Of a stretch of DNA of 64,000 nucleotides, positions 1 through 64,000 are shown in pieces. The stretch spans positions 49,414,001 through 49,478,000 of the forward strand of contig NC_047017.1 in assembly GCF_902652985.1 (NCBI RefSeq), read 5' to 3'. The DNA comes from Pecten maximus. Its lineage: Eukaryota. The translations under genes were made by a program, and so were the position numbers. Under the pieces are notes generated by a model that was not told the origin of the DNA, did not search any database, and saw nothing but the letters and a program-made list of their open reading frames with translations. The number at the start of each line of letters is the position of its first letter. Within the stretch, counting starts at the first letter, position 1.

Positions 1-395
1 TAAACCGAGATATGTAAATCCTTAGTTATAAAATACACTAACAGAGACAGGGACAAATCCCTAGTTATAAAATACACTAACAGAGACATGTAAATCCTTA
101 GTTATAAAATACACTAACAGAGACATGTAAATCCTTAGTTATAAAATACACTAACAGGGACATGTAAATCATTAGTTATAAAATACACTAACAGGGACAT
201 GCAAATTATTTGTTATAAAATACACTAACAGAGACATGTAAATCCTTAGTTATAAAATACACTAACAGAGACGGGGACAAATCCCTAGTTATAAAATACA
301 CTAACAGGGACATGTAAATCCTTAGTTATAAAATACACTAACAGAGACGGGGACAAATCCTTAGTAATACAGTTTATAAACAGAGACATGTAATT
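1..395. repeat. Minisatellite, ~37-41 bp unit (cttagttataaaatacactaacagagacatgtaaatc), truncated by window start
   Basis: About 9-10 head-to-tail copies visible, with small indel variants (…gacagggacaaatcc…). Confidence 0.9.
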
Positions 396-1030
396 AGTTA
401 CATGTAATCTAACGAAGTCGTTACCGAATGCTTATGAATCATAAGCAAACACAGTGTCCTGTCAACATTGTTCAGGGGGTTGAACCCAGGGCTCCCCAAC
501 CCTGGCAATCCCTATATAATGATATATATATATAACAACGGCATAGCTATAATATATTATATCTTAATATATTGATAATGCTGGGGGGATAAAATATCTG
601 TATCCTTAACAAACAAAAAAAAAAAAAAATTAACTTTCTTCTTTTTAAGAACCTCTCAAAGAACCCATGATTTATTTACTAAGTCCAAATCTGATAGACA
701 TTTCAAACAACGGTTATTGTGTTTTATATCAAAAGTACTTATATTAACTTTTGACTTATAGAAAAGAAAGTATTTCCAAGCAAGTATTTACTATAAAATG
801 ACACCATATAGATCGACGCCGAGGTCGACCGGTGCAAGGAAACTGAAATTATTGTGCAAAAACTGTTACATGTACCTGGATTTACAGTTGTCCTGCTTGA
901 AAACCTTTAAACTTGAAAAGCGATCCTAATAAAACACTTTCAGTAAGGGCCCCCTGCATGGACTTTGAGATCTAAGTGATCATAGGCAACCAGCAATTAT
1001 TCCAGGCGACACAGAATCACCCAACCTTAC

Positions 1031-1137
1031 CGACTGTCCCCTGGCCCAGGACTTTGCGTGGGCATCGTACTCTCGGAGGAAAGTCTGGTTATTTCTCTGC
1101 TTCAGGATAAAGTCTCTGTATTGTGAATAGTCAGCAC
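1031..1137 (-). other. Possible exon of an unidentified gene continuing leftwards beyond the window (possible start MPTQSPGPGDS…)
   Basis: GC-richer island in AT-rich DNA. Minus-strand acceptor tttattttag at 1138-1147, ATG at 1065-1063, donor CG|GTAAGG at 1030. No homology recognised. Confidence 0.3.
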
Positions 1138-4100
1138 CTAAAATAAATTTAATGATTTTCGGTAACATGAAATTAAACACAATCAACCAAGGAGGGAGAA
1201 ATGGAGAGGTTTAAACTTGGATATTTGCTTTACATCATATATGTTAGTACATTGTATATCATATTTTTATACATTTGAAGATATCGTACATGCTATACGA
1301 GATATATTCAATATATATGATCGGTATTACTACCTGATTGAGTAATGAGGCGATATCTTTATTAGAATGGGATTATTAGTTGACTCTATGAATTTGCGAT
1401 ATCACCGATTCATTACAATAACGTCACTGAAATATAGAAGAAAGTAAAATGTTGCTCACTATTATGATAATATGTCCTTATTTTGTTATAAATTTAAACC
1501 TTTTTTCGGTATTTGTAACATAGTTAAAGTCAAGTGACCAAACAGAAGGCACCCGAAAAACTGTCGAGTAGCAATTGAGGAAAGAAGCATGACTGCTGCG
1601 TAGTTCTAAAATAAATAAATAAATGAAAAGTGTGGGAAACGACATCCAACCTCTTGTGGGCAAACATTGATTTATAACTCACTGAAACAGTCGAATTCCA
1701 ATCTATTTTCGAAGTTCCTTATTGTTTGGTTAAATTGATTATTATGCATTCCTCCAATGAATTTGGTAGTCTACATCTGAAGTAAACTGAGCGTAAAAGT
1801 CCACGAGTCGTTTGATACAATTTAATGTCATTGATACATTTAGTATTTAGATATTTCCTGATACATTATCTCGTTTTACTCGACAAAACTCTCACTTAAC
1901 AGTAGGTCTAAGGGGACTTGTCTATTGATCTGGATAATCTACCTAAGGATGTTTAAGTTTACCACTATGTACTTGGACAACGAATAAACACACTACAACA
2001 CCAATATATCATACCTACCCACATAAACTGTGAAGACGCACACCAGCAGGACTGAGTACCTCATATTTTAAACTCACTTCAACTGCTCGACATCAAGTTA
2101 TCACTGACTACACTAGTGACGACGGATTTCTGTACAGGTATACAACCCGGTATACACCCTGTCCCCATATATCTCGTGTAGATATCAAACACACATACAT
2201 AGAATATGATATCATAACACCAGATAAACAGTTATCAAATACTGTCACTGATTATTCTATTATCATCTAGCATGCTCAGAGTTCAGGGTGATCCATTTAC
2301 CGACTACAATGTACAGTCAAACGTTCGCAGCAGCAAGTTCTGTACACACTTACCCATGTGTATTACAGATCACATGACGATAATAAGTGTATTGCAGATC
2401 ACATGACGACAATAAGTTATGTCATGTGAGTTCCAAACAATAGAATGCAATACGCTTGTTTATCTATATATATATATTATATAAATAGTATATGATCAAT
2501 TATTCGTATTGGAATTTATCATGTTTTGAAACATATTCGAGGGTTAATTTATAAATTACTTTTATAGTTGTGTATTATGTGAGTGTCGAATAAGTAGGTC
2601 ATTTCTCTACACAATGTAAACATTTACTAAAGGCTTCAAAGTATTTCTGTTTATATAAATTTGGGCTTGACATACACCGTATACACCTACGTTCTTGAAG
2701 TTCTATATCAATTCTGGGGATATTATTTTCGTGTTGTGGAAGAATTTCAGAGTTTTTAAGAAAATGGGTGGAATAATGCTATATATTCTAGAAATTTTCA
2801 GCCAAAATACATGTAAATAATCCCGTAGCGGATCAAAAGTTCGAGTGCGTTTCTCATAGAATGACTTTGACACCACGATCTCCGGTACTGGCTATTTGAC
2901 TAGACAATACACAAAACCGTACTTGTCATGAGTTTGGATGTGTAGGATGAACTTTTAAACAGAAATTGTAGAACAGTTATAGGTTACAGTGTAGAGGAAC
3001 TTATATTCTGTTCCTGTACTGGAAAATAGCTTTAAATCTGCCTCGGCCAAGATGACTTAGTTATAAATCAGTGGGTTTTCATGTACCGGGGTACAGTACA
3101 CACACAATCCAAATCTATGTCACGAATCTAGGTCATATAGTTTTGTCCCTTACAAACACTCGTGATCTGAATTCATCCGAAACCTAAGAACTGATAATGA
3201 CTCGCCTATCAGACTACATTACCTATGAGTTCCTCGTTAATCTGCCAGACTCAATCTTGTCGCGTTACAATTAGAAATAGGGGACGTTGTCATAGCTTAT
3301 ACTTTATCCTGAAAAGTTGAAAATTCTGATACATTGGCGATTGTTTACAAATGTATATCAGCTGTAGATACCATTGTTATGCATTGTTTAAAGTGTCTCT
3401 ACAACACGAGGTTTGTATAGATTATTATTTGCCAGTTCTCAGTAGTAATTAACTTTGCAGACATGAATTATTATATAACTATCGATTGGGAGTTGACCTA
3501 GTTTTCCACGGGATAAACGCAAATGGTCTTTTACCAATGTTCAAAGTGTATTGGAGTTTAGGATCAATTTAGGATAAGTAGTCATTTGTATAGGCCCTTA
3601 ATTTGGCCCCAGATGGCTTTTGATACAAATCCATGTACCAAATTTCGGAGTTGTAACTTGTTGACCATTGGAAAGTCTAATGGTCGACATCATATCATTC
3701 AGAAATATTCTATTTCCTCATGCCATTTTAACTAAGACGTTATTGATACTTGTTGGTATGCCTAAAGCGATTTACAATTGTGACTATGTCCGGATTTTAC
3801 CTAGAGTTTAGCTGGTGTCGTTATGAAGTAGAGGACGCTTGCTCTTCCGGATCAGCTGGTCTAATCATCCTGGTACTTTTTCAGGAGTCTCCGTGCAAAT
3901 CTGTAGTTTTGTTTAAATTCTTTGTTTAATCGACTTTGAGTTATAATTGTGGTTTTGTAAATGTGTTGGTATTCTAGACTGAAATGGGACTCCTGCAAAA
4001 ACACCAGAATTGTGCTCAGGAAAGAGAGAACAGGGTTCATTCCACACAGGTGCGTTGTCAAATGTAACTCAAGGTGTAGTTAATGAGACACACTGAATCC

Positions 4101-5666
4101 CACTGTATATCCTTCTTTTACTGAACCGGTTAGATCTTCACCTTTATCATCAACTTTAAAAGAAGCCCGGCACACGATTCTCGGAATAAATATATTTTGG
4201 AGACAGAACGAGTAATATTTTACACATCCAAGTTAATGAAGACATCTATGTAGAGATTTATTTCGAGTTAATAGTAACGGTCCAAATTGCAGCTGTGGAA
4301 ATCGTTGGGAGAGTACTGATAAGCTCTTCCTTGAATGTAAAATTTATGTTTGATTAAGAATAGAATAATCTTATTTGATTGGTTACAAAGACTTGAATGT
4401 TAACGTTTTAAAAATATTCTTGTATGATAATTAATTTTATGTCTGAAATAATTATAAAAGTCACATCCATCACACCAAGTCCAGTGAAAGATTTATATGT
4501 AGTGTGTAAATATAATCAATTGCTATTGTCTTGGTTCGTAGTTTGTTGTACTGGTTGTAACGTCAGAAGCTTTAATTCTCCTTTTCTCGATCGGTCTTCC
4601 ATTTCATTCCGAGTTAAGTTGCACAAGTTCTACGACACCTTGTATTTATACACTATTGTTAATATGGCTTTCCTTTTCTAATAATTCTGTAGATAGTTTT
4701 TGTCCAATTTAATATAGGACTAATTATCTTTATTTCCTAAATTCGATTCACTTTGTCTTTTGAACTCCTCCGTGTTAGCCTGGTACCCTGATCCAGACAG
4801 CCACCGATGTACCAATTAGGATCAGAGGAAGTACACAATCGATGAAACCGAATGGTTTAGTTTCTTGTCGACACCTTAATTTGTTGATCACCAAAAATAT
4901 CGCTGCATACCCATGGGATTTTTTTTCATGCGAGACTGGTTATATTGAAGAGCTTATTCGAACCGTGCAAAGTCCTTAAACTGATATTACCTTGTGGGAC
5001 CTGGTATCTAAACAGCTAATCTAGTAAGAACTGTGATACAAGCCAATACATTCCTACTATGGCGATATTACAATTATCAAAAGATACTATACATGGCAAG
5101 AAGACTGTTTTAGAAAAAAATGTTTAATCGCCGATTTTGTGGTACAAGATACATATTTCTGAAAAAGGACCCAAACTCACAAGTTTAACAATTTGTCTTA
5201 AACATGTCATTTTTACTATGATCAGATGTCTTAAAAGTATTATTTAGTAGCATTTTTATCGATTTAAATGCCTCCCTTTATGCCTTATTTGTGTATAATA
5301 TTTTTTTTATAATAGTTTTATATCAACCCCGAATCCGCGCTACATGGTGTGATAAAACAATCCAACAACTCGAGTTCGTACCCAAATGTATTAATAAGGG
5401 AATGTTCTACAATCTGCGACATTAAAAATGTATGCTTACATATATGTGCTCCTGTAGAAAGTTTAGTAGACTCAATTTGTAAATGTTTTTACATTAATAA
5501 GCAATTAAGTTTGAATTCATTGCTGATTTGATCTTATCTATTGCCATTTTGAACTTTTCCAGTCGATCACTATTATCTACCCAACCTATAACAGGTAATA
5601 AGAATCATTGTTATGTGAAAATATTTTTCACATGACAATTTATGTATTGTCTTATTATAGAGCACA

Positions 5667-5773
5667 TATCAACCTGTCTTCATGTGAATACGGTGATTAA
5701 TCAATATCAACCCCCGAAAATATCACTTTCACGAGTTGATAAAACACCGCATTCACTTGAAAACATGTCGATA
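5667..5773. mobile_element. Palindromic MITE-like foldback remnant
   Basis: ~38-bp imperfect inverted arms: tatcaacctgtcttcatgtgaatacggtgattaatcaa (5667-5704) and ttgataaaacaccgcattcacttgaaaacatgtcgata (5736-5773). Confidence 0.55.
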
Positions 5774-6073
5774 ATTGTACATTAATTCACGACTGCCATT
5801 TCATTTGAAGGTCAATACATACAAAACGATTGTTCCTATATCGTGTGCTACAGGTGAGCATAAGCATGGCTATTTTCAGCCTTGATTATGTGTCGCAAAC
5901 TAACATTTTTGTATATTACACGACTATCTTTGTGCAAATTTGCAGATCTATATCTATTCATGTTCGAAATTGAACATTACTCTCCTCTATAGATGACCCT
6001 TTCAGCATCAACCTTTACTTAAGCAAGCTGTATGATTTCAATTCTTCCATTGTTATTTTTCTTTCCTAACTCA

Positions 6074-6325
6074 TCCCTGCTTCCTCTACCTCATTGGTCT
6101 ATTGCATTCCTTTATTCCCTGCTTCCCCTACCTCATTGGTCTATTGCATTCCTTTATTCCCTGCTTCCCCTACCTCATTGGTCTATTGCATTCCTTTATT
6201 CCCTGCTTCCCCTACCTCATTGGTCTATTGCATTCCTTTATTCCCTGCTTCCCCTACCTCATTGGTCTATTGCATTCCTTTATTCCCTGCTTCCCCTACC
6301 TCATTGGTCTATTGCATTCCTTTAT
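6074..6325. repeat. 42-bp tandem repeat x6 (tccctgcttcccctacctcattggtctattgcattcctttat)
   Basis: Six near-identical copies; explains the three overlapping repetitive ORFs at 6032-6397. Confidence 0.95.
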
Positions 6326-6559
6326 GAAGTCAGATGTACCCAGTACTTGCTGATGTGTCTAGTGGTTCCGCCGTCACCACCTGGGTTCTCATCTTGAGGA
6401 AGTGACTTATTAACACGGATTTGTGTAGTCGATGAAGACGCTCATTCTTCCGGGACCTCGATGGTACTCTTCTCCACTGAAGTAGTCTCCATGCGAATCT
6501 ATATTGCGTTATATTTTTCCTTCGTTTGATCAATTTTGAGTCAGAATTTCAGTTTACTC

Positions 6560-6650
6560 CATCATTTGATAATGGCGACAGATTATACAAATCCAATTTC
6601 GTCAAAAGCCTACGAGGGACAGTGTCAAATGTCTTCATACATCTATGCAG
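6560..6650 (-). mobile_element. Tiny LINE reverse-transcriptase remnant
   Basis: Translates to KTFDTVPRRLLTKLDLY, resembling the (K)AFDTVPH..LL.KL..YG motif of CR1/L2-clade RTs. Very short. Confidence 0.3.
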
Positions 6651-7699
6651 TGTTTCGTCACTTTTTATATGACTGATTACCGACACTACAAGAGCTTGTT
6701 CTAATTCGATTATCTTCCGATTTGTTGGCACTACAACAGCTTGAATACCATATGAATTCGAAGAAAAACAAAATAGAGTGCATGAAAACACGAAACTTGA
6801 ATGTCGTTGTTGTTTATCCCTGCCACTAGACATTCTTGAGATAGTATACGGGTATCTAGCAGTTAAAGATTACACTGAGGATTACACGAATCCATTCGTG
6901 CATACCTGTTCCCAACTGTCCATACACCTTCTCGTCATGTTTAGTGAATTGTGGGATTAAATACTCCCCAAACTCATTTGTATAAACTTGTGTCAAAGAG
7001 TGCATTGCCTGCTGGTAACTTTTGTTAAACGTGCGCCTTAAACATTGCAACAAACGGGCGTAATTCTTGTTGAGATGTTAAAGCAAGATGTTTGCCCATA
7101 GGATTGATAATTTCAAGATGAATATTTTGTTGTTTTACTAGTACTGTTACCAAGTTTTACTATTTATGCAATTTAACAATATTGACAATTGTTCCTTGTG
7201 TATCAATAAATGACGTACAATTTACATGTTTTGCAATTGCGTAGAAAAAACCCAAAAAGGAGTCATTACATAACCCTAACCCCAACTGAAGAGCGTGTTT
7301 TTGGTATTTGTCGACTGTAAAACAAACCTAGCACAAAAATGATGCTCAATCATTCATGCTTTTTCATCAATGGATGTGGGATGTGTAAAAACTTTTGATT
7401 AGCCAATCACAATGAATCGGCGCACTTTATATAACCAATATTATCCTTTGGTCTGAACCAATTGATTGGTAAATGCCTGGCGTCATCAAGTCCTTCTGGA
7501 GATTTGGCCAGAGGAAACTGTTGAAAAAAATCTTTGAATTCAGTGACAACTACGTGCGTTGGTATCGTCACAAAATGATTTAAATGTCGGCGAATCTTTT
7601 TAAATGCTGCCGTTACCGCTCCTTATTCTACGAGGGCCGAGTGATGTGTTGCATGCGAGACTCGGATTGAAGGATTTGAATTTTGCAGGACATATTGCA

Positions 7700-8775
7700 T
7701 TAATATTCAACATAATCCGCTTCAGTATCTATACACTTTTGCCAACGGTGTTTAAGGGCCTCAATGCCACTTTTATAGAACTCCTTTTTTGGCTGTTCAG
7801 AAAGTCATCCACTGTATGTATGACGTCATCATCGGACTGAAAGTGGGTGCCTGAAATAGCTGTTTTCAAGTTTGGAAATAGATGAAAGTGTGATGGAGCG
7901 AAATCAGGTAATAAGGCGTGCTCAATCAATTTAAAGCCACAATCGTGAATGACAGACGTGTAAACATGAACATTGTCCCGATGGAATAACACACCTTAAG
8001 CGAGCTTTCCGCGTTTAATATTTTCTCGTAACTGCCTCAGAAGTGAAGCATAGTATGTGCCATTGATTGTTCGTCCCTTTTGGAGATAATCTATCAGCAG
8101 AATACCATCTGCATCCTAGAAAACCGAGGCCAAAGCCTTCTCAGCTGATGGAACAGTCTTTGCCTTCTTTGGCGGGGAGAGCAAGTCTACTTCCATTGTT
8201 TCGATTGTTGTTTGGCCTCTGGGGTAAAATGATGGACCCTACTCCTATAACATTAGAGGCCGCATTTTGCCGACTGCGACCTCGTTACTCGGCGCCTGTC
8301 AAAAGTATCTCGCCGTGTAAAATCTCCAACATTGTTGGAGCAGATGGACCCATGTTTTATCCAGAGACAAATCTCTGAAGAAAGTTGGCAGGATCTTCCT
8401 CAAAAAGGTTTATATTAGCAGGCGATAATGTGCGCCCGGTGTGCTTCTGATCATTTGTCATAAGTCTTGGTACCCATCAGGCCGAAATTTCTCATTGCAA
8501 GATCCTCGGTCAGCATGGAATGTATTCTTTACTGTGAAATGCCAAATCTACTAGCTATATTTCTGTGACTCGTCTGTCAGTCATAATAATATCATGAACT
8601 CGATTGACCATTCTGGGGTTGCAATATTGACAGGCCTCGGCCACGCTTAGTTCTGCCAACAACCGTTTCACTGTAGCAGATGAAGGGAATCTTTCCCTAG
8701 TGTTGCCATATCATTATGGATATCCTTAGGTGTTAAACCTTTTTTTATGCATTTTGGATGACTAATTTTGTCCAT
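7700..8775 (-). pseudogene. Mariner transposase pseudogene
   Basis: ATG at 8775 (MDKISH…KGLTPKDIHNDM…), WVH-HFTPEAKQQSKQW, LFHRDNVHV, PDFAPSHFHLFPNLK (YSPDLAPSD-like), C-terminal KCIDTEADYVEY* (TAA 7700-7702). Multiple frameshifts and stops. Confidence 0.9.
8240..8342. mobile_element. 103-bp MITE-like insertion with 9-bp TSD inside the transposase
   Basis: gatggaccc duplicated at 8231-8239 and 8343-8351. Removing the insert restores TWVH-HFTPE. Imperfect terminal inverted repeats and a terminal palindrome ctccaacattgttggag. Confidence 0.8.
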
Positions 8776-8867
8776 TTTGCAAAAGCCGTTTGTCTTGTTT
8801 ACACTAACCGAATGAGACAAGTCCTTGGGCACACAGTCCTATATAGTCAGAGGATAATAGGATTTAT

Positions 8868-9456
8868 CAAGAGGCCCAAGGACCTTAACGGTCATCTGAT
8901 AATAAATTAAAGACCCTTACACTATTGTAGTATGCATTCTCTGTAGCAAGTATAGTGGCACTGTTGGCAATGGTGGCCATCTTGGAAAAATAACAACACT
9001 TGATCAAGACTATCTCAGAATCATTTCTGGTAAGCTAGAGCTGAATCCCACTGGTGGAATTTGAGAAGAAAGTGAAATACGTGTTGTTCAGGAAAACCAT
9101 GATTGCACAATCATGTTACAAAATGGCCGCCGTGGCTGCCATGTCAAAGTTTTTACGAGGCCGAAAAATAACAACACTTTGTGAGCTCTCCTTCCTTAAC
9201 ATCCTCACCAATTTTCAGCTCTATGGCACCAGTGGAACTGGAGAAGTTTAAAATGTGTTTTCAAGATGGCTGCCATAGCGGCCATCTTGGATTTCTGACC
9301 GACCTGAAAAATAACAACACTTGGTAAGGACCATCTCAAGATCATTTCAGCTGAATCCTACCATTTGAATTTGAGAAGAAGTTTGAAATGTGAAAAGTTT
9401 ACGCACGGCGGACGATGACGGACAAAGCATGATGACTATAGGTCATCTGACCCTTA
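8868..9456. mobile_element. Helentron-associated non-autonomous element (HINE/pearl-like), degenerate, inserted in the mariner 5' region
   Basis: caagaggcccaaggaccttaacggtcatctga end, ~150-bp internal repeats (aaaataacaacactt…), ggacg-type microsatellite remnant, ataggtcatctgacc end. Confidence 0.7.
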
Positions 9457-10810
9457 AAAAGAACATCCTTGAGTACTTCCTTCAATTCGAGGCTTACAAC
9501 ATATCGATCATCCCTTGTATATACATATTTGCAACATCGCGAGAAAATACCACTGCATGACATTTATACATTAAATAGATTTTCTTTGATGTACATGTAG
9601 GTCAAAGGTCAAAATACATGCGAGAGTGGCCTACTTTTGACATGACACACCGTCTCGGTGAGGTGCCAAACCCATGACTCAGACCCTTCTTTTGTAGTCA
9701 AAGGTCAAATTGTACCTTAGATTGACGTACATTTAATACCGCTACTCAACACACATGTACAACTACACTTGGGTGAATACATGCCTTAGTATGGAAATAA
9801 ATCCTGGACTAACGTTTTCTATGATGAAGGTCAAAGTAAAGTGTTAAATTGAAAGTCAGTGACTAAATGGTATTGGATACACAACACTGCCAACACATGT
9901 CCCAAGTATGAAGTTCCAGTGATAAGGGTAGGAGATACAGCCTAGACGAGTTTTTTTTTATGTAGGTTGGAAGGTCAGAGTGACCCACTTTTGATTCATG
10001 ACACACCGCCTCGCTTAGGTCAGGTGAAAACATAGCCCAAATATCAAGTTCCAGTGGCAAATAGTACAGGACAGGGGAGACGGACACAATGCAAAGCTCC
10101 CTTTCCCTCTGTTCAGGTAATCCCAGTGAGGAACCGTCTAAATTCATACAGAATGACAGCTTTTCGGGTCCCTGTATTCAATTTTTATTCAATTGCAATA
10201 TTGTTACTGTAAATCTGTCTTCAAACAATGAAACAGCAGGGAAGGGAGATAGTTTGGCATCACAGTATATATACAAGAGAAACAAAATACATTATTCAAC
10301 TTTAATACATCCATCAACATGAACACTACCAGCTATGTCATAACCATCAAATCAATATAATGGAATCTACCTTCTTGTCTCGGAATATATTATTCACATC
10401 TCTGACACCAAATGCATATATATCATTGTCTGTCTTATGAAATCAAATGACGATATATTACTATATTGCTTTTAGCAAACTAATACACCTTTCTAATTTT
10501 ATTACTAATTTACAAATGAAATCAGCATAAATTAAAAGAAATCTGCTTTTCCCTGTCAGCACCGACTTTGATTTCACCCTATATTATTCTGTCCTTTCTT
10601 CACGACGCCTTTCTGCATACTTACTACCACTGCCTCTCATTACAAGTTCAGCTTTGTCTGCCTCTCCACTGCTGGTTCAGCACCATGAAAAAGTACAAAC
10701 TAAACTGCTATCAAGAGTTCAAATGTGTACTACAGTAGCTCCATATTTCAATTAACAATGACATACGTACAGGTCTCACAGAAAATATAAACAAAATTGA
10801 AATATGTACA

Positions 10811-10932
10811 AAAACCATACAAAATTTACAATATTCGAATTGTTAAAATCAAACCAATTTTATATGACTTAAAACCATACAAAATTTACAATATTCGAAT
10901 TGTTAAAATCAAACCAATTTTATATGACTTAA
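10811..10932. repeat. Perfect 60-bp tandem duplication
   Basis: aaaaccatacaaaatttacaatattcgaattgttaaaatcaaaccaattttatatgactt occurs twice. Confidence 0.9.
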
Positions 10933-13646
10933 GTAGACATTATGAAGAAAAGAAACAAATTATTCAATCATTCAAGCATGTGTATACAGCACTTACACAA
11001 TGATGACACTTAGATATAGTGCAAATGTTTAATATGCCCTTCCACGGAGCTGCATGTACAAAATATTTACAAGTCGCATATATATAACGGCGACACACAA
11101 AAAAAAGTATGCACTCAACATGCCTCTTCTAACGACTTGCATGATTCTCAGAGAACTTCAATAAGTTGAAGTTTATTAATATTATAAATATATTTCCAGT
11201 CAGTGAATGAAATGCTAGCTTTATCATTTCATGAAAGCATCCCCCATGCTCAAAACACTTAGCTCTTTTTCATATTCTAGTGATAATTCAAATTTTACGG
11301 ATTTTCAATTATTTAGAAGAGCTTTAGTTAGTCTCTATAAGACATATTGTTTTTAATGCACTTAGATCTTATTGTTTTACTGTGTCATATATATATGAGG
11401 TTGGCGAGTATGGAAACTTTTAGGAACATTTAAATGAAGGTTGGATTGAGTTAAGATTCATACACTAGAAAAAGGTGTCAAAATTATTGGTTCTTTGACT
11501 TTAAAATTTGTGGACTTTGAAGACCTAGCAAATTATCAGAAACTTCCTGGTGTCTAGAGCATATAGAAGACATTTAAAAAATAGGTTCAGGTCATCCAGT
11601 TGACCCTTTAGCAATTTCAAAAGTCAAATGACAATTTCTTGGAAATCTTAAGGGTCAAAACATGTCAAATAGACGTGTGTTTTTTCTATCCCAAGAGCTA
11701 TGTTTCATTTTGGGAGTCAAAAACCCACCATCAATGGCCTACTGAATGCCCTGTGGTTGAAAGGGCCAGTTAACAGTAGAATAAATATAATCCCTACTGG
11801 AATCTACATGTCATTGTTAACCATTGTTACAATTTCCCTCTCTCGTCCGTATATTATCAATCATCCATTTGCCATGTGTATCCACCCCAATGCCATGACT
11901 AGCAATTAACTTATTTAATCTATTTTCACACAATGTCTCGATTTAATATTAAAGCCATACATGTAACAAAAATTCACTATGGCTGTGTGAACCTTTTGGG
12001 GTGACTAAATTTTTGTTGTGGAAAAAAAAAAAAATGTATCAATAAACACCTTACCATTTTCATTCAGTATCTTTAACAGTAAGTTTTAGGAATCGCTTCT
12101 CTGACCAGAGAATAAGGACATCAACTGAAAAAGAAATTGAAATAACATTTTAGTACAAATCCAAAATTACAGTGCAGCTCATCATCTGAAATGTGTTTAA
12201 TTTTTGTAGGTATAATTTATATTTGAAGTTTATCAAAAATGTTATGGATTCAAAGTTTGAAGAACATCTTTATAACAGTATCATTATGGTATTTTTTCCG
12301 TTAATATTTTCTTTCTCTCTTAAAATTTTGGTAATTGGTCGTAATTAATCATTGAAGTATTATTGAAATTCATTTCAGATGATGATTTTTTTAGATAGAT
12401 TAGATTGAAAGATTAGAAAAGAGATGAGAGAAAGAAGGGAAAGTTGTGTATTAGACTTTTGTAACTGATCCACTACATAAACACCGGAACAGCTTATTCA
12501 CTGTATTTGGTACATTTATGTAATTATGGAATATTACAAGGGAGGTGTTAAAACTCATGACAAAGTTGCATTTTTGACTGATGTAAAGTCGAATAATTCT
12601 TTCATTAAAATGAAAGAAGAATTAATTTTTTCGTTAAAATGAAAGAATATTCATATACTGGTTCATCTAATTCTGATCGTATCTGTGAAATCATGGTTCA
12701 CAGACTTCGAATCCAGGTCATTGAATTCTGAGACTTTTTAGGGACTTTTTTTGTGAAATCAAGATAAATATCACAAAATTGATTTTATCACAAAACTCCG
12801 AAAAGTTGTTTTTAGAGTATTTCTGAAAACAAAATATCTCCTTATTTTTCAATACCAAAGACACAAATCAAATGCTTTGGGCTTTTAAAGCACAACACTG
12901 AATTCCAAAACTTTTCCAGACCTTTCTTATCTGTGAACCATGAAAACTGATCAAAGCAAACTAGAACTTTTCTTCTGTCAAGTCAAAAATTTGTATCACT
13001 TCCTCATCTTCCAGCTGTATATCAGATAATTTGTAATTTTCTGTTGGTAATTAAAATGTGTGGAATCTGCTGAAGTGATACAAGTTTTTTCATCTACTGT
13101 ATAGTGTAAATTTAACATATGTTTTCTTTTCACAGAATGACACCGACCATTTGCATTGTATACTCCACCAAAGCAAACTGCTTCTAGTAGTTCTGAACCA
13201 CTCCTAATGATGTGTTGACTTTTTCATGTTCTCAAACCGAGCACAGGTATAGCTGGAAATGTAAATATACTTGCATAGAATTGGTATAAAATGATACAAA
13301 AAAATAATCAAAAATGTAGTCACCCCATTTCACAAGTTATAACAATGTAAAAATCAAAGTTATGTAAAGATAGATACTATTGATTAATTCGAAACACCAG
13401 ACATATATTTTCTTAAATCAACTGAACATATGATGGATTTGATTTCTCTGAAATTCTGATATCAAAAACTAATACAGTATATTCTTTCAGTGTCAAACTT
13501 TCAATGTGTAATGAAGATACATATACATGTATTGTTGTCCCTAAGCAAAACTTTTTGTAACATCAAAAAGTTGAGTGCTTTACATTATTTTCTTCTTCTA
13601 GTAATATTCACTTATATAATTACCGACCATTTTTTATGACTCAATT

Positions 13647-14693
13647 TCAACCTTTTCCTTGAACCTTTCCATAGGAATGGTCGTAAGTGATAGCCTTTGC
13701 AAAGGCTGCACTGGAAGCACAATTTGCACAGAATTCCAAAGACACAGATCCATCAGAAACATGAAGACAAACACCCGCTGTTGTCTGGCCCGACTTTTCA
13801 TTGGAATTTTGTTCCGCTGTACATGTTGATGAGGGACATGGTTCAAACTGGTCATCCTTCTTTCCTGGTTTTATTTCTTTCGGCACTGAAGTTGCACTTG
13901 TATCTTTTCGCTGTTTTCCGTACCGTGTACACATTGTACCGATCTGTTTGTTTTCATTTTTATTTTTTCTTGATTCTACTGGAACAATGACAGACCTTGT
14001 AACAGTATTATCATTGATGTCTTTGATGTTTTCTTTGTTATATCTGTCAACTGTTAATGAAGTTTGGAATTTAACGCCTGGTGTATTTTGTATGTTGCCA
14101 ATCAAGTGTGCTAATGTTGTTTGGTTTGCAATGACGCTTTTTAAATATTTGACTTCTGTTTCCAACTGATCTAACGATGACTGTAACACACTGTTTTTAG
14201 TTTTGAGACTTGTATTTTCTGTCTGTAGCTTTTCTACCGTCGTTTCTAATTCCTGTGTGTGTTTCTTTTTCTTTTTACGATTTTCGCGAGCTGCAACGGC
14301 GCTCTTCGACATACATGCACCTTCATTGGAATTTAAATACATTGCCGAGCTCGAATCGATGCTGTCGTCCGTTAATGATCGTTTTCTGCTTGCATTCGCC
14401 TGTCGCGGATTCTCGCTATCGCTGGTTTTGGGTGTAGGGGTAGGTCGTCCTCGACTACCATTATTCAAATAATCAATCAGTTCTTTCTCTTCGTGTGTAC
14501 TTATGCTAGCAAAATTCACTTTTTCTAACTGCATGTCACCATTAGGATAAACACGTATGACTTTCGATTTTTTAGAAAAGACTTCGGTGTCGGTGTCCAA
14601 AACACCGTCAAATAAATCGAACGAGTCATTTTTGTCATCATCGAAAAAATCCATGTTGGACGACGAAGATTCAAAGTCATCAATATCACACAT
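13647..14693 (-). CDS. CREBZF: CREB/ATF bZIP transcription factor (Zhangfei-like), single coding exon, ~348 aa
   Basis: Acidic N-terminus (MCDIDDFE…DFFDD…FDLFD). Basic region and zipper SKSAVAARENRKKKKKHTQELETTVEKLQTENTSLK…EVKYLKSVIANQTTLAHLI. Family-typical C-terminal GVCLHVSDGSVSLEFCANCA and a DHSY motif. ATG at 14693 preferred to 14900. Confidence 0.88.
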   Translation of the reverse strand: MCDIDDFESSSSNMDFFDDDKNDSFDLFDGVLDTDTEVFSKKSKVIRVYPNGDMQLEKVNFASISTHEEKELIDYLNNGSRGRPTPTPKTSDSENPRQANASRKRSLTDDSIDSSSAMYLNSNEGACMSKSAVAARENRKKKKKHTQELETTVEKLQTENTSLKTKNSVLQSSLDQLETEVKYLKSVIANQTTLAHLIGNIQNTPGVKFQTSLTVDRYNKENIKDINDNTVTRSVIVPVESRKNKNENKQIGTMCTRYGKQRKDTSATSVPKEIKPGKKDDQFEPCPSSTCTAEQNSNEKSGQTTAGVCLHVSDGSVSLEFCANCASSAAFAKAITYDHSYGKVQGKG

Positions 14694-16484
14694 TTTGCCT
14701 TCGACAAATAATCTAATTGGCTTACCGATGTGCAACGCGCCTTCAATAATTAAGGTTAGGCAAGTTTCTTTGTGGCTTTTGTGGCGCTCAATTTTCCAAC
14801 ATGGCTTCCTCTGCGCACGTTGAACGTTTTCTTGAAAACTGTCGAAAAGGGAGGTAACTGATAGTGGAAACCGCAGTGACACAGGAAAAGTACTTAACAT
14901 AGATCTATATGTGATCCGTTAAACATTAAAAAAACTTATATTTTTGGTCTCTAGGATATTGTCTGATTCTAGATTCATTTACCTAAGTTTCAAACTAGGG
15001 GGAGATGAGCCAGTATCGAAATTTAACTGAGCAATTCTTCACAAAAAAAACTTAGGGGCTGGTGGACAGTCTACTGCAGTATAACATATAGGTAGTTCAT
15101 GTAAGCTTAATAGAAAAAAATAGCACCTACCTACTCCTTTCCAAAAAATATTGTTTAACAAGGGATTTTCATCTTAACTTTGGTAAAATATCTGTATCGA
15201 GCCGAGTTAAAATTTTTTCGTAACGATAACGTTATGAAAACTAAACGACGCCATACATGTAAGCTTACATGTATTGTTGTAGATTTCATTTCAAAATATT
15301 TTATTCAATCAAGCATTTGAATTAATTTATATACAATACTTCATAATAGAGATAGATTTTAGATATAAAAATGGATTGGACAACAGGCTAAGCCTATACA
15401 GGTCCTTGTTGTAGATAACCAAGAACCTCATAAAATGGAACAATGTTACCAGTAACGTTTATTACGATTATTTAAATGCAACATGTTCATTCATTTTCCA
15501 GAGTTGAAAGGGGTTGCGTTTAACTGAAACGTATGTGATTATTATAATTTTCATATAATCTGGCGCTCAATATGCGTAAAAACAGGATTAAATACAAAAC
15601 ATAAAAAACCAAAATTCCTCTGACGTCGCATTCCTTCATACGCATTTAAATAGCTCTGCAATATATTTTCATTTCTCTAGGTATTACGACCGATTCAAAT
15701 ATGAAAAAAGAAAAAGAAAAAGAAGAAGAAAAAAACCGAACTAAAAAAAGACAATATTTCTTTTGTCTACCACACAAACTACAAACAATGAATAAAGCGA
15801 TAACGCCATTGTAATACACATGCATTTAAATAAAAATAAAAATTTCTTCTCACCTTTTTTTTCTTCAAAATCCTACGCCACTGAAGTGCATGTACTTATA
15901 AACATATCGAAAGATACGTTCATATGATTCTACAGACGAAGAACAGAGATTCGTTATTTGCGGTCTTTTCCGACGCTGCCATTCTAAACTCACTGCTGGA
16001 CAATTTTTTATCACATCCTCCGCCTTGGTCAGCGTTCTCCAGGTCACTCTGTTCGTCCTTGATTATCAGTTTCACTGGTGCCATATATAGGAAAAGATCG
16101 AACACAACCATTTTTTGACAACATCGTGGCTGAGAGAAGGAAAAGGGAGAGAGGGAAGGGGAGGAAAAATTAACACTGAAGTGCCGAAAGTTTTGATACG
16201 TATATTTTAAAACTCTCATACAACATACAATTTCTCGTCATTTTTTAACTGCTGTTGCCTGCGATATAAAGACATTTAGTAAAAGTCATTTAGAGTAGGA
16301 CTTGTAATGATATGTTTTCTTTTATTTGAAGAACACGAAACTTATTTTATATTTGATGTTCAACAAACGGTTACCGGTTTCTAATCAATTTCACAAAAAC
16401 TTCTATATTTCTCTTAACAACACTCGCTCGAAACATTAGAAATATCTGTAGTTATTTCAACAAACTGTGACACCTTAAAAAAAA

Positions 16485-16560
16485 GGTACTTTGCCAGAAC
16501 AATGAGAGAATGGAATGGTTTAAATAGTGAAATTTGTTATGAGGTCGTAGAGGGTTTTAA
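16485..16560 (+). mobile_element. Possible LINE (CR1/L2) 3'-end remnant
   Basis: Reads YFARTMREWNGL, like the FF.RT.REWN.LP C-terminal motif of CR1/L2 ORF2. Very short. Confidence 0.25.
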
Positions 16561-16949
16561 TAAAAGATTGATGGCAGTCTACGTAATAAACAGATACGGA
16601 TACAGATATACATGCACTTAAAATTGCTCCTTGGAACTCACTGACTGACCTCTTAAGAATCCGTTGAAACCTTACTAGATTTAACTAATTTGACCTTTAA
16701 ACACATTCATTCTTCTGAATTTATATTATCATTCGTGATTTGGAATATGGCATGTTTCCAGTGAGCTTACAATTATAATTAAAATACAGATTATTCATTT
16801 TTTACATTGAAAGTTTCTCGAGATTTTTCAAACATATTTGGCTCTTCTCGTATTTTACAAATAAGAATAATGCCTAAAAACAATACGTACGAGTTTCATT
16901 TTTGTATGCCAGAAAACAATAGAGTATAAATGTTTTCATTGTTTTTATC

Positions 16950-16989
16950 AGAGACCTATATACTAAATTAGTATATAATATAGGTCTCT
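16950..16989. mobile_element. 40-bp hairpin micro-element with 9-bp TSD
   Basis: TIRs agagacctata / tataggtctct; gtttttatc duplicated at 16941-16949 and 16990-16998. Confidence 0.7.
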
Positions 16990-17937
16990 GTTTTTATCAA
17001 GTTTATTATATAGACAGGAATCTTGACTTTAAAAGTCCTGCCTTGAAAAAAAAAAAAAAAAAAAAAAAGAAAGAAATAAAACAGATAACAATAATAATCT
17101 ATGTACAATTACTTGAGACCTAATATTACTTGACAGCTTTTGTTTTTTACGTTTAACGCACCGCTAAATGATTTTAAACTTTTCGCTAATTAAGCCTCAA
17201 CATCTCAGGTAAGCTTAATTATATACATCGCAACAGATACTGCATGTGTTCAATCTCAAACAAAAATATTCAATGAATAAATTAATGGACTATTTTTTAA
17301 TACAAATAGATTTTATGTCATTTTCTTTTTATCTTAAAAAAAAATCATTGTAGAACCCCAAGTTTCTTAAGTACAGTAGACATCGCAATTATTAGAGTAG
17401 CCCGAGTTTTCTCTGGCCCTGTCACCATGTCTGGCTATTATTAGAGTACATGTATCTTATCATGTGACTTATGAACACGCAAATTAAAGGAGCATAAAAT
17501 TACCTATCATAATAGGGGTAAATGGCGTTTCCCTCAGACACAAATGTATATATATATATAACGTTAACGTTACCTACTTACCTGGGAACAGAACTAAACG
17601 AAATATCATGTTCCCACGTGTTTTTTCTCGTCAGCTTGTTTACTCCTTGTTTACAGAGGGACGCGTTCATTATCACCGGTAACAGAATACAATACTGACT
17701 TCTCTCTAATTAGTAAATGTGTTAGAAATAAAATGATATAACAGAATAAATACAATGATTTTAAAACTGTATTATATGCTACTGTAGTTGGTAAAAATGA
17801 CGATATGTGGTTTAAACATTTATGATATATTACGATCTGAAACAACGACTGCTCCCTTCTGTTTACACGGTTGCGCAGTAACACTCTAATTTCCGGTTTC
17901 ACTTAGACTTTCACCGACAATCCCAAGCGTGGTCGAC

Positions 17938-20157
17938 ATGGAGCTCAGAGAGAGAAATAAGGGAGGTACTTTAAAAGAAAAATTACAAAATCATTATCAC
18001 AAGCGTAACTTTCAAACAGACGAAAAGGATGCAAGTCGATATGGACAGATGTTTTTCTGGGGAATGGTAGTTTCCTTGTTTTTCGAAGGTCAATTTTTCC
18101 TCGTACCGATGTTGTATTGGGGCGACACTTGGGCGATGATACTAGCCTCAGTCTTGGTCTGGTTCACACTATTTGAATGTACAATCAATTGGATGGGCAC
18201 GTATTTCGGACAAAATAACTACGTGACGTCCGAAATCAAAGAGGAAAAGTTTCCCGGACAAGAAGAGACTCCGCCTGGATGGATCAACTGTCCCAAATGT
18301 CAAGTGAGTCCAATGTTGTTGCGAGACAATCCAAGTAATATTGTTCTGGTATTTAAAATCCAATGCTCCTTAATTAATTTAACACCACGCGATAGTTTTA
18401 ACCACACGAATCAGATGTTCAATATCATTGTAGCGGGACTGGACTGGGTCAATTATCGGTGACCAGGTAATTCTGTTAGAGCATCCGGCTAGTGTTCTGA
18501 GGTCCCGGGTTTGAACCCCGCTCTGGCCGCTACATTTTCTCCTCTCCTGTTACAAAATTTGCGCCCAGCTAAAATACCCAGTGGTGGTATAAAGGTCTCG
18601 TGTCTTCGAGGGCGAAGACTTGAAAAAAAGGAGGGAGAAGTGTAGCGGTACTGGCTGGGTCGATCATCGGTGACCAGGAAGCTGATCCGGCTAGTGTTCG
18701 GAGGACCCGGGTTTGAACCGCGGTCTGGCCACTACCGATAACCAGAGAAGGATTTTGGTGCCTATCATTAAATTATCTGTATCAATCTTTTGAAAGGCTG
18801 TTTTCTCCACATTTCCTCCTTTCCCATTTTCCTCTAAATCCTTTGATAATGCGGAGAACAAAGAAAGATCAAGGAATAACTTTCTGAAATATATGCAACA
18901 AATTTCAACTGTCAATATCAAAGATGGCCATCTGTCAGCCATTTTGTTTTCTCAATCAGACCAAATATTTAATGGACACAGCTATAAGGACCAAGGGAAA
19001 CCTGTATGTGAAGTTTGAGAAATATCATTCCATTACTTCTCGAGGAATATCTGGTAGAGATAACAAACTTCAACAATCAAAATCCAAGATGGCTGCCTGT
19101 CGGCCATTTTGTTTTTGCCGATGAGACTAAAAAATAAAAGGGCACAAGCAGGAACTAAGATGAACCTACATGTGAAGTTTGAGAAATATCTCACCAGTAC
19201 TTTCAAAAAATATAGATAATAACTCCAACTGTCAAAATCCTGTCAGACATTTTGTTTTCAGACTCAAAATTGAATGGGCACAATTTAGGACTAAAGGAAA
19301 TCTAGATGTTTAGTATCCATCCAGAACTGCTCAAGAAATTGTGATCTATAACTGAAATTGTTTACTACCCATCAGAATCAGATGATGGTTGGCTAAAAAT
19401 AGCAATGTTCAAACTTTGATTATGCACGAGTGCTGCTATTTTTATTGAAATACAAATTGTACTTGTTTTACTCAGTGTAACTATTGACCATAGAATAGCT
19501 AAAATAAACATACAAAAACATATATTTAATAACCATTACATATCACAGCCTGTTGTTCATTTAAGTGTAATGTATTTACTCATTAAAACGTTTGTTTTAC
19601 AGGTTGATGCTCCACCTAGATCCCATCACTGCCGTCTTTGTAACCGTTGTGTGCTCAAGAGAGATCATCACTGTTTCTTCACTAACTCATGTGTTGGCTT
19701 TTACAATCAACGTTTCTTCGTCATGTTTTGTATATACATGGTATGGGGCAATCTGTTTGCTCTGTTTCTACAATTGACCTACACCACACAATCAATTCCT
19801 GTTTTTTCCTGGGACGGACTTGCGTACATTCCGATGGTGGGTTTGGTATATTTCTTTATGGGATACGTTTCCTTAGGCCAACTGTTTCTAATTGTCCATA
19901 TCTGCTTTTGCTTCATGTGTTTTTGTGGTGGCGTATTCTTCCTGTGTTGGCAGATCATATTAGCTGCTGCTGGTATGACATCTTATGAAGCGTGGAAAGG
20001 AATTCCTTGGTACAGACGGACATCTCTGGAAAATGTTCGTTCAGTATTTGGATCCATTTGGAAAATCCCTTTTCAACTATTATTTCCATTCCGTGTGGAC
20101 CAAGATGGAAATGGTGTTGAGTGGACTGTTCGCTCAAAGACTGTCAAATATCAATGA
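17938..20157 (+). CDS. DHHC-type S-palmitoyltransferase (ZDHHC24/22-like), 2 exons, ~306 aa
   Basis: Exons 17938-18303 (CAA|gtgagt) and 19603-20157 (ttttacag|GTT), both phase 0. Joined CPKCQ-VDAPPRSHHCRLCNRCVLKRDHHCFFTNSCVGFYNQRFF Cys-rich domain, four TM segments, MTSYE (TTxE-like) motif. AATAAA signals near 21124/21133. Confidence 0.92.
18429..18736 (+). mobile_element. TRIM-like mini LTR element with tRNA-like terminal direct repeats
   Basis: Direct repeats 18429-18534 (tgtagcgg…ccgctaca) and 18641-18736. PBS-like tttgcgccca ~18558, polypurine tract gaaaaaaaggagggagaag 18622-18640, B-box-like gggtttgaacc in each repeat. Confidence 0.6.
18870..19397. mobile_element. Old, degenerate copy of HINE family B in the ZDHHC intron
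   Basis: ~3 diverged 155-bp units (caagatggctgcctgtcggccattttg) ending in a decayed cccatc…gatgatggttggcta hairpin. Confidence 0.7.
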
Positions 20158-21950
20158 TCAACAAGGCTGTGTGATAACCAATTATGACTTTTTGTTTCTA
20201 TGCAATAATAGTTTAGTTGAGCCATAGTTAATAGTACATTTGTATATTGAATACATGCTCAATACTGCCATGCTATGTCATAATGAACCAATGTACATGT
20301 ACTATCAAAATCGGGACAGGACCACATATGTTAACAACATGCATAATACTTGATCCAACTATAATTGCTATACATGTACATATTTATATCAAATTATTTA
20401 TTAACTTTATCAAAGCGATATTTCATATAATTTATTATATCAATAATATTGCCAGATCAACAAAAAATGTACCACCTGCATTCTGTATGTGAAACATTCT
20501 TTATCACTAAGTAAATGTATTATATTTATCATACAGTTACTGTATTTATTCTACACTAAGCCCATGTTAGGCATAGTGTAATAAGCCCATCCAGGTCTAC
20601 TGCAGTTCATGTATAGTACCAAAATGATATTTCCTTGTCCAGCAATAAGCCCACCTTGTACTTTGTGTCAAGAGTTTTGTGTTGGCCTCCTGGGCTTATA
20701 AAAGGATAAATATGATAACTGTATTGGTGTATGACTGGTCAACAGAAATACATTGTCTATGTAAATTATTTAATGTCTGATTATTTATTCTTGAATGTGT
20801 CTTTGAAGTGAGAATGATTATACCTACAGTTGGTACCTGGTATGTACATACTCGAGTGTTTTTGTCCGGGAAGCAAACTAGTACCAAACTGAGGTAGTGA
20901 ATTGTAATGTCACTAGTGTACATGTAACATTGAAACACATTTATCTTTCCTCATTAACTTCCATGTGTTTGTCACTAGTTAGGGAGAACATTGAATGGAT
21001 TGTATATACTTTAGTATACAAAATCATGTTCATAATATGCAACTTTTGAAAATACTGTGCTAACATTAAGAGAGAAAGTCTGACAGACCTTGTCAGATAT
21101 CACTGTTTCAGTTTTTTTCATTTAATAAAGTTAATAAAATTTAATTATTGAAGATGTGTGGTTTTTTATATACCTGCATACATTTCAATGATTATAGTTC
21201 ATTGGATCAACAGTGATTTCAATCTTATAAGTAATAATTTGAAGAGAGGTTCATAGGTCCTGCATTGTTGACTTAGACATTAAAGCTGTTTTGACAATTA
21301 TTCTGAAGAATGCAATACATGATAATTGTATAAGATCTATAGATATTAGACCTTGCCTCTCAGCATTCTTCTACACCATAAATTCACTGAACTCCCAAGG
21401 TAAATTGAATACGACAAATTTAGTTGGTATATAAACAACTGTTAAGAAGGAGCACAATAATAGAGATACAGGCACTAAAATTAACTAATTTTAGGCCCTG
21501 CACCCTCGCAATTCCAGGCTTCAACTTTCAGGGATACACAATACCAACTTGGGATGAGATAGATAAAATAAATATGTTTATACAAAATGGGTTCCCCAAA
21601 CTTCTGCTCTAAGAAATTGATCATCTGAACATTTTGATGAATGCCAGCTTCACAATTTTCAAACCACAGCAGAAGAGTTACACAGTATGTTGATTTGTAT
21701 GGACACTTAAAGAAAAAATAACCACCTGCCAATATGAAATTCAAATTTAAGTATGAATATATGGCATAACTCCTAACAAGTTTGCTGTGTGAGAAATACA
21801 ACAAGAGGCCCAGAGGGCCTGTATCGCTCACCTGGTTTCAAGAGATATGAAACAAGAATGATGCTTAAGTATATTTGTCACTGGTATTGCTGTCAATATA
21901 TCATAAACATTTCATATGGGTACATGAACATTGGTTTTATTGTAAATCTA

Positions 21951-34645: not shown

Positions 34646-37600
34646 AGCTGACAGATTATAACAATCTCTGTTCCAAAACGTTATTTCAGCTTCTTTCAGA
34701 TTTTGTAAAATCACGACTACACGTTTCGAGTTTTAAGCCTTTAATATAAAAGAGGTAGAACAAGGGGAATAATTATAAGACAATCGTCAGCTAGGTTGCA
34801 CACTACCAAATATTTCGCTTTGATACGAGCTACGAGCTTCGAGCTTCTACTTGAATGATGAGAGCTTCGAGCTTCTACTTGAATGATGAGCGAACTAATC
34901 TTAAAACATTTTTCTGGTTAATTGCAGGCACTTGTATTTTAAGTAGGATGAAAATTATGATAAAATGCATGATTTATATATTATTTGATATAATAACATA
35001 ATTTTAGATATGGATATAGAGGCATTTGTTTTGCCTTCGTTCATAATTAGGGATTTCCATTTCGGATGGAAAACCCTATTGTCTTCGTTATGTTTTTTCT
35101 TCTTCTTATAATTAGTCTTAACATTTTTTGATAACAATTTCGTTCAGAAATGAAAACAGATTGATAGAGACAAATACATCTAATCACATTGAAAGCCTTT
35201 ATCAATAGTATGCAGTAACAAGTAAGACAAATCAACATTGTAATATTTTATTATCATCATAATCTAGAATTATTGCAAGGTATATTGATTCATTGGATTA
35301 TATACCTATAAACACATACATCTTAATTATCATGTACTGTAATAATCTCTCACAGTATACACACCTCAAAAACAGCAACAATTGCCTTGTTACCATGTAC
35401 ACTATCACACAACTCATGTTTCCGTCATACTGTATGTAAAAATAGGACATTACTGTGTCTTGGGACTTGCTATCTATAATATATTTAAAAACAGTGAACG
35501 TTATTGTTCAAATAAAACATAGGAAGCATACAATTAAAACCCTTCTATATCAAACAGGGATTTCCTTTCCAGATTTCATACATAAACAGTTGTACTGGTT
35601 GGGTGATTGCTTAATACAAGTTTCTATCATATTTTTATAAGGACAAACAGTACTTCCATATTGAGACAAGTTTTGCAATATTCTAGTGTATGAATTGAGC
35701 AGATAATAGATATTGACTATAATGCTAGGTGGTGGACCATGTTATATCAGGAATGTTGTATAGGTAATCTGGTATCACGCTGGTAAACTGTAGACTAGTT
35801 ATCAAAATCACTGTCTCAGAAGATTTATTTTCACAGAATTGCTTTAGGTGTAGAAAATAAGATCACAAAGCAGTTCTCTTATACAGGCATGTAATTTTCC
35901 AGTAACAAGACAATCAGAACTCTTTCATGCTGTATATCATACACTTAATATTAATGATTCATTATCACTTTTAAGTTCATATTGGATTGTAACAGGTTTC
36001 CAAGTTCCAGGAAATATATATCGAAACAATTAAATTGTACATACCTTTGTAGCATTCAAGATACAAAGTGTATAATGAAAATTCAATCTGATATATAGAT
36101 TGGAGACAAAACATAGAATTTGTGTACATACATACAATATACTAAGACTTATATATGTACATTGTTTTAATTTAGTGCAACATCTTGACAAAGAACTATC
36201 TAAGTCCTTCAAAAATATATTATAATTACTATGCTCACTTTCACGACACATAAGCCACAGGACTCTGAGCAGTATTCCATTCATTCCATTAAAAAAAAAA
36301 GTTACACATTCTTCAAAACTGCAGTACATATAGAGATACACTTAACAGACTCTTACACTAAAACAATACATATGTATATCTCACTGGAAAAGACAAAGAC
36401 AGCTGTATTACAAATCACAATCAAATTATAAAATGTGGGTTGCAACATGAAAAATTTGTCAAATACAAATACCTGGGTATGTTCATATATCTCGATTGTA
36501 ACACGATCATACCAAAGTCAAAAGAAGACAATGGATTATAAACAATATAAAATGTTCATTATAGATAATGACACATAATTCATAATCGAATTGCACAGGC
36601 CACTTTTCCCTAAGCATCATTGTTTTTTATATATATTTTTTTATAAATAAATACAAATTTCAGAAACCAATTTATACAATATATCTACTGGAGAAACGTT
36701 TTTGTCACCAATATTATTCATGGCTATTTCAAGGAATGATAAGAAGAAATGATAAAATAAAACCTTTTGTAATATTTATAGGTTTGCTAAATTTGTTATT
36801 AATACCATATGCATCTGCTTCTGGTTAGTATTAATAAAAAAAAAATTAGACTCTACTCATACTATTTCAACAACTTGTAACACTTGAAGATCTACGATGC
36901 ATCGACTGTGGAATGGAAGTAGACTTGAAGGGTGGACAATTTTAGTTAGCATTGTTTATAGAGCTGTCAACCAATCAGATTGCTCCCCTGCATTCAACTC
37001 TAAAATATACAGAATAACTCTGACAAAAGAATAACATGTGCATTGATATTTAAGGAATCTAAACCAAGGTACGTTACTGAAGTTTACATGCATTTGATAT
37101 CTGTACCGGATTAAACTTAAATTGAACGTGAATTGAAGTTCGCCCCCACTTCTGATTTTTCGAGTGTTACACCTTGTTGATGTAGTATGAGTAGGGTCTA
37201 ATATCTTTTCCATTAATACTTACCAGAAGCAGATGCCTGTGTTAATACAGTGCACATTATATAAAAGTTGGCTAGGTATGTACGGTAATTACAGTTATCA
37301 CATCATTATCAAACTGATCATATTGTTACAAGTTCTTAATCGCTTTATCATTGTCAGTTGTCATATTGATACATGCACCTGTAGTTATACACTGTATCAT
37401 TAATAAATTGATAAAGAAAATTATAGCAGTTCAATAAAACATTTATTGGCCTATAACAAGGTAGAGTATTTGAAGAAAATAATACCCTAACCTACCAAAT
37501 GGTCAATCAGCACCATCAATTCATCTCAACGGTAAATAGTGCAACATATGAACACAACTTGATAACATGATGCCCTGCGATCAAATGGAGTCCTCAAATA

Positions 37601-38030
37601 CAAATCTGACAACTCTAGATGACAAAATAAACAAGTTATACACCAGAAAATGTAGCATAGCGAACAAAAAGCTTTATCTCTAAATAAAGTGGATCATTCC
37701 AACTAATGTTACTTCACTATATATGCATAGTAATACTCCATCAAATATATATGGCAGTTGTAGATGAAAGAATACTTGACAGGACCCAGATAAGGTGAAA
37801 GACGGACAGCCTAACTGGTAACTGATTCTTGCCTCTGGCGCAACTAGTGAGTAATTAACAAACTTAAAAAAAAACAGAAACATTATCACTTTTAAACAGA
37901 ACATGCCACTTGTCTTTTTTTGACACATTTCTGTCAACTGCCTTCGCTGGACACAAGAATCTCAGTACCACATTTCAGCTGTTTTCCATCCACTGTAAAA
38001 AGTCTGTTACTAAGTTGGCTCTGCCCATGT

Positions 38031-41000
38031 CTATAATTTTGCATTGATCACCACTGTTTTAGATTCTACCAGGATACTTGTCATGGGAATTTGTGGAACA
38101 TCAAGGAATTTTTCTACAAAAGAAAAATTGACATTTTTAATATGACGCCGACATAAACTGCATATTTAAACATTTATGTGTAATATTAATATCTTGGTAC
38201 AATGTTTACATCTGAATCAACTCTTTTAATCAGTATGTGTACTCCAACATCCATTATCACATCATTTGATGGTACTGCATAACATCTCTGTAAAACAGAC
38301 AAGCCAAGAACTGCGACAACAAAACCAAAAGTAGGACAGTATTAAAAGGAGGGTAAACATCTAAAATGGAAATGAATGTCTCACTCCATTCTGGTTATTA
38401 TTCAGAGATGATGTCCTAATGAACATATAAGTGTAAGTAACCACGGCTCTACATTGAAGACTGACTCACCTAGTTGTTCGCAGACGTTGGTAAGAACTAT
38501 GGTGTTGGGATACATATAGGCCTGCCCATCTCTGTAAAGTACAAGGGTCATATATCATCAATATTTAATCAAGTCATGTACCAGGACAACATTACAAGGT
38601 TACACCAACAGCTCTACTGCACTATATGTTTCCCTTTGTATGTAAATCATGTAAACTATAAGTTTACCAGGTACCCCTAGTACCCCTGCAGAATTGAGAA
38701 TAAAGGCAATCCTCAACATCCACACACTATTTTGTATTATTGTCTTGATATATTTTCACTGCAATACATGACATGGTCACTAAATGTAAATTACCCCCAA
38801 CACAGTTAAGTCATTGGATTCATTTGTGAACCAGTATCTCAGGCTCTCTTTTACATGACTAATATTTTTCAACATACCTCTTCTCCTTTGACACTGCGTT
38901 CATGTGGAAGAGGGCATGGAGCCCGTTGTTAAGGATATCAAGGGAGAGAACCTCTAAGTGTTTGACAGCCCCTTCCCTCAGAAGTCTGGCGCTCAACATC
39001 TGGGCCTCCTTAGCGATTACTTTGGGAGTCTTGGCCTTAGGTTTACCATGAACATCAGTGTGTAATGATAAAAGACACCGGCACATGATCTGAAAAGTTT
39101 GCATTAGAAAAATTCTTTTTAAGTGAGAAGAAAACAGATATTATCATATACTAGTTAAATTATATTCTCGAAATAACTGACCAATACAACAAACATACTT
39201 AACATACTAAGTTGAATATATAGTAATATGCATACAATAAAACATTGATAAAATTCAGATCGGTGAAGTTGCCAATGTTTGAGGAAGATGGAAAAAGCTA
39301 ACCAGCAATCCAAAAGACGTCTGACAAAATCGGAATTCAAGTCTATTTCTTTTTCTTCTCTTGCTAAGTTCTAACGAATCAATTCGTTTCCTAAAATAAT
39401 CCTGGGGGTTTGCCAATTACAGTCCTATTTACGTTTCTTTTTGGCAGAATCTGTCTGTGTTTTGGCAGGCCCATGCTTTCGGCGTTCTGTCATTTTGTGT
39501 TGACTGATAACCCACCCATTGCATTGCTGGATTAATTTGCATAGAAACTTAATCCGTTGGACCTAGTTATTATTTTTAGGAATTTCCCAAATATTCTCAT
39601 AAATACACATTTTCCTCCAGTTTTTGATTAGCGATAATTTGTTAGGCATATATTAAGTGGGAAAACTATTAAGAGGTCAAAATGTAAATATTTTTATATA
39701 TTTCTTTGGGGGTATGGGGCTTTAATATATATCATACACATGGGTAGAAACTTCTTTTTTTTTAATGAACATCCTCTAATATTCGATGACACATTCATAA
39801 AACAGTCTTTAATTTAAAAACATACCCAGTATCCGAGCAGGAATGGTTCAAACATCTGGCTGAAGAATGTTGTGTACTTGTTGGTGGAAGATTTTATTAG
39901 AATAGCATTGTCTTTGATCACAACACCACAGTTGTGTGTGAGGGTTAGGAGGGAGTGTTCAAAGTCCTACAAACAAAAACATTAAAACAACAAGAGATCC
40001 CAGAGGGATCTTGGCGCCCACCATTGAATGATCTTCATAGGTTCCATGTCAGATTGATCTTTTCTCTACTTTTCCCTTCATTTCACTAATCTGTGCAAAT
40101 TTAGACATCCCTCCAGTACTTTTCAAACAAGGGAATCCTAGCTATATAAGAAATTTGAGATTTAACGATAATGGCTGTTTGTTTGCCAGGTTGTTTTCCG
40201 GACAGACTGGTCCAAAAATGCAATGCAAGTGACCAAGGGGAACCTACTTATGAAATTTGAGAAAGATCCATTCAGTACTTTCTCAGAAATAGCGATAATA
40301 AACTTCAATTGTCAAAATCCAAGATGGCTGCCTGTCGGCCATGTTGTTTTCAGATTGGTTTCAAAACGCAATATGCATAACTAGGCACCAAGGGAAACTT
40401 ACATATGAAATTTCAGAAAGATCCCTTCAGTACTTTCTCAGAAATAGCGATAATAAACTTCAATTGTCAAAATCCAAGATGGCTGCCTGTCGGCCATGTT
40501 GTTTTCAGATTGGTTTCAAAACGCAACATGCATAACTAGGCACCAAGGGAAACTTACATATGAAATTTCAGAAAGATCCCTTCAGTACTTTCTCAGAAAT
40601 AGTGATAACAAACTTCAATTGTCAAAATCCAAGATGGCTGCCTGTCGGCCATGTTGTTTTCAGATTGGTCTCAAAACGCAATATGCATAACTAGGCACCA
40701 AGGGAAACCTACATATGAAATTTCAGAAAGATCCCTTCAGTACTTTCTCAGAAATAGTGATAACAAACTTCAATTGTCAAAATCCAAGATGGCTGCCTGT
40801 CGGCCATGTTGTTTTCAGATTGGTCTCAAATCGCAATATGCATAACTAGGCACCAAGGGAAACTTACATATGAAATTTGAGAAAGATCCATTCAGTACTT
40901 TCTCAGAAATAGTGATAACAAACTTCAATTGTCAAAATCCAAGATGGCTGCCTGTCGGCCATGTTGTTTTCAGATTGGTCTCAAATCGCAATATGCATAA

Positions 41001-44000
41001 CCACCCACCAAGGGGAACCTACATATCAAATTTCAGAAAGATCCCTTCAGTACATTCTCAGAAATAGCGATAACAAACTTCAATTGTCAAAATCCAAGAT
41101 GGCTGCCTGTCGGCCATGTTGTTATCCGATTGGTCTCAAAACGCAATATGCATAACTAGGCACCAAGGGGAACCTTCATATGAAATTTGAGAAAGATCCA
41201 TTCAGTACTTTCTCAGAAATAGCGATAACAAACTTCAATTGTCAAAATCCAAGATGGCTGCCTGTCGGCCATTTTGTTTGCCGATTGGTCTCAAAATGCA
41301 ATATGCATAACTAGGCACCAAGGGGAACCTACATATGAAATTTGATAAAGATCCCTTCAGTACTTTCTCAAAAATAGCGATAACAAACTTCAATTGTCAA
41401 AATCCAAGATGGCTGCCTGTCGGCCATGTTGTTATCCGATTGGTCTAAAAACGCAATATGCATAACTAGGAACCAAGGGGAACCTACATATGAAATTTGA
41501 GAAAGATCCTTTCAGTACTTTCTGAGAAATAGCGATAACAAACTTCAATTGTCAAAATCCAAGATGGCTGCCTGTCGGCCATTTTGTTTTCCGATTGGTC
41601 TCAAAATGCAATATGCATAACTAGGCACCAAGGGGAACCTACATATGAAATTTGAGAAAGATCCTTTCAGTACTTTCTGAGAAATAGCGATAACAAGAAT
41701 TGTTTACGGACGGAGGGACGGACGGACGGAGGGACGGAGGGACGGACGGACGGACGGACGACGGACCACGGACGCAGGGCGATTTGAATAGCCCACCATC
41801 TGATGATGGTGGGCTAATAAAAATTAAAAATTAAAAGCATTTACTTCATTTTTACTGATAACTGGTTCCATATTTCACTTCAACTATACATTATAAAGCT
41901 GATAATATATACATGTAGGTAATATTCGGTTAAAATGAAACATAACATAAAGTTTGCTTCTATTAGATTTTGAATTATAGGTAAATCTGGCAGAAACTTT
42001 GACATATACAGATTTGGAGAAAACACTTGCCAGCTTTGTATGACCAGGATGGAAAATGAAGTCCCTGTTTAATAAGTGCTCCAGGAACACATATTTGTTG
42101 TAGAGATCGTCTGTAAAATAACCACAGAGAAACATATAATTCAGTAGACATGGTTTCTATGGCTTCAATTCTACTGAACTATTGAAGCTTAACATTATCA
42201 GGTAAACAATTCATATACCACATTTCTCTTCCTCTTTTTCATGATAAATATCTTAATAATATAGAAACAATAAATCTGACCTACTCAAATCCTACAATAG
42301 TATTAATTAATCAATCCCCCTATTATAGTCTTGTTTCAATATTCCTACCTGTGTTACAAATTCTGGAAGACTTCTTCCATTAGTTAGTTTGCCAAGCATA
42401 CTATAAACACACAAGAAGAGGTTGCAATAAAGTGTTTGCTTGGTATCAGAATGTACTGACCTAAAGGTAAAGTGTCCTGAGTACAAACATTGATGGATAG
42501 GGACACCATTGCGACACGGACAAAAATATGCATTAGTTGATTGCGGTAGATAGACAACATCAGGTGCTGAGCTGCTGACTGCATAAGTTGGTCCTCGCTG
42601 ACATGTGACGGAACATCCATTGATACTAACTCTATCACATCGTCCTTGTTGATGGTAACAATGTTCTTGTGGAGTTGTAGTGTGCTCCTTACCACTGTGT
42701 CCGAGGATTCGTTACCTGTATGATACAAATGCATTTTTGACCTTCTAGGTATTAAATTCTACCTAATTGTACCATGGAAACTTATCCTACAGAATATCAA
42801 ATGAAAGCATTGATGTCTGACCAGTCACCCTAAAATAATTTTGATGCAAAATATCAGAATCCTATTGATTGACCACCACTGCATAAGGGCATAAAGCTTT
42901 CCAGTGGTGAGTTTAAGATATTTTATGGACCAGAACATGAACCAGAACATGGACCAGAATATGGACCAGAATGTGGCAAGAGTGTGGACCAGAGTGTGGA
43001 CCAGAACGTGGACCAGAGTGTGGACCAGGATGTAGACCAGAGTGTGGACCAGATTGTGGACCAGAATGTGGAACAGATCGTGGACAATAATGTGGACCAG
43101 AATGTGGACCAGAGTTTGGACCAGTGTGTGGACCAGATCATGGACCAGAGTGTGGACTAGAGTGTGGACCAGAGTGTGAACCAGATCATGGACCAGAGTG
43201 TGGACTAGAATGTGGACTAGAATTTGGACTAGAATGTGGACCAGATCTTGGACCAGAGTGTGGACCAGAATGTGGACCAAAGTGAGGACCAGATCGTGGA
43301 CCAGAATGTGGACCAGATCGTGAACCAGAGTGTGGACCAGAATGTGGACCAGAGTGTGAACCAGATCATGGACCAGAAAGTGGACCAGAGTATGGACCAG
43401 AATGTGGACCAGTGTGTGAACCAGATCGTGGACCAGAACGTGGACCAGTGTTTGGACCAGAGTGTGAACCAGAATGTGGACCAGAACGTGGACTAGAGTG
43501 TGGAACAGAATGTGGACCAGAGTGTGAACCAGAATGTGGACCAGAGTATGGACCAGAATGTGGAACAGTGTGTGGACCAGAGTGTGGACCAGAACGTGGA
43601 CTAGAGTGTGGAACCAGAATGTACAGGTAAACCACATAATCTGTCTGATTACACCTCACTAACCTGGCCAATCTATGTATGCCCCTAGATTTAAGGCATG
43701 GCGTTTGAGCCACTCAACCTCTCTGACAAGCTGTCTCATGGGTATACCGTCCTTGTTCTGTACCATCACTGCTGCCGTCATAGACCAAGGGGAGATAACC
43801 ATGTGCTTTAGGTGAAGCAGCACAAGATCGTAGGCAAGACTCTTCAGTAGATCTGTCTCCTGTGCAGACAGACTGGCAATATACCTGTTAAACAAAAAAT
43901 TATATTCATTTCTGAGATGTGGCAATTCCAAGACAGTTTTAAAAAAATGCAGGGGTATATACATAACTAAATATTCCTGTTTACATTGATACAATAATCT

Positions 44001-47000
44001 TTCTATTTCATAAATTGATCTAATCAGTGGAATTAAGAGGGACTCGATCATCTTGTTGACGATGAGTCAGACAAGTTATGAATAAAGACAAAGAAGCTAT
44101 TTTTTTGGGATAATATAACAAACTTGCATACAGATATTCCAGGATGCCTTTAAAGTCAGGTTTCATTTTACAAAGGAAAATTGTAATTTTCCATAACAAA
44201 CAAAAGGAAACAGAGGTTGTTGCATTGTATGATTGATAATTCAGGAATGACAATAAAAAATTGACAAAAAGTTTTCCCAATGAAAATAATAAAATAACCA
44301 AGGATTTGAGAACCACTTTGAAACAGCGATGTTGTTGTGATACAGTGGTATATAACTCCAAATCATTTATTGATTATCAACAATGACCAGTTAGCAGACA
44401 CATGATAAATTCTATTCAGCTAACCAACCTATCCTTTCTAATCGGGAATATTGACATGAACATCACAATACCAGTACACTGTAACAAATCTATTAAACAT
44501 TTTCTTTCCAAATGTATATACATGTATATATTATATATAAGTTGATGTATAAAATGTGTGATTTAATAAAAGACAATATAACTTTTAGCTAAAGACTAAT
44601 ATTTACTCCAGACATCAACTTATACACCCCATGATAAGGAGAGTAGTCACCTTGGTGCAAGGTTGTGGATGCTTCGGTCTACTTTGCCGACTGAGTATTC
44701 TCGTATTGACAGAGGATCTCCAAAATGAATGTGTACATTTCCAAAGTCTTCTGACAATATGTTTCTTGCTTTAAACAATGCCTATTAAACAGAAAATGAA
44801 TTAAGAGATTACAATATAATAAAAAAAAATAAGTTCTGCTTTATATTACATCATGAGCTTAAAGAAGTCAAAACAAAAACCACAATTGAAAGTCAGTGTA
44901 TTAACTTCAGTTTTGAATACCGGGACCAACATTTCTTACAGAAACCCCTAAATGGATTTAATATTATTTTATTGATGACTGGTTTATATACAACTTTTAG
45001 GAATGAGAAAGTCTTTGTGAGAGTAAACAGTCGTTTTTTATTTTAAAGCACGAATCCCTTGGATTTGGTTTGGGGATATCACAAATACCTAAAGTAACAT
45101 GGTCTCAGGTTGACACTTAGTTATGAACGCTTGTGGGACAATTTTACTTCTTCATTTACTGAGGGGGATTCATTGGATTTCAGGACTCCCCAGTAATTAT
45201 ATTTTTATGAACACTTACCGAGGTGGACTCCTTAGATTTCGGGACTCCCCAGTAATTATATTTTTATGAACACTTACCGAGGTGGACTCCTTAGATTTCC
45301 GGACTCCTCAGTAATTCTATTTTAGGAACATTTACTGAGAGAAAATTTTATCTTTTTACTTACTGAGGTGGACTCATTGGGTTTTAGAATTCCTTAGTAA
45401 TTATATTTTTAGGAACACTTACTGAGGTGGAGGCTCCGTGGGGTTCGAAGTTACATTAATTATATTGTGGCCCAATTTGTGGGAAAACTCAATAAGGGGC
45501 AATTCCATGTTTTCACTTAATGAGGTTGACTCTTAAAGTTTTTTCGAGACTCCTCAGTAATTCTATTTTTAGCAACGTTTACTGAAGTGGACTCTTTCGG
45601 GATTCGGGACTCTAACTAATTCTATTTTTAGGAACACTTACTGAGGTGGACTCTTTGGGTTTTGGAACTCCCAGTAATTCGTAAGCATAGAGCTTCTCTT
45701 CCAAAATTTTGTCATAGCTGATGCTGACTGGGATGACCATGATGTCAGGAATGTGAGCTTTGAAGTATGGCTCTAGTGATGCAGACAGCATTCCTGAGAG
45801 AAACAAAGGGGTTATGAAATAAGATATGTGGATCCAGATACATAATGGCTAATGTGTAATAGAAAGGTTCATATCAATATTGGTAAAATGGCTGCATGAA
45901 TGTAACATGCAAATATATATTTGTGTTATAAGGAATATTACAGGGATAATTCTAGACGATGAATGGTATGGTAACATTTTTGAGTTTTAAGAAAAATGAA
46001 TAGGAATTCTGATGTGACAAAGCTCATTCTGAAAATTTCAATGAGATTCAAAATGAATACATGGGTAAAATCCCCACAATCCTGCCCTAAAATGAACCCT
46101 TAGGTAGGTTTGGAAGAAACTAGATGACATACCAAACTTTGGACAGTATGACTTTGCTGTTCTGCTGCGGGTACCCTCCACATAAAATTCCAACGGATGA
46201 TCGCTGTTACATATCTGTGTCTGCACATACTCTGTGAAAACAGCCCAGTACAGCTGGTCGTCACCAAAACTTCGGCGAATGTAGAAGGCACCTGAATTCC
46301 TTAAAAGCCATCCAAAGAATTTCATTCCCATGAAATCTAAAAGCAACAAATAAATTGATTCAAATGTTTTGAACTTTGTTTTACATCTAACAAACTTTAA
46401 ACACAATCCTTGTAAAATAAACGGTTTTTAATATGGTAATAAACATCCGTGTAAAATAAAGAATGAGGTATGAAATTAAAAAGCCTTAAATATTTTTAAA
46501 AAGCAAATTCATGGAATTTATATATCCTGCTTTCCTGGCATATATTGCAGGTAAAGATTTTTGAGGTAAGAAGTACACATGGCATAATTTATAGATTGAC
46601 AGAATGATAAATTCTGTTTTGTCATAATGAGTTGCTTGAAACTCACAGAAATAAAATAAAGTCTTACACAAAAGTAAGACGTTTTATTGGACATGTATTA
46701 TGGTATAAAGTAAACTGATTTGAAAAGACTTTTCTTCTTGTCTGCTATTACCATAATACATTGAATCCTGCTCCTAAGTTTGAAGACTTACAGAAAATAT
46801 TTGGGGAGTTATTTAATAGCAAATAACAATGTTTTTCATAAAAACAAGGGGCGATAAATCTGTTACAAAGTTTGATAATAATCAGATTATAATTGTGGGA
46901 GTTATTGCATGAAAACAGCAGCAAAGTAAATTTCTGTTAATCAAGGGGCCATAATTCTGCCAAAAATAATGTCAGGGAGAAGTAACAATCAAAATGTGCT

Positions 47001-49489
47001 GAGCCCTTTAGACTCTAAACCTTGATACAAAGTTTGAAGAAAATCTGTTAACATATGCTGCAGTAATTGCTCAGAAACAAAACGTGACAGACAGACAGAC
47101 AGCCAGCCACTTGGAAGGAAGATCCCAAATTAATATCCACCATTTCGGTGCAAGCATGGGATAAAACCTCACAAAAAATGGTTAAAAGTGTAATGGAATT
47201 ATAACATATTCCTTCATCTAATACTGTACTTACCCATTGCTGCGGCAATGATGGGTAGTGGCAGATCATAATGATAAAACACAAACGACATGAGGAGGAA
47301 ATCAAAGTAACTACGATGACTGGGAGTCAATAATACTGGGTACTCTTTGATCATTGTCCGCACCTGTAATAAAAGAATACATGCAATTGGTGTTTGGTAC
47401 ATCTAATGACCTACACATGGAAAAGTCTGACAGGTACAATACATATTACATAAATATTATCTCCGTGAGTTTTGTGTACCAGTGATTTGATGAAATTAAC
47501 TACATTGTCAATTATTCCTTGTAAACAATTTATCTTACAACCTAGCAATTACTTTGCATAGAAACTTATCAGACCTCTCATTTTTATTTGTTTTGTACAC
47601 ATTTTATGTTCTACATTATGTTTTATCTCCCTTATTGAAAAAATATCATCAACTTTCACAATCAAGGTTGATACAGGTTGATCAACATATTACAATGTAA
47701 CAATACAAGCATTACTTTGTATATACCATATTTATAATAAAATAAGCCAACCACCCTTTTATAAAAGTTTGTTATTAAAATTTGTGTAGAACTTATCTGT
47801 GAACCACTTTTGGCTTAATATTTTAAAGTTGATCATTCAGAAGGAGGCTTATTTGTGGCCTTATTTACAGATAAAGATGGTAGCTATACATTAATTTTTT
47901 TTTACCTTTTGGATACCTTCTTCATTTACATAAATTCTTTTAAATAATGCTTTCAGAACTTTGACAAGGAACATAGCAAATCCTCTGATCGCACCAATTT
48001 TGAGGTTATGTGACATTTCCTCTAGGATTTCTTTGGTCTGACCCCACACCTCATCAGCTGGCATCCCACTCTCCATACAGACCTGGACAAAACATTGAGT
48101 CATCATACAATTCATTTAAAGGTCAAGTTAAGCTATATAAAGCCATACATTTTAATCTTTCTCAACTTTGTGTGGATGTGGAGCTTTATTTCACTATAAA
48201 TATATAACATAACTGATATGACATTTTCATGAGATAAGGACACATTTGCAATAATGCAAATATTTCCTGTTCAGGAGGTCTGGGAGACTCCTGATTTTGG
48301 ATACTAAATTTAAACTAAAGTTATCAGTAATTCTAAATTCTTATTTCTTTAATCAATTCCAGAAGAATAGAAAGAGTAGCTTAATATATGCAGTTTTAAA
48401 GAACTAATTTGTCTAGAGGTCAATAAATCAACTCTTCATTTTAAACTCTCTTCCATGTGTCTAAGCAAGTAATGAATGTTTTAACTGTCAATTTGTCTAC
48501 TGGAATTCTCACTTGTTCAACAGCATATTTCACGCGATCACTGGCCATGACATGCTCTTTTACTTGGTCTATTGTTCTGGGTTTGTTGTTTTTGTAAGTA
48601 GGGACATCACGTGTTCGAAGGCTCCATCCTACATCACTTGTATGACGGCGGTCCTCTAAGATATCCTCAAAGATGTCCTTATGTCTTGAGGATACCAGCT
48701 TTGGATCATCTGAAATCGATCAACCAACCACATTCAATTTTCTTATTTTCTCTATGTTTTTAGAGCATAAAAAGCTTCTACTCAAACCATGTTAGAGGAT
48801 AACACAACAAGAAACTTATGACGTGTGCCATTTTGGTTGGCATCAGAACCAAAAACAAGAGACCTCTAGCTAGCTGAAGTAACATAGCTTCCTCTGGTTC
48901 CGACACCAGATGTTAAAATCTTTATTAACATGCAGTCACTCCAAACAGCTTAGATACCTCGAAATGTCAAACAGCTGAGGCCAGAGCACAGAGCAAGGGC
49001 CTGTGCACTTATGCGGACAAACTGGTTCGTCAGTTTTTAAAAGTAATTTTAATAGTCTTTATGAAGGCTCGTCTGAAAACAATATAAAATCACCAGCTGG
49101 CCCGTCTTTATCCATAAACGATAACCATACACAGTGAATCTATATCTTAAGGGAGAGGAAACTCGGGTTACTCAGATATACCAGGCAAACCAGGATTCAT
49201 ATTAGCATCATTCTGGCTATTTCAGTAAGCTGTTCATGCATGATCAGTTATATGGGCAGTAAAACTTCAGAAGACACATATGGTATCGTATCTGATGCAT
49301 GGACTGTTGCTAAGGGGATGTCCAAATGATGACCAAATATATATATATATACTGGATGCAGAGCTACAGTAGACCAATGCATCAGCAACGTCACCAAATT
49401 ATAGATCTAATCAATTAAGAGGAAGATGGTGCCGACAATAAATACAAGTTACCTTGTTTGATCCAAACATTTCTCGACTGTTCCTCCAT
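38031..49489 (-). CDS. GNPAT: Dihydroxyacetone-phosphate acyltransferase (glyceronephosphate O-acyltransferase), 14 exons, ~693 aa, PTS1 -AKL
   Basis: Exons: 49453-49489, 48513-48709, 47906-48082, 47234-47363, 46133-46336, 45642-45793, 44651-44781, 43664-43884, 42461-42715, 42031-42110, 39826-39966, 38878-39089, 38470-38531, 38031-38113 (sum 2082 nt). Motifs PSHRSYFD (HxxxxD), [29 protein letters not shown]-terminal NAKL*. Confidence 0.93.
39989..41816. mobile_element. HINE family B, intact copy in GNPAT intron 10
   Basis: Same termini as 21951-25175; ~9-10 x 155-bp units; (ggac)n; terminal hairpin. Confidence 0.9.
42925..43622. repeat. 12-bp minisatellite (tggaccagagtg variants), ~58 copies, GNPAT intron 8
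   Basis: Regular 12-bp period between exons 42461-42715 and 43664-43884. Confidence 0.95.
45150..45680 (-). repeat. ~59-bp degenerate tandem array derived from GNPAT exon 6 end plus donor site
   Basis: Units resemble …GAGTCCACCTCA|GTAAGTGTTCCTAAAAATAGAATTACTG…; about 8 copies besides the true boundary at 45642. Confidence 0.85.
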
Positions 49490-50003
49490 GGTGAAGTAGG
49501 ACGGACAGTAGGGACAAGCAGAGAAACCGGCCAAATTCCAAAGACCAGTGTTTTTATCAGTTTTTCACATTGCCATTGGCTGCGATTCGTCGGGTGATCA
49601 ATATACAATGTATTTAACACGCTTCAGTATTATGATCGTAATATCAAAGCGTTTGTGTGACCAAAAGCATTTGACAGTTTATGTGTATCAGGAACATGTT
49701 ACCTGCTTTATAAAATTCCGAATGATGAAAGACCGGTCAACGAATTGTTTGATATTTGTTGTATCAATTGATTTGAATTTGATTGTCGCAAATATTAATT
49801 AATGGCTATTAGCAACAAAATTCCGTAGTCTTCACATAATCAAACATTTAATGTTTTACCAAAATATGTAATGCATGGTTTTTCACACGACACCGTCGTA
49901 ACAGGAAGTTGACATGTGGTCTGCTAGGGTTCTGCTAGGGCTCTACTACGGCCTGTAGACTGGCTGGCATATCAAGATGTCAAGTCAAACAACAATACCG
50001 AAG
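49490..50003. promoter_or_regulatory. Putative bidirectional promoter between GNPAT and the secreted hydrolase gene
   Basis: Divergent ATGs 514 bp apart (49489 minus, 50004 plus); CpG-richer; ETS-like caggaagt at ~49902; duplicated ctgctaggg. Confidence 0.6.
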
Positions 50004-53000
50004 ATGAAAACTACATTATTTGCTTTCGTGTTTTTAACTGCATTTATTCAATATTCAATATCGAAAAAGAAAGACAGTTTCGTAAGTAAACTGAACAAAA
50101 ATCTACAAATGTATCTGTTCAGTTCAGACTCATGATGATGATGACGACTGACACATTGTCTATAACATAACGTTACTAATTACTTTGCATTTAAAACCTT
50201 GTGCGTCTGTATTTGAAAAGTATTATATTGAATATTGTATTTATTATATAACTCTTTCTTGTGTGCCCTGTCCCTAGGCCGTCAGATTACAACCACAGTG
50301 ATCTAGGACCCTTTCAATATAACAAGATCCAGGTTGATACCAAGTTCATACTTAACTCTCAAAAAGACTACAAAGAGGTGTCTATCACTAAACTGGAGCC
50401 TAGTGAACCAGCAAGGCCATATCAAATGCTTTAAGCAGATCAGAAATCAACATGTTATGGCGGAAATAAATAGCTCAGAAACAGTTGACCTGGACAGCAG
50501 ATACATGTACATGTCATATTTGGTATAGTTAAGACACAAAAAGTGACTAATACACAATTAATCCTTCCTCTTTTTAGAAGTTTTGATCCATAATATTCTA
50601 AAGAAATAGTATAGGGATGGGATGTGAAGCACAATTTTGATTCTAATGAACTTTCAATTTCAAACACTTTATCTGTTAAAGCCAAACTTCCCAGCAAGAT
50701 GTGTTTATGGTCATCTCTACCTATTTAACGTTATAGTCATCTCTACGTATTGAATGTTATAGTCATCTCTACGTATTGAATGTTACAGTCATCTCTACCT
50801 ATTGAATGTTAATGTCATCTTTAAATATTGAATGTTATAGTCATTTCTACCTGTTGAAAGTTATAGTCATCTCTACCTGTTGAACATTATAGTCATCTCT
50901 ACCTATTGAACGTTATAGTCATCTCTACCTATTGAACATTATAGTCATCTCTGCCTATTGAATGTTATAGTCATCTCTACCTATTGAATGTTATAGTCAT
51001 CTCTACCTATTGAACGTTATAGTCATCTCTACCTATTGAATGTTATAGTCATCTCTACCTATTGAACGTTATAGTCATCTCTACCTATTGAACGTTATAG
51101 TCATCTCTACCTATTGAACATTATAGTCATCTCTGCCTATTGAATGTTATAGTCATCTCTACCTATTGAACATTATAGTCATCTCTACCTATTGAACATA
51201 ATAGTCATCTCTTCCTATTGAATGTTACAGTCATCTCTACCTATTGAATGTTACTGTCATCTCTACCTATTGAACATTATAGTCATCTCTACCTGTTGAA
51301 CATTATAGTCATCTCTACCTGTTGAACATAATAGTCATCTCTTCCTATTGAATGTTACAGTCATCTCTACCTATTGAATGTTACTGTCATCTCTACCTAT
51401 TGAACATTATAGTCATCTCTACCTGTTGAACATTATAGTCATCTCTACCTGTTGAACGTTATAGTCATCTCTACCTATTGAATGTTACAGTCATCTCTAC
51501 TTATTGAATGTTACTGTCATCTCTACCTATTGAATGTTACTGTCATCTCTACCTATTGAACATTATAGTCATCTCTACCTGTTGAACATTATAGTCATCT
51601 CTACCTGTTGAACGTTATAGTCATCTCTACCTATTGAACGTTATAGTCATCTCTACTTATTGAATGTTACTGTCATCTCTACCTATTGAATGTTACTGTC
51701 ATCTCTACCTATTTAATGTTATAGTCATCTCTACCTATTGAATGTTATAGTCATCTCTACCTATTGAATGTTACAGTCATCTCTACCTATTTAATGTTAT
51801 AGTCATCTCTACCTATTGAATGTTACAGTCATCTCTACCTATTTAATGTTATAGTCATCTCTACCTATTGAACATTATAGTCATCTCTACCTATTGAATG
51901 TTATAGTCATCTCTGCCTATTGAATGTTATAGTCATCTCTACCTATTGAATGTTATAGTCATCTCTACCTATTGAACATTATAGTCATCTCTGCCTATTG
52001 AATGTTATAGTCATCTCTACCTATTGAATGTTACAGTCATCTCTACCTATTAAATGTTACAGTCATCTCTGCCTATTGAATGTTATAGTCATCTCTACCT
52101 ATTGAACATTATAGTCATCTCTACCTATTGAACATAATAGTCATCTCTTCCTATTGAATGTTACAGTCATCTCTACCTATTGAATGTTACTGTCATTTCT
52201 ACCTATTGAACATTATAGTCATCTCTACCTGTTGAACATTATAGTCATCTCTACCTGTTGAACATAATAGTCATCTCTTCCTATTGAATGTTACAGTCAT
52301 CTCTACCTATTGAATGTTACTGTCATCTCTACCTATTGAACATTATAGTCATCTCTACCTATTGAACATAATAGTCATCTCTTCCTATTGAATGTTACAG
52401 TCATCTCTACCTATTGAATGTTACTGTCATTTCTACCTATTGAACATTATAGTCATCTCTACCTGTTGAACATTATAGTCATCTCTACCTGTTGAACGTT
52501 ATAGTCATCTCTACCTATTGAATGTTACAGTCATCTCTACTTATTGAATGTTACTGTCATCTCTACCTATTGAATGTTACTGTCATCTCTACCTATTGAA
52601 CATTATAGTCATCTCTACCTGTTGAACATTATAGTCATCTCTACCTGTTGAACGTTATAGTCATCTCTACCTATTGAACGTTATAGTCATCTCTACTTAT
52701 TGAATGTTACTGTCATCTCTACCTATTGAATGTTACTGTCATCTCTACCTATTTAATGTTATAGTCATCTCTACCTATTGAATGTTATAGTCATCTCTAC
52801 CTATTGAATGTTACAGTCATCTCTACCTATTTAATGTTATAGTCATCTCTACCTATTGAATGTTACAGTCATCTCTACCTATTTAATGTTATAGTCATCT
52901 CTACCTATTGAACATTATAGTCATCTCTACCTATTGAATGTTATAGTCATCTCTGCCTATTGAATGTTATAGTCATCTCTACCTATTGAATGTTACTGTC

Positions 53001-56000
53001 ATCTCTACCTATTTAATGTTACAGTCATCTCTACCTATTTAATGTTATAGTCATCTCTACCTATTGAACATTATAGTCATCTCTACCTATTGAATGTTAC
53101 TGTCATCTCTACCTATTGAATGTTACTGTCATCTCTACCTATTGAATGTTACAGTCATCTCTACGTATTGAATGTTACAGTCATCTCTACCTATTGAATG
53201 TTACTGTCATCTCTACGTATTGAATGTTATAGTCATCTCTACCTATTGAATGTTACAGTCATCTCTACCTATTGAATGTTACAGTCATCTCTACCTATTG
53301 AATGTTATAGTCATCTCTACGTATTGAATGTTACAGTCATCTCTACGTATTGAATGTTACAGTCATCTCTACCTATTGAATGTTATAGTCATCTCTACCT
53401 ATTGAATGTTACTGTCATCTCTACGTATTGAATGTTACTGTCATCTCTACCTATTGAATGTTATAGTCATCTCTACGTATTTAATGTTACAGTCATCTCT
53501 ACCTATTTAATGTTACAGTCATCTACGTATTGAATGTTATAGTCATCTCTACCTATTGAATGTTACTGTCATCTCTACCTATTTAATGTTACAGTCATCT
53601 CTACGTATTGAATGTTACTGTCATCTCTACGTATTGAATGTTACTGTCATCTCTACCTATTTAATGTTACAGTCATCTCTACGTATTGAATGTTACTGTC
53701 ATCTCTACGTATTGAATGTTACTGTCATCTCTACCTATTTAATGTTACAGTCATCTCTACGTATTGAATGTTACTGTCATCTCTACCTCTTGAATGTTAC
53801 AGTCATCTCTACCTATTTAATGTTACAGTCATCTACGTATTGAATGTTATAGTCATTTCTACGTATTGAATGTTATAGTCATCTCTACCTATTGAATGTT
53901 ACAGTCATCTCTACCTATTGAATGTTATAGTCATCTCTACCTATTGAATGTTATAGTCATCTCTACCTATTGAATGTTACTGTCATCTCTACCTATTGAA
54001 TGTTACAGTCATCTCTACCTATTGAATGTTATAGTCATCTCTACCTATTGAATGTTATAGTCATCTCTACCTATTGAATGTTATAGTCATCTCTACCTAT
54101 TGAATGTTACTGTCATCTCTACCTATTTAATGTTACAGTCATCTACGTATTGAATGTTACTGTCATCTCTACCTATTGAATGTTACTGTCATCTCTACCT
54201 ATTGAATGTTATAGTCATCTCTACCTATTGAATGTTACTGTCATCTCTACCTATTGAATGTTATAGTCATCTCTACCTATTGAATGTTACAGTCATCTCT
54301 ACCTATTGAATGTTACTGTCATTTCTACCTATTGAATGTTATAGTCATCTCTACCTATTGAATGTTATAGTCATCTCTACCTATTGAATGTTATAGTCAT
54401 CTCTACCTATTGAATGTTACTGTCATCTCTACCTATTTAATGTTACAGTCATCTACGTATTGAATGTTACTGTCATCTCTACCTATTGAATGTTACTGTC
54501 ATCTCTACCTATTGAATGTTATAGTCATCTCTACCTATTGAATGTTACTGTCATCTCTACCTATTGAATGTTATAGTCATCTCTACCTATTGAATGTTAC
54601 AGTCATCTCTACCTATTGAATGTTACTGTCATTTCTACCTATTTAATGTTATAGTCATCTCTACCTATTGAATGTTACAGTCATCTCTACCTATTGAATG
54701 TTATAGTCATCTCTACCTATTGAATGTTACTGTCATCTCTACCTATTGAATGTTATAGTCATCTCTACCTATTGAATGTTATAGTCATCTCTACCTATTG
54801 AATGTTACTGTCATCTCTACCTATTGAATGTTACTGTCATCTCTACCTATTTAATGTTACAGTCATCTACGTATTGAATGTTACTGTCATCTCTACCTAT
54901 TGAACATTATAGTCATCTCTACCTATTGAACGTTATAGTCATCTCTACCTATTTAATGTTATAGTCATCTCTACCTATTTAATGTTACTGTCATTTCTAC
55001 CTATTGAATGTTACTGTCATTTCTACCTATTGAATGTTACTGTCATTTCTACCTATTGAACATTATAGTCATCTCTACCTATTGAACATTATAGTCATCT
55101 CTACCTATTGAATGTTATAGTCACCTCTACCTATTGAATGTTACTGTCATCTCTACCTATTGAACATTATAGTCATCTCTTCCTATTGAACATTATAGTC
55201 ATCTCTGCCTATTGAACATTATAGTCATCTTTTCCTATTGAACATTATAGTCATCTCTACCTATTTAACATTATAGTCATCTCTACCTATTGAACATTAT
55301 AGTCATCTCTTCCTATTGAACATTATAGTCATCTCTGCCTATTGAACATTATAGTCATCTCTTCCTATTGAACATTATAGTCATCTCTACCTATTGAACA
55401 TTATAGTCATCTCTACCTATTGAACATTATAGTCATCTCTTCCTATTGAGCATTATAGTCATCTTTTCCTATTGAACATTTTAGTCATCTCTACCTATTT
55501 AACATTATAGTCATCTCTACCTATTGAACATTATAGTCATCTCTTCCTATTGAACATTATAGTCATCTTTTCCTATTGAACATTATAGTAATTTCTTCCT
55601 ATTGAACATTATAGTCATCTCTACCTATTGAATGTTATAGTCATCTCTACCTATTGAACATTATAGTCATTTCTACCTATTGAACGTTATAGTCATCTCT
55701 ACCTATTGAACATTATAGTCATCTCTACCTATTGAACATTATAGTCATCTCTACCTATTGAACATTATAGTCATCTCTACCTATTGAATGTTATAGTCAT
55801 CTCTACCTATTGAATGTTACTGTCATCTCTGCCTATTGAATGTTATAGTCATCTCTACGTATTGAATGTTACTGTCATCTCTACCTATTGAACATTATAG
55901 TCATCTCTACCTATTGAACGTTATAGTCATCTCTACCTATTGAACGTTATAGTCATCTCTGCCTATTGAATGTTACAGTCATCTCTACCTATTGAATGTT

Positions 56001-59000
56001 ATAGTCATCTCTACCTATTGAATGTTACTGTCATCTCTACCTATTGAACATTATAGTCATCTCTTCCTATTGAACATTATAGTAATCTCTTCCTATTGAA
56101 CATTATAGTCATCTCTACCTATTGAACATTATAGTCATCTCTTCCTATTGAACGTTTTAGTCATCTCTTCCTATTGAACATGATAGTCATCTCTTCCTAT
56201 TGAACATTATAGTCATCTCTTCCTATTGAACGTTTTAGTCATCTCTTCCTATTGAACATTATAGTCATCTCTTCCTATTGAACATTATAGTCATCTCTTC
56301 CTATTGAACGTTTTAGTCATCTCTTCCTATTGAATGTTATAGTCATCTCTTCCTATTGAATGTTATAGTCATCTCTACCTATTGAATGTTACTGTCATCT
56401 CTACCTATTTAATGTTACAGTCATCTCTACCTATTTAATGTTACAGTCATCTACGTATTGAATGTTACTGTCATCTCTACCTATTGAATGTTACAGTCAT
56501 CTCTACCTATTGAATGTTACTGTCATCTCTACCTATTGAATGTTACAGTCATCTCTACCTATTGAATGTTACTGTCATCTCTACCTATTGAATGTTACAG
56601 TCATCTCTACCTATTGAATGTTATAGTCATCTCTACCTATTGAACGTTATAGTCATCTCTACCTGTTGAATGTTACTGTCATCTACGTATTGAATGTTAC
56701 TGTCATCTCTACCTATTTAATGTTACTGTCATCTCTACCTATTGAATGTTATAGTCATCTCTACCTATTGAATGTTATAGTCATCTCTACCTATTGAATG
56801 TTACTGTCATCTCTACCTATTTAATGTTACAGTCATCTACGTATTGAATGTTACTGTCATCTCTACCTATTGAATGTTACTGTCATCTCTACCTATTGAA
56901 TGTTATAGTCATCTCTACCTATTGAATGTTACTGTCATCTCTACCTATTGAATGTTACTGTCATCTCTACCTATTGAATGTTATAGTCATCTCTACCTAT
57001 TGAATGTTATAGTCATCTCTACCTATTGAATGTTACAGTCATCTCTACCTATTGAATGTTACTGTCATCTCTACCTATTGAATGTTACAGTCATCTCTAC
57101 CTATTGAATGTTACTGTCATCTCTACCTATTGAATGTTACTGTCATCTCTACCTATTGAATGTTACTGTCATCTCTACCTATTTAATGTTACAGTCATCT
57201 CTACCTATTGAATGTTACTGTCATCTCTACCTATTGAATGTTACTGTCATCTCTACCTATTGAATGTTACTGTCATCTCTACCTATTGAATGTTACTGTC
57301 ATCTCTACGTATTGAATGTTACTGTCATCTCTACCTATTGAACATTATAGTCATCTCTACCTATTGAACGTTATAGTCATCTCTACCTATTGAATGTTAT
57401 AGTCATCTCTACCTATTTAATGTTACTGTCATTTCTACCTATTGAATGTTACTGTCATTTCTACCTATTGAATGTTACTGTCATTTCTACCTATTGAATG
57501 TTACAGTCATCTACGTATTGAACATAATAGTCATCTCTTCCTATTGAATGTTACTGTCATCTCTACCTATTGAATGTTACTGTCATTTCTACCTATTGAA
57601 TGTTACTGTCATTTCTACCTATTGAATGTTACTGTCATCTCTACCTATTTAATGTTACAGTCATCTCTACCTATTTAATGTTACTGTCATTTCTACCTAT
57701 TGAATGTTACTGTCATTTCTACCTATTGAATGTTACTGTCATTTCTACCTATTGAACATTATAGTCATCTCTACCTATTGAACATTATAGTAATCTCTTC
57801 CTATTGAACATTATAGTCATCTCTACCTATTGAACGTTATAGTCATCTCTACCTATTGAATGTTACTGTCATCTCTACCTATTGAATGTTATAGTCATCT
57901 CTACCTATTTAATGTTACTGTCATCTCTACCTATTGAATGTTATAGTCACCTCTACCTATTGAATGTTACAGTCATCTACGTATTGAATGTTACAGTCAT
58001 CTCTACCTATTGAACATTATAGTCATCTCTTCCTATTGAACATTATAGTCATCTCTGCCTATTGAACATTATAGTCATCTCTTCCTATTGAACATTATAG
58101 TCATCTCTGCCTATTGAACATTATAGTCATCTCTTCCTATTGAACATTATAGTCATCTCTACCTATTGAACATTATAGTCATCTCTACCTATTGAACATT
58201 ATAGTCATCTCTTCCTATTGAACATTATAGTCATCTTTTCCTATTGAACATTTTAGTCATCTCTACCTATTTAACATTATAGTCATCTCTACCTATTGAA
58301 CATTATAGTCATCTCTTCCTATTGAACATTATAGTCATCTTTTCCTATTGAACATTATAGTAATTTCTTCCTATTGAACATTATAGTCATCTCTACCTAT
58401 TGAATGTTATAGTCATCTCTACCTATTGAACATTATAGTCATTTCTACCTATTGAACGTTATAGTCATCTCTACCTATTGAACATTATAGTCATCTCTAC
58501 CTATTGAACATTATAGTCATCTCTACCTATTGAACATTATAGTCATCTCTACCTATTGAATGTTATAGTCATCTCTACCTATTGAATGTTACTGTCATCT
58601 CTGCCTATTGAATGTTATAGTCATCTCTACCTATTGAATGTTACTGTCATCTCTACCTATTGAACATTATAGTCATCTCTACCTATTGAACGTTATAGTC
58701 ATCTCTACCTATTGAACGTTATAGTCATCTCTGCCTATTGAATGTTACAGTCATCTCTACCTATTGAATGTTATAGTCATCTCTACCTATTGAATGTTAC
58801 TGTCATCTCTACCTATTGAACATTATAGTCATCTCTTCCTATTGAACATTATAGTAATCTCTTCCTATTGAACATTATAGTCATCTCTACCTATTGAACA
58901 TTATAGTCATCTCTTCCTATTGAACGTTTTAGTCATCTCTTCCTATTGAACGTTTTAGTCATCTCTTCCTATTTAACATTATAGTCATCTCTTCCTATTG

Positions 59001-62000
59001 AACGTTTTAGTCATCTCTACCTATTGAACGTTTTAGTCATCTCTTCCTATTGAACGTTTTAGTCATCTCTTCCTATTGAACATGATAGTCATCTCTTCCT
59101 ATTGAACATTATAGTCATCTCTTCCTATTGAACGTTTTAGTCATCTCTTCCTATTGAACATTATAGTCATCTCTTCCTATTGAACATTATAGTCATCTCT
59201 TCCTATTGAACGTTTTAGTCATCTCTTCCTATTGAATGTTATAGTCATCTCTTCCTATTGAATGTTATAGTCATCTCTACCTATTGAACGTTTTAGTCAT
59301 CTCTTCCTATTTAACATTATAGTAATTTCTTCCTTCCAATGTTTTCAGTCATCTCTACCTATTTAACGTTTTAGTCATCTTTAATTATTAGCTCACCTGG
59401 TCCGAAGGACCAAGGTGAGCTTATGCCATACCGTGGCGTCCGTCGTCCGTCCGTCCGTCGTCCGTCTGTCGTCCGTCTGTCGTCCGTCCGTCCGTCCGTC
59501 CGTCCGTCAACAATTGAATTATTTGACTTCTTCTTCATAACCGCTGATTGGAATTTCACCAAATTTGGTCAGAAGCATCCCCATGGGTAGGGGACTCAAA
59601 ATTGTACAAATGATGGGGCTGATCCCCTGGGGGCCTCTGGGGCGGGGCGTAAAGGGGTCAATTTAGCTATTTTGATATAAACGACTTCTTCTCTGAAACC
59701 GAGCAATGGATATCGCTCATATTTGCTTGGTAGCATCACTATGGGGTGGGGATTCAAAATTGTACAAATGATGGGGCTGACCCCCTGGGGGCCTCTGGGG
59801 CGGGGCCAAATGAGGTCAATCGGGCTATATTGATATAAACGACTTCTTCTCTGAAACCGAGCATTGGATATGGCTCATATTTGCCTGGTAGCATCACTAT
59901 GTGGTGGGAATTCAAAATTGTACAAATGATGGGGCTGACCCCCCAGGGGCCTGAGGGGTGGGGCCAAATGTGGTCAATTGGGCTCTATTGATATAAACGA
60001 CTTCTTCTCTGAAACTGAGCAATGGATATCGCTCATATTTGCCTGGTAGCATCACCATTGAGTGGGAACTCAAAATTGTATAAGTGGTGGGGCTGACACC
60101 CCGGGGCGCTGAGGGGCGGGGCCAAACAGGGTCAATTTGGCTAAATTGATATAAACAACTTCTCCTCTGAAACTAAGCAATGGATATCTCACATATTTGA
60201 CTGGTAATATCCCCTTGGGGTAGGGATTCAAAATTGTACAAATGATAGGGCTGACCCCCCTGAGGGCTGAGGGGCGGGCCAGAAGGGGTCAATTTGCCTA
60301 AATTGATATAAACAACTTCTTCTCTGAAACTAAGCAATGGATTAATATATATCGCTCATATTCGCCTGGTAGCATCCCCTTGAGGTAGAGATTCAAAATT
60401 GTACAATTGGTGGGGCTGACCCCCGGGGGGCCAAAAGGGATCAATTTGGCTAAATTGACATTTTTAGAATTACAATAAAAACAATGTTCATGTAACCATA
60501 TGAAATGCCTATGATATACTGACATAGCAATACCAGTGGCAAATATACTTAAGCATAGTTCTTGTTTCATATATCATGAAACCAGGTGAGCGATACAGGC
60601 CCTCTGGGCCTCTTGTTTAACTTTCAATGTGTTTTCCTTTTCAGGATGTAAAAGAATTTTTCGACAAAGAAAAGAAGAAGTTTACAGCCGCTTGTCCTAA
60701 AAAGATAACACCTAACAGTATAAACCGTTTAAGGTGGACAGCAGAGGTATTATTAATTACACTAGATGTAAAGTATTAACCGTTTAAAATGGACAGCAGA
60801 GGTATTATTTATTACACTAGATGTAAAGTATTAACCGTTTAAGGTGGACAGCAGAGGTAATATTTATTACACTAGATGTAAAGTATTAACTGTTTAAGGT
60901 GGACAGCAGAGGTAATATTTATTACACTAGATGTAAAGTATTAACCTTTTAAGGTGGACAGCAAATGTAATATTAATTACAGTAGATGTAACATCTCAAT
61001 CCACTAACCTATAGATAAACATTTGGTGTCTTTTCATATCTTTGTCTTATAATGGCTCCTGTCAACATTAAAAGGTGCTTGATTTAAATAGTAATAGTTC
61101 ATATATTTTTTACATAGATTTGATGCAATCATGTAAGAGAAAAATAATCCATTATCCATATGTCTTCGCGATCTTCTCAGTCTAGGGCTGTCAATCTGTA
61201 ACTTCTCATTCTCAGCTAAACCTAAAACAAGATTTTGTTACAGAATATCAGCCCTCAACTGATTAATCACCTCAAACAACAAAGGTAACAAATTCTAGTA
61301 AGAAATGTATCAAAGATATACTACCAAATATGTAAATGCAAGTAAAGGGGTACCAATCATAGCATAGGCCAGGCATCACAGTGGTTATTTAATAAGTTAC
61401 GAACCTGAGCTATGTTGTTATTAGAACCCCTCTACACACAGGGATTTGACACATTCCTATGACCCAGAATGAAATACATTAACCCAAGGATCTGAACCCT
61501 AGAACAATAATAAGTGATCTGAGGGTCGGACCCTGGGGTTAGATATTTCATTCTCTGTCAAAGGAATGTGTCAAGCCCCTGTGTGTGTACCAAAATGAAT
61601 ATGACAGGATCAGTATTGATACATGTTTACCAGTTTCTTAATTTATCACAGATTGACCAAGCAATTTCATGTATACTAATTGCTCTGGATACCAAGGAAA
61701 ATGATGGATTTCAGTGGTCTGCCCTTGGTATGCTGTACCAGAGGAAAGGACAGTCATCTCAAGCAGTCTCCTGCTTCAGATATGCATCAAAACTCTCAGG
61801 GAAGGTCAGCCCATTTGTTACCTCATGGGATTTTATTGGGCCATTTGTCATTGGAAAAATGGAGCTTGATGGTGATCCAATGGAACCATTCGGTGGTATT
61901 TTTGAAGTTTCCAAAAAAAGAAACAACAAAAATGTTAGATTTTTCTCAGAGTTGGTACCCAAAGGAGAAATTCAGTGGAAGACCTTCAAGCAGACTTATA

Positions 62001-63875
62001 ATGGCGAAACCATTAAAATTAGTCCCCAAGTAAATTGGAATGACCTGGTAAACTCCCTTAGTTCCATGGGGATTACAGAATGGCAGGGGTGGGTGGTAGG
62101 GGAGTTTGCTGTGAATGAGAAAGACCAGATGGTAGTGTTCCAGTGTTTGGATGTCCACACCTTTTACATTGATGGCAGACCACTGACGGGTGATGTGTAC
62201 CGTAGAGATGTGTTCTGGACCACAACCCACCTCTCACAGGGTATCCATACCATCTACATTCGTCTACGCTCTAAAGTAGCTGCAAATTTTAAGTGCTCTA
62301 TAAAGATACCACCATCAAGTTTTGAAGTGCTCACTCCTCACTACCTTCCAGATCTTGTTAATGGTCACTTATTTGGTAAACATGTTGCACTTCCAGTGAC
62401 AAATCATCATCATACAAAATGGGTTCGTGTTTCCAAGGTAACTGTGACTGACCAATCAGATGGAAATAAATTGAAAAGTTATTTGCTACATTCTGTCAGT
62501 ATTGCTCCAGGTCAGACAATTCCGATTCTGTTTTCGTTGGAGACTGCAGATAATGACATATTGCTTACAAAGTGTTCTACTATAAACATGATCCTATCCA
62601 TTACAACATCTGCAGGAACCATGCCCTTCCAAATTAATCTCCGCTGTAGGAAGCCTGGAGAGTCCTTCCTGTTTACCTTTTTAGACCATGATGGATCTGT
62701 ACAGCATGCAGCGGCCATTGCCCCAATTGTGGGATGTGGGGGCACCACCTGTCCTACCGTTCTTACATTACACGGTACCACAGTCCCACCGCAGAATCAG
62801 GCGGACAGCTACAAGGTAATGAGGAACGGAGAATATGTATTTGGGATTCCACATGCTTGGCTGCTGGCTCCAACACGGTATGTCTTTATGTCATCAATTT
62901 ATTTCTTCCAATATCAAGTAGTGGCTTCATTTCATGTCATATTTTAATATTCTATCAGCAATATCCTTTTGTAAGTTAGTGCTTTATGGAATATCATGAG
63001 CAGTGAAATAATGAAGTTTTGCTGGATCTCATTTATAGACTGTACCTAAGTATGCTATCTTTCTTGATTCTCGATGCTTAATGTGGAAAGTAGATTGATT
63101 TTATATATCAAACACTGATTCACTTGATGACAATATATATATGATGGCTATAGACATGGTGCCCATAACTGGGAGGGGCCTGGCAGTCTCACAGCTATGA
63201 CTGCCTTGGACAGACTGGTATCGCTGACTCACTCCAGTGACTGGATCTCTGACAAGGCAGACAACTCTAAGGTACTGTTTGCAGGTAAGTACCTTGGAAA
63301 AGGTCTGGATAATTGGATGGAAATTTATAGTGTTAGATTACATGTTCCTAGTCTACCAAAAATGTCTGTTGTTGCTGGCTGTGGTAACCTAGCTGCCTAA
63401 ACAGGTGAGGCGACTGGTCAGAATTTTGAAGATGGTTAAATTTAAGGAGATCAAAATTCACCTATTAATATGTCTACTTTTTAGACCCTGATGCAGTTGT
63501 CCTGTACATTTTATTACCTATTTGCTGGAGTTGATATACAAAATGTATGTTTATATGTCCTTTACATTGTGTAATATGATGTAATGTGACGTGCATTAGA
63601 GTAATTTTCCAAATTAGATAGTGTGCTATGTATATGTTTTATATTATTATTTAGTGGACTGGGAAGGACATTCCTAACCAAACATTTGCGTTGTTGTCAC
63701 TAAGTTATATATATTGACCATGTTCACATCATAAATTTTACTGTCTAGGTCATTCAATGGGAGGACATGGTGCGTGGCACCTAGCTACACACTTCCCTGA
63801 CCGAGCCCTCGGATTGGTATCACTTGCGGGGTGGATTAAGAAGGAGGAATATGGAGACAGCAATCTTTTCTTTAG
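50004..63875 (+). CDS. Secreted TPR-containing alpha/beta-hydrolase (S9 peptidase/esterase-like), 3'-partial
   Basis: Exons 50004-50081 (signal peptide MKTTLFAFVFLTAFIQYSIS), 60645-60746, 61652-62877, 63154-63284, 63749-63875; all GT-AG and phase-consistent. TPR-like IDQAISC…WSALGMLYQRKGQSSQAVSCFRYA; oxyanion-type VLTLHG; nucleophile elbow GHSMGG assembled across an intron, followed by HGAWHLATHFPD. Continues beyond the window. Confidence 0.85.
50708..59382. repeat. 26-bp satellite array (agtcatctctacctattgaatgttat), ~330 copies, 8.7 kb, in intron 1 of the hydrolase gene
   Basis: Continuous 26-bp period with a limited set of variant units. Confidence 0.97.
59388..60617. mobile_element. HINE family A, uninterrupted copy (inverted relative to 21800-25698)
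   Basis: ttagctcacctggtccgaaggaccaaggtgagct hairpin, (ccgt)n microsatellite, ~158-bp repeats (59681/59839/59997…), caggtgagcgatacaggccctctgggcctcttgtt end. Confidence 0.9.
60723..60992 (+). repeat. 55-bp tandem array x5 derived from exon 2 end plus donor of the hydrolase gene
   Basis: aaccgtttaaggtggacagcagag|gtattattaattacactagatgtaaagtatt at 60723, 60778, 60833, 60888, 60943. Confidence 0.9.
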
Positions 63876-64000
63876 GTTTGTTATGGAATGAAAATGAATA
63901 AATCATATTGTCATAGTTTGAATGAAAAAATTCGGTACATGGAAAACTTTGATTTGTAAACATTTGAATCATACATATTGTGAGAAAATTCAGGATCAAG

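Follow-up and report, generated by a model that had tools for sequence, protein, structure and literature searches.

Conserved non-coding exons and an alternative intron around the whole coding frame suggest unproductive splicing of a scallop CREBZF-family gene

The window analysed here is a stretch of 64,000 nucleotides of scallop (Pecten maximus) DNA, and positions are counted from its first letter. It holds a gene of the CREBZF family with an intronless coding sequence, which is flanked by non-coding exons on both sides (Table 1). A DHHC palmitoyltransferase gene (PF01529; 17938-20157, plus strand) is arranged head-to-head with it, about 3 kb off, and a glycerol-3-phosphate acyltransferase-like gene (GPAT_C) occupies 42384-44051 on the minus strand, with a low-complexity repeat frame at 42825-43637. 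The broken stretch at 7700-8840 (minus strand) is presumably a remnant of a mariner-type transposase; two of its frames gave no Pfam match at 0.001.

Table 1. Positions of the CREBZF gene elements in the window, in the order of transcription.
Feature	Positions	Strand	Evidence and remarks
Exon 1, 5' leader, upper end approximate	14726..14810	minus	joint 14726->13252, fading RNA cover
Alternative intron, 1473 nt, holding the whole CREBZF coding sequence	13253..14725	minus	spliced and retained forms
CREBZF-family bZIP coding sequence, intronless, 348 aa	13647..14693	minus	Pfam bZIP_1, protein likeness, colinear RNA contig
Weak donor-like site D1, AAATG|GTCGGT, 19 nt past the stop	13620..13632	minus	0/7 runs; counterparts elsewhere
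Non-coding exon 2, 105 nt, weak donor D2 AAATG|GTCGGT	13148..13252	minus	both ends used in RNA
Conserved exon-2 motif GGTGGAGTAT	13169-13160	minus	identical in L002, L003, L004
Intron 2, 1023 nt	12125..13147	minus	spliced in X12, X13, X7; retained in X1, X3, X7, X8, X13
Non-coding exon 3, 70 nt, donor D3 AAATG|GTAAGG	12055..12124	minus	RNA joints
Conserved exon-3 motif GAGAAGCGAT	12101-12092	minus	invariant in 5 aligned loci
Intron 3, 1383 nt	10672..12054	minus	joint 12055->10671 in 7/7 runs; also retained
Exon 4, terminal here, lower end approximate	10329..10671	minus	X1 contig 10329-10652

The predicted protein carries a bZIP domain (PF00170, bZIP_1, E 2.6e-7, above the cut-off). Its best named relatives are two scallop proteins (66% and 64%), the relative P0002 bears the CREBZF name in UniRef, and chordate 'CREB/ATF bZIP transcription factor' clusters are among its neighbours in the Atlas both by features (0.94) and by structure. 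The Cys/His motif behind the zipper at the C-terminus, a mark of the CREBZF family, is conserved in the alignment. A contig of run X3 (13061-14755) runs colinear with the genome across the frame and its stop codon, which is read at 13649-13647, and confirms the lack of introns in the coding sequence. A longer frame opens at 14900, but the RNA cover fades within the bin 14774-14900, which probably places this start upstream of the transcript; thus the start codon is probably the ATG at 14693. In three close relatives the protein begins with a Met that lies four codons ahead of the leader donor described below (window 14738-14726); the matching codon is not ATG in this species. A second intronless gene of the family is present in the same genome (L024:954-1988, contig C2, about 46,606,450-46,607,490); it is without a good leader donor and without the motifs of the 3' module, and has a candidate 3' UTR exon at about +531 to +615 behind its stop, the donor region of which resembles one in L016. 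One-to-one orthology with the vertebrate gene is at most a possibility, given this second family member on C2 and poorly resolved trees of non-vertebrate sequences.

Assembled contigs from 8 of the 24 listed runs were compared with the window, seven of organism A and one of organism B. The seven runs of organism A amount to six data sets, as the depths of X1 and X15 are identical and the two were counted as one, and only X8 is on record as RNA. Such contigs show presence and not absence. Their depth cannot rank the parts of the gene, a 3' bias would give the same pattern, and depth was not used as a level; this holds for exon 4 and the third joint, which were several-fold deeper than the contigs of the coding sequence in X8, X12 and X13. 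Run X21 of organism B gave only a 38-nt stray match to the window.

A preliminary description, made from the letters of the window alone, had proposed that the 3' UTR of the gene is multiply spliced and that every donor in it reads AAATG|GT. The sites are as it had them, from the stop codon and the 19 nt to the exon end at 13628 to the exons 13252-13148 and 12124-12055 and their AAATG ends. The proposed junction 13148->12124 was recovered in three of the seven runs, and the onward junction from 12055 leads to a new exon at 10671 in all of them. The acceptor at 13252 is also used, but with a donor at 14726 (three of the seven runs) instead of 13628. The junction 13628->13252 was seen in 0/7 runs, a count which is not taken as non-use, and an unbroken contig crosses 13628 in six of the seven. 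The uniform donor form holds for D2 and D3, both of which are used, and fails for the donor at 14726 (D0), which reads CATCG|GTAAGC. All three joints have GT..AG ends with one shared letter, and for all three introns the retained form is covered by contigs as well. The joints lie 499-1592 nt behind the CREBZF stop, and the coding sequence and a downstream joint were together on none of the contigs of the organism-A runs, so that spliced isoforms keeping the coding sequence are predicted ones. The 11-mer AAATGGTCGGT, common to D1 and D2, occurs in the two strands of the 64 kb window only at these two sites, and the shorter AAATGGT occurs 17 times (5 plus, 12 minus).

Exon 4 contains an AATAAA at 10503. 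The transcript ends near 10330-10440, and no RNA cover was found in 10114-10327 in four of four runs. A GTAAGT donor-like site stands at 10625/10624, 47 nt into the exon, and was not seen used in the organism-A contigs. L002, L003 and L004 have counterparts of this site, 45-68 nt past the corresponding acceptor, which suggest a putative fifth exon in some lineages.

The joint 14726->13252 was found in runs X1, X15 and X7, that is in two of the six data sets; its contigs have a likeness of 80 and 29 letters on the short side, and come from runs not on record as RNA. Since D0 is located 33 nt before the start codon, splicing from it to the acceptor at 13252 takes out the start, the whole frame and the stop in one intron. 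The same intron is retained in the X3 contig mentioned above and in a contig of X7 (13224-14725). The D0 site reads I-G-K in the untranslated upstream frame of the window and V/I-G-K in the three close relatives, and this match suggests that the G|GTAAG is kept in them. Among more distant loci, 7 of 13 have a GTRAG in the 120 nt that precede the first ATG (2.8 expected), and a U1-match score for donor-like sites within 150 nt before the first ATG gave a combined p of 0.008 for nine loci of the main group and of 0.026 for all 13. No convincing leader donor was found, by score or by eye, in L002, L010, L015, L016, L024 and L025; L015, L016 and L024 belong to a second paralog group with poor leader-donor scores. 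As far as the compared sequences go, the deep conservation of D0 has moderate support. A four-codon upstream ORF was noticed at 14802-14788 (minus strand), near the estimated 5' end; if exon 1 includes it, the RNA without coding sequence would have this ORF as its first frame and would thereby be an NMD target.

Counterparts of the downstream region were looked for in a scan of metagenome contigs, which gave 21 CREBZF-family loci. L005 and L006 (near copies of L008) and L019 and L020 (near copies of L013) were left out, and the paralog from the own genome, L024, and L025 were added later; the counts below take in the window, and the patterns were fixed after inspection of the data. The module pattern, consisting in this order of the exon-2 motif, a weak donor, an acceptor and an A[AT]TG|GTAA donor, was found in 7 of 20 loci (the window, L001, L002, L003, L004, L008 and L014, hence 6 of 19 others), where dinucleotide shuffles gave an expectation of 0.01 for this post hoc pattern. 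The full module is absent in the other 13, several of which are short or belong to the paralog group. Single elements, likewise chosen post hoc, were found as follows: T(G)GTC.GT, no more than 500 nt from the stop, in 13 of 18 loci (2.9 expected), GAGAAGCGA in 5 of 18 (0.04 expected), the exon-2 motif in 7 of 18 (0.12 expected) and AAATGGT in 9 of 18 (3.4 expected). Since the patterns were set after viewing the data and the window is counted, p-values overstate the case, and the order and position of the elements are the stronger argument. The six other module loci are no more than 35-41% identical to any named protein, with a span of 28-45% when the best local match is taken, and in the poorly resolved trees they fall in four long-branched groups (L001; L002/L004; L003; L008/L014), none of them with the scallops.

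Counterparts of D1 are present in L001, L002, L004, L008 and others. The interval that runs in L008 from D1 to the acceptor of exon 2 is missing, with a precision of 2 nt, in its relative L007. The gap would represent either spliced RNA or the loss of an intron, and on either reading it speaks for genuine splicing at a D1-type donor in that lineage. A conserved intron layout is seen in the module of 7 of 20 loci and in the vertebrate 3' UTR-intron transcripts discussed below, and the proposal of a multiply spliced, conserved 3' region behind the intronless CREBZF frame is supported by the RNA joints together with the ordered module in the relatives.

Several observations were made on individual loci. 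Among 93 pattern matches in viral contigs there were no CREBZF relatives, and among 73 in genome contigs there was one, L025; this animal gene of the CREBZF family sits on a contig of 575 kb within a bacterial genome record and is likely a host contamination of that assembly. In L013 an otubain (Peptidase C65) gene at 3754-4649 on the minus strand ends tail-to-tail with CREBZF, some 500 nt past the CREBZF stop; the 3' region of this locus is therefore short, with a single candidate intron. L002 has an in-frame stop at 2025-2030, in the N-terminal part, while a near-identical cluster member is whole; the stop is probably an assembly error or an allele. Two Daphnia proteins named 'X-box-binding protein 1' in UniRef (P0029, P0039) group with CREBZF-family loci, and L015 carries the CREBZF C-terminal motif; the label on the Daphnia proteins may be wrong.

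A junction more than 50-55 nt behind a stop codon triggers NMD. In an RNA which keeps the coding sequence and loses intron 3, the distance from the stop to the last junction would be 1592 nt, and 569 nt when intron 2 has been removed as well, and by this rule such an RNA is a predicted NMD substrate, with EJC-dependent NMD in molluscs taken as an assumption. The fully spliced RNA would be about 0.6 kb long; as computed from the coordinates, its longest AUG frame has 18 codons, and the last junction lies 237 and 126 nt beyond the ends of two of its short frames. The unspliced RNA would have a 3' UTR of about 3.2 kb. On balance we find it probable that unproductive splicing caps CREBZF: D0 deletes the coding sequence, introns 2 and 3 mark the RNA for decay, and the weak donors and motifs tune the process. 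The D0-spliced RNA would be unable to make CREBZF, and RNA which keeps the coding sequence and loses intron 3 would enter EJC-dependent NMD. The protein would be made mainly from unspliced RNA, or from RNA in which D1, close to the stop, is the sole donor used. How much RNA escapes may be set, through splicing factors, by the linear exonic motifs together with the weak T(G)|GTC.GT donors, and the output of CREBZF could in this way report on the activity of splicing or NMD under stress. The gene layout is likely an ancient off-switch acting through splicing. In humans, SF3B1 knockdown lowered CREBZF in four cell lines, with the probe position unstated in the accessible part of the report (PMC4430703), and this is the opposite of a simple rule by which less splicing gives more CREBZF.

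The 3' introns could instead be ordinary or expression-enhancing 3' UTR introns of a productive mRNA, the skipping of the coding sequence at D0 being a minor, lineage-limited by-product. The D0 joint was seen in only three of the seven runs, and the support for a deep conservation of D0 is moderate. The accessible parts of three reports agree with this reading: 3' UTR splicing of Arc also raises translation (PMC5934489), many transcripts with 3' UTR introns are highly expressed (PMC13223760), and the human stZF protein is made from a spliced form (bioRxiv 2022.10.10.511668). However, D0 comes close to the donor consensus, and three relatives keep it as G-K codons; a joint at most 85 nt from the 5' end is presumably hard to sample, so that its rarity says little. 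The unusual weak donors kept over great distances moreover point to regulation, and we regard the ordinary-intron explanation as unlikely.

The spliced RNA of four exons might also be a functional lncRNA, or the host of an intronic RNA, with CREBZF as a nested passenger of its retained first intron. In keeping with this, the exonic 10-mers are conserved and the remainder of the exons is not, and a donor-like site in the fourth exon is found in four loci. Neither the window stretch nor any of 11 loci gave an Rfam match at the gathering score (sub-threshold matches: two in the window, one in L010), and the intronic k-mers shared between loci are just AT-rich words and splice sites; with no Rfam match and no shared intronic block, a snoRNA or miRNA host is not indicated. 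No consensus fold was found for exon 2, that of exon 3 is a helix of -1.1 kcal/mol without covariation, and the two exonic motifs have no conserved pairing partner in five loci. The motifs adjoin splice sites, as splicing enhancers do. Such a non-coding function of the RNA seems improbable to us.

The AAATG at the exon ends was the starting point of another explanation, in which splicing would create tiny downstream ORFs that start at these AUGs, and reinitiating ribosomes, running over the junctions, would remove EJCs or raise translation and thereby adjust NMD. AAATG matches the start context of CREBZF itself, and at the ends of exons 2 and 3 the AUGs stand in tandem and in frame. Conservation of the AAATG|GT ends held at the third donor, where AATG|GTAA is present in six of the seven module loci (L004 has TTG) and also in L017 and L025, but not at the first and second donors, where AUG was found in 5 of 11 and 5 of 8 loci, respectively, at sites picked by eye. 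The variants there are TTG, ATT, AAT, GAT, CTG and ACG, and the common form is the GTC.GT on the intron side. The frames behind the third donor, as read by eye, vary from 5 to over 40 codons and differ in sequence. Since the donor is kept while the AUG varies, and the frames are not conserved, the form of the donor seems to be under stronger selection than a start codon; from these comparisons we take the shared AATG mainly for a selected splice-site feature, though the third AUG may still have a role. The EJC is deposited 20-24 nt upstream of a junction, and here it would sit upstream of the exon-end AUG. The role of these AUGs in mini-ORFs, to which the preliminary description had pointed, is accordingly doubtful, and the tuning of NMD by reinitiation appears quite improbable. 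In the third donor, position +4 is an A and the exon does not end in AG. Donors of this kind were the most sensitive to the loss of U6 m6A in Arabidopsis, according to the accessible part of PMC9803359. A tie of the third donor to U6 m6A is by this analogy a lead only, as many ordinary donors share the form; such a dependence could possibly link the gene to the supply of methionine or SAM.

That the joints are artefacts of assembly or template switching and the motifs due to chance is hardly credible: the evidence consists of contigs only, mostly with 29 letters on the short side and with X8 alone on record as RNA, but three skips with GT..AG ends and one shared letter occur at sites predicted beforehand and across studies, and the module is conserved. 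Two further candidates were examined and rejected. A protein-like frame over the spliced exons with two TGA stops could have been a selenoprotein or its relic, but no AUG opens it in the covered transcript, exon lengths vary among relatives and no SECIS family was found in Rfam. An origin of the three donor ends by tandem duplication was dismissed, as there is no repeat and each site has its own distant counterpart.

A wider form of the unproductive-splicing reading may be put forward tentatively, as a possibility that we would not yet call probable. Across phyla, CREBZF would lie concealed within the first intron of a non-coding transcript of its own, where a strong leader donor and a weak donor behind the stop would compete for one acceptor; the choice between them would keep or delete the protein, and the chain of donors and motifs would sense the state of the spliceosome or of NMD. 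The conserved non-coding exons point to an old post-transcriptional control of a stress transcription factor, and a whole ORF within an optional intron would be an unusual on/off design, for which exact short elements (four splice sites and two 10-mers) can be given. For vertebrates it predicts a CREBZF isoform which skips the coding sequence, and expression values that vary with the part of the gene measured.

Alternatively spliced 3' ends of mammalian CREBZF, which the preliminary description had mentioned, are indeed known for the human gene. In the accessible part of bioRxiv 2022.10.10.511668 the coding form of the human RNA is by default unspliced, four variants that arise by splicing are flagged as NMD substrates, and the protein of a tailed isoform is made from spliced RNA. 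Transcripts of CREBZF with 3' UTR introns (zebrafish one, mouse one, human four with 2-5 exons) stand among the Ensembl rows seen of the S3 table of PMC7310861. In this EJC/upf1 paper zebrafish crebzf is in the list of 3' UTR-intron genes and absent from three other supplementary files, including the up-regulated list, and, in the text available, stop-proximal introns too can trigger decay in some vertebrate genes. The human and mouse genes, as far as that material describes them, resemble the scallop gene in having an unspliced default mRNA, NMD-flagged 3' variants, a donor at or near the stop and conserved non-coding junction sequence. In contrast, the accessible part of the human study describes no isoform that removes the whole coding sequence, and conservation there is just among the homologs of its figure. 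Compared by layout, the first donor of the window gene lies behind the stop, adds no tail to the protein and was not found in use. In the literature searched, coverage of which was partial, no report of invertebrate CREBZF splicing or of a CREBZF isoform skipping the coding sequence was found. What is new here is a splice, seen in RNA, that takes out the entire CREBZF coding sequence, and an apparent extension to invertebrates, with conservation of non-coding exons at the level of sequence. To our knowledge, motif-bearing non-coding exons shared by lineages with a protein identity of just about 35-40% are rare outside splicing-factor genes.

The coding sequence of Arc/Arg3.1 is intronless, and we know of no leader donor in that gene which skips it. 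Its conserved 3' UTR introns couple the mRNA to NMD (PMC5934489, accessible part), whereas the introns of the window are often retained and have weak donors. In exitrons and in the retained coding intron of Tgif2, coding sequence can be removed as an intron, as here (PMC10985678, PMC1402312, as far as accessible). The intron at 14725-13253 is not an exitron, since it holds the start codon, the whole ORF and the stop and is flanked by non-coding exons. In SR and hnRNP genes, conserved non-coding exons and splice sites divert RNA to unproductive forms. The target of the unproductive splicing suggested here is a bZIP transcription factor, which makes direct autoregulation by RNA binding unlikely.
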